DNA from: Octopus vulgaris
Lineage: Eukaryota
DNA length: 64,000 nt
Assembly (NCBI GenBank): GCA_951406725.2
Contig: OX597828.1
Coordinates: forward strand, 42,098,001 to 42,162,000
Reading direction: 5' to 3'
Part shown: positions 1 through 64,000 of the stretch, one piece after another
Numbering within the stretch: position 1 is the first letter of the stretch
How the letters are laid out: each line of letters starts with the position of its first letter
Program-made: the position numbers and the translations under genes
Notes under the pieces: model-generated
What the model was told of the DNA's origin: nothing
Seen by the model: the letters and a program-made list of their open reading frames with translations, nothing else
Databases searched by the model: none

Positions 1-146
1 CTTTGACCCCTACAGTCACATTCACACACTCACACGTACACTCACGTACACACACACACGCACGCACCTACGCATGCACACGCATATACATACATAAATT
101 CATACATATATATATGTATATATGTATATATATATATGCATGTATG

Positions 147-177
<31 letters not shown>

Positions 178-211
178 ATATACACATACATACATACATA
201 CATATATATAT

Positions 212-277
<66 letters not shown>

Positions 278-361
278 GTGTATATATATATATATATATA
301 TAGATATATACATACATGCATATGTGTTTATATATATATTTATACATACATAATACATACA

Positions 362-397
<36 letters not shown>

Positions 398-546
398 TAC
401 ACACACACACATTCATATATATACGGGAATGACTGTGCGCGCATGTGTATGTATATATGTGTGTATATACGAACGGCCTTCATTCGTTCTCTCCTCCCAC
501 CTATCTCTGCTCTAGTCACCACATTTCATGCCACCTCTACACTAAC

Positions 547-618
<72 letters not shown>

Positions 619-1047
619 ATATAAGAAATTTACTTTTAACTCAATCGTCGTCGGCATCGTCGGCATCGTCAGTATCCTCATCACCACCATCATCATCCTC
701 CGCCTTATCCTCATCCCCATCAACTTCTTCTTCTTCTTCTTGTCTTCTCCATCCTTCTTTTCTCTCCCTCCTCCTCTCCCCCTTTTATATATTAGTATTC
801 GTTAAAAGCAATATTTGTTTATTTATATATTAGTATTCGTTAAAAAGTGTTTCTACAACTCATAACAATGATTTCAAATTTAGGTGCATGGCCAGCAATT
901 TTTGAATCCAGATGAGATCAATCGATTACTTCGATCCGAGTACTTGACTGGCTCTGAAACTTATTCGTCTCGGAAGAGATGTAAAGCAAAAAAGATCTCG
1001 ACAGGATTTGAACTCAGAGCGTCATACTCCGGAAGAAATAGTCCAGA

Positions 1048-1548
1048 ATCATCATCATTTAACGTCCGCTTTCCATGCTAGCATCGGTTGGACGATTTGA
1101 CTGAGGACTGGCGAACCAGATGGCTGCACCAGACTCCAATCTGATCTGGCAGAGTTTCTACAGCTAGATGCCCTTCCTAACGCCAACCACTCCTAGAGTG
1201 TAGTGGGTGCTTTTACGTACCAACGGCACGAGGGCCAGTCAGGCGGTACTGGCAACGGCCAGGCTCAAATGGTGCTTTTTATGTGCCACCTGCACAGGAA
1301 CCAGTCCAGCGGTATTGGCAACGACGTCGCTCGAATGTTTTTTTACGTGCCCCTAGCACAAGTGCTAGTAAGGCGACGCAGGTAACGATCACGTTCGAAT
1401 GGTGCTTTTCACGTGTCACCGGCACGGAGGGCAGCTTGTTGCTCTGGCAACGATCACGCTCGTATGGTAATCTTAGCGCTCCACTAGCAACGGATGCCAG
1501 TCATCGAATTTGATTTCGATTTCGATTTCACATGCCTCAACAGATCTT
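1048..1548 (-). mobile_element. RTE-type SINE/non-autonomous retroelement with internal ~60 bp tandem repeats and (ATG)n tail
   Basis: Minus strand ends ...GGCGTTAGGAAGGGCATC...GGACGTTAAATGATGATGAT, a short-repeat tail typical of RTE-mobilised elements. About four degenerate copies of GTGCCGGTGGCACGTAAAAAGCACCATTCGAGC lie inside. Confidence 0.6.
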
Positions 1549-1664
1549 CAGAATAATATTCCGAAACCCCAAACACCTTTTCTTATCACAAGGACGTACA
1601 ACGGCGAATTATCAATTGTTTTCTGTCTGTTTTCCTTCCGTTCCGAGGAATTTTTTTTAGCATT

Positions 1665-1915
1665 CGTTGGCATAGCTGTGTAGAAAAAAATTTCTTTCCC
1701 AACCACGTGGTTCCGGGTCCAGTTCCACTGCATACAACATTGGGCATGTGTCTTCTACAATATTCTCAGATCAACCAAAGCATTGTGAATAGATTTGGTA
1801 AACAGAAACTGAAAGAAGCCTGCTGTCAATATAGATATGTGTACATGTGTGTTCATGTGCGCGCCGCTTTGTGTCCGTCCTCCACCACCATTTGGCAACT
1901 GGTGGTTGTCTGCTT
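1665..1915 (+). mobile_element. degenerate tRNA-derived SINE, family B
   Basis: Matches the copy at 17754-18170 (ACCACGTGGTTCCGGGT...GAAACTGAAAGAAGCC). Confidence 0.65.
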
Positions 1916-2231
1916 AACTAACTTTAATATTTGTTTAATTTAGTGAGTTGACCTTAAGTAACCATCCTTTCTTTGGAAAATTCAGTAATCCGGAAACGCT
2001 TTGCGACTAAAAGTTCCGTATCGATGTAGTATATATATACATTTTGTCAGTGAACAGGTCGCGGTCTCAAAGCGACGAAAATATTTTGACAAATTAAATT
2101 GAAATGTTGAAGTGAATCTAACGGATTTTGTGTGTTTCTTAAATGGCTTATAAACACCTTCCACGCTGAAATTGTTTTCATTCCAGCACACGATCTCAAA
2201 TCAGGGCACTTGCTATGCAAGTACATCTCCG

Positions 2232-2290
<59 letters not shown>

Positions 2291-2298
2291 ATATTATG

Positions 2299-2376
<78 letters not shown>

Positions 2377-3175
2377 TGTATGTATGTATGTATGTATGTA
2401 TGTACGTATGTATGTGTGTATGTATGTATACACACCCACGCACGCACACACACACAGACACACGCACACACATGAAATTGTGCTTTTTAACGGTGAAATA
2501 GAAAGAAGGCAAAGCTATGATTTACGGCGTGTAGAGTATTGGATTAAAAATGATCTTTCGATGGAATCTGAATTTTCTGCAAAATTCGAATTTTCTGCGT
2601 CCATTATAGAAGCTTTTTAATGACAAATACAGACACACAAACACATGGACCCACATATACACGAATACATGCACACACACACACACATAAACACACACAC
2701 ATAAACACACACGCGCATACACACACATATACACACACGCATACACACACACATACATATATACACACATACACACACTCACAAACACACACAAAAACAC
2801 GCATACACATACATGCACACACACGAAGACACCCACATTTCTACATACATGCCCACGTCTTATGGGAAGAGGCCCTTTTAATACTTTGTGTTCCCTTCTT
2901 TCACTACAGGTGCTGAGTCAAAATTAACTGTCATTATCAGGTAACCAATTACAATAAAAGAAAATAAGAAAACAACAATAACAACAGCAGCATCAAAACA
3001 TTAAGATACGGAGGGGCTGGCCCCTTTTGTGTCCTTTCGTTCAGTTGGCTAGTTAACAATTGGTCCCCTTTCTTCTCTACAACATGTAAAGAGTTAATTT
3101 TTTTCCTTCACAAAGGTCGCAATTCGGGCAAAGGTGAAATAGAAGAGAATTTTCACAAATAAATTTGTTTTAGAT

Positions 3176-3235
<60 letters not shown>

Positions 3236-3245
3236 GTGTGCGTAT

Positions 3246-3602
3246 GGAGGTGCAGTGGTTAGGGCAGCGGACTCGCAGTCGTAGGATCGCGGTTTCGATT
3301 CCCGGACCGGACATGTGAGTGTTTATTGAGCGAAAACACTTAAAGCTCCATGGAGCGGTGGCGAACCCTGCTGTACTCTTTCACCACAACTTTCTCTCAC
3401 TCTTTCTCCCTGTTTCTGTGGTACCTGTATTTCAAAGGGCCAACCATGTCACACTCTGCGTCACGCTGAATCTCCCGGAGAACTACGTTAAGGGTACACG
3501 TGTCTGTGGAGTGCTCAGCCATTTGCACGTTAATTTCACGAGCAGGCTGTTCCGTTGGTCGGATCAATTGGAACCCTCGTCGTCGTAACCGACGGAGTGC
3601 CA
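3246..3602 (+). mobile_element. tRNA-derived SINE, family C
   Basis: tRNA-like head with B box GGTTTCGATTCC. Tail ...CGTCGTAACCGACGGAGTGC is shared with copies at 20017, 43446 and 56246. Confidence 0.85.
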
Positions 3603-3608
3603 TGTATG

Positions 3609-3641
<33 letters not shown>

Positions 3642-3646
<5 letters not shown>

Positions 3647-3957
3647 TAGTACTTATTTTATCAATGTACATTTAAACACATAAGAGGCATCCATCATAGG
3701 ACTCCTTGCACGCTAGAGAGAACAGGTAAATTCCAAACCACTATTGGGGATAAAATTTCGAAGGGTATGACAAATAAAAACATTTACCATCTATTTTTCA
3801 TTCCCTTTGGAATTTAACTATTCTCTCTCGCGTGCAAGGAGTCCTCTAATGGAAGCCACTTATGTGTTTAAATGTACACTGTATTTATATGAATAATATA
3901 TAGTCTAGGCCACTGGTAATGGAAATTTCAAATATTTCTGGTTACCATTTGATATTA

Positions 3958-3960
<3 letters not shown>
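3642..3960. repeat. fold-back (inverted repeat) element between (TA)n tracts, hairpin family copy 1
   Basis: Arms about 3642-3737 and 3806-3907 are reverse complements; CTAGGCCACTGG sits at the end of the right arm. Confidence 0.75.
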
Positions 3961-4021
<61 letters not shown>

Positions 4022-4035
4022 CATACATACATACA

Positions 4036-4101
<66 letters not shown>

Positions 4102-4104
<3 letters not shown>

Positions 4105-4405
4105 AGGCGCAAGGGCCCGTTGGTTAGGGCAGCGGACTCGCGGTCGTAGGATCGTGGTTTCGATTCCCAAACCGGGCGTTGGGAGTGTTTATTGAGCGGA
4201 AACACTTAAAGCTCCACGTGGATCCGGCAGGGGATGGTGGCGATCCCTGTTGTACTCTTTCGCCACAACTTTCTCTCACTCTTTCTTCTGTTGGCCTGCT
4301 CGCTTAGCCAGCGGGATGGCGTCATTTGAAGGTTTAAAAAAATGCGAAGTGCATTGTGACCAGCGATGTGTAGCAACATCTGATAGCCTGGTCGGTTACG
4401 GTGAT
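4102..4405 (+). mobile_element. SINE with family C head and alternative tail
   Basis: GGAGGCGCAAGGGCCCGTTGGTTAGGGCAGCGGACTCG head; tail GTGACCAGCGATGTGTAGCAACATCTGATAGCCTGGTCGG, also seen at 12582-12880. Confidence 0.85.
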
Positions 4406-4424
4406 AAATATATATATATATATA

Positions 4425-4675
4425 CATATCACTTGATCGACCAGGCTATCCAGATGTTGTTACAAAATCTCTGGTCACAATGCGCTTTAGCGTTGTTTCA
4501 GCTTTCAAATGAGGCCACCATGCTGGCTAGACGGACAGGCCAACGATCCCTCCTGATCGAAAGGGGAACTGGAACAATGAGAAGTATAATGTTTTGCTGA
4601 AGAACACAATGCATCACCCAGTCAAGGAATCGAACCTACGATCTGACGACCGTGAATGCAACAGCTTAACCTCTA
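4425..4675 (-). mobile_element. degenerate SINE sharing the alternative tail of 4102-4405
   Basis: CGACCAGGCTATCCAGATGTTGTTACA...CTGGTCACAATGC is the reverse complement of the neighbouring tail; a CORE-like GTGTTCTTCAGCAAAACA and a tRNA head are on the minus strand. Confidence 0.65.
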
Positions 4676-4874
4676 GCTTAGTGTGTGTGTATGTGTGTGT
4701 GTGTGTGTGTAGGTGGGTGGGTGTGAGTGTGTATGTGCGTGTGTGTATGTATATGTGCATGTGTATATGTGTGTGTGTATGTGTGTGTGTGTGCGTGTGT
4801 GTATGTATATGTGCATGTGTATATGTATATGTGTGTATATGTGTGTGTGTGTGTATGTGTGTGTGTGCGTGTGC

Positions 4875-4915
<41 letters not shown>

Positions 4916-5254
4916 CATATCAGAGGAATAACGAAACCAGCAGGAGCTTTGACCAGAAAGACATTAAAATACGGTCACGAAAAATAAACCTTTATGAGGA
5001 AATTATGACAGCAAAATAAAACCTGATCAAACGAAGGTAAAAAAAAATAATAATAATACTCCCTAAAAAAAAAAAACCCTTCGAACTTTTCGGAAGTCTA
5101 TTATGACGTTGTAGTCCCACGTTAACTCCTTTATCACTGGAAACCTTCTTTTCGACAATATACTATCTGACGATTGCTCCCCGGTAAAAACTTGAAGTAC
5201 CGGAAAATATTATTAGTTTTTATTTTTTTTTTTTGCGAGTCCATATATATGCAT

Positions 5255-5470
5255 ATCTTGTTGTTGTTGTTGTTGTTGATGTTGTCGTTGTTGTTTTAGT
5301 TGTTGTTGTTGTTGTTCTTCTTCTTCTTCTTCTTCTTCTCCTTCTTCTTCTTCTTCTCCTTCTCCTTCTTCTTCTTCTTCTTCTTCTTCTTCTTCTTCTT
5401 CTTCTTCTTCTTCTTCTTCTTCTTCTTCTTCTTCTTCTTCTTCTTCTTCTTCTTCTCCTCCTCCTCCTTT
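5255..5470. repeat. (TTG)n/(TTC)n microsatellite
   Basis: Directly visible. Confidence 0.95.
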
Positions 5471-5737
5471 CTCTCCCACCCTCTCTCTGTCTATCTGCTT
5501 GTACCCCCAGCACAGCTTGGCGACCGGTGTTGGTATGTTTAGGTCCTCCGTAACTTAGCGGGTCAGCCAAAGATACTGATAGAATAAGAACTAGGTTAAA
5601 AAAAGAAACGTTTTGGGATCTATTCGTTCGACTAAAATTCTTCAAGGCGGAGCTCCAGCATGGCCAAAGACAAGACTAAAACAAGTACATGAATAAAAGA
5701 TAAAAAGATCCAACTATCTCTCACCATAGACACACAC

Positions 5738-5774
<37 letters not shown>

Positions 5775-5924
5775 ACACACACACATACACACAAAAACAC
5801 GCGCATACACACTTTTGTGCGTGTGTATATGTGTGCATATATATATATGTATAAAGATAGATCGCTACAGACATCCATATATATAGATGTACACACATAT
5901 ATGTGTGTTTATACATATATATGT

Positions 5925-5982
<58 letters not shown>

Positions 5983-5994
5983 ATATATATATAA

Positions 5995-6200
5995 AGTTAT
6001 TCCAAACATGAAAGCACAAAAAACACAACAACACGAGTACGTGGAACAAATATAGTATCATTGGATGCTCAGGAAAGAAGGAAAGAAGGGGGGTTTAACG
6101 TTTCGAGCGGAGCTCTTCGTCGGAAACATAGGAGAAGGAAAGATCCAGAGAAGGGAAGACAGGGGAAAAAGAATCGCCAACGGTACACACGCGGTCACAT
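5995..6200 (-). mobile_element. short Penelope-like element carrying a minimal hammerhead-like motif (6093-6127)
   Basis: Minus strand GTTT-CCGACGA-A-GAGC-tcc-GCTC-GAAA-CG-TT-AAAC; close paralogue at 37048-37258. Confidence 0.6.
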
Positions 6201-6277
6201 TTTGAGATAGATAGATAGATAAATAGATAGATAGATAGACACACACACACAAACACACGCACATATGTTTATAAAAT

Positions 6278-6590
6278 ACCCCCTTCGGTCATAACTGACC
6301 ATGGGATTGCACCTAGAAATTTCCCTTCTGTGGCACAAGTCCAGGCTAATTTGTTTCTGAAGGACTAGCAGTCGCTCATGCATATCAGCTTCTCTCCACG
6401 TCACCGATGTTATCCAAGAGAAATGGCAAAGACTTGGCACCAGTGATGTTGCAACTCATTTCTACAGCTAAGTGATTTGGAAGAACGTGAAATAAAGTGT
6501 TTTGCTCAAAAGCACAATACACAATCCGGTCCGGAAATCGAACTCACTATCTCATGATTGTAAACCCGTCGCTCTAACCACTGTGCCATA
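6278..6590 (-). mobile_element. CORE-type tRNA SINE
   Basis: Minus strand has a tRNA head followed by a CORE-like TTTTGAGCAAAACACTTTATTTCACGTT segment. Confidence 0.65.
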
Positions 6591-7502
6591 TATACGTGCA
6601 TAACCAAACGCATATATAATTCGCTCTCCTTTCTCCCCAAGTGTCACTCCTTCCCACACTCTCCTCACCGCCTCCCTAATATTCAATACTGTCTGCATTC
6701 TTCGCTCCCACCCCACCATATCACCCCCTTTCCCATCCACCCAATCCCACAACAGTCAAAACTTGTGTTACACTCATCCCTGTCAAACGCTACCCGGAAA
6801 CTTAGCACATGAAATGTGTCATAGGGTAGATTTACAGGTAGCCCCCACTGTGAGTTAACCCTCACACCTTACGCTACCCTGTCTACCCCAGGTAAAGCAT
6901 CACATAAACTTAACTCTAGTAATACCCTCATCGACACTCCCTCCATACCCAACCACTGCAACACTCCAACTAACACGCACAATCTCCACATTTTAAGCAC
7001 ATAACATCCACCCTAATACCCAAGATTTTCTGCGAAGTTTAATATCAGCAGTACCCTGGTTTACGCGTAACATCCACCCCCACTGACAGCCTAGACTTAC
7101 CCGCCCACGCCGCCTCACTGCGCTCTGACAGCGCAGACCCTACCCTGATAACACTGCTACTTCTGAGAAGACAGTTTCTACCCAGGTAAAACAAGCACCC
7201 CCAATACCCGAACCACTTGAAACGTGTGCCTGAATAAATTTTAGTGAAGGAATTTATTTCAGTTTCGATAAAGCTGGTGGCAGGGGTTGCTTGTTTTTTT
7301 TTTTGTTGTTGTTGTTTATAGTGATGTCTGTGTTTTTGCAGTTGTTGTTGTTGCTGGTGGTGGTGGTGGTGGTTCGGTGTTGTTGGTGGAAATTGCGATA
7401 GCAACAGTAGTGGTGTTTGTTGATAGTATAGTTGTTGTTATTGTCATTGTTGGAAGTATTGAGAATATTACTATTATTACTAATAGGGATGGCAAAGGTT
7501 CT

Positions 7503-7822
7503 GGCGGCGAGCTGGCAGAATCGTTAGCACGCTTGGTGAAATGCTTAGGTATTTCATCTGCCGCTACTTTCTGAATTCAAATTCCGCCGAGGTCGACTTT
7601 GCCTTTCATCGATTAAATAAGTACCAGTACGCACTGGGGTCGATATAATCGACTTAATCTATTTGTCTGTCCTTGTTTGTCCCCTCTGCGTATAGCCACT
7701 TGTAGGCAGAAAAGAAATAAGAAGCGTTAGCTCGTCGGGCGAAATTCTTAGCGGCATTTCGTCTGCCGCTACGTTCTGAGTTCAAATTCCGCTGAGGTTG
7801 ACTTTGGTTTTCTTCCTTTCGT
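7503..7822 (+). mobile_element. SINE family A (Nin-domain-like), monomer plus partial second unit
   Basis: GGCGGCGAGCTGGCAGAATCGTTAGCACG head, AAATTCCGCCGAGGTCGACTTTGCCTTTCATC, tail AAAGAAATAAGAA re-entering the head. Confidence 0.8.
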
Positions 7823-7862
7823 ACGAGTAAAAGTAGTTGTAGTAGTAGTAGTTGCAGCAGGT

Positions 7863-7909
<47 letters not shown>

Positions 7910-8566
7910 TGTTGTTGTTGTAGCTGTAGAAGAAGTGCAGCATTCAACTTTCTGGACACTAATAGTCCAGAACCTCTTATAACAAAGGAGTAAAGTTCTT
8001 TTTAGAGTGATATAGACTCAGGGCTGGTTTCCCTATTTCTATGGCGAATATATTCTCCACCTGGACGTAATCTAAGAAGAAGATTAAAAAAGATTAATCA
8101 CAGGATTGGTCCTTTTTGCCAGCTGATTAATTTCCACCGTGGTCGACTTTGCTTTTCATACTTTCGGGGTCGATAAATTAAGTACAAGTTGCGTACTGGG
8201 CTCGACTAAATCGACTAGCCCCCTCCTCCAAAATTTCGAACCTTGTACCTGGAGTAGAAACGAATATTTAATTAATTTAAAATGTGTTAACGAAAGGGAC
8301 TACGATTGGTTCGAAAAACAATTAATTCGGAACCGAAGGTTCCGGAAAAATCTTTGTTGTACCTGTAGTAGTAGTAGTATTAGTAGCAGCAGCAGCAGTT
8401 ACTAGTGTTGTTACTACTGTCATACATACACACCCCTCCGATCCACCCCCACCCCCACCTTGTCCAACGCAAGTGACACTTGCCACAAAACACCGCTGAT
8501 TGCTCTCTCATAATTTTTACACATGTTCAGTCACGTATCAGCTCTAAAATATATTATTACTACTAA

Positions 8567-8612
<46 letters not shown>

Positions 8613-9323
8613 GGTGGTGGTGGTGGTAGTAGTAGTGGTAGTGGTGGTGGTTATGGTACAATTACTGTCGCCCCTGCGGTTGCTTCTGAGACTGTCCTTT
8701 CAAAGAGACCACCATTGCAACCATTACTACTCTCATCACCGGCACCACGACCACGACCACCACGTCCATGACCACCACCGCAACTGCAACTATCACGACC
8801 GGTGCCAGCAGCTTCACCTGTAATAATACTATCAACAATACCATTAACATGAACAACGCAAACAATTAACAATATGGCAGCTATAGACAGACCTACAGCC
8901 ATCAATACCGTGTCCGTGTCGCTAACATTAACAGCATTAGAACCACCACCACCTATTGTAGGTAAGGTGCCACGCAGTGAGACTGAACCCAGAACTATGT
9001 GGTTGGGAAATAAGTTTCTTACCACACAGCCACTAAAATTCCAGTCATGTAGTGAAGTCGGTGGTATCGCCGAACACCCTTTCTATCAAAATTACTCTCC
9101 ATGTGACTGTATCAGAAATAAATATTGATTAACAGGATTGGGTTAATATGGCCTGAAATGCTCGTAGGATCTGGTCACGTTTCTTCCGAATTTGGAATTA
9201 ACTCTCGCTCAGCTCGCCACGGGTGTCAGACGAATATTAAGATACTGCTGGCTATTTTGATTGACTGTAACTATTTCCTCCCTCAAAATCACACATACGA
9301 ATGCAGATTCATGTACTCAACCG

Positions 9324-9408
<85 letters not shown>

Positions 9409-9428
9409 GTCTGTCTATCTATCTATCC
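9324..9428. repeat. (ATCT)n microsatellite
   Basis: Directly visible. Confidence 0.95.
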
Positions 9429-9593
9429 GTCTGTGAGTGTACATGTGAGAGAGAGAGAGAAGAGCGAGGCGATGTAAAGAACTTGCTGTGCGCGTAAAAT
9501 GAGTCGAGAGCCGTCAAGTAAATTTCTATACTATGGTGTGTCGTGTGTCATCAGGCGTAATTTCACCTAATGTTGACATCTATTGTTAAGAGG

Positions 9594-9727
<134 letters not shown>

Positions 9728-9733
9728 ATATAT

Positions 9734-9800
<67 letters not shown>

Positions 9801-10779
9801 CACATATATATATACATACAAACACACACACATATATATATATATAAGCAAAAATGCTAGATCTAAATTCTAAGAGATCAACGCAGTAGTTGTAGTGACA
9901 AGTAATATTCGAAGCCACTTTACCATGGCTGTCCGTTCGAGCGGACTCTACTGCGATTTTTACCCACCAAGAGGACATCTCCTCTAGCTGGATAACGATG
10001 CACAGTTGCATTCTCTCAACGGAATCCACTCTCAAGGCTTTGGTCTCGGCCCAGATAAAAGACACCGAAAGTGCCATGCACAATCGAAGTCAACCCGGAG
10101 TCATGTAGCTTCGTTCAAATTCCGTCGAGATCGACTTTGTTCTTCATCCTTCTGTGGTCGATAAAATAAATACCAGCCTAATACTGAGGTCAATGTAATC
10201 GTTTTACACCTTACCCTCCTTTCAGGCTTTGTACTAATAGTAGGAGTACACGTTGGATTAAGTCAAGGAGCTAACGGAATCATGAGGGCGTCGGACTAAA
10301 TCCCTGATGGTATTTTTTGTGGTTATTTACGTTCTAGGATCAAATTTCGCACAGGTCAACTTTACTTTTCATTGTTCTGTGGTCGATGAAATAAATTACC
10401 CGTGAAATACTAGGGTCAATGGTAATGGTCGAACCCTTTTGAAATTTGCTGACCTTGGGTCAAAATCAGAAATATTGCAGATCAGGTGGATTTGTATTCG
10501 CCAGGTGTTAAACAACAACAAAATCAAAGCCTTTCGTGATAGGTCAGGTGGATGAGTTTTAATATGGGGTCAGCGCGGGGTGGGGCTAAAAGACAACAGC
10601 AGCAATAACCAACAACATCATCACAACAATAATGAAACAAAAAGGCTTTGAGAGTAACATCTAGTGGATTAGATTTGACCGAGGGCTAAACAGCAACAAC
10701 ATGAGCCTAATGGAAAGTTTTTGTTAAGTTTGGTGGATCAACTTTGACTCGAATATGCGTGGGAAGGCTTAACAACACC

Positions 10780-10820
<41 letters not shown>

Positions 10821-10929
10821 CGGTGGCGACGACGACGACAACAACAACAACAACAACTACAACACAAGATGAAAATTAAGGTCGAAGAAGGTTGACATGC
10901 GATTAAACACCAACAACGACAAGAAACCA

Positions 10930-11450
<521 letters not shown>

Positions 11451-11733
11451 ATTGCTTCTGTAGCGGTTTCTATAGAGAGATCCATTAAGAGGCTGAACGT
11501 GAAATCCTTGTTGCCCGTTTATAAGCTATTACAGCCAGAGTAAAGCCAGAAATGGGTCGACCACATGCAGACTTTTACTGCGCCATAAACCTCTTCACAA
11601 CAATAGATGTCAACATTAGGGTGGCATTACGACTGATATAACACTCTGTAGGACAGACATTTACCTGACGGCTTTCACCTCGGTTTACACCGGCAGCGAG
11701 TCGTTTACTCTTCTCCCTCTGTCTTTCTGCCTC

Positions 11734-11770
<37 letters not shown>

Positions 11771-11867
11771 TTCTGTCTGTCTGTTTCTGTCTATCTCTCA
11801 CACGCTCTCTACTCTTCTCACTTTATGTGTGTGTGTGTGAGTGCATATATATATGTGTTTGTGTGTG

Positions 11868-11927
<60 letters not shown>

Positions 11928-11947
11928 TATATATGTGTTTGTGTGTG

Positions 11948-12006
<59 letters not shown>

Positions 12007-12262
12007 GCACACGTGTGTAGATATATATGTTTATATGCTTATGTGTATATATCTGTGTGTGTGCATTTATCTATATAGATTGTTATATCATATATATGTA
12101 TATATATGTATATATATATATGTATGTATGTATGTGTGCGCGCATATGGATGTACATATACACATATACAATGAAAATATATGTATTATATATATACACA
12201 TGGTGACAATATATATATATATATACATATGTACATATATGTATTATATATATACATACGAT

Positions 12263-12323
<61 letters not shown>

Positions 12324-12581
12324 GTGCATATGTATGTGTATGTGTATGTATGCGTGTGTGTATGAGTGCACGCACACGTTGTCAGGTGGTCGAAATTTTT
12401 TGCAGCTATTAGTAACATTATGTGACCTACTTGTTATCCATACACCCACACGTGCTCGCACATAGAAAGGCACCCAAACACACGCTTACACATCCCGTGT
12501 GTGTGTGTTTGTAGATAGATATAGATAGATAGATACAGCTATATAGATAGATACATATATATATATATACATATATATATA

Positions 12582-12877
12582 TTACCGTGATCACCGTGAC
12601 CGACCAGGCCATCAGATGTTGTTACATATCGCTGGTCACAATGCGTTCGCATTGTTTTAGCCTTCGAATGATGCCACCCCGATGGCTAAGCGAGCAGACC
12701 AACAGAAGAAAAAGTGGGAGAAAGAGTGGTGAAAGAGTACAGCAGGGATCACCCCCCCCTGCCGGAGCCTCGTGGAGCTTTTAGGTGTTTTCGCTCAATA
12801 AACACTCACAACGCCCGGTCTGGGAATCGAACCCGCGATCCTACGACCGCTGCCCTAACCACTAGGCCATTGCGCCT

Positions 12878-12880
<3 letters not shown>
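12582..12880 (-). mobile_element. SINE with family C head and alternative tail
   Basis: Reverse complement of the 4102-4405 type; ends ...GCCATTGCGCCTCCA. Confidence 0.85.
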
Positions 12881-12955
<75 letters not shown>

Positions 12956-13351
12956 ATATATATATCCAAATTGAGGGAGTGGGACAGGTAAACTCTGCCT
13001 ACATATGTTTTTTAGCTAGCAGTTCCTCTGATGTAATAATTACTCAACGGGGTGGTTGGGGGGTACTCAGTTAGCTACTCATCAGTACATTGTGTAGTCT
13101 TTATATAACCAAGGTTATCTTCGGCCTGGATTTTACCTCAGTTTGGATTTTTATTCGCGAGCTATATAAAAATATTCTCAGTTTATCGAACTTCGATTTG
13201 GAAAGCGCTTCTAGAAACTAGTAAGACTCTCCTGTAGAAATTACATATGTAAACAGGCGCAGGTGTGGCTGTGTGGTAAGTAGCTTGCTTACGAACCACA
13301 TGGTTCTGGGTTCAGTCCCACTGAACCACACATATATATGTATGTATGTAC

Positions 13352-13386
<35 letters not shown>

Positions 13387-13431
13387 TGTATGTATGTATG
13401 TATGTATGTATGTATGTATGTATGTATGTAT

Positions 13432-13806
13432 GTTAGTTAGTTAGTTAATTTGGCTCAAAAGCAAATAGCAAAGCCATGTAGGGGGACATGGAGTTAAGTA
13501 CAGGGTGGTGTTCATGTAAAGAGTTCAGGCCACTTGAGGTCAAGGGAGGCTTTGAACAAAGCGGTCGTCGGCATCTTCACCATCTCGTCTGGCAGCTTGT
13601 TCCATGGATCCGCAACCCGGACGGAGAAAGCTCCTCTCCTTCGATTGAGATGAAATCGTCGCAGGTAGAGCTTTTCGGAATGACCCCGCAGCCGACGCTC
13701 CGGAGCAGGAGTGAAGAACAGCTCTTTCGAGAGGTTACACTTTCCGCTTATGATGTTGTGGGCGAATGAGATCACCACGGCGGCGGCGTTTTTCTAGAGA
13801 ATAAAG
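13432..13806 (-). mobile_element. 5'-truncated CR1/L2-clade LINE 3' end with (TAAC)n tail
   Basis: ORF 13512-13778 (RLRGHSEKLYLRRFHLNRRRGAFSVRVADPWNKLP) is a CR1/L2 ORF2 C-terminus, nearly identical to the end of the 39889-40332 ORF. Confidence 0.85.
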
Positions 13807-13849
13807 GTGTATGTATGTATGCATGCATGCATGCATGTATGTATGTATG

Positions 13850-13906
<57 letters not shown>

Positions 13907-13916
13907 TTATAGAAGG

Positions 13917-13967
13917 AGCTCCTACAGGACTAGAACCGTTTCATTCAAAAGAAATCATCAGGAAGCT
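13917..13967 (-). ncRNA. type I hammerhead ribozyme motif (inverted copy)
   Basis: Minus strand AGCTTC-CTGATGA-tTTC tttt GAAt-GAAA-CGG ttctagtc CTG-TA-GGAGCT. Confidence 0.6.
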
Positions 13968-14290
13968 AGTAGACAAGAGTTATATGTGAATATATGTGAA
14001 TATGCGGGTGTGTATATGTGTATGTATATATATATGTAGATGTACAAGTGAGAGTCTCCCCACTTACCTAAAACTTTTCTATTTATATATTTTTTATTTT
14101 TTTATTTTTCTATTTTTTTATTTTATTTTTTTATTCTTTTATTTATTCTTTTATCTACTTTACCACCGATTCCTTTGACCACTCCCCTAATAATGACAGT
14201 TTTGCGCCATGCCTACCCCCAAAAAAGTCCCCCACCACCACCCATTAAACCTGCCTAAATGTATAAATGCCAAAACAACTCTTGTCTACT

Positions 14291-14341
14291 AGCTTCCTGA
14301 TGATTTCTTTTGAATGAAACAGTTCTAGTCCTGTAGAAGCT
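14291..14341 (+). ncRNA. type I hammerhead ribozyme motif
   Basis: Stem I AGCTTC/GAAGCT, core CTGATGA (14297-14303), short stem II TTC/GAA, GAAA (14316-14319), stem III ACAG/CTGT, GUA cleavage triplet ending at 14335. Confidence 0.7.
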
Positions 14342-14423
14342 CCTTCTATAAAATAAATTAATTTACTCTGCTATGTATTGAGTACCTTATTTACTGTGGT
14401 TAACCCCGACTCAACCCGGGACC

Positions 14424-14454
<31 letters not shown>

Positions 14455-14458
<4 letters not shown>

Positions 14459-14670
14459 GGGGGGGAGAGTTCACGAAAAAAGCCAAAAGACGAAGTCAGG
14501 TTGTGTACAAAACAAACAGATGTATTAGTATAACGCTCAGGAATTGAAAAAGTCTTTTACGTTTCGAGCCTACGCTCTTCTACAGAAAGGGACACAGAAA
14601 AAAAAAACAAGGAGAGAAAGAAGGAGAGAACAAAAGCGTGCGTAGTGGCTACCGATCTATCATGGCGACT
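14455..14670 (-). mobile_element. short Penelope-like element with variant hammerhead-like motif (14554-14589)
   Basis: Minus strand CTTT-CTGTAGA-A-GAGC-gtag-GCTC-GAAA-CG-TA-AAAG; paralogues at 35672 and 61240. Confidence 0.55.
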
Positions 14671-14774
14671 ATATATATTTATATATGTATGTATGTATAT
14701 ATGTATATATATATATATATATATACACATATATATGTATATATATATATATGTATGTATATATATGTGTGTGT

Positions 14775-14990
14775 GTGTATCTGTTTGTGTGTCTGCGTTT
14801 GTCCCCCCACTGTCAGTTGACAACCGATGTTGGTGTGTTTATGTACCCATAACTTAGCGGTTTGCCAAAAGAGATCGATAGAATAAGTACTAGATTTACA
14901 AAGAATAAGTCCTGGGAGTCGACTGGTTCGACTAAAGGCGGTGTTCCAGCATGGCCGCAGTCAAATGACTGAAACAAGTAAAAGAATAAA
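14775..14990 (+). mobile_element. SINE family B, 3' half
   Basis: TGACAACCGATGTTGGTGTGTTT...GATAGAATAAGTAC...CAGCATGGCCGCAGTCAAATGACTGAAACAAGTAAAAG. Confidence 0.8.
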
Positions 14991-15469
14991 GCTCGAGCCC
15001 AACTGGTTTGACATTGTTATCGAGGATTTTAATGACGTATTCTGTTCTGTCAATTCAACTGCTTCCTTTGCAGTTCTACGGATGAACCAAATGCGGGGAA
15101 TATTTTTAGTGTACGCGGAGTGAACTACAAATACATATGATCTCATAAGGGAGCTGATGAAACTTATGAAATTTCTAGGTTTGTAATTTCTACAGGAATG
15201 TATCACCAGTTTCTCGAAGCACTCCAGCCGTAATACGTAAACTTTATATTTCAGATAAATCAGATATTCTCAACCATACTTTCTAATCTATGGACTCCTT
15301 TGATTACTATTTTATTCTGGTGAAACCCAATAACCATTCGATGTTTACAAACCATTTTATAAAAAACTTCTTTCAAAATTCCTGTTTTGTTTTTCACAGA
15401 TCAATTTCTGTAGGTTGAACAATGTAAAACGTTAAAGATTAAAAACCTAGCGTTAAAGATTTAAAAACA

Positions 15470-15658
15470 GGAAGAAAGAGTGAGAGAAAGTTGGAGCGAA
15501 AGAGTACAACAGGGGTCACCACAACCCCCTGCCGGAGCCTCGTGAAGCTTTAGGTGTTTTCGCTCAATAAACACACACAACGCCCGGTCTGGGAATCGAA
15601 ACCGCGATCCTCCGACCGCGAGTCCGCTGCCCTAACCACTGGGTCATTGCGCCTCCAC
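15470..15658 (-). mobile_element. SINE family C, 5' part
   Basis: Reverse complement of the family C head. Confidence 0.8.
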
Positions 15659-15734
15659 TTGCTGCTGCTGCTACTACAACGACAACAGCAACTACTACTA
15701 CTACTATGAATATTACAACTACTGCTGCTGCTGT

Positions 15735-15797
<63 letters not shown>

Positions 15798-15811
15798 TAC
15801 TTCTACTTCTG

Positions 15812-15844
<33 letters not shown>

Positions 15845-16235
15845 TTGCTGCTGCTGCTATTGCATCGACGGTGTATGATTATCCAGTAAGTGGGCAGGGA
15901 TTATGATTATCGACAGGTCACTGATTTATGTTAAGTGACCACTAGCTCATCAGGCCCTCACTACGAACACTACCACCACCATCTCAAGCACCCTCCACCA
16001 ACAGCAACACCACCATCACTACTACACCATCATCACCAACACCATCCTCACCACTAACATCAAAAACAACTCTAATACCATTTTGAATACTACTTTCATT
16101 ACCGCCGCCGCCGCCTCCTCCAAGAAGAAGAAGAAGAAGAAGAAGAAGAAGAAGAAGAAGAAGAAGAAGAAGAAGAAGAAGAAGAAGAAAAGGAACAGCA
16201 ACAACGCTACCACCTCACATATAAGTATATATATA

Positions 16236-16504
16236 AATAAATAATTAATGTGCCCTTTTAAAGCCTAGCTAGGCTCATGGGCCGGTTTCCCGGCTTCCCG
16301 GTTTCAATGGCGTATATGTTCCCCAGCTGGACAGGACGCCAGTCCATCGCTGCGTTACTCATTTTTGCCAGCTGAGTGGACTGGAGCAAGGTGAAATGAA
16401 GTGTTTTGCTTAAGAACACAACGCGTCGCCTGGTCCAGGAATCGAAACCACAATCTTACGATCATGATACTGACATCCTAACCACTAAGCCACGCGCCTC
16501 CACG
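16236..16504 (-). mobile_element. CORE-SINE family D with 13 bp TSD
   Basis: tRNA head plus CORE-like segment on the minus strand; AAGTATATATATA at 16223-16235 and 16505-16517; paralogue at 55752-56001. Confidence 0.85.
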
Positions 16505-16535
16505 AAGTATATATATACACACACACACACACACC

Positions 16536-16829
16536 CATTCTCCTCGACTTACTATCATGTACCGTTCCAACTGACAGGTCGTAAGTCGATCTTGTCGTAT
16601 GTCGGTTTTATATATTGCAGCACTATTTTCATTCGAACGCAACTGGTACTTGAAAGCAACTGAGTGGCAGGCAGGGGATGCCTGGGTCTAAGGGGAGGGG
16701 ACTGCGTCGCCAAATGTTGCCATAGTTACCGTAAGCGCAGCTGCCCAGCTTGCTTTCGAAAATAAATTATTCATTTATTTATTCTTTGCGGATGGTCGTA
16801 GTTCGCATAGGTCGTAAGTCAAAGAGATG
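16536..16829. mobile_element. pogo/Tigger-like MITE
   Basis: Imperfect terminal inverted repeats CATTCTCCTCGACTTAC ... GTAAGTCAAAGAGATG, with repeated subterminal GGTCGTAAGTC motifs; ends in TA. Confidence 0.55.
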
Positions 16830-17179
16830 TATATATATATATATAGTGAGACATTGCGAACTGCTGTTCATATTGATTTTATATATACACATTTGCGAAT
16901 CATCACCAAATCATCCAATAATCTGAATGGCGAAAGCATAAATACAAATAGCGAAACAGGTCCGTAAAAAGCCGAACAATCGAGCGAGCTTAACTGATGA
17001 GGCGGCGGAAATAGCCGAAACTGACGTCAGTATTAAGAATTCTCGATCGGCACTTTCCGGACAATTAAGTTCCCTATTAATGTACATGTTTTCATTCATG
17101 TGCGTTAACTACAACATTAGAGAGGTTTAGTTCTTATTTCTAGCAATGTAGGTGTTTCCCAACACCCTAGTCACATTTA

Positions 17180-17228
<49 letters not shown>

Positions 17229-17481
17229 AAAGTAAGATAGGGGCTATGACGGTAACTCACTATTGGGATATCAGTTATCCAATATACTGCTGGTAAAGTA
17301 CCTAAATACTAAATACATAAATGCTATATTGTATATTGTTTTGCATATTGATGTATATTGTTTTGTTCGATTTTCATGTTCCCATTTGTATAATTAATAA
17401 ATAATGTGAAATTGTAATATCCGTAAGTTGATGATCGAATTGAATTTGTTCCTCCATTATCTTATATATATATATATATAT

Positions 17482-17690
17482 AGTCGATTCAAATAAATAA
17501 TCAATAAAAAATAATCAATTAAAAAACCGATAATAAAGTTAACGGTCAGCAAGAGGACGTGTACAAGGAATGTATTAGCTCTAAAAGAGGGAGTTTGACG
17601 TTTCGAGCTTAGCTCTTCGTCAGAAAGGAGTAAGGGAAAAGTCCAATGAATGAAAAGAAATCAGCAACAGCACGTTTGTGGTTACATATA
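17482..17690 (-). mobile_element. short Penelope-like element with canonical minimal hammerhead core (17594-17626)
   Basis: Minus strand TTT-CTGACGA-A-GAGC-taa-GCTC-GAAA-CG-TC-AAA. Confidence 0.65.
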
Positions 17691-17753
17691 GTTTGGAACT
17701 TGAAAATTATCAAATTAGAGATTAGTGTGGAAAAAAAATTATGAGAAGCAAAC

Positions 17754-18170
17754 AGGCGCAGGAGTGGCTGTGTGGTAAGTAGCTTACTAACCAACCACAT
17801 GGTTCCGGGTTCAGTCCCACTGCATGGCACCTTGGGCAAGTGTCTTCTGCTATAGCCCCGGGCCGACCAATGCCTTGTGAGTGGATTTGGTAGACGGAAA
17901 CTGAAAGAAGCCTGTCGTATATATGTATATGTATATATATGTATGTGTGTGTGTGTTTGTGTGTCTGTGTTTGTCCCCCTAGCGTTGCTTGACAACCGAT
18001 GCTGGTGTGTTTACGTCTCCGTCACTTAGCGGTTCGGCAAAAGAGACCGATAGAATAAGTACTGGGCTTACAAAGAATAAGTCCCGGGGTCGATTTGCTC
18101 GACTAAAGGCGATGCTCCAGCAATGCCGCAGTCAAATGACTGAAACAAGTAAAAGAAAAGAGTAAAAGAG
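17754..18170 (+). mobile_element. full-length tRNA-derived SINE family B with internal (TA)/(TG) microsatellite
   Basis: A box TGGCTGTGTGG, B box GGTTCAGTCCC, CORE-like ACCTTGGGCAAGTG, GAGTAAAA-type tail; more than 10 related copies or fragments in the window. Confidence 0.9.
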
Positions 18171-18835
18171 AGACAAAATAATTTTGATTGTTAAACACCA
18201 AAAATATATCTAGATATTTGTTGGCAACATCGATTACAATTGGGTGAAATTTGAGGACAAAATGTTATGAAAAATGTTATGAAAAAACTACATGTCGCCT
18301 GTTTCAAACAATCTCAACTTCAACGACTACTATGCTGACCAGTTTTTACAACTAGGGTAAAATAAAAAAATGATGCAATACTTGCAATGTAATGGTTCTA
18401 AACAAGTATGGAGAAAATATGAAGAAATCAGAAATCCTTCACTTTGCCCACCTCCTATCTTCTGTTTTCTTTTTATTGAATGAAATAATGGCTTTTTAGA
18501 CGATGTTACGCATTTCTGGAGGAAATAGTTCAGTTTAAATGATTCTACTCCAGTTATGACTGGTACATATTTTATTGATTCTGAATGGATAAAAGGCGCC
18601 AAAAAAAAAAACCCGGATTAGAAATCAGAACATCATCATCATCATCGTCGTCGGAGCCGTCATCATCATAACCATCATCATCATCATCATCATCATCATC
18701 ATTATCATCATCATCATCATTTCTTTATATGTATATGTATGAGTATAAATGCTTATGTACACACATACACACACAGACACATACACACATACACATACAT
18801 ACATGCATACATACATACATACATACATACATACA

Positions 18836-18871
<36 letters not shown>

Positions 18872-19180
18872 TATAAGGCTAATATTGGTCAAATGAGACA
18901 TACTTATCTACATGGCCGAAACAGCTGTAAGATGTAATCTATACTTATATTTATAGTTACTTATATTTATATTCTCTTTTTTTATATATATTCTACTTAT
19001 TATACAACATTACTCTTTTATGTACACTTTTTTATGTACATTCCTTTATGTACACTGATTTGTTCTGCTTTTTTACGTTTAACCCTACAGTCTCTTATGT
19101 GGTAATTTAATAAAGTATGTGATTGAGTATTATCTGATAATTGATATTTGATTTAGATGTATTTCTCCATTTTCTTATCT

Positions 19181-19252
<72 letters not shown>

Positions 19253-19914
19253 TATCTAAATATATATACATATATACATATAACATGGCCTATTGGTTAG
19301 GGTGTCTCACTCACGATTGCGAGATCGTGGTTTCGATTCTCAGATTGGCCTTTGCGTTGTGTTCTTCAGCAAAGCACTTCATTTCACGTTGCTCTGCGAT
19401 AAATAGACATGGCTAGATAAATAACTATTGGTGTCTTGATGGATGTTAGTCTCTATGTATACTCATGAATTCACTCCAAATTTATGTTCCAGCAGACTTT
19501 ATACATCAAGTCTCTATATTGGCTCCAAACCAGTTTACCGCCGCTTTTAAAATACCCCCATTCCAGAAATCCCTTAAACTTCGCATCAACTTAACGCCGC
19601 CTTCAAAACGCTTCCGATCTAGAAATCCCTTCAATTTCTCACCATCTTAATGTCGTCTTCAGTCTGCCTCCACTCCAGATATCCATCAGATCCTAACCAC
19701 CACTGCCGACTTAACGCCGACTTCAAATTACTCCCAGTTCAGAAATCCCTTAGACCTCCTCACCTACCCTCCACCACCAACAACAACAACATAACGCCTC
19801 CATCAAATTACCTCCACTCCAGACATCACTCAGATCTCACCTACTAAAAGTCACCTTAAGAATGCTTGCTCAGCATCTTCCTCGACTTCGCGTCAGCGTC
19901 AGACGGCCTTCACG

Positions 19915-20480
19915 TAGACTTCACATAACATTCACGCCACCTTCACATAACTTTCACGGTACCTTCGCATAACTTTCACGCTTACCTTCACATAACTTTC
20001 ACGTTACCTTCACATAGTGGAGGCGCAATGGTCCAGTGGTTAGAGCAGCGAACTCGCGGTCGTAGGATCGCGATTTCGATTCCCAGACCGGGCGTTGTGA
20101 GTGTTTATTGAGCGAAAATACCTAAAGCTCTGGCAGGGATGGTGCTGATCCCTGCTGTACTCTTTCACCACAACTTTCTCTCACTCTTACTTCCTGTTTC
20201 TGTTGTACCTGTACTTCAAAGGGCCAGCCTTGTCACTCTCTGTGTCACGCTGAATATCCCCGAGAACTACGTTAAGGGTACACGTGTCTGTGGTGTGCTC
20301 AGCCACTTACACGTTAATTTCACAATCAGGCTGTTCCGTTGATCGGATCAACCGGAACCCTCGTCGTCGTAACCGACGGAGTGCTTCAACCTTCACATAA
20401 CTTTCACGTTACCTTCGCATAACTTTCACGCTACCTTCACATCACATCACATTCGCACTACCTTCACACCGTCTCCGCGC
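19915..20480. repeat. 22 bp minisatellite (ACCTTCACATAACTTTCACGTT) interrupted by a SINE
   Basis: Units visible on both sides of the SINE at 20017-20388. Confidence 0.8.
20017..20388 (+). mobile_element. SINE family C
   Basis: Full head and tail; flanked by ACCTTCACATA (20006-20016, 20389-20399). Confidence 0.9.
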
Positions 20481-20967
20481 GTCTTCACAACCGACTTCAC
20501 ATGATATACTCACGAACTTCACACTCGATAAAGTAGGAGAATAATCCAGTGTGTAGACAATGAAGAAACCTTACAGAAATCTGATACATCAAAATTTTTA
20601 ATCCTAAGTCGCTATAATCTGCTTAGGTGTGAAACAAATAAAATAAATCAAAACGGGAGATTTATAACAATCCGGTGAGCCGAAAAACAAAACCGAGAGA
20701 AAATAAATAATAAACGCACACTAACACACGCATTACCAGATTTATGTACATACTTACATACATATATTTATACACACACACACAAACACATACACAAACT
20801 TATATACACACACTAACGTACAATGATATATAAATGTATATAGGCATAAATACATGAGTACACATACTGAGAACGCACTCTCAGAAAAACGTAAACCACA
20901 CAACCCCAAATACGAACGTATAAGCATATATATGTATAATTATATATATATACATATATATATATTT

Positions 20968-21007
<40 letters not shown>

Positions 21008-21025
21008 TCACACGCACATATATAT

Positions 21026-21102
<77 letters not shown>

Positions 21103-21122
21103 GGCATATGTATATATTAATG

Positions 21123-21190
<68 letters not shown>

Positions 21191-22230
21191 CGTGTATATA
21201 TATATATGTATATATATATGTATATGTACGTACTATTTACGTATATATATATGTGTGTGAGTGTGATGAGTCTGAGTACATACAGACACATTTATGCATA
21301 TATGTGTATTCATACATACATACACACACATATATATACATACATACACATATATACAAATATATGTATATATATATATATATATGCAGCAACACATACT
21401 CAAACATATAAATAATTACACAGTTTCACACACACACACACACGCACGCACACACACACACACACACACACACATACATACACACATACATACACACACA
21501 AACAGATATACTCATATATATTCATATACACACGTAACTTACATCTCGATTTGAATTTTGACCTTCACAAAATGGCAGACACATTATGCGTAGATAATTT
21601 TATACACGCAGTCGTGCTTCTGTATATATATATGCATGCTTACACCCACGCATACTAATGTTTCTCTCTTCCTTCACACTCATCTTTCTCCATTCTTCCT
21701 TCCTTCCTTCCTTCCTTCGTTTCCTTATTTATCTATTTTTTTATTTTATTTTTTTTATGTATTTATTTATTTATGTATTTATTTATTTATTTATTTATTT
21801 AGTCGACCTTAAACGTTTGGTTCCGGCAAGTTGTTACTTGGGTGACATACAAAGTTGAAGACTTTAATTTTTTTTTCTTTTTCTGCAATCCGCCTACACT
21901 ATACAAACAGACAGACAGACAGACAGACAGATAGATAGACAGACGTGTGTGTGTGTGTGTGTGTGCGCACGCGTGCGCATGCGCCTTTGTATTTCTGAGT
22001 GTGCCTGCTTTCGCTTTTCTGAAAGCGTATGTGTATGTCCATGTTGTGTGTGTGTGTGTGTGTGTGTAAGTAAATAAATATGTAAAAAGATATGTACTTT
22101 ATATAAATATAGGTATATATGTATATATGTGTGTGTGTTATCTATGTAATCTATGTAACCCCCCACACACACACACACACATATGCTCTGTGAGTGTATT
22201 TGATAGAGGAAAATTGAAAACAATTCGCTG

Positions 22231-22282
<52 letters not shown>

Positions 22283-22396
22283 TGTGTGTGTCTGTGTGTC
22301 TGAGTGTCTGTGTGTGTGTATGTTTGTATGTGTGTGTTGTAGCTATCTATCTATCTATCCATTTTGTCTCTCCCTCACTCTCCCTCTGTCTGTCTG

Positions 22397-22442
<46 letters not shown>

Positions 22443-22443
<1 letters not shown>

Positions 22444-22812
22444 CTCTCTCTATATAAACGGCAGTTTGTCTGTGCGTTTTCTGTGTGTCTGTTTTCTCGT
22501 ACCCTCACCCTGACCACGGCTTTCAACCGATTCTGATGAAACTTGACACACACATAGCCCAATGTCATAATTCAAAACTAACGCAGCGAAAATTTTGAAA
22601 AGTTCCCCCAGTTCTGAAAAAAATCGATAAATTCGACAAGGGGCCGAGAATCAGAAACACAAACCACAGACTGTCTAGGGGATGCAACTCGACCTTTTTA
22701 ACTAAAAAAAAATTTACCATAATTTTTTTTCCATTTTTTGGCTATAACTCTCTAAAAATGCTTTATAGTTATTTCCCTTACAAACCCGAGCAACGCCGGG
22801 TGATACTGCTAG
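22443..22812 (+). mobile_element. non-autonomous Helitron
   Basis: 5' TC after A, 3' hairpin CCCGAGCAACGCCGGG then CTAG followed by T, no TSD; near-identical copy at 62354-62737. Confidence 0.85.
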
Positions 22813-22844
22813 TATATATATATATATATGTATTCATAGACATA

Positions 22845-23050
22845 GGCGCGGACGTGGATGCTTGGTAAGAAGTTTGCTTACCAACCACATGGTTCTGAGT
22901 GACACCTTGGACAAGTGTCTTCTACTACAGCTTCGGGCCGACCAAAGCCTTGTGAGTGGATTCGGTAGACGGAAACTGAAAGAAGCCCGTCATATATATA
23001 TATATCTATCTATGTGTGTATGTGTCCTTATGTCTGTGTTTGTACCCCCA
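22845..23050 (+). mobile_element. SINE family B, 5' half
   Basis: Similar to the 17754 copy. Confidence 0.75.
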
Positions 23051-23234
23051 CCCACTTGTGCGTGCAAGGAAACGTGTGAGTAGACGGAAAAAAAGAACCA
23101 AAAAAAAAGGTACCAGCGATAGATCGGGGCTTGTGGGGTCGGAGCGTGGCCTGATCATCGCTTCATTAGTATTGTCCCTGTTTATATTTTATTTAATTTT
23201 TAAAAGTCGCATTTTATGTAAAAATCATAACGCA

Positions 23235-23655
23235 TTACTGATCCCATCAGTTGTTCTGTCCATTTCTGTGTTTGCCCCCGGTGGGCAATAAAGAAATTGG
23301 TATTTCGTCTTCACCTTCTGAATTCTAATTCCCCGGAAGTCAACTTTGCTTTTCATCTTTCCGGGGTCGATAAATTAAGTACCAGTTTCGTACTGGGTCG
23401 ATCTAATCGACTGTCCCCCTCCTCCAACATTTTGGGCCTTGTGCCTAGAGTAGAAAAGAAACGTTAGCACGCCGGGCGAAATGCTTAGCGGTATTTCGTC
23501 TGTCTTTACATTCTGAGTTCAAATTCTGCCGAGGTCAACTTTGCCTTTCATCCCTTCGGGGTCGATTAAATAAGTGCCAGTTACGCACTTGGGTCGATAT
23601 AATTGACTTGCCCTTTTCTCCCCAAAATTTCAAGGCTTTGCGCCTCAAGTAGAAA
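23235..23655 (+). mobile_element. SINE family A, tandem units
   Basis: Two GGGGTCGATAAATTAAGTACCAG-type cores joined head to tail. Confidence 0.8.
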
Positions 23656-24220
23656 TGACTGTAGATGTTCATATATGTTCGTATATGAAACTATACAATG
23701 CAGCTGTATATACCAGCAAAATGTTACCGCTTGAAACCCTAACGAGGCAGTAAAAATACACAGAACTAGATGGGAATGTATGTATGTGTGTTTGTGCGTA
23801 AGTATGTGTATGTATGTACATGTATATATACATATGTGTGTATGTGTGTGTGTGTGCGTGTGCATGCGCTCGTGTGTATGCGTATATATATGTAGGTGCA
23901 GGAGTGGCTCTGTGGTAAGTAGCTTGCTTACCAACCACGTGTTTCCGGGATCAGTCCCACTACATGGCACCTTGGGCAAGTGTCTTCTATTTTAGCAGGA
24001 TGGGACAGTAGCAGGATGGGTCGAAACGATCGTTGTACAGAATAAAGATCAATACCAAATCCATCTTCTGGTTACTTAATCAACGGAAATATACTCTAAC
24101 TGCGGATGTCACCAGATAGCCTAAACTGTACTGTGCTTTTTACTCATCACTTCAACACACTAATTGACAATACCCAATTGTCCAAAATATAACATGCATA
24201 CATACATACTTATATATATA

Positions 24221-24586
24221 TATATAAAATTTAAAGGACTGACCACTAAAAGTGGACAGTCAATATGCTATATATAGACGTCAAAATCGCTATTTTCCAC
24301 GAATAATGTGTTCTCAAGAAAAAACTCAGCAAAAGACCAAAGTGTAAAAAATAAGCAAGACAAATGAAAATATACGAATATTCCGTATATTTTCATTGAG
24401 TTTTTTCTTGGGAACACATTCTTCGTCGAAAATAGCGATTTTGACGTCTATATCTAGCATATTGACTGTTCACTTTTAGTGGTCAGTCCTTTAAATTTTG
24501 TATGTAAAAAATATTTTAATCTTCGGATTTTTTAATATGCTAGGCCACTGGTTTTAATTGATTAATATCAATTTCTACCCTTATTC

Positions 24587-24592
<6 letters not shown>
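24221..24592. repeat. fold-back element between (TA)n tracts, hairpin family copy 2
   Basis: 24221-24328 pairs with 24397-24506; inner hairpin at 24363-24397; AATATGCTAGGCCACTGG at 24534-24551. Confidence 0.85.
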
Positions 24593-24661
<69 letters not shown>

Positions 24662-24694
24662 AATGTGTATTTATGTGTGTATTATCTATGTATA

Positions 24695-24930
24695 CAGGGT
24701 GTTCCAAAAGTAGGTTTACAGTTATCATGTAGGCACTTTAAATTTCTTTTAAAGCATTTTTTTACATTTAATTTTCTATCATTCAAGCTGAAATGGGAGC
24801 TTGACAAAATTAACTAAATTAGCATAGAATAATGGTTTCATATTTTTTTGTAATTAAGATCTAAACTGTTAATATATAAATGCGAAAGAGAAAGTAGAAT
24901 AACTGTAAACCTACTTTTGGGGCCACCATG
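24695..24930. mobile_element. Tc1/mariner-type MITE
   Basis: TIRs CAGGGTGTTCCAAAAGTAGGTTTACAGTT / AACTGTAAACCTACTTTTGGGGCCACCATG with TA on both sides. Confidence 0.85.
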
Positions 24931-25530
24931 TATATATAAAGACCACACCCAGAGACACAGGTGAGGAAACAAATAGATCGATGCTTTGGTAAAGAAGTGT
25001 TTTTGAGATACTCAACCTGTTGCTCTCAGCGTCAGAAATTCAGTGAATTATCGATTTGTCAACTGGAAATTCTTAAGGACGCTATTTTTAACAAGTTGTC
25101 ATACTAAAATGATATGCATGCTGTGATATATAACTGTTTTGGGACGTCTATGTGTGTGTTTGTGCGTGTAATAGTGGGTGACATTGTGCTTGTATCAAAG
25201 GCGGAGTACTAGTAGAATCGTTACTGCTCCGGACAAAATGCTTAGCGACATTACTTCCGGTTCTTCACGATCTAAATTCATATAACGCAACTGTCAATGT
25301 TGTCTTTCATTCTCTCAGAGTTGATAAATCATTGTAACAGTCAAGCACGTACTGAAATCATGCATCGACTCACCCCGCTCCATTTAAATATTACTAGACT
25401 TGAACCGAAATTTTTAATTATTATATGTACAGTAATCCCTCGACTATCGCGGGTGCTACGTTCCAAACCCCACCCCCTGCGATAGGTGAAAATCCGTGAA
25501 GTAGAAACAGTAGTGTACTGTGTATATATG

Positions 25531-25790
25531 TGGAGGTGCAATGGCCTAGTGGTTAGGGCGGCGGATTCGTGGTCATAGGATCGTGGTTTCGATTCCCAGA
25601 CCGGCAGGGGGTGATGGCGACCCCTGTTGTACTCTTTCGCCCCAACTTTCTCTCACACTTTCTTCCTGTTTCTTGAGTAACGCTGCGATGGACTGGCGTC
25701 CCGTCCAGCTGGGGGAAAACATTCACCATAGAAACCGGGAAACCGGGCCCATGAGCCTGGCTAGGCTTTAAAAGGGCGCATAAATATATA
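25531..25790 (+). mobile_element. chimeric SINE (family C head, family D tail) nested in the Tigger element
   Basis: GGAGGTGCAATGGCCTAGTGGTTAGG head, then GAGTAACGCTGCGATGGACTGGCGTCCCGTCCAGCTGGGG...CTAGGCTTTAAAAGGGC tail. Confidence 0.8.
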
Positions 25791-26131
25791 ATACTGTATA
25801 TATATTAGTATCCATGTCTTCTCTTTTTTGCGGGTGAGAAATATAGCGATGAGCAGTTGCTGGCGCTGTCTTTTCTTCTATGTAAGGAGGCTTTTATAAA
25901 CTTCCATGGCTCCATCGATTGCATTTCTGAACTGTAACGCCCGAATCATCTGGGGGTCCTGATCTCCCCATATTCTCTGAAATTCTTTTGCCGTTTTTGT
26001 TAGAGTTGAGAGGCGTTCTAGTGATAGGCCGATTTCTTCTTCCCTTGCATCCTCATGTTCTTCTTTCTCACTTTCTGATTTCGTTATCTCTGTCAGAACT
26101 TCATCCGTTAACGGATCTGAGTGGGCCTCGA

Positions 26132-26506
26132 TCAGGTTATTGATCGACGCTTGACATTCTCACGGACGGTTTTGGTATCCAGTGCAATGTTCTTCTTCCT
26201 ACGTTCATTGATCCAAAGGGCTAATGCAGACTCCATCCTTACGATGGCCTTATTGCGGGAAGTTACCATCCTTTTCGCTGTCTTGTTAAATATCACTTTT
26301 GGCGCCGCCCTTATATTTCTTTCGTCTTCCTTCATGTAGCAAACGGTAGATTCAGTGATGCCGTAATGCTGGCCAACAACCGCATACCTTCTCCGTTCCT
26401 TAAGCATGTCGAGGAGTCTCACCTTCACTGCTATAGCAAGCATCTTCCTTTGGTGCTTGGGTTCACTGCCAGAAGCCTTAGAAGGTGCAGAACATTTGGG
26501 TGACAT
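26132..26506 (-). pseudogene. Tigger-type transposase N-terminal fragment (HTH-psq + CENP-B HTH)
   Basis: RKMLAIAVKVRLLDML...HYGITESTV...RMESALALWINERRKKNIALD resembles TIGD/Tigger DNA-binding domains. Confidence 0.8.
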
Positions 26507-27891
26507 TGTAGGGTTTGAAATAAATTCATAATTCTACATGCAAATGAAAAATTACATCACACCCTCGCTTCCTGAGTTTCGTTTTCCATGCAGTATGTGC
26601 GATTCTTTGTTTACTCACCTACGGTACATTTTGTATTTTCTTTTGATATATTTTAATTAATGTGTTATACAGTGCAGTAATGTATTTTCATTTATTGATT
26701 TATTAATTTTTAGGCGTGAAAATATTTATTTTAGCACAGAAATAATTAAAATCTACAAAAAGTATAAATACCTATCGGCCACATACTTAGGTGTCCGTGA
26801 CATAAATTTACATATATTAGCCAGAAAAATCCGCAATATACTGAGGGCTCGATTGGTGATCCGCGATATGGCGAGTGATTACTCTAAATCTAAATGCACC
26901 GAGTCTTGTGTACGGTCAGGGAGTCGACCTATCGATCGTAAAGTTGTGATTTCGATTTCTGGAACGTGTGGTGAGTCGCGTCCTTGAGCAAGGCTCTTCA
27001 TTTCACGTGTAGTCAACTCTACCGCAAACGGATGCTGACATAGCTCGCTATACCCGCGGCCTTTGCTTTTCATTTGCGATCCTTTGTCAAGAAAGAGGGA
27101 ACAAAACATTCTTACATTCGTTTTCTCTGTGCCCTTTTAAGGGTCGCGCGCACGTGACAACAGTCAATGGCGTTATGTAAAAGACTACTACTACTACTAC
27201 TACTACTACAATAATAATAACGATTTATTTAGGCCTCCGGAAGCAGGGACCTAGAAATAAGATTGATATAAATAATAATAATAATAACAACAATAATAAT
27301 AATAATAACTGGGGAAAGGTCATAATAGGGTTTGCTGCTGGTGTTTTATTTTTGTTGTTTTGTTTATATTTTATCTTTATTTCAGAAAGAGCAAAGAAGA
27401 AAGATGAGACATTTTACAGTAGTAACGAGACCGAGGGGGTGGGGGATTAGGGGAAGGAGTATGCGGATAGAGCGAGAGAGGAGAGAGAGAGAGAGAGGAG
27501 ATGGTTGCATTAAAGAAGGTGACAAGGGTGGGGAGAGGGCTGATTAGACGAAATTATGAAAATGGCGTAGAGGAAGAGAGAAGGGTAGACAAGCAGTCTA
27601 TGTGTGTATGTGTGTGTGTGTGTGTGTGCGTGTGTGTGTATATGTGTATGTGTGTATGTGTGTGTGGTAAGAGTAGATGCGAACCAAATGGAAATGTGAA
27701 CAAGCGTATATCTATCTATCCACATATACGTATATATATATATATATGCATATGTATACATATATAATATATATGTACATATATACATACATATATATGT
27801 ATATATACAATGTATATATGTGTATATATATATATATATTCAGTATATATGTATACATGTAGATATATGCATATATACAAATATACATGTA

Positions 27892-27929
<38 letters not shown>

Positions 27930-27984
27930 TATATATATGTGTGTGTGTATAGGTATGTGTGTGATCCTCCATCCTGGTGGATTA

Positions 27985-28215
27985 TCTACTTCTGAGCATC
28001 ATACTGTTAGACGAACCCTCCTATGGTCTCTGCGATAGACGAGCACCAAAGAAATGCAAGAACTCCTTAAAAAAACCTCTTATTGCTTGTCCGCTGGTCA
28101 ACTTAAGTGGTCTGCGCTTGTCACTGATCGTGAAGCCTGACAGCTGACTGTCCACTGAGCAAACAGCCTCCCTTGAAAACAGTCGCAAGACCATCCTTGC
28201 AGACAAGAGAGAGAG
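27985..28215 (+). pseudogene. RTE-clade LINE ORF C-terminal remnant
   Basis: Translation across frameshifts gives LLYG..DRRAPKK..NSLKKPLIAC...WSALVTDREA*...ENSRKTILADKR, matching the RTE RT C-terminal pattern. Confidence 0.55.
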
Positions 28216-28377
28216 GGAGGGGAAGAAGGAGGAAGAGAGAGGGAGGGAGAGAGAGGAAGGGGAGAAGGAGAGAAAGGAGACAAACCAGGGCCACTACAAC
28301 CACAATGATCCCTCCATCTTTCCATGCGGTCTTTTTGCCTGTTTGTCCGGAATCACATTCATTGGACATCACTCCGT

Positions 28378-28548
28378 TACTCTTTTACTTGTTTCAGTCA
28401 TTTAACTGTGGCCATATTGGAGCACCACCTTTAGTCGAGCAAACCGACCCCAGGACTTATTCTTTGTAAGCTTAGTACTTATTCTATCAGTCTCTTTTGC
28501 CGAACCGCTAAGTTACGGGGACATAAACACACCACCATCGGTTGTCAA
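28378..28548 (-). mobile_element. SINE family B, 3' half
   Basis: Reverse complement of the family B tail. Confidence 0.8.
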
Positions 28549-28873
28549 TTGGCGCTTAAAACGACAGCGGTGTCGGCAGAATTTTATTTAATGCAGACAC
28601 AAGGTACCACTTCATAATATACAATCCACCATCACCAGGTAACATTTTAAACAGGTAAAATTTTAAACATCGACCCGGACATAGCGAACATTTGCATACA
28701 TATGCAAGTATGTATGGGTTTGAGTGTATGTGTGTATATATCTGAAGACGCACGTGTACAAATGAGTCTGGGCGATGTCACGCTTGGAACGCTCGTTTTT
28801 TTTTTGCATTTGTTTATTCATGTTGTATTCTTGTAAATGTACGTATGAATATTGTTGCGTTCCTTTATTGTAA

Positions 28874-28917
<44 letters not shown>

Positions 28918-29098
28918 TGTGCGCGTGTGTGAAATATGAGGTAAATGGTACGGTCGACAGGAAGCAATTAGATCAAAAAAGGGAACAAGAACCGAGAGAC
29001 GGGGATAAACAGGAACCCTACTCAAATTAAAATGACACAGCATTTTAGGAGTTGTAGGTTGAGTCGTTGAGAGTTAAATGATGATGATGATAATAATA

Positions 29099-29163
<65 letters not shown>

Positions 29164-29168
<5 letters not shown>

Positions 29169-29541
29169 GAGCACTCATAGAGCGCAAACCTTCGCCAAGG
29201 CAACACCAACGCCCTCTCAACAATTAGCCAGATATAAGTTTTGAAATGAGAATATCTTAAATAAACTCGACTGCTCTCACAAATGAGAATGCTAAAAATG
29301 AACCCGACCGCTCTCAATAATTAAGCAGAAAAAAACAAAAAAAAAACGGAAAAATAATCCAGAATCCTTGTCTGGTACCGGATCGATCCCAAAAGCTTAT
29401 CAGTTCATGCCAGTCACGAGGCCAAACATCCCTGAAAGTTTCATTCGAATCCATCGAGCGGTTCTTGAGATATCTTGTCCATGGACAAACAAACAAACGA
29501 ACGACCGAAAACAATACCTCTGGCTTTGCTAAAGCGGAGGC

Positions 29542-29542
<1 letters not shown>
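29164..29542. mobile_element. Helentron-associated (DINE-1/HINE-like) non-autonomous element in an (AAT)n tract
   Basis: AACAAGAGCACTC...AACCTTCGCC start, (CAAA)n short repeats, terminal stem-loop ACCTCTGGCTTTGCTAAAGCGGAGG. Confidence 0.6.
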
Positions 29543-29630
<88 letters not shown>

Positions 29631-30289
29631 CAACAACAACAATAACAACAATAATACTTTTAGCACAAGACCAACAGTTTTGAGTGAGAGGGGAAGTCGA
29701 TTACATCAACTCCAGAATTTGTCAACCCCGAAAGGATAAAAAGTAAATTTGACCTCGTCGGAATTTGAACTCATAACGTAAACTACCGGAAGAAATGCCG
29801 GTTTGCATTTTGTCGTTCGTGTTAACAATTCTGCCAGGTTGCCGCTTTTAACAACAACAACAACAACAGCTGTCCTTTGTACTATGGGCACTTTGAAATT
29901 TGGGGTGAAGGGGTTAGTTGATTACATCGACCCCAGTGCTCAGCTGGTACTTAACTTATCGACCCCGAAAAACAGAAAGGCCAAGCTGACCTCATTACTA
30001 ATTGAACTCAGACCGTGCGAATCCGAAAGGAATTCTGCTTAGCGTCTTTTGTCAGACGTACTAACGATTCTGCCAGCGCGGTACCTACATTATCATTTGC
30101 CACAAGGACAACGGATGAGATGCCATTACAAATATATCGTGGATATGGCGGTTACATAGAAAGAATTACGAAAAGAATACAAAAGCAAAACAAAAAATGA
30201 ACTTAAAGACAAAAATACAACAGCAAAACATGGAGGACAACATTCCGCCTTGGATATGAAACAATACATCTCAACAATAGCGACATAGT

Positions 30290-31320
30290 ACCTGGTTCCG
30301 GGTAAGGAATCCTCAACTATTCAGATTATCTTTACTCCTAACGGTAAATGCCGACCTCCAGCTGTGTTACCTGGTTTGCAAGTGAACTCTGAGTGTAGGC
30401 CAATGCTCTTGTGCTATACTCTATAAGGTCTATGTGTTGTCGGAGTGAGGTAGCCCTTTTGAAGTGGAGGAACACCTCGCACTTTCAGAGGATGTTCGTC
30501 CGCTTTGGTCTCTCACATGTGGTTCCATGCAGCTGCTTGCAACAGCGACCAAACCTCAGTAAACCAATCTGAATGGCGGGCTAAACCAGGTGAAGCTAGC
30601 CAACGGGTATATAACTCTTGGTGAATCTACCTAGGCATGTGACGACTGAATATGGCGGACACTGTGGAAGAAACCTTCATGGTTAAAGGCGGTGAGCTGG
30701 CAGAAACGTTAGCACGCCGGGCGAAATTCTTAGCGGTATTTCGTCTTCCGCTACATTCTGAGTTCAAATTCCGCCGAGGTCGACTTTGCTTTTCATCCTT
30801 TCGGGGTCGATAAATTAAGTACCAGTTGCGTACTTGGGTCGATCTAATTGACTGAACCCCCCCCCCCCCCCGCACCCGAAAAAAATTTCAGGCCTTGTGG
30901 CTAGCGTAGAAAAGAATACAGAGAAAAAGGTGAAGGAGCGCGACTGTTTGAGGTATTCAGCTCACGATCGAAAGGTCGTCAGTTCGATTCCTGGGGGCGT
31001 GTTGTCTCCTTGAGCAAGGCACTTTATTTCATGTTGATCCCGTTAAATAAGTACCAGTTACGCACTGGAGTCGATATAATCGACTTAATCCGTTTGTCTG
31101 TCATTGTTTGTTCTCTCTATGCTTAGCACCTTGTGGGCCAGAAAGAAATAAGAAACCTTCATGGTTCAATCGAAAGGAAGGTGGCTGCAGCAACGCATCA
31201 TGGAGTGCAGAGAGTAAGATGATGCAAGCAAGACATCTTGGTTATTTACTCCATCCCTGTTCATCCTAAGTCGTTATGACCTAAGTCTTGCCACTGGATT
31301 GAAGAGGATCGTTGAGTGTA
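30290..31320 (+). mobile_element. probable LINE (RTE-like) 5' UTR remnant interrupted by a composite SINE
   Basis: Non-repetitive, GC-richer segment continuous across the 17 bp TSD; family assignment rests on recalled resemblance only. Confidence 0.35.
30685..31149 (+). mobile_element. composite SINE family A insertion with 17 bp TSD
   Basis: AAGAAACCTTCATGGTT at 30668-30684 and 31150-31166. Confidence 0.9.
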
Positions 31321-32279
31321 GGCAAATCTTCACTTTAAACAAAGTCATCATGCGATCATCAATCATCCTTCACTCGTGATGACTTGGTGCTCTTCGTCGT
31401 TCCTGCGGGCTAACATAACCCCCTTCTCCGATCTACCGGGATTGCAGCACTTCCTTCTCCACACTTACTTATTTTCTCCCAATTGGATTCTGGAAGAACT
31501 TGTCACGAGCTTGACCTCTGATGAAATTGTTTATCTACAGTCTTTTCTATCTCGTAAAATCTTCCTTAAACGCAACGACAACTGCTTAACAAGCTTCAGC
31601 AAATCAACAACCATCAATCATGTTTAGCCTTGTTTAACCGTGTTCCGCCATGTTCAACGATGATAAAAACAAGGTTAAATGAATTTCTCACCTATTCATA
31701 CATGCATTCATGTATGCATTCATGCATACATATATGTATGTATGTATGTATGTATGTATTTATGTATCTATCTATACACACACTCAAACACACTTATATA
31801 TATATTTATATACATATATACACACTCATGTCATGACTGATAAGTTGATTTAGACTATGCTATTTACTCATGGCTGAACATAAATTAAAACCTACGAGTT
31901 GAGCATGCGATGAAGATGTTGTACACGCAATCCGTAAGAATCCAATCATTGTTGACTTATAGAGTTTTTGTTGAGGATCTGTCCTTGTATGAAGGACAGA
32001 TCGACAGATCTGGCAATCAATGAAACAAGTCATGAGGATTTGTTTTCCACTTTTCTTTATCTGTGAAAGCCTGCTAATTTTCCTCTGTTTAGTTTTCGAC
32101 ATTAAGGGCTCACCATACAGATCACAGCTTAAACAATACTTAATGAAGAACATACAAGATGTTCCTCTTTCCAACGAAAACCTTCAACGCCTTATTCTGT
32201 AAAAGGTGTAGGAGTGGCTGTGTGGTAAGTAGCTTGCTTACCAATCATATATATATATATGTATACACATGCATACACA

Positions 32280-32322
<43 letters not shown>

Positions 32323-32662
32323 TCACATATACATATCAACAAATACACACCGACGGGATCACATGCATGTACAAATACATGTCTATTCTCAGTTTTAAAC
32401 TTCCTTATCACAATTCCCATCCACATCAGCATCATTACCAATGACACTACCACCACCACCACCACCACCAACACCACCACCACCACCACCACCAACACCA
32501 CCACCACCAGCTTGACTGCATATAACCACACGAATACCATGCACATACACACACACACACGCGCGCGCGCGCTCACTCACGCCATCATAAACATTTGACA
32601 GAAAGACGTTCCTGTATATATATATACATACATATATATATATACATACATACATAAATACA

Positions 32663-32701
<39 letters not shown>

Positions 32702-33204
32702 ATGTATGAATATGTATGTATGTATGTATGTATGTGTGTATAATACCAGGACCATCTCTATCACACTTGCTACATCCGCAATCGCCTCCTCCCTCACAGC
32801 TATCGCTATTACCGTTGGAGCAAGAACGAGGAGAAGAACAACAACATCTAAAATAACAGCAGCAGCAGTAGCAGCAGCAGCAGCAACAGCAACAAAGGTA
32901 GGGGCAGCAGCAGCAGCAGCAGCAACAAAGTCAAGAACAATAATGAAACATGTAATTACCAGCAGACACGCCACGCTCCTCTGATGATAAATCGCTCTAA
33001 CATATGAAAAGGTTGTCGGTTGAGGCTTATCTGTTTGTTTGTTGCGCGTGCGCGTCTGCGCATGTGAGTGAGTGTGTATGTGTGTGTGCGTATGTGCGTG
33101 TGCGAGTGTCCGTGTATTTTTGCGTATAATTATGTATGTTAGTATATCTACGTACATACATACGTACATACATATATGTATGTATGTATATATATATGTG
33201 TGTG

Positions 33205-33264
<60 letters not shown>

Positions 33265-33318
33265 TAATTATATATATATATATATATACATATACATACA
33301 TATAGATAAGTATATATA

Positions 33319-33353
<35 letters not shown>

Positions 33354-33673
33354 ATATATATATATATATGCATATATATACGTATGTGTGTGTATATATT
33401 CATATGTATGTGTATGCATGTGTGTATGTATACACACACACATACATACATACATACATACATACATACATACATACATACATACATACATACGGTTATC
33501 TTAAAGGTTCTAATCATTGCACCTAAGCAACGGCGCCATAACCAACCACCCACACAGCAAACTCTGATACGTATATTAAAATAACAAACCAACCTTTCCA
33601 CCACCACCACCACCACCACCACCATCAAAAACAACCACAGACACAACAACAACAACAATCGCAATAATCATAA

Positions 33674-33775
33674 CCCCCGCCAAATTCCGGATGGTGTTAT
33701 TTTGAAATATAACCAATCGTATCTCAGAAACCTTTCGAATATTTTAGTCCGCCATTGTTGATATTTCGTTTTTTG
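33674..33775 (+). promoter_or_regulatory. candidate Pol II promoter motif cluster
   Basis: CCCCGCC (GC box), AACCAATC (CCAAT box) and CCGCCATT (YY1-like) within 100 bp of unique sequence. Confidence 0.3.
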
Positions 33776-34623
33776 ATATTCAATACTTATATATTTCTAA
33801 ACTTTCCATTCGACTCGATGTCTGTGTATCCTTTTGTTTTTTAGCTAGGGTGGGTGGGGTAACTTTGGGTGTGGGTTGTTGACCAACTTATGTTCCTTCT
33901 CTCATAAGGACATTTTGTTTTTGTTGATGTGGTTGTTATTGTTGTTATTGTCCATGTTTAATTATGTACCCTCACCCTATACCGCCGCACCGTTATTTTA
34001 CCCTTTCGGTTTTCTGTGGTTAACTTTCTATATAACATTAGTGCTTGCTTGCTCTTTGGTGCTGTTTCATTAATTAATACAGGAAAGTGGCGCCCTCTAT
34101 CTTTATTTTCTCCATATTTTTTTTACTCTTTTGTTTTTAAAAAACAAAAACAACAACAATTTTTCTTCCTGAATTTCTGTCAGTCTCTCTTTGGTATATA
34201 TAGATAGATAGAATGGGGAAAATAGATTGGTATTTCTGTCTCAATCTCTCTCTATTTCTGTCTCTCTCTTTCTCTGTTTCCCTCTATCTATCTCTCCCTA
34301 CACACACACACACACACATATATATATATGTATATATTTATATGCGTATATATATATAGGTGAATATATATATACATATGTGTATACATATGAATGTATA
34401 TATACGCATATACACAGATATATATATATATATATATATATCTGTGTGTATATATATATATATATATATATGTACATATATATATATGCATACATATATA
34501 TGCATACATATAGATATGTATATATATGCATATATATCCATATATATATGCATATATGTATACATACGAATGTGTGTGTATATATATATATGCGTGTGTG
34601 CGTATGTATATATGGATGGATGG

Positions 34624-34720
<97 letters not shown>

Positions 34721-34799
34721 TATACAGCGGAAGAGGGAGAGAGAGAAAGAGAGAGAAAAGAATGTCAGATAGTTTTATATACGAGTTTCTGTGCACTTT

Positions 34800-34839
<40 letters not shown>

Positions 34840-34840
34840 T

Positions 34841-34873
<33 letters not shown>

Positions 34874-35324
34874 ATCGTCGCATTTCTCCCCACCCTAGCT
34901 CTCATTTCTGCTTGTTTGTTTTTATTTTTTTGTTTTCCTTCTTCTTCTTTCCTTCTTTTCTTTCATTCTCTAACTCCCCTTTTTAGCTTCATTTTGTCTA
35001 ATTAACCCAGAATTTCCGGGGTGCAGCTGTAGTTAAGTCGTTTAGACCACCTCTGACTCTTCCTCTTACTTCGCTTCCCTTCTCCCCCTCTCTCGCTCGT
35101 CCCTCTCCCCCCCTTCTCTCTCTTACTGTCCCATCTTCTAGGTTTAGGGTTGATTGATGCAACAAAACAAAACAAAAACAAAATCAACTTCCACTGACAC
35201 AGATGATGTACACATACACACATACACACATTCACACTTACATACACACATACATACATAATACATATATATATATACACACATATATGTATATGTATGT
35301 ATGAACATATATGTATGTTTGTGC

Positions 35325-35361
<37 letters not shown>

Positions 35362-35564
35362 CACACATGTATGTATGTATTTCCATGTTGCTAATAACAC
35401 GATCAACTTCCGATATATTTCATCTCACCATAGCACAAGGTGTCCATAATTTACCTTTACGGTTTAAAGTTTAAAAATGTGGAGGTTTTAAATACAATAT
35501 ATGGACACATTATATATATGTCTCTGTGTGTGTACGTGTATATATATATATATATGTATGTATG

Positions 35565-35597
<33 letters not shown>

Positions 35598-35671
35598 GTG
35601 TGTGTGTGTATATATATATATATACATGCATATATATATATATGTATATATATGTAAGTATATATATATAT

Positions 35672-35850
35672 ATAGGGAGAATTTATGAAAAAAACAAAAG
35701 ACGATGGTATACAAAACAAACAGATGTATTAGTATAACGCTCAGGAATAGAAAAAGTATTTTACATTTCGAGCCTACGCTCTTCTACAGAAAGGTACACA
35801 GAAAAAACAAGGAGATAAACAAGGAGAGAAAAAATGTGTGTAATGGCTAT
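35672..35850 (-). mobile_element. short Penelope-like element with variant hammerhead-like motif (35758-35793)
   Basis: Paralogue of 14455-14670. Confidence 0.55.
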
Positions 35851-36257
35851 GCCAACTACATGGTTCTGGGTTCAGTCTCACTGCATGGTACCTTGGGCAA
35901 GTGTGTTCTATTATGGTCTCGGGCCGACCGAAGCCTCGTGTGAGTAGATTTGGTAGACGGAAACTGAAAAAGTCTGCCGTATATATATGTGTGTGTGTGG
36001 GGGGATGCGTGTGTGTGTGTGGGTGTGTGCGTGTAGGTGCGTGTGTGTGAGTGGGTGTGTGCGTGTAGGTGCGTGTGTGTGTGTGTTTGTATTTGTGCTT
36101 GTCCCCACCAACATCGCTTGACAACCGATGCTATTTTGTTTACGTCCCCGTAACTTAGCGGTTTGGTAAAAAGACACCGATAGAATATGTACTAGGCTTA
36201 CAAAAATAAGTCATGAGGTCGATTTTCTCGACTAAAGGTGGTGCTCCAGCATGGCCT
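35850..36257 (+). mobile_element. SINE family B
   Basis: Similar to the 17754 copy. Confidence 0.8.
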
Positions 36258-36264
36258 CATATAA

Positions 36265-36366
<102 letters not shown>

Positions 36367-36945
36367 ATATAATGCATATGTTTGTCCTCTTTGTTTAATT
36401 ACACATAAAGCGTGCTTGCGCACACTCGCATACATACATACAGACATGCATAGATATATATATATATATATATATATATGCATGTATGTATACACAAATA
36501 CACACACTTGTGAATGTTTATTTGTGTTTGTTTATACAGTTGCGTGTATATACGTGTATAATATGATTACATATTACACATTAATGTTGAGTTCAAACGA
36601 AAATTAATCGATATTTAATCAATAATTAATCAATAACCCACTACTTACGTAGTGACCATTTGGTATGGACGTGTATAGATAGATAAGTTGACAGACAGTG
36701 AAAGGAAAAGAGAAAAGAATATATATACAGACATACGTGTGTGTGTGTGTGTGCGTGTGTTTATTTCTTTTATATATAAGCATACTACCTATCTGTCTAT
36801 CTATCTATCGGGCTGTCTTGTCTGTCTGCCTGTCTGTCACTCACACACTCTCTCTCTGTCCTGTCTATCTAGCTAGCTAGGTAGCTATCTGTCAGTCTGT
36901 CTGTCTGTCTGTCTGTTTATCTGTCTATTTATCTCTCACTCTCTT

Positions 36946-36993
<48 letters not shown>

Positions 36994-37047
36994 TTCTCTA
37001 TATATTAATTTATATATCAATCTATATATATATATATATATATATAT

Positions 37048-37406
<359 letters not shown>

Positions 37407-38569
37407 TAGGACGGGATTCTTTCGGTTTTCGTCTACCTAATTTGTTGACCCGAGGCTATAGTACAAGACACTTCTCCAAGGTGCCAGGTGGAAGAGCAGA
37501 AATATATGTAGGAGGACAAAATTCCTTGTAGCAGTTTAAATGCAGTCCCTTACATTCTAAGTTCAAATCCCGCTGGTGTCAACATTGAGTCTTACTCTTC
37601 CGGAAGCAACAAGATAAGGCACCAATCATGAACTAGGGTTGGTTTATATCCCCTACATTCTTCCATAGATTCTGCGGCTTTGTGTCTAAGAAAATGACGG
37701 TGATAGTGGTGGTGGTGGTGGCGGCGTCGGTGGCGGTGGTGGTGGTGGTGGTAGGCTTGTTTCTAGTGTGAGTGATGGTAATATTGATCGTGATGATGGG
37801 CTCTAATGTAAAAGGACACGGGTGGAGTAGATAGCTGCAGTGATTGGTGGTGGCGGTTGTGGTGGTGATGGTTGTGGTAGCAGCGGGTACAGTTGTACAA
37901 GTGATCGTAGTGATGGTTGCAGTGGTGAAGGTAGAAGTTGTGATTGTGGTGGCGGCTGTGATGGTGGTGGTGGTGGTGGTAGTGGTTGTGGTCGTGGTGG
38001 TTGTAACAGCGAAGGTCTTAGTGGTGCTTGTGGTAGTGATAGTAGCGCTGGTTGTAACAGAGGTGGTGGTGGTGGCGGCGATGGCGATAGTGGTGGTGAT
38101 GATGGTGGTGGTTGTGTTGGTGGTGGTAGTATTGATGGGGTGATGGCAGCGGTGGTGGTGGTGATGGTGGCAATGATGGCGGTGGTAGTGGTTGTGGTGG
38201 TGATAGTGGCGTTGGTTGTAGTTGTGGTGGTGGTGGTGGTTTTGGTGGTGGTGGTGGTGGTGGTGATGGTGTTATTGATGTATGATTTCCATGGATCTAG
38301 AACATTTGGGAAAAATATACAAAGCAAAACAAAATATGATCTGAAATCAATGTGACACAGAATATGCTAGTTAACACCTGATACCTGTACACACCCTAGG
38401 TGTTATATATATTATATATTGCAACTACATACATACATGTACCTACAAGGGTATCTCAAACGGTCTGTGTTGTGTGTATATACATATGTACGTATGTACA
38501 GGATTGTGTGCGTGTGTATATATACATGTGTGTGTGTATACATACATATACATACATATATATATATGC

Positions 38570-38780
38570 GTGTATGTCTTTGTGTTTGTCTCCCCCACCA
38601 TCGCTCGACAACTGATGCTGGTGTGTTTATGTCCCCGAAACTTAGCGGCTCGGCAAAGGAAACCGATAGAATAAGCACCACGCTTACAAAGAATAAGTCC
38701 TTAGGTTTGATTTTTTTCGACTAAAGGCGGTGCTCTAGCATGGCCGCAGTTAAATGACTGAAACGTGTAAAAGAGAATAA
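38570..38780 (+). mobile_element. SINE family B, 3' half
   Basis: Family B tail motifs. Confidence 0.75.
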
Positions 38781-39114
38781 AATTATATATGCATGTTTTT
38801 ATGCGTGCGTGTGTGTGCGCGCGCGTGTATGTATGTATGCGTTTGTATTTATGTGCGTATGTGCTCCCTAGTGACAACAATTCCCATCCAAATTAACTGT
38901 TTTGCTCTCTTCCTGTCCCTCCGAATACAGAGTCTGTTTTCGGGGTGTTGTTCTGTTTTGGAGTGGATTCCAATTTTCCACTGGTTGCTAACCATTGTCG
39001 TCTCCGTTGAATATGATTATAGCCAGCCTGTCTTTTCATTATGTGTTATATTTCTACCCTACCCAGGAGAGTATCGGTCACAAGTTCATTTTTCGACGAG
39101 CAGAGATTATACCT

Positions 39115-39700
39115 ATTTCTTTACTATCCACAAAGGGATAAACACAGAGAGGACAAACAAGTACAGACAAGGGCATTAAGTCGATTACATCGACCCCAGT
39201 GCGTAACTGGTACTTAATTTATCGACCCCGAAAGGATGAAAGGCAAAGTCGACCTCGGCGGAATTTGAACTCAGAACGTAACGGCAGACGAAATACATAT
39301 TTCTTTACTGCCCACAAGGGGCTAAACATAGAGGGGACAAACAAGGACAGACAAAGGGATTAAGTCAATTACATCGACCCCAGTGCGTAACTGGTACTTT
39401 ATTTATCGACCCCGAAAGGATGAAAGGCAAAGTCGACCTCGGCGGAATTTGAACTCAGAACGTAACGGCAGACGAAATACATATTTCTTTACTGCCCACA
39501 AGGGGCTAATCACAGAGGGGACAAACAAGGACAGACAAGGGCATTAAGTCGATTACATTGACCCCAGTGCGTAACTGGTAATTAATTTATCGACCCCGAA
39601 AGGATGAAAGGCAAAGTCGACCTCGGCGGAATTTGAACTCAGAACGTAACGGCAGACGAAATACAGCTACGCATTTCACCCGGCGTGCTAACGTTTCTGC
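39115..39700 (-). mobile_element. SINE family A trimer (3 x ~183 bp) with 14 bp TSD
   Basis: Three near-identical units; CAGAGATTATACCT at 39101-39114 and 39701-39714. Confidence 0.9.
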
Positions 39701-39940
39701 CAGAGATTATACCTGTGAAGCAGTCACATATTGAGGGACCCACCGACCAAGTTCAGACACTTGCTTGTTTCCGAAAAGGTGTTTTATGACCAAAGAGTGA
39801 AATGAATGGAGCTGTTTTGCTAATTCTGATGCAGTCGGTTTTGAATTTTCTTCGGTTACACTTTTCAGAAATCCAATATTGACATCACTTGGTCATCCAG
39901 ATAGCGGAGAATCTACCAGCGAAAAATTTGCCAGATAACT

Positions 39941-40419
39941 GGCCAAAGCATCTCGAAAGAGTCCAGAAGCTGGCTACCCGCATGGTTCATGGTCTCAAGA
40001 ATTTGTCTTATGAAGAAAAGCTGAAGACGCTCGACCTTTATTCTCTAGAAAAACGCCGCCGCCGTGGTGATCTCATTCTCGCTCGCAACATCATAAGCGG
40101 AAAGTGTAACATCCCGAAAGAGCTGTTCTTCACTCCTGCTCCAGAGCGTCGGCTGCGGGGTCATTCCGAAAAGCTCTACCTGCGGCGATTTCATCTCAAT
40201 CGAAGGAGAGGAGCTTTCTCCGTCCGGGTTGCGGATCCGTGGAACAAGCTGCCAGACGAGATGGTGAAGATGCCGACGACCGCTTTGTTCAAAGCCTCCC
40301 TTGACCTCAAGTGGCCTGAACTCTTTACATGAACACCACCCTGTATATAACTCCATGTCCCCCTACATGGCCTTGCTTTTTGCTTTTGAGCCAAAAAATT
40401 AACTAACTAACTAACTAAC
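39941..40419 (+). mobile_element. 5'-truncated CR1/L2-clade LINE 3' end with (TAAC)n tail
   Basis: LERVQKLATRMVHGLKNLSYEEKLKTLDLYSLEKRRRRGDLI...PWNKLP. Confidence 0.9.
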
Positions 40420-40680
40420 ATTGTCGGTGTCTTTGGATACTTAAAACTTCATTTTTATAGACAGAACGAATAACTTTCGCTGCTTCCGTTGCTGACGAGT
40501 CGTTTTTTAAAAATGTTCATACAGCATGCCATGTCTGACCCAGATTTGATCTAAACTTCTTTTAATATGAATCAAATCAATTCAAATCTATCCACAATGA
40601 TATAAATCAATCTAGAAAGAAAGGAATTTTGGTATTTAAATGTCTATACTTACCGTGAACAGCGCTAGAAGCTGTGCAAA

Positions 40681-40684
40681 GATG

Positions 40685-40742
<58 letters not shown>

Positions 40743-40809
40743 TAATAATAATAATAACAACAATAATAATAATAATAATAACAACAATAATAATAATAAT
40801 AATAATAAC

Positions 40810-40871
<62 letters not shown>

Positions 40872-40884
40872 TAATAATAACAAA

Positions 40885-40934
<50 letters not shown>

Positions 40935-40947
40935 TAATAATAATAAC

Positions 40948-40979
<32 letters not shown>

Positions 40980-41000
40980 TAATAATAATAATAATAAGAA
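40681..41000. repeat. (AAT)n/(AAC) microsatellite
   Basis: Directly visible. Confidence 0.95.
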
Positions 41001-41040
41001 GAAGAACAAGAAGAACAAGAAGAAGTAAAGGAGGAGTGGA

Positions 41041-41620
41041 GGAGGATGGGAGGAGGAGTAGAAGAAGGAGGAGGAGGAGGAGAAGAAGAAGGAGAAGAAG
41101 AAGGAGAAGAAGAAGAAGAAGAAGAAGAAGAAGAAGAAGAAGAAGAAGAAGAAGAAGAAGAAGAAGAAGAAGAAGAAGAAGAAGAAGAAGAGACGACGAC
41201 GAATAACAACAACGACGACGGCGACGACGATGACAGCTACTGTTGTGTACGACTGATGCAGTGATAAAGCTCTGCCCATTGTGAGAAGAAGAAGGAGAAG
41301 AAGAAGGAGAAGAAGAAGAAGTAGAAGAAGAAGAAGAAGAAGAAGAGGAGGAGGAGGATGGGAGGAGGAGTAGAAGAAGGAGGAGGAGGAGGAGAAGAAG
41401 AAGGAGAAGAAGAAGGAGAAGAAGAAGAAGAAGAAGAAGAAGGAGAAGAAGAAGAAGAAGAAGAAGAAGAAGAAGAAGAAGAAGAAGAAGAAGAAGAAGA
41501 AGAAGAAGAAGAAGAAGAAGAAGAAGAGACGACGACGAATAACAACAACGACGACGGCGACGACGATGACAGCTACTGTTGTGTACGACTGATGCAGTGA
41601 TAAAGCTCTGCCCATTGTGA
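41041..41620. repeat. direct tandem duplication (~245-270 bp) containing (GAA)n
   Basis: 41041-41284 and 41353-41620 share an identical unique tail GAGACGACGACG...GCTCTGCCCATTGTGA. Confidence 0.9.
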
Positions 41621-41704
41621 AGTCCTCTCAGCTGCTCTTCTGTAGCCGGGAAGGGCGGCCAGTTTCTTTTTCTGTCTGATGGTTATGGCGGAAAACAAGC
41701 TATA

Positions 41705-41979
41705 CAGGGTTGGCCAAAAGTCACTTGGGAGTAAATCAAAATTCCATAAATACTTAATACTCTTTACTCTTTTACTCTTTTACTTGTTTCAGTCATTTGA
41801 CTGCGGTCATGCTGGAGCACCGCCTTTAGTCGAGCAACTCGACCCCGGGACTTATTCTTTTTGTAAGCCCAGTACTTATTCTATCGGTCTCTTTTTGCCG
41901 AACCGCTAAGTGACGGGGACGTAAACACACCAGAATCGGTTGTCAAGCAATGCTAGGGGGAACAAACACAGACACACGA

Positions 41980-42030
<51 letters not shown>

Positions 42031-42302
42031 TACGACAGGCTTCTTTCAGTTTCCGTCTACCAAATCCACTCACAAGGCATTGGTCGGCCCGGGGCTATAG
42101 CAGAAGACACTTACCCAAGATGCCACGCAGTGGGACTGAACCCGGAACCATGAGGTTGGTTAGCAAGCACACAGCCATTTTATTTATTCAATCCAATTAT
42201 GAATGTTTAATAATTGAATGCTGTGAGTTAAAATAATTTTTTGTTTTAATCTTGGAATCAAATGGGTTTTAGTTACTGTCAGGTGACTTTTGGCCAACCC
42301 TA
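41705..42302. mobile_element. Tc1/mariner-type MITE with nested SINE
   Basis: TIRs CAGGGTTGGCCAAAAGTCAC / GTGACTTTTGGCCAACCCT; preceded by TA. Confidence 0.8.
41762..42176 (-). mobile_element. SINE family B nested in the MITE
   Basis: Reverse complement of the 17754 copy. Confidence 0.9.
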
Positions 42303-43445
42303 CATCGTGGACTTGCCTTGAAGAACTAACACACCACACTTCTTCAATGAGACTCTCTTTAACTCAATCAGAAATTCCGGTATTTTTTGTGGGGGTGGCA
42401 AGAGGGTGAGAGGAGAGAGTGAAGCGTTGACCCCTAATAAATTTATTGATAGATGGTTGACAAGTGATGAACATGGTTGTCAAGTCAATGATGAATCTGA
42501 AGGGGTTTGTTACTGGCCCAATGCTCTGCTGTTTTAATGGATGGGGACGCAGGGCAGTTATCCGAGACCTCGCGAGTCTAGGGGTCCAATTCTAGTCTCT
42601 GTACGGTAAATACAGTTAGTGTGTGTGTGTGCGTGCGTGTTTGCACCCGTGTTCGTAATTGCATATCTATCTTTCCGCATATATATATATATATATATGC
42701 TAGGTCGCCCTTGAGTGCTACTGGTGACATCTAACCCAGTACAACATGTCGCATGGTCGGGTCATCGGCGACTAAACTGGCAACCCCATGAGGTTTGCTC
42801 GAGGAGGAGAGTAATTGTTGGACACCCTGCGGGACGAAAAATAAGACCCGTCGAAGGGCGGAAGAACTACTGTGTAGTTAACGGCCAATTCAATATGTAC
42901 CTTGCCGCAGTGAAGTGCCTGTATGTTCCACTGACCTAGAGAGCTATGCTGGAGGGAGAGAAATCTTCAGGCAGGTCGTACCAGGCCAGATAGGTCGAAG
43001 GATAGGAGGCAGACAAACCCTTAACGACAATAAATCGAAGCATCGGCAGCAGGTCGTGGATTCAGTTATTGGCAGGACCTAACAGATCAGATTCCTGCCT
43101 TTGAACTAGCAGGATGTCATGCAGTCGATCTTGAATATAAGACAATGGATGAGAACCTAATATTCCTAGTTAGATGGCAACAGCGGGACCACATGCAGCA
43201 GCTCCCTGTGATTCCTATAGTATGTGCAACCGAAACCCCTAGAGGCGTTATGGGACGACCTAGGTGAGAGATAGATGGATATATATATGTGTGTGTGTAT
43301 GTGTGTGTATGTGTGTGTGTGTGTATAAAGAGAGGAGAGAGAGGGCCATAATTTTGAAGTGCGGGGCCCCATTTCTGAATTGTCTGTAGGACCCTCTACT
43401 CTACGCTGAAGATTGATGGTTTATGCTTCGTGTAGTACACCAGTG

Positions 43446-43809
43446 TGGAGGCACAATGGTCCAGAGGTTAGGACAGCAGACACGCGGTCATTGGATCGCG
43501 ATTTCGATTTCCAGACCGGGCGTTGTGAACGAAAACACCTAAAGCTACATAAGGCTCCGGCAGTGGGGGGGGGGGAACCCTGCTTTACTCTTTCACTACA
43601 ACTTTCTCTCACTCTTTCTGCTTGTTTCTGTTGTACCTGTATTTCAAAGGGCCAAACTTGTTACACTCTGTGTCACGCTGAATATTCCCGAGAACTACGT
43701 TAAGGGTATACGTTTCTGTGGAGTGCTCAGACACTTGCATGTTAATTTTACGGGCAGGCTGTTCCATTGATCGGATCAACTGGAGCCCTCATCGTCGCAA
43801 CCGACGGAG

Positions 43810-43850
<41 letters not shown>
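43446..43850 (+). mobile_element. SINE family C with (TA)n tail and 12 bp TSD
   Basis: TAGTACACCAGT at 43433-43444 and 43851-43862. Confidence 0.9.
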
Positions 43851-43856
<6 letters not shown>

Positions 43857-44074
43857 ACCAGTACTAGCCAAAAAGCGTCGTGGGTTTCAGGCTCCACCAA
43901 CGATATACTAAAAAGGATGTACTAATGGAAAGCTCATCTGAAAGTTTAGATGTTTTATTACAAGTCGACCATATGTGCGAGCCCTCCTTTGGCGCTGTAC
44001 CCTCTCTTGGCACGAGGCCCAATTTGAACGAATAAGTCTCATTGGTTTAAAACCGACCCTGATATATACATCAG

Positions 44075-44875
44075 GTGTGGCCATGTGTTAAGAAGCTTGC
44101 TTGAAGGCGGCGAGCTGGCAGAAACGTTAGCACGCCGGGCGAAGGGCTTAGTGGTATTTCATCTGCCGTTACGTTCTGAGTTCAAATTCTGCCGAGGTCG
44201 ACTTTGCCTTTCATCCTTTTGGTGTCGATAAATTAAGTACCAGTTACGCACTGGGGTCAATATAATCGACTTAATCCGTTTGTCTGTCCTTGTTTGTCCC
44301 CTCTATGTTTAGCCCCTTGTGAGCAATAAAGAAATAAGAAATAAAAAGCTTGCTTCCCAACAACGTTCTAAGTTCAGTCCCACTATATGACACGTTATAC
44401 TAAAGCCTGAGGCTTTGTGAGTGAATTTGGTTGACGGAAACTGAAAGAAGCCCGTCGTATACATGTACATATCTGTGTACATTTCTCTTTGTGTCTGCGT
44501 TTGTTACTCACCACTGCTTGGCAACCGGTGTTGGTAGGTTTATGCACCTGTTAGATAGCGGTTAGGCAAAATACCCGAAAGAAAAAGTACTAAGCTTATA
44601 CATAATAGACACTGGGGTCGATTCGTTGAACTAAAGCCCTTCAGCGCGGTGCTCCAGCGTGGCCGCAGTCAGATGATCGGAACAAGTAAAAGATAAAAGA
44701 TATGTTTATATAGACACAAGCATGGCTGTGTGGTAAGAAGCTTGCTTCCCAATCACATGGTTCTAGGTTCAGTCCTACTGCGTGGCACCTTGGGCAAGTG
44801 TCTTCTACTATAGTCTTGGGCCGATCAAAGTCTTGTGGATGGATTTGGTAGACGGAAACTGAAAGAAGCCCGTCG

Positions 44876-44912
<37 letters not shown>

Positions 44913-45118
44913 ATATAAGTGTGTGTGTGTTTGTTCCCCATCATCACTTGACAACCGATGTTGGTGTGTTTACGTACGCGTAACTTAGCGGTTCGGTAAA
45001 AGTGACGATAGAATAAGTACTGGGCTTACAAAGAATAATTCCTGGGGTCGATTTGCTCGACTGAAGGCGGTGCTCCAGCATGGCCGCAGTCAAAATTACT
45101 GAAACAAGTAAAAGAATA
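44075..45118 (+). mobile_element. SINE cluster: family B with nested family A (44105-44345), followed by a second family B
   Basis: AAGCTTGCTT is duplicated around the family A insert; family B heads and tails are recognisable. Confidence 0.8.
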
Positions 45119-45146
45119 TACTCATAAATGCGCGCACAGAAGCAGG

Positions 45147-45202
<56 letters not shown>

Positions 45203-46372
45203 ACACACACACACGCACATGTTGACGGATTGCTTTCGTTATCTGAAATACGCGATGGTCACCAACGGAATGTCTTTGATCATAAGTTCCGTACGATCAA
45301 AGTTGAACTAGGACTAAAGAAAATTAACGACCATAACCTCATCCACGCCTTAAACACGAACTGCCGCCGCCACCGCTACCACCACCACCACCACCACCAC
45401 CACCACCACCAACACCACCGCTATCACCACTACTGCTACCACCACATCCATTACCAACGCTATCACCACCACCACCACCACAACCGCTACTACCTCCACC
45501 ACTACCACTATCACAAGCACCAAACCAACACCACCACTACTGCCACCAACACCAACATCAACTCTACTTCTACAACCACTACGACAAACACCACTACCGC
45601 CACCATCGCTACTACTACCACCACCACCACCACCACCACCACCACCATCACCCACCTGCTCGCCATCACCAACACATCCACCCCAAATTATATTCATTTC
45701 CGAACACCCGTCAGTTAACGGGGTGTTGTAGGGGGGGAGGTACCTTTTCGTCCGCCTTTTAATAATGTAACAAAAGGGAGCAAGGCCCTTGCTCCAACTA
45801 TTGTCATAACTTGAACCCTGCACGACCCCCGGATCACTGGATGGTGACGACGCCAGGAGGAGTCGTACAAGGGATAGGGGGTAGTATGTTGGGGCGGGGG
45901 GGCGTGATGGTGATGGTGATGGTGGTGGTGCTGCCGTTAGTTGTGATGGTGCCGGTTGTAGTGGAGGCGATAGTGGTGACGGGGGTTGTGGTGGTTATGA
46001 TGGTTGAGGTGATGATGGTGGTGATTGTGGTGTTGGTGGCGGTGGTAGTGGTGGTTGTGGTTGTGGTTGTGGTTGTGGTAGTGTTGGTGGTGGTAGTGGT
46101 GATAGTGGCGGTGGTAGTGGTGGTTGTTGTGGTTGTGGTGGTGATTGTGGTAGTGGTGGTGGTTGTGCTGTTGGCGATGGTGGTGGTGGTGGTGGTGGTG
46201 ATGCTAGTAATTAGGACGGGACGGGTATGTGATTGTTGTACTTGATAATGTTCCTCAACCTGAGGTTGAACCCAATACAGAGAAAAAAATCTTTGATCAA
46301 AGTCATTCCAGTTGTGACCATCTAGTATTATCACTTTCTTCAAGATAGATAGATAGATAGATAGATAGATAT

Positions 46373-46425
<53 letters not shown>

Positions 46426-46452
46426 CAGATAGATAGATAGACAGATAGATAA

Positions 46453-46489
<37 letters not shown>

Positions 46490-46491
<2 letters not shown>

Positions 46492-48184
46492 TGTTTCTTT
46501 ATTAGCCACACAGGGCTGCACACAGATAGAACAAATTACAAGGTAGAGCTTTTCTTTTGAAGGTTTAAGAAAGAAAAAAAAAAAAAAAAAAGGAAGGGGG
46601 AGTTTCGATCAAAAGGGATCGTAAAAGGAGAGAAAGAGGACAAAAAAAAGGGGGTTTAAAAAAAAAGGGGGGGGGGGAAAAAAATTGATCAATAGGGATC
46701 GTTATCACAGAAATGTCAATATGAAGTGTAAAGGGGAGGACAGGTGAGGTTTACCCGTGCAAAGAAAAGCCTACGGAAAAGACCACGGTAACCTCGGTCA
46801 ATGATGTCACATTTTATATTTCTTTTTTTTTCTTTTTGCAAATAAGCAACTCTCTGTTTTCGATTTCTGGGTTCATAGGACTATGCTCAAGGTGGCTTCG
46901 TCATTCATACGTGCCATTCTTGCTACATTCACCCATCTTTTTTAAAACATTCGCTAGACAAAACTTGCCTCTCTACTCTCACTTTCCTTTTCAAGTGGTA
47001 CTTGAAGAAGTTGATGAGAGATTGACCAGAGAGGAAAGTGTTTGTCTCCAATCCTTTCAGACGTGTCCACCAGATACATTCTTTCGCCATAGCCACAAGG
47101 ATGATGAAAATAGCTCTTCCTTCCCGTTTGAAGGAAGGAGGCGTGACAATATTGACGATAGACTCAGCTGATAAACCGACTCGTCCCACACGTGACAGCA
47201 GTTGTTCGACATAAGCCCACAGGTCGGAAATTGTTGGACACTGAACGAGTGCGTGCAGAACGGTTTCGTCGCTCTGACCGCATCTCGGGCAGGTCGGCCC
47301 CGTGTTTCTCGAGCCGTGTCTGTAGAGCTTATCCCGAACGGGTAGCGCTTCTCGGTAGCACTGCCAGGCCAGGGATCTCTGGAAGTTGTCCATGGGCCCT
47401 GGCCCGAAAGTCGTCCTGAACAGGCGGGTCAGGTACTCCTCGTCGACGTCCAGGTTCGCCCCGAGCTCGTCGTCGTACCTCCCCTCCACTAAACCCCTAT
47501 AGAATGCTTTGGTTGTGTTGAAGTCACTTAAGGTCGACCCAGGACGGCAGAGTTGCTTGAGAGCAACGCGACACTCGCGGTGCCATTCGCCCTTCCTCGG
47601 CCTCTTTTTGATCCACGACTGCAGTTCGGTCATGGAGACGAGCTGCGGGAAAGCGTGCCTCACAAACGGCGACCACACCTGTTCACCGTCGTCTACATAG
47701 AGCCAGAGATGCCGCAGTCTCAGCGCGTGTCTGCGCATCATCAACCACGGCATGCCCAGCCCTCCTTTTAACGGGTGTTGACAGCAAATGGATCGCCTGA
47801 CCATCGGGACGCATCCTTTCCACAAGAAGCGAAAGAGGATGCGTTGTAGTTTGGTGATGGTAGGGTCGGGACAAGGTACGACGGTCAGGCGGTAGTAGAT
47901 GACGGACGCGATGTACGTGTTCGCCACCTCCGCTCGACCTTTTAGGGACAGTTTCCTCTCGGCCCATTGCCGGGCGAGAGTGACCACCCTACTCGTTATC
48001 TCGTTCCAGTTCTTCTCCACTTGGAGGTCCGGACCAAACCAGACCCCGAGCAACTCAACCGGGCCGTCGGTCCAGCGTCCCACGACGGACCGACGGCCCG
48101 GTTGAGTTGCTCGTGTTCTGGTTTGGTCCGGACCTCCAAGTGGAGAAGAACTGGAACGAGATAACGAGTAGGGTCGGGACAAGG

Positions 48185-48186
<2 letters not shown>
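46490..48186 (-). mobile_element. 5'-truncated Tx1/L1-clade non-LTR retrotransposon in a (GATA)n tract
   Basis: ORF with KLSLKGRAEVANT, GGLG and zf-RVT CPRC...ETVLHALVQC; 3' UTR ends AATAAAGAAACAT-(ATCT)n. Confidence 0.9.
46929..48182 (-). pseudogene. Tx1/L1-like ORF2 C-terminal fragment (RT thumb + zf-RVT), still an open frame
   Basis: 417 aa ORF in the track; the first ~30 aa come from the fold-back rearrangement. Confidence 0.85.
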
Positions 48187-48240
<54 letters not shown>

Positions 48241-48286
48241 AAGCTAGAGAGATAGATAAATAGATAGATAGATAGATAGATAGATT

Positions 48287-48352
<66 letters not shown>

Positions 48353-48357
48353 CAGAC

Positions 48358-48420
<63 letters not shown>

Positions 48421-48429
48421 CAGACAGAT

Positions 48430-48592
48430 ATGTTTCTTTATTAGCCACACAGGGCTGCACACAGACAGAACAAATTACAAGGTAGAGCTTTTCTTTTGGG
48501 GGTAAAAAAAGGGGGTTGGTTTTCGATCAAAAGGGATCGTAAAAGGAAAGAAAGAGGACAAAAAAGGGGAGGATTTAAAAAAAAAGGTGGGG
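48430..48592 (-). mobile_element. second, heavily truncated copy of the same Tx1-like 3' end in (GATA)n
   Basis: ATGTTTCTTTATTAGCCACACAGGGCTGCACACAGA is identical to the sequence from 46491 onward. Confidence 0.9.
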
Positions 48593-48619
48593 TAGATAGA
48601 TAGACAGACAGATAGATAA

Positions 48620-48692
<73 letters not shown>

Positions 48693-48965
48693 CAGATAGA
48701 CAGACAGACAGACAGATAGTTGAGAGGTCCTATAAATATAGATATGCATCTGAATGTCTCTATTACACGTTTACCTTCCACGACAGTCAGTCTGTGAATG
48801 AGTCGTGTTAGGACCTGTTCCTGTGTATTTAATCCTCCGTGTCTGGAGACGCATGTACACGAACATGTACGTACATCCCGTTCAGTTTAGTTACAACTCA
48901 ACATTGACGACACAAAAGGATGTGTGAGCTCACGTCGATACCTGTGTGTGTATGTGCGCGTATAT

Positions 48966-48999
<34 letters not shown>

Positions 49000-49065
49000 G
49001 TCAGACGTACACATGCATACACAGGCATACACACACACACACACAATGATTCCTTGGTTCTCTAT

Positions 49066-49290
49066 TCTAAAGCAGATATGTGTGTGTGTCTGTGTGTACG
49101 TGCGTGTATGTGTGTGTGCGCGTGTATGCACACACTGTTTATATCTGATTAGCGTTCGTGTGTGTGTGTGTGTGTGTGTGTACACACACACACATATACA
49201 CGAACGCTAATCAGATATAAACAGTGTGTGCATACACGCGCGCACACACATACACGCACGTACACACAGACACACACACATATCTGCTTT

Positions 49291-49293
<3 letters not shown>
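49066..49293. repeat. ~228 bp near-perfect palindrome
   Basis: TCTAAAGCAGATATG...GTGT|ACAC...CATATCTGCTTTAGA. Confidence 0.9.
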
Positions 49294-49330
<37 letters not shown>

Positions 49331-49344
49331 CCTTAAATCCTTAA

Positions 49345-49567
49345 AATGTTTTAGCCCGAAGGCCGCGGCCATGCTGGAGCAGCACCTTTAGTCGAACAAA
49401 TCGAGCCCAGGACTTATTCTTTGTCAGCCTAGTACTTATTCTATCGGTTTGTTATTGCCGAACCGCTAAGTTACGGGGACGTAAACCCACCAACATCGGT
49501 TGTCACGTGATGGTGGTGGCGGAGGGAGGGGTCAAACACAGACACACAAATACATACACACACACAT

Positions 49568-49639
<72 letters not shown>

Positions 49640-49752
49640 GACGGCTTCTTTCAGTTTCCGTCTACCAAATCCACTCTCAAGGCTTTGTTCGGCCCGAGGC
49701 TATAGTAGAAGACACTTGCCCACGCTGCCACTCGGTGGGACTGAACCCGGAA
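49345..49752 (-). mobile_element. SINE family B
   Basis: Reverse complement of family B. Confidence 0.85.
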
Positions 49753-49762
49753 CTCCTGTGCC

Positions 49763-49799
<37 letters not shown>

Positions 49800-49806
49800 C
49801 TCTGTT

Positions 49807-49851
<45 letters not shown>

Positions 49852-50079
49852 GTGTGTGTGTGTGTCTGTATGTAGGTGTGTCTATATGTGTGTGCATTAT
49901 ATATTATATGCACATGCATGCACATTTATATCTATACATATACAAACGCATACATATACATAAATGCATATACTTACATGCATATATACTCACACATACA
50001 TAATTATATGCATTCATATGATATTCCATTCATATTTGTCTGTGTAGTCGGGTTAATGTGTGTGTATATACCTGTAAAT

Positions 50080-50105
50080 GTATGTGCAAATATGTACGTA
50101 TGTAC

Positions 50106-50136
<31 letters not shown>

Positions 50137-50813
50137 TGTATGTATGTATGTATGTATGTATGTGCATGTATGTATGTATGTATATATGTATGTGTGTTTA
50201 TGCATATATGTATGTATTTATATTTGTATGTATGTACGTATGTATGTATGTATGTATGTATGTATGTATGTGCACGTGTGTATTTATGTACGTATGTATG
50301 TACGTATGTATATATGTATGTACGTATGTATGTAAATATGTATGTAAATATGTATATATATGTATGTATGTGTGTCTATGTATATATGTATATATGTATG
50401 TGTGTATTGTGTGAGTATGTATGCATGTATGTATGTATGTTTGTGTATCTATGTATGTATGTTTGTGCATGTATATATGTATGTGTGTGTATGTATATAT
50501 GTATGCATTCATATGTGTATGTATGTACGTATGCATGTGTATGTATGTATATATGTGTACTTGTGTATTTATGTACGTATGTGTAAACGTACTTACGTAT
50601 GTATGTACGTACATATGTATGTACATATTTGTATGTATGTGTGTCTATGTGTGTATGTATTTGTGTATGTATATATGTATGTATGTATGTACCTACGTAC
50701 TTATGCATGTATGCAAATATGTATGTCTGAATGCATGTATGTATGCATGTATGTATGTATTTATGTATGTATGTATGTATGAATGTATGTATGTATGTAT
50801 GTATGTACGTATG

Positions 50814-50847
<34 letters not shown>

Positions 50848-51110
50848 TGTATGTATGTATGAATGTATGTATGTATGTATGAGTGTATGTATGTATGTAT
50901 GTATGTATGTATGTATGCATGTATGTATGTATTTATGTATGTATGTATGAATGTATGTATGAATATATGTGTGTATGTATATATGTACGTATGTATGTAT
51001 GTATGTATGTACGTATGTAAATATGTATGTATGAATGTATGTATGTATGTATGTATGTATGTATGTATGTATGTATGTATGTATGTATGTATGTATGTAT
51101 GCATATATGA
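50080..51110. repeat. long degenerate (TATG)n microsatellite
   Basis: Directly visible. Confidence 0.95.
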
Positions 51111-51789
51111 ATGAGTGGACTGGGGCATGAATTAACATATCAACATGCCAGAATAGACAAATGCTAACATGTTTTTTTTCTCTTATTCCCGTTCTCCCTC
51201 TCTCTCCCTCTCTCTCTCACGCAATCTGCGAAACACATATATTCACACACACACACACACACATACACACACACACGTACACACACCTTTACATCGGTTT
51301 GTTTCAGTAAACCACGAAGTAAGTGAAACAGAACCGTTAGGTTCAATTGAAATAAATGTTGCGTGTCGTTAGAAGTCAATTGATTTTCTTGCCTGAGCTG
51401 GCAGAGGGCCGGGTACTACGGGTGTCTGCGCTCCACTGACTTTCGTTATCGGCTGCGATAAGGGTAGGTATTGTAGTCGTTGTGACACAAGATAAACCTT
51501 GATAGAGTTTTTTTTTTTTTTTTCCATACAAGCCGCTAGTACATCTTTATTGTCATCAACAGAAGTTTATTTAATGGCCGTCTCTGTACTAAGTGAAAGA
51601 AAGGAACCAAATGCTCCCGCCGAACCGAATCTGTCACCTGGATATTGTTTTATTGTTGCTGTTGTTGTTGTTGTTTAACCCGCGGTCTGTCCTGGTTAAA
51701 AATATAATCTCTCTGCTCAAATTGTCAGACGTATCAAACCCGCGTTTGTTTTTCCAGGTGGATTACCACAACGCTCCCTGTGTAAAGCG

Positions 51790-52760
51790 GGCGGCGAGTT
51801 GGTAGAATCGTTAGCACGCCTGGCGAAATGCTTAGCGGTATTTCGTCTGCCGTTACGTTCTGAGTTCAAATTCCGCCGAGGTCGACTTTGCCTTTCATCC
51901 TTTCAGAGTCGATTAAATAAGTACCAGTTATGCACTGGGGTCGATATAATCGACTTAATCCGTTTGTCTGTCCCTGTTTGTCCTCTCTGTGTTTAGCCCC
52001 TTGTGGGTAGTAAAGAAATAGGTATTTCGTCTGCTGTTATGTTCTGAGTTCAAATTCCGCCGAGGTCGACTTTGCCTTTCATCCTTTCGGGGTCGATTAA
52101 ATAAGTACCAGTTATGCACTGGGGTCGAGGTAATCGACTTAATCCGTTTGTCTGTCCTTGTTTGTCGCCTCTGTGTGTAGCCCCCTTGTGGGGTAGTAAA
52201 GAAATAGGTATTTCGTCTGCCGCTACGTTCAGAGTTCAAATTCCGCCGAGGTCGACTTTGCCTTTCATCTTTTCGGGGTCATAAATTAAGTATCAGTTAT
52301 GCATTGGGGTCGATATAATCGACTTAATCTGTTTGTATGTCCTTGTTTGTCTGTCCTTGTTTGTCTCCTCTGCGTGTAGCCCCCTTGTGGGGTAGTAAAG
52401 AAATAGGTATTTCGTCTGCCGCTACGTTCAGAGTTCAAATTCCGCCGAGGTCGACTTTGCCTTTCATCTTTTCGGGGTCATAAATTAAGTATCAGTTACG
52501 CACTGGGGTCGATATAATCGACTTAATCTGTTTGTCTGTCCTTGTTTGTCTCCTCTGCGTGTAGCCCCTTGTAGGCAGGAAAGAAATAAGAAACGTTAGC
52601 ACGTCGGGCGAAATTCTTAGCGGCATTTTGTGAAATTCAGCCGAGGTTGACTCTGCCTTTCATCTTTTCGGGTCGATAAATAAATACCACTTGAGTACTG
52701 GGACCGATGTAATCGTCTGATCCCCTTCCCCAAACCTGCTGATCTTGCGCCTAAATTTGA
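51790..52760 (+). mobile_element. SINE family A tandem array (four ~183-195 bp units plus a partial unit)
   Basis: Repeated junction GTAAAGAAATA|GGTATTTCGTCTG at about 52020, 52206 and 52405. Confidence 0.9.
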
Positions 52761-54101
52761 GACCAATATTGTACCCCGGGGATGCGGATACCTTGGAGGT
52801 ACCCCATGGAGTAACGACCGTACCCTGTATAGTTACGGGCTACCCTTTGGCAAGGCATAGAACCCGTTCAGTTATTTTACCAGGGATACGGTAAAGATAT
52901 GGGACTGCAGCAATGTGGATTGTGAAGAGGTAGCGAAAGAGCTCAACTGAGCCAAAGGTGACTGTTACATTGATGGTGAACAGAGGAATCCCAGAAGATC
53001 AACGTTTAGGCTCACCAAGCTCTACCAAAAGAGTAGGGGCAATGTCCGTGGTTAAGTGATATCAGCAAATAAACGACTCAAGATTCCAATTCAAATATGA
53101 CGGAGTCACGGAAATCTGTGCCAGTAGCGCAACCAGATGAAGATGAACATTGACTTTCAGATTTTGGCACATTGCCAGCAATTCCGGGGAAGGCGGTAAG
53201 TCAATTATATATACCGCAGTGTTCAACTGGTACCTATTTTATCGACCCCGAAAAAATGAAATGCAAAGTGATCCTCGGTGGAGTATGAAAATTGCTAATG
53301 GGGGGTTGACGGTTCGCATCCCATCATTCACTTGTGCTGAGCTTTAAGGTTCGAGCCAATCTCTTTCCGTGTTAGTATAACGGTAAGGAAGAAGAATAAA
53401 AAAAAGGAGCGTAATGAAAGACAGAAAGACAGAGAGAGGGGGGGAGATGAGGACAAGGAAATAGAGAGAAAGAGAGAGGTAAATTGGTGAGGTGAGTTAA
53501 ATATCGAAAGACAGAGTGACAAAAGCATAAAGAGGTGTGTGTGTGTGTGTGTTAATTCCCTTTTTCTCTTCTTCACTTTCTCTATCTGTCTCTCTCTCTT
53601 TCTCCGTCTCTTTCTCTTTTCTCTCTCTCGTTGCTCACACGTGACCATCATCCATCTTTCTTTTCCTGCACGATGTTCTAAGGACAGGACGTCTTCTATC
53701 TCTCTCTTCTATCCTTTCTCTTTCCAAAGAAAATATTTCTCCCAGCGTTCACTATTTTCCTCTCATTCTGGTCTAACAACCCTCCATGTTTGTTTTCGTT
53801 CGGTTTCCTTGTATGTTTCCACTGTCCTGTTTTTGCTCCCCTGTTTTGACCCTCCATAAATCCAAAATTTTATTTTGGAATTTATGGGAGCAACTGTCTT
53901 CGAAGACTCATATTGTCATTGAATGGTCGAAATGAGGAATAGATAGACAGCCGACAACTCATGAAGGGTCGTTCTCCGTGTTACTCGTCCTGTTTTCCAA
54001 TTTTTCTCTCTCGCTGTTTGCGTATTGAATTCGTTTGTTTCCGTACTTCATGTTGTTTACACAGTCGGTGGCGTCCTGTACCCATATATGCATATATAAA
54101 A

Positions 54102-54480
54102 ATATTAGAGGGAACCCACTATGTGGATATCCTTATGCTAGAAATAGATCCGCTATGTTCTTACTACTAAGAAATGTTCTCAACAAAAATTTAGCAAAAC
54201 AACCAAAACGTAATCGAGCAAGACAAAAGAAAAAACAATAAAAATAATCCATATTTTTATTGCTTTTCCTTTTGTCTTGCTCGATTACGTTTTGTTTTTT
54301 TGCTAAATTTTTGTTGAGAACATTTCTTAGTAGTAAGACCATAGCGGATCTATTTCTAGCATAAGGGTGTCCACATAGTGGTTTCCCCTAATATGTATAT
54401 AATACAATTTTACTAAACCTTCAGATTTTTATATGCTAGACTACTGGTGTGAAATCGATTTTAATTAAATTAATATTTAA
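54102..54480. repeat. fold-back element, hairpin family copy 3
   Basis: 54102-54246 pairs with 54252-54394 (loop ATCCA); TATGCTAGACTACTGG at 54432-54447. Confidence 0.9.
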
Positions 54481-54671
54481 TTCCTGGGGCTGGCCGGATC
54501 GGAGCGATCTCAAGATTAATCAGCTGAAATTGCTACGATGATCAGGTTCTTGACTGAAGATTGAAGGCTTCGAATGTCGTCCCGTCCGTTTTTTGTATCG
54601 TCTTCTAAATGTTTTACGTTCTTGTCCCAGTTTGTATTTTTCTACATAAAATAATATATATATATATATAT

Positions 54672-54738
<67 letters not shown>

Positions 54739-55231
54739 GTATGTATATATGTATGTATATATGTATATACGTATATACGTATATGTCTATATACATAGAG
54801 TGAAAGAGTGAAAGAGAGATAAACAGACGGAGTGCACTTAGCTGAATGGGTGAGATAAAGATAAAATGACAGAAAGATAGAGAAAAACAGAAGGATAGAA
54901 AAAAAATAGATATATAGAATAGACTGACAGATAGACAGATATATAGATAGATAGATGGAGTATGGGATAGTGATAAAGACAGAAATTGCGAACTGTTGAA
55001 CAACTGTCAAATGCTCACATCAAACCTAAAAATCTCTTTTAGTCAAACCTAAAAATCTCTTTTAGTGTTCTAGATGAGTAGCTTCATTCGAGAATAACGA
55101 ACGAAAAATATAAAACATACAGACAAAAGAATGAATGAAGGCATGAACGGATGACTGAATGAATAAGATGTACAATAATTTGGATGTTTTTACAACGGTG
55201 AAACTTTTTACAATGTGGGGTATTCATACCT

Positions 55232-55464
55232 ATTTCTTTACTACCCACAAGGGGCTAAACACAGAGAGGACAAACAAGGACAGACAAATGCATTAAGTCG
55301 ATTATATCAACACCAGTGTATAACTGGTATTTAATTTATCGACCCTGAAAGGATGAAAGCCAAAGTCGACCTAGGCGGAATTTGAACTCAGAACGTAACG
55401 GCAGACGAAATACTGCTAAGCATTTCGCCCGGCGTGCTAACGTTTCTGCCAGCTCGCCGCCTTT
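55232..55464 (-). mobile_element. SINE family A monomer with 16 bp TSD
   Basis: TGGGGTATTCATACCT at 55216-55231 and 55465-55480. Confidence 0.9.
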
Positions 55465-55751
55465 TGGGGTATTCATACCTTCACCATGAACTTTAATACT
55501 TTGTACAATAGGCAAAGGGCCTGAAATTTGGCGAGGGGGACTAGTCGATCATGTCGACCCCAGTGTTTCACTGGTGCTTATTTCAACAATGGGATAAAAG
55601 GCAAAGTCGATCTCAGTGGAAATCGTACTCAGAACGTAGCGGACGGGCGAAATACCGCTAAGCATTTCGTCCAGCATGCTAACGGTTCTGCCAGCTCGCT
55701 GCCTTTTTCATGATGGGAGTGAAATTTAAACAAAGATTTTTGGACGTTATA

Positions 55752-56001
55752 ATAATAAAATAAATGTGCCCGTTTTAAAGCCTAGCCGGGCTCATGGGCC
55801 CGGTTTCCCGGTTTCAATGGCGTATGTGTTCCCCAGCTGGACCAGTCCATCGCAGCATTACTCATTTTTGCCAGCTGAGTGGACTGGAGCAATGTGAAAT
55901 GAAGTGTTTTGCTCAAGAACACAACGCATGGCCCAGTACAGGAATAGAAACCACAATCTTACGATCATGATGCTGACACCCTAAACACTAAGCCACTCGC
56001 C
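55752..56001 (-). mobile_element. CORE-SINE family D with 14 bp TSD
   Basis: TTTTGGACGTTATA at 55738-55751 and 56002-56015. Confidence 0.9.
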
Positions 56002-56245
56002 TTTTGGACGTTATAGCGAATCATATTTGGGCAGTTGAATGAAAGAATAGGTAGAACATCAGATATAATACTTTGCAGTATTTAGCTGAGCTCCCTGACG
56101 TTCTGGGTTCGAATCTCACCGAATAGATTTCGATTTTTATTCTTCCGGTGACAATAAAATAATTACTAGTAAGGTAATTGTGTCAGAATAATCGAATGTC
56201 TCCCTTCCTCTGTGAATTCAATGTAATTCGAGATACTCGTATGTG

Positions 56246-56629
56246 GAAGCACTCCGTCGGTTACGACGACGAGGTTTCCGGTTGATCCGAATCAACGGAA
56301 CAGCCTGCTCGTGAAATTAACGTGTAAGTGGCTGATCACTCTACAGACACGCGTACCCTTTACGTAGTCCTCGGGGATATTCAGCGTGACACAGAGAGTG
56401 ACAAGGCCGGCCCTTTGAAATACAGGTACAACAGAAACAGGAAGTAAGAATGAGAGAAAGTTGTGGTGAAAGAGTACAGCAGGGATCAGCACCATCCCCT
56501 GCCGGAGCCTCGTGGAGCTTTTAGGTGTTTTCGCTCAATAAACACTCACAACGCCCGGCCTGGGAATCGAAACCGCGATCCTATGACCGCGAGTCCGCTG
56601 CCCTAACCGCTGGGCCTTTGCGCCTCCAC
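56246..56629 (-). mobile_element. full-length SINE family C with 11 bp TSD
   Basis: ACTCGTATGTG at 56235-56245 and 56630-56640. Confidence 0.9.
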
Positions 56630-56644
56630 ACTCGTATGTGCTAT

Positions 56645-57592
56645 ATGTGAGAATATGCATAAGATAATATATGACGTTCAAACTTGTGCAACATGCTAAA
56701 CTGTTTGTGACACAGAATATCTTTTGTGATACATACGTGGCATTATTCATAAATAATATTAGTTAATTTGACAAATACTCAAAGATTCATGACTCATACA
56801 ATATTACGATATATACAGCATTATTTGCAATAACAATGTGCTCTATTATTAGTGATACTAAATATTATTCGTGTTATATATTCTAGAATTTATGGTATAT
56901 CTTTAGTTTATGACACATACACCGTAATTTATGATATATACCATGAAAGTTAAGAAAAAATATACATGACACATACGATATAATTTATCATACAATATAT
57001 TTAAGGCACAAACAATACAAGTTTTTCATATACAATAAAAAGTATAATTTATGATACATACTCTAATTTATGATACATAATAGATTTTGTGACACAGATA
57101 ATAATTTATGACGCATACAATAGAAATTTTGTGACATTTAATATAAATTGTATTACTTGCAATATAATTTATGATACATCGAATACAAATTATAATATAT
57201 TAATTCATGCAGCACTATATTTTATGACGTATAATTTAAGACATACAATATAATATATGATATAACCTACACTTACATCTATGACACGAAATTTCATGAT
57301 ACATACAGTATAATTAATGACATACACAATATATGACACATACATTATGATTTAAGGTACAAAATATATGATACAATATATTTATGATGTATAAATATAA
57401 CTTATGACGCTTAGAACAATATTTATGATACGCTATATTTATGACATATACAATATAGTTTTTGATACATACTAGATGGTTATATAGCATTTATTTCAAA
57501 TAGTTACAAGCAATGAATTTTCTATTGCAGCATAATACTTCTATAAATTATACTAAATAATAATGATAATTATTATTATTATTATTATTATT

Positions 57593-57632
<40 letters not shown>

Positions 57633-59225
57633 TATATAATGCCTTATGACACTGTCGATATGACTTCTGAAGCAAACCATATTTCAGGTTGTACCAGTCA
57701 CTGTGATATACTCCACATACGACAGTTTTTGTGACATGCACAAATTTGTTTATGACACAAGCGGTATAATCAATTATTTATGTTACGCTCAATATAATTT
57801 AAGTCACATACCAAATTATTCACACTGTTTTCTATGGTGCATACAATATGAATCATACTTCATAGTTACTATTTATGCTACTGGATTAAGTATTTCCTAG
57901 CGAATAGAACACATGTTGTGGTCGATGGAGTCCACTGAAGCCCAGCAAAAGTCACCAGTGGTGTTCCTCAGGGGACTCTCTTGGGCCCGCTTCTCTTTAT
58001 AATTTACATAAACGAACTTTCCAGCGTCGTAAATCACGGCAAAGTGAAAATAATTGCTGATGACGCTAAGCTCCAGCAAATCATCAATAAAGAAGACCGA
58101 ACTCAACTCCAGTGTGATCTATATGCTGTGAGTCAAAGGGCAGACAAAAATAAAATGCAACTAAAGGAGGGAAAATTTGAGCTGATGCATTTTGGAAGAA
58201 AGTCTATACTAAAACAGTCATACTCTCTTCCTTCAGGGGAACCGCTCACAGCATCTAATGACATCAGAGACCTAGGTGTAATTGTTTATAACAATCTCAA
58301 TTGGAGTGCCCACATCAACAATAAGGTCAATATAGCTCGCAGGATGCTATATCGACCTTATTGTTCTTAAGACCTGGATCTTAAGAATCTTCCGGTCCAG
58401 AGAACAAGATGTCATCATTCCACTTTTCTCCTCCTTTGTACGGCCAAACCTCGAATACTGCTGCCCCTTGTGGTCTCCCCATACAAAACAAACATCTCAA
58501 AAATTCAATCACCCCAGAGGGCACTCAGTAACGAATTGAAGGCATGACTGATCTCGATTACTGGCACCGTCTTGAAACTCTACTCTCTCTAGCGCCGTAC
58601 GATGTGGAGAATATACCGCCAGCATTGCCCAAACGACCTGAAGATTAGTTTCAAGGTTCATCCAAGGCTGGGACCACGGGCCATCCGTCCCCTGCCCAAT
58701 TCAGGATCACAACATATAGATACATTGCAACACAATTTCTTCTCCTCAATTGTCCCAAAACTGATCAAAGAGAAAAAGGATCCCATCGCCTTTAAACGGA
58801 GTTTGGACAGATTTCTTCAAGGAACACCAGACAAGCCACCCATACCTGGATACAACTCACTCAACAAGAACTCACTACTTGAATGGACCATAAACAAAAC
58901 TTGACTTAAACAGGATTTAGATAATCCTATTAGTTGGTGCTATTAAGTCAGACATGGCCTGGACCAATCTTTGGTCGAAACATATCTAAGTTTTACCTAA
59001 GTTTTATGATATAATTTATCAAATACATAATTATATTTGTTATTATGTATGACACACTGTATTATGATGTCTACAATATTATTTTTGGCTCATACAAAAA
59101 TAATTTCATATCACATACGCAATAGTTTTCGCATATTATATACGGCAATTACAATATCATTCATGGCACAAATCATATGAATTTATGACACATACAAAAT
59201 TATTTGTGGCATATACAATATAATT
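56645..59225. repeat. degenerate AT-rich minisatellite (~21 bp, TTTATGA(C/T)ACATACAATATAA) split by a LINE
   Basis: The motif TTTATGAYACATAC recurs at 56645-57850 and 59005-59225. Confidence 0.7.
57880..59004 (+). mobile_element. 5'-truncated, decayed CR1/L2-like LINE (RT domain to 3' end)
   Basis: VTSGVPQGTLLGPLLFIIYINEL...IADDAKL...RDLGVIV...VRPNLEYCCPLWSP; stops and frameshifts; CTAAGTTT repeat tail. Confidence 0.9.
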
Positions 59226-60002
59226 TGACAGAAGAAACCCTGGCAATGTTGAAGTAGATGCAGTGAAAATTATATGAGATCAGTTAGTAGTTGTAACATC
59301 AATGTATTTTTTATTAAGGAGTAGAAATGGATGCCGCAAGTAAGGAAGTGTTTTTAAGCGAGGTTCGAAACTGTGACGACAGAATACTTCTAATGCAGAA
59401 AAGTACACTGCTTGTATAGTACATGTCACCAGAATTTGTTGTAAGAGTTACACTGAAAAAACCACCCCCATGTATCTACCCCCACTCTCTCTCTTTCTCT
59501 TCATCTCCTTCCGCAACTCTCAACACCCCTTACACACTCTCACCCAACCTACCTTAATTGGGCCCAGGGTGGCAAATTTAGGAACTAATTACGAATTTTC
59601 TTTGAGCGAGACCTTATATATGAGCGAGGTGATAGTGCGTCACACCCTTATAATAGAGGTTATTAGAAGAAGGGGTAGAAAGGGGGCGGTGCAGATGGTG
59701 TAAGGTTCGAGAGGAATATGTACCCTTTGACGGTGGGTGTAGTGGCAGTGGTGGAGGTGGCAATGGCATTATGATGGTGCTGGTAGTGGTGGTGGTGGTG
59801 GTGGTGGTGAAAGTGGTGCTGATGGCGTTGGTAATGGTAGTGCTGTTTGTGTTGATGATGATAGTGATGGTGGTGGTGATGGTGGTGTTGAGGACAGTGG
59901 GGAAGGCAGAGGTGATGGTGATGGTAGTGGTAGTTAGAATAAAGGTGGATGATATTAGTAGTAGTAGTAGTAGTAGTAGTAATAGTAGTAGTGGTGGTAG
60001 TA

Positions 60003-60039
<37 letters not shown>

Positions 60040-60254
60040 GAGGTGGTAGAGGAGGAGGAGTGGAGATAGTGATGTTGTGATGGTGGTAGCGGCGGCGTCG
60101 ATTGTAGTTGTGGCATTTGATCATAATCATAACAGTGGTGGCGTTGACGTTGGTGGTGGAAATGGTGGTGATAACGGTGGTTGTAACGGGTGAAGTGGCG
60201 TGAGTGTGTATACATATTTATATATTATATGTATATACATATACGGATAGACAC

Positions 60255-60678
60255 ACACATACATACATACATACATACATACATGCATACATACATACAT
60301 ACATACATACATACATACATACATACATACATACATACATACATACATACATACATACATACATACATACATACATACATACATACATACATACATACAT
60401 ACATACATACATACATACATACATACATACATACATACATACATACATACATACATACATACATACATACTTACATACATACATACATACACACATACAT
60501 ACATACATACATACATACATACATACATACATACATACATACATACATACATACATACATACATACATACATACATACATACATACATACATACATACAT
60601 ACATACATACATACATACATACATACATACATACATACATACATACATACATACATACATACATACATACATACATAC

Positions 60679-60709
<31 letters not shown>

Positions 60710-60909
60710 CATACATACATACATACATACATACATACATACATACATACATACATACATACATACATACATACATACATACATACATACATACATACAT
60801 ACATACATACATACATACATACATACATACATACATACATACATACATACATACATACATACATACATACATACATACATACATACATACATACATACAT
60901 ACATACATG

Positions 60910-60937
<28 letters not shown>
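60255..60937. repeat. very long, almost pure (TACA)n microsatellite
   Basis: Directly visible, about 680 bp. Confidence 0.97.
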
Positions 60938-60940
<3 letters not shown>

Positions 60941-60944
60941 CCAC

Positions 60945-61123
60945 GCGGGAGGGTGTAAAGGGATTACATCTCTCCAGCACTCAACTGGTACTTATTTTGT
61001 CGACCCCAGAATGATGAAAGGCAGAATCAACCTCGGCGAAATTTGAACTCAGAACGTGAAAACGGAGAAAATGTCGCTAACCATTTTGCCCAGTACGGTT
61101 AAGATTCTACCACCTCGTCGCCT
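60945..61123 (-). mobile_element. degenerate SINE family A
   Basis: AACTGGTACTTATTTTGTCGACCCC...ATTTGAACTCAGAACG. Confidence 0.75.
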
Positions 61124-61130
61124 TAAATAT

Positions 61131-61186
<56 letters not shown>

Positions 61187-61239
61187 TATATATATATATA
61201 TACATACATACTTACATATAATATATATATATATATATA

Positions 61240-61430
61240 ACGGGAAGCTTTATGAAAATAAACAAAAGACGAAGGCAGGTGGAGTACAAACAAATGTATT
61301 AGTATGGCGCTCAGGAATATAAATAAAACAAGTCTTTTACGTTTCGAGCCTACTCTCTTCAACAGAAAGATACACAGAAAAGAAACACGGAGAGAAACAA
61401 GGAGAGAAAAAAGGAGAGACAAAAAAGGAT
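61240..61430 (-). mobile_element. short Penelope-like element between (TA)n tracts with variant hammerhead-like motif (61334-61369)
   Basis: Minus strand CTTT-CTGTTGA-A-GAGA-gtag-GCTC-GAAA-CG-TA-AAAG. Confidence 0.55.
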
Positions 61431-61454
61431 ATATATATATATATATATATATAT

Positions 61455-62175
61455 AAGGGGTACCCAAAAGAAACTGGAATTTTGCAATATTTTATTCACA
61501 TAATTTTATATCGTTACACTTTTATCGCCTTCAAAGCATTCTCTGTTTGAAACAATGCATCGATCCAAACGCGTTTTCCACTATTCGAAATAGTACTGGA
61601 AGTACATCTTGTGAAGTGATGCGTTTTTCGACTCCGACATTTTCCCGCTTCACCTCTTCCATATCTGCAAATTCCACAGCACCAGCTTTAGTCATTAGTG
61701 ATGACCTTCGGAAAGAAGGTCCAGATCAACTTCAAACTATTTTTTCCGTTCACGACTTGCATTCAGCCGTGACTGCTTTTGATCTTCCGTGAACAAGCGA
61801 GGCACAAATTCTGCTGCAACTCTTTTCATTCGCAATTCCTCGCTCAAATTTCGGTAGCAAGAGCACCAGGACACACCAGTTATATGAACAAGTTCGTCAA
61901 TTATTCGGTGACGGTTCTCCAAGATCAGTTTATGAATTTTCATGATGTTTTCATTCGTTCGGGAGGTCAGCGGTCGCCCTGAATCAGGTTGGTCCTCAGC
62001 AACAAGTGACCAATCCTAAAACATGAAAACCGCTCGTAGCAGCCTTGTCAGTTGCTTGAAGCATGGCAACTGTTTCGGCCGCTGTTTTTCACGGAATTTC
62101 ACGGAAGCACGATATTTCTGCATTCCAGCCAATACAAAAATCGACGAACAGGGGAGAAGCACTGCGAAACAAATA
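61455..62175 (-). mobile_element. internally deleted mariner transposon
   Basis: ORF 61737-61943 (NLSEELRMKRVAAEFVPRLFTEDQKQSR) plus C-terminal WKTRLDRCIVSNRECFEGD; TA-AGGGGTACCCAAAAG terminus. Confidence 0.8.
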
Positions 62176-62353
62176 AGTTGTCCCCTTTTGTATCAACTAG
62201 TTGTCCGGATGTTTTTCGTTCTTGTCCCATTTTGCATTTTATTTTATATACATATGTATATATATATGTGTTTCTCTCTCTCTCTCTCTCTTTATATATA
62301 TATATATATACAAACGATCGACTAGTCAGTTGAATAGATATTTAACCAAATGA

Positions 62354-62737
62354 TCTCTCTATATATAAACGGCAGTTTGTCTGTGTGTGTTTCTGTGTGT
62401 CTGTTAGGTTGTACCCCCACCCTGACCACGGCTTTCAACCGATTCTGATGAAACTTGACACACACATAGCCCAATGTCATAATTCAAAACTAACGCAGCG
62501 AAAATTTTGAAAAGTTCCCCAGTTCTGAAGAAAATCGATAAATTCGACATGGAGTCGAGAATCAGAAACCCAAACCACAGACCGTCTAGGGGACGCAACT
62601 ACACCTTTTTTAACTCTCAAAAAAAATTTACCATCATTTTTTTTCAATTTTTTTGCTATTTTTTGGCTATAACTCTCTAAAAATGCTTTATAGTTATTTC
62701 CCTTACAAACCTGAGCAACGCCGGGCGATACTGCTAG
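62354..62737 (+). mobile_element. non-autonomous Helitron
   Basis: A|TC ... hairpin ... CTAG|T; paralogue of 22443-22812. Confidence 0.85.
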
Positions 62738-62799
62738 TTAATAATAAAAGAGTGGAATTGAACCGGTGCGTGTATTATTAATACTGACGTAATGATAAC

Positions 62800-63000
62800 G
62801 TGGCGAGCTGGCAGAATCGTTAGCAGGTCGAGTAAAGTGCTTAGCAGTATTTCGTCCGTCTTTATGTTCTGAGTTCAAATTCCGCCGAGGTTGATTTTGC
62901 TTATCATCCTTTCGGAGTCGATAAAATAAGTACCAGCTGAGCACTGGGGTTAACGCAATCGATTTAACCCCCTTCACATCAAAGCTGCTGGCCTTATGCT
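62800..63000 (+). mobile_element. SINE family A
   Basis: GGCGAGCTGGCAGAATCGTTAGCA head and Nin-like core. Confidence 0.8.
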
Positions 63001-63113
63001 AAATCTTAAAAGCAATATTAGCGTAATTACTCTCCCGCGACACAACAAAATTTGTTTCAATACACGAATTCCCGTAAGGAATCTTGAAAACCAAAGACAC
63101 GAAAGATGTAATA

Positions 63114-63507
63114 TCTTTATATATAAAACTGAAGTTGTGTGTCTGTCTCCTACGATTTAGATTCCTAACTACTCCCACATTTTGCGGTGCAGTTTAACCA
63201 AAACCGGGTATCTTATAGTCGTGAATTCATATGGAGCCCTTCTGGGTATTAGCGCGCGTCTACGATGAGTCTACAATTTAAAAAAATTTACCATCATTTT
63301 TTTCCATTTTAATGCATTTTTTCGCTATTATATAAGGAAGTAACTCTCTAAAAATGTCTACGATGAGTCAACGATTTAAAAAAATTTACCATAATTTTTT
63401 TCCCATTTTTAATGTATTTTTTTGCTATTTTTTGGCTATACCTCTCTAAAAATGCTTATATAGTTATTTCCCTTACAAACCCGAGCAACGCCGGGCGATA
63501 CTGCTAG
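63114..63507 (+). mobile_element. non-autonomous Helitron with different 5' half and internal ~98 bp tandem duplication
   Basis: Same 3' end (CCCGAGCAACGCCGGGCGATACTGCTAG); TCTACGATGAGTC...AAAAAAATTTACCAT occurs twice. Confidence 0.85.
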
Positions 63508-63799
63508 TTTAATTATAAAAATACAGTAGAATCTTTTTTTTCTTTGGTATGCAGGGAATGGCTCTTGGTGTCTCGTAGAGCAAAATAAAGAATCAAAATT
63601 GATTGAGAACTACTGTTCTATTCTTTCATTCTGTCTTTTCTTCTCTTCTATTTATATCCTTTCAATTCAATTTCCATTCAACAATTTAAATCTTACACAA
63701 AATCCTTCTCGCCCAATCGTATATTTCGCGCCTATTTCTGTTCTTTCTTTCTTTAGATATATATTTATTTTATTATTGCTATCGCTCTTTCTCAATTTC

Positions 63800-63814
63800 C
63801 TTTCTTTCTTTCCT

Positions 63815-63878
<64 letters not shown>

Positions 63879-63918
63879 TCATTCTTTCCTTCTTTCTTTC
63901 TTTCTTTCATTCTTTCCT

Positions 63919-63950
<32 letters not shown>

Positions 63951-64000
63951 TCCTTCCTTCTTTTCTCTTTCTTTCTTTCTTTCTTTCTTTCCTTCCTTCC
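63800..64000. repeat. (TTTC)n microsatellite
   Basis: Directly visible. Confidence 0.95.

What the first reader, a model, noticed from the sequence alone, without database searches (positions are those of the whole stretch)
17594..17626. Minimal hammerhead family: six copies in 64 kb with a palindromic ACGU stem III
Seen: the pattern stem I-CYGWNGA-A-GAGC-loop-GCTC-GAAA-CG-TH-stem I at 6093-6127(-), 14554-14589(-), 17594-17626(-), 35758-35793(-), 37124-37158(+) and 61334-61369(-). Stem II is kept (one mismatch at 61.3 kb) while its loop varies (tcc, taa, gtag), and stem I co-varies (GTTT/AAAC versus CTTT/AAAG). This copy has the canonical CUGACGA and GUC; 35.8 kb has ATGT in place of ACGT. 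All sit in ~200 bp elements next to (TA)n, and five share a downstream TTCCTGAGC...ATAC. Established: Penelope minimal hammerheads replace helix III with a palindromic tetraloop and cleave as dimers. Inference: a very high-copy, TA-targeted, non-coding Penelope-derived or retrozyme-like family.
Basis: partly seen in the sequence, partly recalled or inferred. Interest (0 to 1): 0.72.

Follow-up and report, generated by a model that had tools for sequence, protein, structure and literature searches.

The report
Penelope retrotransposon ends with minimal hammerheads
Six short repeats in this animal DNA carry a stripped-down hammerhead RNA motif almost identical to one published from a coral Penelope-type jumping gene; they are likely the cut-off tail ends of such genes, likely present in about a hundred thousand copies and predicted not to cut themselves, so the kind is known and mainly the abundance stands out.

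Summary
The six motifs are real and at the stated coordinates; 60 shuffles gave none. They form three subfamilies of ~180-270 bp units, all ending in (TA)n 83-111 nt past the motif. The design is the published minimal hammerhead of Penelope-like elements (PLEs). The focal 27-nt core differs by one loop base from a coral-type repeat found in metagenomes, where 11 of 97 loci run upstream into a Neptune-type GIY-YIG endonuclease. A near-identical motif is listed for an Acropora Neptune element (PMC4209133, Table S1/Fig. S3). No parent ORF was found in the window, so descent in this genome is inferred. No head-to-tail joints appeared in 20,937 contigs, so a tandem retrozyme is unsupported. Only the focal copy has a consensus core; the others carry U4C or A6U, and monomers are predicted to misfold, so cleavage is unlikely. 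Summed contig depth suggests roughly 1e5 copies of one subfamily, a rough figure. A seventh, better-formed hammerhead at 16989-17037(+) was missed. This scan noted similar PLE ends elsewhere in this genome. Verdict: new member of a known kind.

The parts
17594..17626 (-). Focal minimal type I hammerhead (subfamily C): stem I 17624-17626/17594-17596 (3 U-A pairs), core CUGACGA 17617-17623, extra A at 17616, stem II 17612-17615/17605-17608, GAAA 17601-17604, palindrome ACGU 17598-17601, predicted cut after 17597
17483..17755 (-). Element carrying the focal motif; 3' end in (TA)n at 17465-17482; homologous to subfamily A from 17688 to 17548; 5' limit uncertain (17688-17755), next to an unrelated dispersed repeat
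   Evidence: A profile E 2e-10
5994..6207 (-). Subfamily A element, hammerhead 6093-6127 (U4C core, GUU site), (TATC)n at 5' side, (TA)n at 3' side
37049..37257 (+). Subfamily A element, hammerhead 37124-37158 (U4C core, GUC site), (TA)n on both sides; 86% identical to the 6093 copy
14457..14669 (-). Subfamily B element, hammerhead 14554-14589 (A6U core, GUA site), TA-rich on both sides
35675..35853 (-). Subfamily B element, hammerhead 35758-35793 (A6U core, palindrome broken, outer stem I pair broken)
61240..61428 (-). Subfamily B element, hammerhead 61334-61369 (A6U core, stem II mismatch), (TA)n on both sides
37176..37184 (+). Example of the conserved downstream box TTCCTGAGC (five of six copies; a related box shows in loose ends of subfamily C contigs); complementary to the GCUC-GAA half of the hammerhead

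Best explanation
These six ~200-bp units carry a minimal hammerhead motif and end in (TA)n, and they are likely heavily 5'-truncated insertions (solo pseudo-LTR ends) of Neptune-type Penelope-like retrotransposons that are predicted not to self-cleave where they sit. Shown: motif, fixed 3' end in (TA)n, three subfamilies, and linkage of the near-identical motif to a PLE RT/GIY-YIG ORF in other animals. Inferred mechanism: the element's RT-endonuclease nicks a TA microsatellite, starts reverse transcription at a fixed point about 85-110 nt downstream of the hammerhead, copies back through it and usually stops 60-130 nt further on, before the ORF. The motif is carried along as part of the terminal repeat. 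In the parent it may act as a weak, protein- or dimer-assisted ribozyme; in these dispersed single copies it is most likely inert.
For: Pattern scan of metagenomes gave 120 loci. Core and stem I were not in the pattern, yet 71 of 97 low-GC loci have the CYGWNGA core against 0 of 23 high-GC loci. The focal 27-nt core differs from the second commonest of these motifs by one loop base. 11 of 97 loci (8 distinct insertions) run on the same strand into a GIY-YIG C-terminus ending about 95-140 nt upstream. Homologues are ~800-aa RVT_1 + GIY-YIG proteins with a CX4CX2C linker, with coral names on two hits; that linker marks Neptune/Nematis (PMC8557442). L121 holds RT+EN upstream of the motif plus an inverted truncated copy. 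PMC4209133 lists the same design in both terminal repeats of an Acropora digitifera Neptune element and says most minimal hammerheads occur as single motifs, probably truncated PLEs. In the anole PLE, reverse transcription starts 111-118 nt into an ORF whose hammerhead cut is at +26, about 85-92 nt downstream, and ribozyme mutants still insert (PMC11167929); this matches the 83-111 nt here. (TA)n is a described PLE target (PMC8557442).
Against: No PLE ORF remnant in the window (best iE 0.14) and no protein hit for the frame upstream of the focal copy. No genome was available, so the parent in this genome is not shown. Similarity to the coral-type family is confined to the motif. Five of six 5' ends fall 59-81 nt upstream of the motif, which could mean a defined unit. 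0 of 6 copies have an adjacent inverted copy against 29 of 97 metagenome loci. The coral-type copies are not next to (TA)n (0 of 97).
Confidence: 0.62

Rival explanations
1. Non-autonomous ~210-nt mini-elements derived from a PLE terminal repeat, transcribed on their own and mobilised in trans by a PLE enzyme; the hammerhead-shaped segment is kept as a protein-recognition structure, not for cutting.
For: Both A copies start within about 6 nt of each other and five of six 5' ends lie 59-81 nt upstream; no ORF remnant; subfamily A reached very high depth although about 65-71% of depth has U4C, and all three B copies have A6U; non-autonomous PLE derivatives are described for Chlamys (PMC8557442).
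Against: Short copies dominate in the coding coral-type family too (86 of 97 loci do not reach the ORF), so 0 of 6 is expected about half the time; six copies are too few to define a 5' end; no tRNA head found; contig depth could not resolve the 5' end because the copy laid diverges there.
Confidence: 0.28
2. Non-LTR retrozyme: tandem units cleaved by dimeric hammerheads to give circular RNAs that are re-inserted.
For: Type I hammerhead in a short non-coding unit of fitting size; matching contigs occur in two runs guessed to be RNA; other tandem hammerhead families were noted elsewhere in this genome by earlier, unchecked scan notes.
Against: All six copies are single; none of the listed joints links the 3' end to the 5' start in 5,948 + 11,687 + 3,112 + 190 contigs; retrozymes are defined by tandem units and mostly canonical hammerheads; cores depart from consensus.
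Confidence: 0.06
3. Chance resemblance of a SINE-like repeat to a hammerhead.
For: No Rfam hammerhead family matched the focal region; stem II is invariant, so gives no covariation.
Against: 0 descriptor hits in 60 shuffles; all four stem I pairs show two-sided changes across 11 hand-picked window and metagenome copies; published near-identical PLE motif.
Confidence: 0.02

Closest known systems
Minimal hammerheads (min-HHR) of metazoan Penelope-like elements, especially the Acropora digitifera Neptune motif (Cervera and De la Pena 2014, PMC4209133; read main text parts 1-2 of 4 and supplement file 2 parts 1-2 of 3; file 1 not available)
   Same: Type I topology, extra base between A9 and G10.1, G10.1-C11.1 pair, A-CG-U palindrome instead of helix III, 3-4 bp stem I, U-rich 5' flank, mostly single dispersed copies, several divergent families per genome; the Acropora entry differs from the focal core by one stem II base and one loop base.
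   Different: Five of six copies have U4C or A6U cores, absent from the 56-row alignment as read; estimated abundance about 1e5 against 9,000 as the top figure in the parts read; no cephalopod entry ('Octopus' 0 hits in file 2); parent ORF not shown in this genome.
Poseidon element of Anolis carolinensis, PAc (Frangieh et al. 2024, PMC11167929; read parts 1-2 of 4)
   Same: Fixed genomic 3' end about 85-110 nt downstream of the hammerhead cut site; AT-rich targets.
   Different: PAc is a coding Poseidon element whose ORF starts inside the hammerhead; no such frame seen here. PAc cleavage was measured (protein-assisted, not needed for insertion); nothing was measured here.
Animal non-LTR retrozymes (PMC7229834, passages and section 15; bioRxiv 10.64898/2026.07.22.740005, part 1 of 5)
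   Same: Short non-coding unit with a type I hammerhead, high copy number (axolotl 126,247 motifs), link to PLEs.
   Different: Those are tandem arrays with canonical hammerheads and shown circular RNAs; these are single copies with minimal, mostly non-consensus cores and no detected junctions.

Membership tests
PLE minimal hammerhead (min-HHR) | Type I core CUGANGA + H, GAAA, UH with no helix III | tested here: met
   Met fully by the focal copy; the other five have U4C or A6U
PLE minimal hammerhead (min-HHR) | Extra nucleotide between 9 and 10.1, and G10.1-C11.1 pair | tested here: met
   6 of 6 copies
PLE minimal hammerhead (min-HHR) | Palindromic 15.1-16.1 segment | tested here: met
   ACGU in 5 of 6; AUGU in 35758
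PLE minimal hammerhead (min-HHR) | Self-cleavage as dimer or with protein help | not testable with these tools
   Folding predictions only
Neptune-type Penelope-like element | Motif lies in the terminal repeat downstream of an RT + CX2-5CxxC + GIY-YIG ORF | tested here: inconclusive
   Met for the near-identical motif in metagenome loci and L121; no ORF in the window; genome not held
Neptune-type Penelope-like element | Fixed 3' end downstream of the hammerhead with variable 5' truncation | tested here: inconclusive
   3' ends fixed at 83-111 nt in 6 of 6; 5' ends 59-81 nt in five, up to ~130 in one; n too small
Neptune-type Penelope-like element | Partial tandem or inverted insertion structures, 30-40 bp tail | tested here: inconclusive
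   0 of 6 window copies against 29 of 97 metagenome loci with an inverted neighbour; 0 of 6 has probability about 0.12 at that rate
Non-LTR retrozyme | Tandem head-to-tail units each with a hammerhead | tested here: not met
   All six single; no head-to-tail joint in four runs for subfamily A; contigs drop rare forms
Non-LTR retrozyme | Circular RNA of unit length | not testable with these tools
   Only assembled contigs of runs guessed to be RNA were available
Rfam hammerhead families | Match to an Rfam covariance model | tested here: not met
   No hammerhead hit at E<=10 in 16860-17780; none among the best 150 of 393 hits in the window

The most novel reading that the evidence does not exclude
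An octopod genome carries on the order of 1e5 or more copies of ~210-nt non-autonomous mini-elements cut from a Neptune terminal repeat, the densest load of hammerhead-like motifs among the counts I read. Whole subfamilies spread after losing catalytic core letters (U4C, A6U) while keeping stem II, GAAACGU and a downstream box complementary to it, so the fold would serve as a recognition signal for the PLE enzyme rather than as a ribozyme.
Probability: 0.25. Interest if true: 0.55.

Novelty: new member of a known kind. Interest (0 to 1): 0.3.

Why it matters
The kind is published, so the identification itself is ordinary. What would matter is scale and what it allows: if roughly 1e5 copies in several subfamilies with consensus, U4C and A6U cores are confirmed, they form a natural mutagenesis set for the open question of whether PLE hammerheads need to cut for the element to move. 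They would also account for a measurable share of poorly classified short repeats in this genome.

Tried and rejected
Whole-genome count: no genome held. Raw reads X22/X23 laid 1 and 0 reads of 12.9 million each on the focal element: no test, not used. Rfam: only microsatellite-driven miRNA hits. Pfam on 137 ORFs from the 97 low-GC loci found no RT or GIY-YIG domain; the link came only from translating frames upstream and searching homologues. A by-eye likeness of the frame upstream of the focal copy to a Neptune C-terminus was not supported by HMM or protein search and is dropped. Viral contigs: no motif, no Neptune relative. tRNA head: none. The 5' decline in depth on subfamily A is confounded by divergence of the copy laid and is not used as proof of truncation. 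The downstream box as an off-switch: predicted pairing 0.00-0.85 depending on copy and length folded, 0.01 in the focal copy, at most 0.03 in seven metagenome copies, so only a lead. RNA runs X12 and X14 are guesses and give no strand or level; expression is not claimed. PMC12602865 passages held nothing relevant. Earlier-finding look-ups by sequence gave nothing.

Full report
Observation. The six motifs are present at the coordinates and strands given. A structural descriptor finds five of them, misses 35758 because its palindrome is ATGT, and finds one further hammerhead at 16989-17037(+); 60 block-wise dinucleotide shuffles gave no hit. The copies fall into three subfamilies: A (6093, 37124; 86% identical), B (14554, 35758, 61334; 79-83%) and C (the focal copy). 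Profiles of A, B and C found only these six places in the window, so there are no core-less copies that would bias the comparison. Identity between subfamilies is 236 of 297 (80%) in the core, 259 of 579 (45%) upstream and 377 of 764 (49%) downstream; within subfamilies it is 93%, 72% and 85%. Contigs of DNA run X1 laid on the focal element peak at summed depth 153,000-178,000 on the core and stay under 11,000 on the flanks. All six 3' ends run into (TA)n 83-111 nt after the motif; about 5% of window positions are so placed. 5' ends lie 59-81 nt upstream in five copies and 62-130 nt in the focal copy.

Host. The window is microsatellite-rich animal DNA. The closest named relatives of a LINE fragment at 46.9-48.4 kb are Argonauta hians proteins (62-64%), apart from one hit named for a bacterial metagenome bin. 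An octopod host is therefore likely; my first guess of octopus came from recalled repeats, not from a call.

What the motif is. PMC4209133 (main text parts 1-2 of 4) defines minimal hammerheads of Penelope-like elements by an extra base between positions 9 and 10.1, a G10.1-C11.1 pair and a palindrome in place of helix III, and reports that most occur as single dispersed motifs. Its supplement (file 2, parts 1-2 of 3; file 1 could not be seen) lists an Acropora digitifera Neptune element with the motif in both terminal repeats, differing from the focal core by one stem II base and one loop base. I split them at 48% GC. Of 97 low-GC loci (87 distinct contexts), 71 carry the CYGWNGA core and 45 also H17 and a stem I of 3 bp or more, none of which was in the pattern; 0 of 23 high-GC loci do. 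Their neighbours include animal genes. In 11 of the 97 (8 distinct insertions; many loci hold only 300 nt of flank) the same strand upstream encodes the C-terminus of a GIY-YIG endonuclease. Homologues are ~800-aa proteins with RVT_1, a CX4CX2C linker and GIY-YIG; two hits carry coral names. That linker marks Neptune and Nematis PLEs (PMC8557442, passages); the Neptune label rests on it and on the Acropora entry, not on a tree. Locus L121 shows RT and endonuclease upstream of the motif with an inverted truncated copy, and 29 of 97 loci have an inverted neighbour. Across 11 hand-picked copies all four stem I pairs show two-sided changes; relatedness inflates that control, and stem II was fixed by the search.

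What was not shown. No PLE protein remnant lies in the window (best iE 0.14), the frame upstream of the focal copy has no homologue, and no genome was held. Descent from a Neptune element in this genome is an inference from the motif and the geometry. Absence of an ORF is weak evidence, since 86 of 97 copies of the coding coral-type family also stop short of it. Against a simple equivalence, 0 of 6 window copies have an inverted neighbour and 0 of 97 metagenome copies lie next to (TA)n.

How it likely works. In the anole PLE, purified protein nicks AT-rich DNA and starts reverse transcription 111-118 nt into an ORF whose hammerhead cut is at +26; the hammerhead cuts only with protein and is not needed for insertion (PMC11167929, parts 1-2 of 4). 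The fixed 3' ends here, 83-111 nt past the motif and inside (TA)n, fit the same start point, and (TA)n is a described PLE target. Early termination would leave the ~200-bp units seen. These steps are inferred.

Is it an active ribozyme? Probably not in place. Only the focal copy has a consensus core; A copies have U4C and B copies A6U. U4C is reported to lower activity considerably and most core changes to cause drastic loss (PMC3088659, passages). In subfamily A about 71% (X1) and 65% (X2) of depth has C at position 4. The focal monomer is predicted to fold core-onto-cleavage-site (probability 0.97-0.99) with stem I unformed, as do several metagenome copies; the ACGU homoduplex is worth -1.7 kcal/mol; and the copies lie 3-26 kb apart on both strands. 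Even engineered dimers of a schistosome minimal hammerhead cut poorly. These are predictions; nothing was assayed.

Retrozyme option. Laying four runs on the 37124 element placed 5,948, 11,687, 3,112 and 190 contigs; the seven listed joints are internal skips and none joins the 3' end to the 5' start. Contigs drop rare forms and this copy diverges in its first 25 nt, so this is absence of support, not proof. Retrozymes are defined as tandem units.

Abundance. Summed depth on the subfamily A core is 2.1-2.2 million in X1 against about 13-27 for individual listed contigs, and 3.3-3.7 million in X2 against 35-80, which suggests roughly 0.5-2 x 1e5 copies. The tool warns that summed depth is not a copy number, so this is an order of magnitude only. 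Six copies in 64 kb scaled to about 2.8 Gb (derived from a passage on Octopus vulgaris, PMC13282606; species not established here) gives 1-6 x 1e5, biased upward because the window was chosen for the finding. Published counts I read: 9,000 minimal motifs in Xenopus, over 6,000 in Acropora millepora, 126,247 type I motifs in axolotl, 235 Rfam hits in giant squid. Searches found no paper describing these motifs in octopus; the library lacks most subscription journals and Repbase.

Verdict. Observation confirmed; interpretation partly supported. New member of a known kind, most likely truncated Neptune-type PLE ends (0.62), with a non-autonomous mini-element as the main rival (0.28). Earlier unchecked notes of this scan reached similar readings on other parts of this genome; they are not counted as support. 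Interest 0.3.

Noticed in passing
   Followed up: partly
window 17225-17464: A 240-bp AT-rich stretch between two (TA)n runs, between the seventh hammerhead unit and the focal element; single in the window, no hammerhead seen.
   Followed up: partly
window 37048-37143, run X14 record 18: An 885-nt contig of depth 578 in a run guessed to be RNA has 94 letters at one end on the subfamily A element; the rest could be a parent element or a host transcript.
   Followed up: no
window 37176-37184 and equivalents in four other copies: The downstream TTCCTGAGC box is complementary to the GCUC-GAA half of the hammerhead; predicted pairing varies from 0.00 to 0.85.
   Followed up: partly
window 46929-48437 (-): LINE fragment with zf-RVT domain; nearest named relatives from Argonauta hians, and one 65% identical protein named for a Herbaspirillum metagenome bin, probably contamination.
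   Followed up: partly
L121 (whole locus): A contig inside a bacterial metagenome-assembled genome consists of an animal Neptune-type element in inverted arrangement, likely host contamination.
   Followed up: partly
window 49116-49243: Near-perfect 128-bp inverted repeat with unique arm sequence inside microsatellite DNA; gives a sub-threshold miRNA hit.
   Followed up: no
window 39109-39665: Three tandem copies of a 184-bp unit, 94% matches.
   Followed up: no
window 57939-58370 (+) and 39883-40332 (+): Further LINE-like fragments; the first has an RVT_1 hit, the second no Pfam hit.
   Followed up: no
L001-L120, low-GC loci: The coral-type family also splits about evenly into CUGA (36) and CCGA (35) cores, so U4C recurs in two distant hosts.
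   Followed up: no

Follow-up and report, generated by a model that had tools for sequence, protein, structure and literature searches.

Fold-back elements with a one-sided tail of predicted structure in the Octopus vulgaris genome: probable Penelope-like remnants without a canonical hammerhead

The window considered here, the whole stretch of 64,000 nucleotides of Octopus vulgaris contig OX597828.1 that was analysed, is animal DNA rich in microsatellites, with SINE-like repeats and broken LINE fragments. Three long fold-backs had been proposed in it by a preliminary description, and these indeed exist. Their paired arms lie at 3662-3737/3806-3881 in copy 1 (68/76 aligned positions identical), at 24227-24328/24397-24498 in copy 2 (97/102) and at 54095-54246/54252-54401 in copy 3 (141/152). 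Copy 1 comprises an inverted arm at 3642..3795 (minus strand) and a direct arm at 3796..3960 (plus strand), the latter carrying a short shared motif at 3905-3916 and a terminal hairpin before stopping at (TA)n. In copy 2, the inverted arm (24227..24381, minus strand) begins right after a (TA)n tract, is 5'-truncated and has no tail, while the direct arm (24382..24498, plus strand) lacks about 38 nt near 24400 relative to the left arm and continues into a one-sided tail of 93 nt (24499..24591, plus strand), which again stops at (TA)n. Copy 3 consists of an inverted arm at 54095..54246 (minus strand) and a direct arm with tail at 54252..54482 (plus strand), in which the closing helix P1 starts at 54356 and the motif occupies 54436-54447. 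Each fold-back combines a short inverted arm with a longer direct arm, the two being separated by a tiny spacer or none, and the direct arm runs on into a tail that is missing from the inverted arm. An inverted 5'-truncated copy adjoining a direct copy is the arrangement that characterizes insertions of Penelope-like elements (PLEs). The (TA)-rich setting holds for copies 1 and 2, which are flanked by (TA)n, but not fully for copy 3, which has no (TA)n on its right and only a short TA-rich patch on its left; apart from this short patch in copy 3, the (TA)n target without a discernible TSD that is typical of the Naiad group of PLEs is found here as well.

The arms had been described as strongly different between copies. 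This does not apply to copies 2 and 3, which are homologous (68% over 181 columns, E 6e-13), with none of 1000 shuffles as good; judged by this alignment, the two copies are one family. Copy 1 is collinear with the others but only weakly similar: 10 and 16 of 1000 shuffles do as well when the motif is included, and 110 and 486 of 1000 when it is left out; copy 1 is a distant relative at most. The pivots of the three copies fall within about 30 nt of a single aligned position. No further copies were found in the 64-kb window.

The shared motif, CTAG(G/A)C(C/T)ACTGG, is present at 3905, 24540 and 54436; in copy 2 it reads CTAGGCCACTGG (24540..24551, plus strand). Three matches stand against 0.36 expected when one mismatch is allowed, and none of 100 shuffles reaches three, for a pattern that was derived from the same three copies on which it was scored. 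The copies do not end in the motif, contrary to what had been claimed: 35-45 nt follow it, including an A/U hairpin located at 24557..24572 (plus strand) in copy 2. A hairpin of differing sequence occupies this position in all three copies.

In copy 2, the direct arm and tail fold as originally outlined. P1 (24454-24463 with 24534-24543, plus strand) encloses a bulged hairpin at 24464-24488, an A/U linker and a UUCG hairpin at 24518-24529, and this arrangement is the predicted minimum fold (z = -3.5). The alternative pairing of AGTGGT with GCCACT was confirmed as written and forms part of a long-range helix between TAGTGGTC at 24477-24484 and GGCCACTG at 24543-24550 (plus strand). For copy 3, the same topology with different bases had been suggested. 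The topology is retained and the stem of the outer hairpin is indeed different but paired, whereas the P1 sequence is identical to that of copy 2; consequently, there is no P1 covariation between these two copies. The long-range helix of copy 3 lies at 54376-54383 with 54439-54446 (plus strand). The fold z-scores of copies 3 and 1 are -1.3 and -0.25, respectively. When duplexes are compared with shuffled partners, P1 and the long-range helix are matched by 0.05% and 0.15% of shuffles in copy 2 and by 0.3% and 2.8% in copy 3, the two copies not being independent for these helix statistics. In copy 1, neither P1 nor the long-range helix exceeds chance in the collinear register, in which 63% and 70% of shuffles do as well. 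Its left (inverted) arm contains TAGTGGTT at 3743-3736, which is deleted from the direct arm and is a perfect 8-nt partner for the motif; since this partner sits further upstream, the helix register of copy 1 may differ.

The long-range helix occupies the 3' strand of the inner hairpin, and the two are therefore mutually exclusive, which allows either a switch or a partial pseudoknot. In the latter case, the long-range helix, P1 and the stem of the outer hairpin could coexist, with their 3' strands contiguous. In pseudoknot-free folding, the long-range pairs have near-zero probability. The RNAalifold consensus of the three copies is the long-range helix, one pair of which appears as U-G, U-A and C-G. 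The covariation counted across the three copies is, nevertheless, not above that of shuffles (383/500).

Evidence from beyond the window comes from one mapping of public contigs onto positions 24100-24600 at 80% likeness, which gave 3409, 3065 and 3275 matching contigs from runs X1, X2 and X5. The mapped contigs are short. Summed depth rises from 50-90 on the unique flank to 0.8-1.2 million near the 3' end; the 3' end exceeds the unique flank by a factor of 1.2-2.3 x 10^4, which drops to 0.7-4 x 10^3 some 230 nt upstream. Summed depth is not a copy number and is read as an order of magnitude only; on that scale, the family comprises thousands of relatives, on the order of 10^4 copies. Among the 15 of 52 joints listed, ten connect the left arm to different right-arm positions, four are strand changes and one lies inside the right arm, each at a depth corresponding to a single locus. 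The varying right-arm positions joined to the left arm indicate that arm length differs in other copies. Loose ends leading into TA-like sequence occur at 24503 (three contigs, run X9) and at 24583-24585 (4/4 runs), and thus two 3' ends are distinguished. Run X9 may be RNA and was left out of any argument on expression. Relatives continue beyond 24378 in 35, 12 and 32 contigs, so the element is longer than any copy in the window. Variable arm junctions and two 3' ends argue against a MITE, and the contig pattern fits target-primed retrotransposition with 5' truncation rather than the fixed symmetric ends of a MITE.

The same contigs give information on the fold, although their variants are unphased and 40 of 67 variant rows are listed. 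Among those listed, five variants (24434, 24461, 24465, 24470 and 24544) preserve or strengthen plus-strand pairs, while four (24462, 24463, 24467 and 24543) break pairs unless compensated, the variant at 24543 being present in 25-90% of depth. The linker takes seven substitution rows and several indels among the rows listed, and none of the listed rows falls within 24545-24562. Variants of the G-U type and the UUCG loop point to a plus-strand RNA. A conserved, structured 3' RNA of the plus strand in the family of copies 2 and 3 is thus moderately supported by the predicted folds and the listed variants. A coding function of the tail was rejected: in copies 2 and 3, none of the three frames is open, and the family carries indels of 1-3 nt.

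The Penelope-like reading of the layout, put forward in the preliminary description, is supported by the inverted 5'-truncated arm, the one-sided tail, the (TA)n target and the variable junctions of other copies, and a PLE origin of the fold-backs is very probable. An insertion unit made of an inverted truncated copy and a one-sided tail is described for PLEs, with a bias for (TA)n and no canonical hammerhead in Naiads, in the available portion of PMC8557442, and the same layout for Adineta PLEs in that of PMC3846280. In the anole PLE (PAc; PMC11167929, available part), the protein cuts both strands of AT-rich DNA and extends them. Its reverse transcription starts at two internal sites bounding the tail, cleavage by the hammerhead is not required in vitro, and the same paper cites the Penelope tail as needed for endonuclease recognition. 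A linked RT/GIY-YIG reading frame was sought around the fold-backs; Pfam on 147 window ORFs gave unrelated LINE fragments only, and the remnants are too short for an ORF. These broken LINE fragments and a transposase-like HTH fragment occupy 46929-48437 (minus), 57939-58904 (plus), 39883-40332 (plus) and 26132-26533 (minus); the LINE-type matches are zf-RVT (E 5e-8) and RVT_1 (E 4e-8), together with an RT 3' piece without a Pfam match.

Taken as a whole, the reading that is somewhat favoured describes the fold-backs as head-to-head remnants of an abundant family, the pLTR end of a PLE without a canonical hammerhead, with the fold of the tail serving as a binding and start signal for the RT-endonuclease. 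By analogy with the PAc model (PMC11167929, available part), the endonuclease would nick both strands of a (TA)n tract, and reverse transcription would start twice inside the RNA, at the two tail ends. The first start would fall in the single-stranded UA-rich linker within P1, at about 24500 in copy 2 and 54401 in copy 3, and the second at the end of the tail, about 24591 in copy 2. Both cDNAs would stop early and be joined head-to-head, leaving the inverted arm without a tail and the direct arm with one. P1 and the stacked long-range helix are predicted to clamp the tail on the upstream hairpin and to present the UA-rich linker to the (TA)n primer, while the 12-mer at the helix junction is predicted to be recognized by the protein, in RNA or DNA form.

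A role of the motif in recognition or initiation, considered separately, seems moderately probable. The closing guess of the preliminary description, that the motif is a self-cleaving or RT-recognition RNA, divides accordingly in two: RT recognition fits published PLE biochemistry (PMC11167929, accessible text), and the ribozyme has no positive support. The predicted tail fold matches no catalogued RNA family and is more likely an enzyme handle than a new self-cutting RNA. Such a handle would bear on what marks PLE RNA for its own RT-endonuclease, why there are two internal starts, and how lineages without a hammerhead manage (PMC8557442 and PMC11167929, available portions). Furthermore, a pseudoknot beside the template would, as we infer, parallel telomerase RNA, telomerase RT being a sister of PLE RTs. 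The roughly 10^4 copies, together with several diverged subfamilies, offer natural variation sufficient for a decisive covariation test, and the defined RNA of 140 nt is amenable to assay.

While the layout of the fold-back insertion is already known, the structured tail is apparently undescribed. Literature searches found no published description of the motif, and Repbase, Dfam or the O. vulgaris repeat library may hold the family already; the annotation of this species lists 31 recently active PLE families (PMC13282606, available part). Motif words are absent from the published Naiad, Chlamys and Hydra consensi by an exact-word search, which can miss words across the 70-letter line breaks of the Craig supplement (PMC8557442, available portion), and no motif was seen by eye in 53 of the 54 Naiad 3' ends in the accessible supplement of that paper. 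In an unscored comparison by eye, two short A/T-rich blocks in the 3' end of Naiad_Omin, from the same portion of the source, look similar to copies 2 and 3. The pattern of P1 plus motif and that of the tail each gave no match in the genome contigs or viral contigs of the searched collection. In metagenome contigs, P1 plus motif matched four loci (two distinct sequences) with 44-53% GC, lacking the rest of the element and with profile E-values of 0.4-9, and these were treated as chance; one of the two sequences (L001 1465-1554, minus; L003 125-214, plus) has the pattern and an internal hairpin and nothing else, and is probably a chance match too.

Among known PLEs, Naiads are alike in their (TA)n bias, inverted 5'-truncated copy, one-sided tail and occasional core-only hammerhead strings, and in numbers of 3' ends that reach tens of thousands, as described in the available part of PMC8557442; they also lack a canonical hammerhead, as do the fold-backs within their visible 250 nt. 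According to the same portion, their tail measures 30-40 nt, versus 93 nt here, they have N-terminal GIY-YIG, CxC and DKA motifs, whereas the present element is known without an ORF, and the two intact octopus Naiads end differently from the fold-backs. Hammerhead-bearing PLEs (Penelope/Poseidon, Neptune, Hydra and PAc; PMC11167929 and PMC4209133, accessible portions) share the insertion unit, a tail between two RT starts and a structured pLTR. In contrast to them, the fold-backs have no complete hammerhead, and the first proposed start lies within the closing helix and not downstream of a ribozyme. Bivalve and hemichordate Naiads have their own conserved, apparently structured 3' motifs, and in Acropora and octopus Naiads GAAA precedes CUGAUGA (supplement of PMC8557442, available part). 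Hammerhead-less PLEs may hold several undescribed RNA folds.

It is doubtful that the family does carry a hammerhead, either as a U3-A8 core about 70-90 nt upstream of P1 or as a canonical one just beyond the truncation, with the 3' fold as an accessory switch. The earlier statement that no hammerhead core is present was too strong: a UUGAGAA...GAAA string at 24294..24317 (minus strand), in the left arm of copy 2, has the U3-A8 core order (TTGAGAA, a 3-bp stem, GAAA), which occurs in one of six arms and in none of 5000 shuffles. For this string, however, helix I cannot be built. Such a variant would be a vestige, or else a 2-bp helix I would complete it while P1 keeps it from acting. U3-A8 cores and 2-bp helices I are reported in PLEs (PMC4209133, accessible text) and core-only matches in Naiads (PMC8557442, accessible text), and the pivot within about 30 nt in three copies looks as if it marked a defined RNA 5' end. 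However, many relatives continue past the pivot. The canonical register puts a G at the cleavage position, and the other register requires one additional A and gives an unstable fold (+2.0 kcal/mol, helix probabilities <= 0.01); no NUH site at the string places helices I and III in register. Moreover, in copy 3 GUAA stands where GAAA would be expected, the string is absent from copy 1, and a bulged rod hairpin formed by copies 2 and 3 accounts for the same bases. No canonical hammerhead occurs in the visible 250 nt of the pLTR. Non-circular hammerhead permutations (PMC10085705, available part) require the same blocks and so do not rescue the U3-A8 string. A minus-strand CUGAAGA in the loose ends of relatives was also rejected, as it represents the complement of the small hairpin and is not intact in copy 2 or copy 3.

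Splicing offers a different, unlikely explanation, in which the remnant would be a 5' leader that retains an intron; by hiding the 3' splice site (CTAG|C), P1 would ensure that the RNA is copied in its unspliced form. P1 begins at a pyrimidine-CTAG site, and this site aligns across the three copies. A TTTRAC word lies 14 nt upstream in copies 1 and 2, and a GTAA donor-like site is found near the pivot in copy 1 (GTAAAT at 3787 in the inverted arm, 75 nt upstream of a pyrimidine-TAG acceptor-like site) and in the loose ends of the family (about 126 nt). At C24454, 89-99% of depth retains the base, whereas its partner G24543 is variable. There is also a precedent in Drosophila virilis, where a 75-nt intron in the pLTR of Penelope ends at hammerhead helix I (PMC2377424 and PMC4209133, accessible portions). 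Against this, copy 3 has no branch-like word, and 48-70% of shuffles of the T-rich arms also produce acceptor-like sites; splice-site masking therefore stays a minor rival. If P1 did mask a splice acceptor, it would provide a testable cause of intron retention in PLEs.

It is quite unlikely that this PLE lineage has replaced the hammerhead by a new class of self-cleaving ribozyme, represented by the motif. Its position in the pLTR end is where other PLEs have hammerheads, the nested fold is compact and could stack a pseudoknot on P1, three diverged copies have retained the 12-mer, and the inverted arm of copy 1 may terminate at CTA|G. Comparison of the direct arms with Rfam, proposed earlier as a check, returned nothing relevant, only microsatellite and hairpin noise, with no match at gathering score. 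This negative result is weak and leaves room for a new ribozyme, because the textbook PLE hammerhead at 16994 in the same window scores only E 1.9. Nevertheless, nearly all conserved bases are paired, whereas the strands at the junctions consist of A/U runs that vary and carry indels; a catalytic core would not be expected to look like this. Simple motif screens, with patterns from general knowledge, and Rfam gave no core arrangement of twister, pistol, hairpin, HDV or hammerhead type in the motif, and the lack of covariation above shuffles likewise stands against a ribozyme. In HDV-like ribozymes, a hairpin loop pairs just 3' of the closing helix, forming P1.1. The hairpin loop of the fold-backs could pair at the same place; however, there is no G-U at the cleavage site, no P2 closure, no J4/2 and no Rfam match, and the hairpin inside P1 sits directly next to the 5' strand of that helix and 45 nt away from the 3' strand. 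Cleavage is also dispensable in comparable systems, given that Naiads amplify without canonical hammerheads (PMC8557442, available part) and PAc needs no cleavage (PMC11167929, available part). A high-copy PLE lineage with an undescribed pseudoknotted self-cutting RNA, switched by the tail pairing back on the upstream hairpin, would be similarly improbable.

The remaining alternative, a (TA)n-targeting MITE, a foldback DNA transposon or a Helitron-type non-autonomous element with the helices as DNA signals, is very improbable: long inverted arms with tiny loops would suit it, but symmetric fixed TIRs with a TSD are not what the copies have, since one arm bears the conserved 93-nt extension pairing with internal sequence, junctions differ between copies, depth drops toward the 5' side, and the G-U-type variants and UUCG loop favour a plus-strand RNA. 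The hairpin 10 nt upstream of CTAG/CTAA presumably resembles a Helitron end; a CTRR end after a hairpin was rejected, as the conserved sequence of highest depth runs 45-50 nt beyond CTAG. TA-targeting TIR elements are reported, and MITEs and Mutator-like foldback elements of this kind likewise have long inverted arms in (TA)n (PMC4486113), whereas the fold-backs have an asymmetric tail, variable internal junctions and 3'-biased depth.

Several other repeats stand out in the window. The element at 13898-14425, cited earlier as a hammerhead-bearing comparison and delimited here as 13900..14427 (plus strand), is an unrelated PLE-type fold-back with a 69-nt tail. CUGAUGA and GAAA are present in it, but a 4-nt offset separates the closing helix from the core, which makes it an atypical hammerhead. 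The closing helix, within 14278-14345, is a CTAG/CTAG pairing after a pyrimidine run, 4 nt off CUGAUGA. A second PLE-type remnant at 16846-17183 (plus), between (TA)n tracts and without an inverted arm, contains a canonical type I hammerhead (core 16994-17037) with CUGAUGA, a GC-closed helix II, a palindromic helix III, a GUA site and a 5-bp helix I. A further CUGACGA...GAAA core with a 3-bp helix II lies at 17623 (minus). At 42697-43280 (plus), a repeat after (TA)n has a perfect 7-bp helix opened by G-U (GGTCGCC with GGCGACT) and no Rfam match; we take this helix to be comparable to HDV P1 at an RTE-type leader. Right after copy 3, at 54483-54655, there is a different repeat end with CTGAAGA...GAAT and then a T-rich end at (TA)n, which recurs at 62186-62260 (71% over 75 nt) and is possibly another PLE end stacked in the same tract. 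To the left of copy 3, at 53854-53965, a 34-nt hairpin is accompanied by a GAAA...CTCATGA string in permuted hammerhead order.
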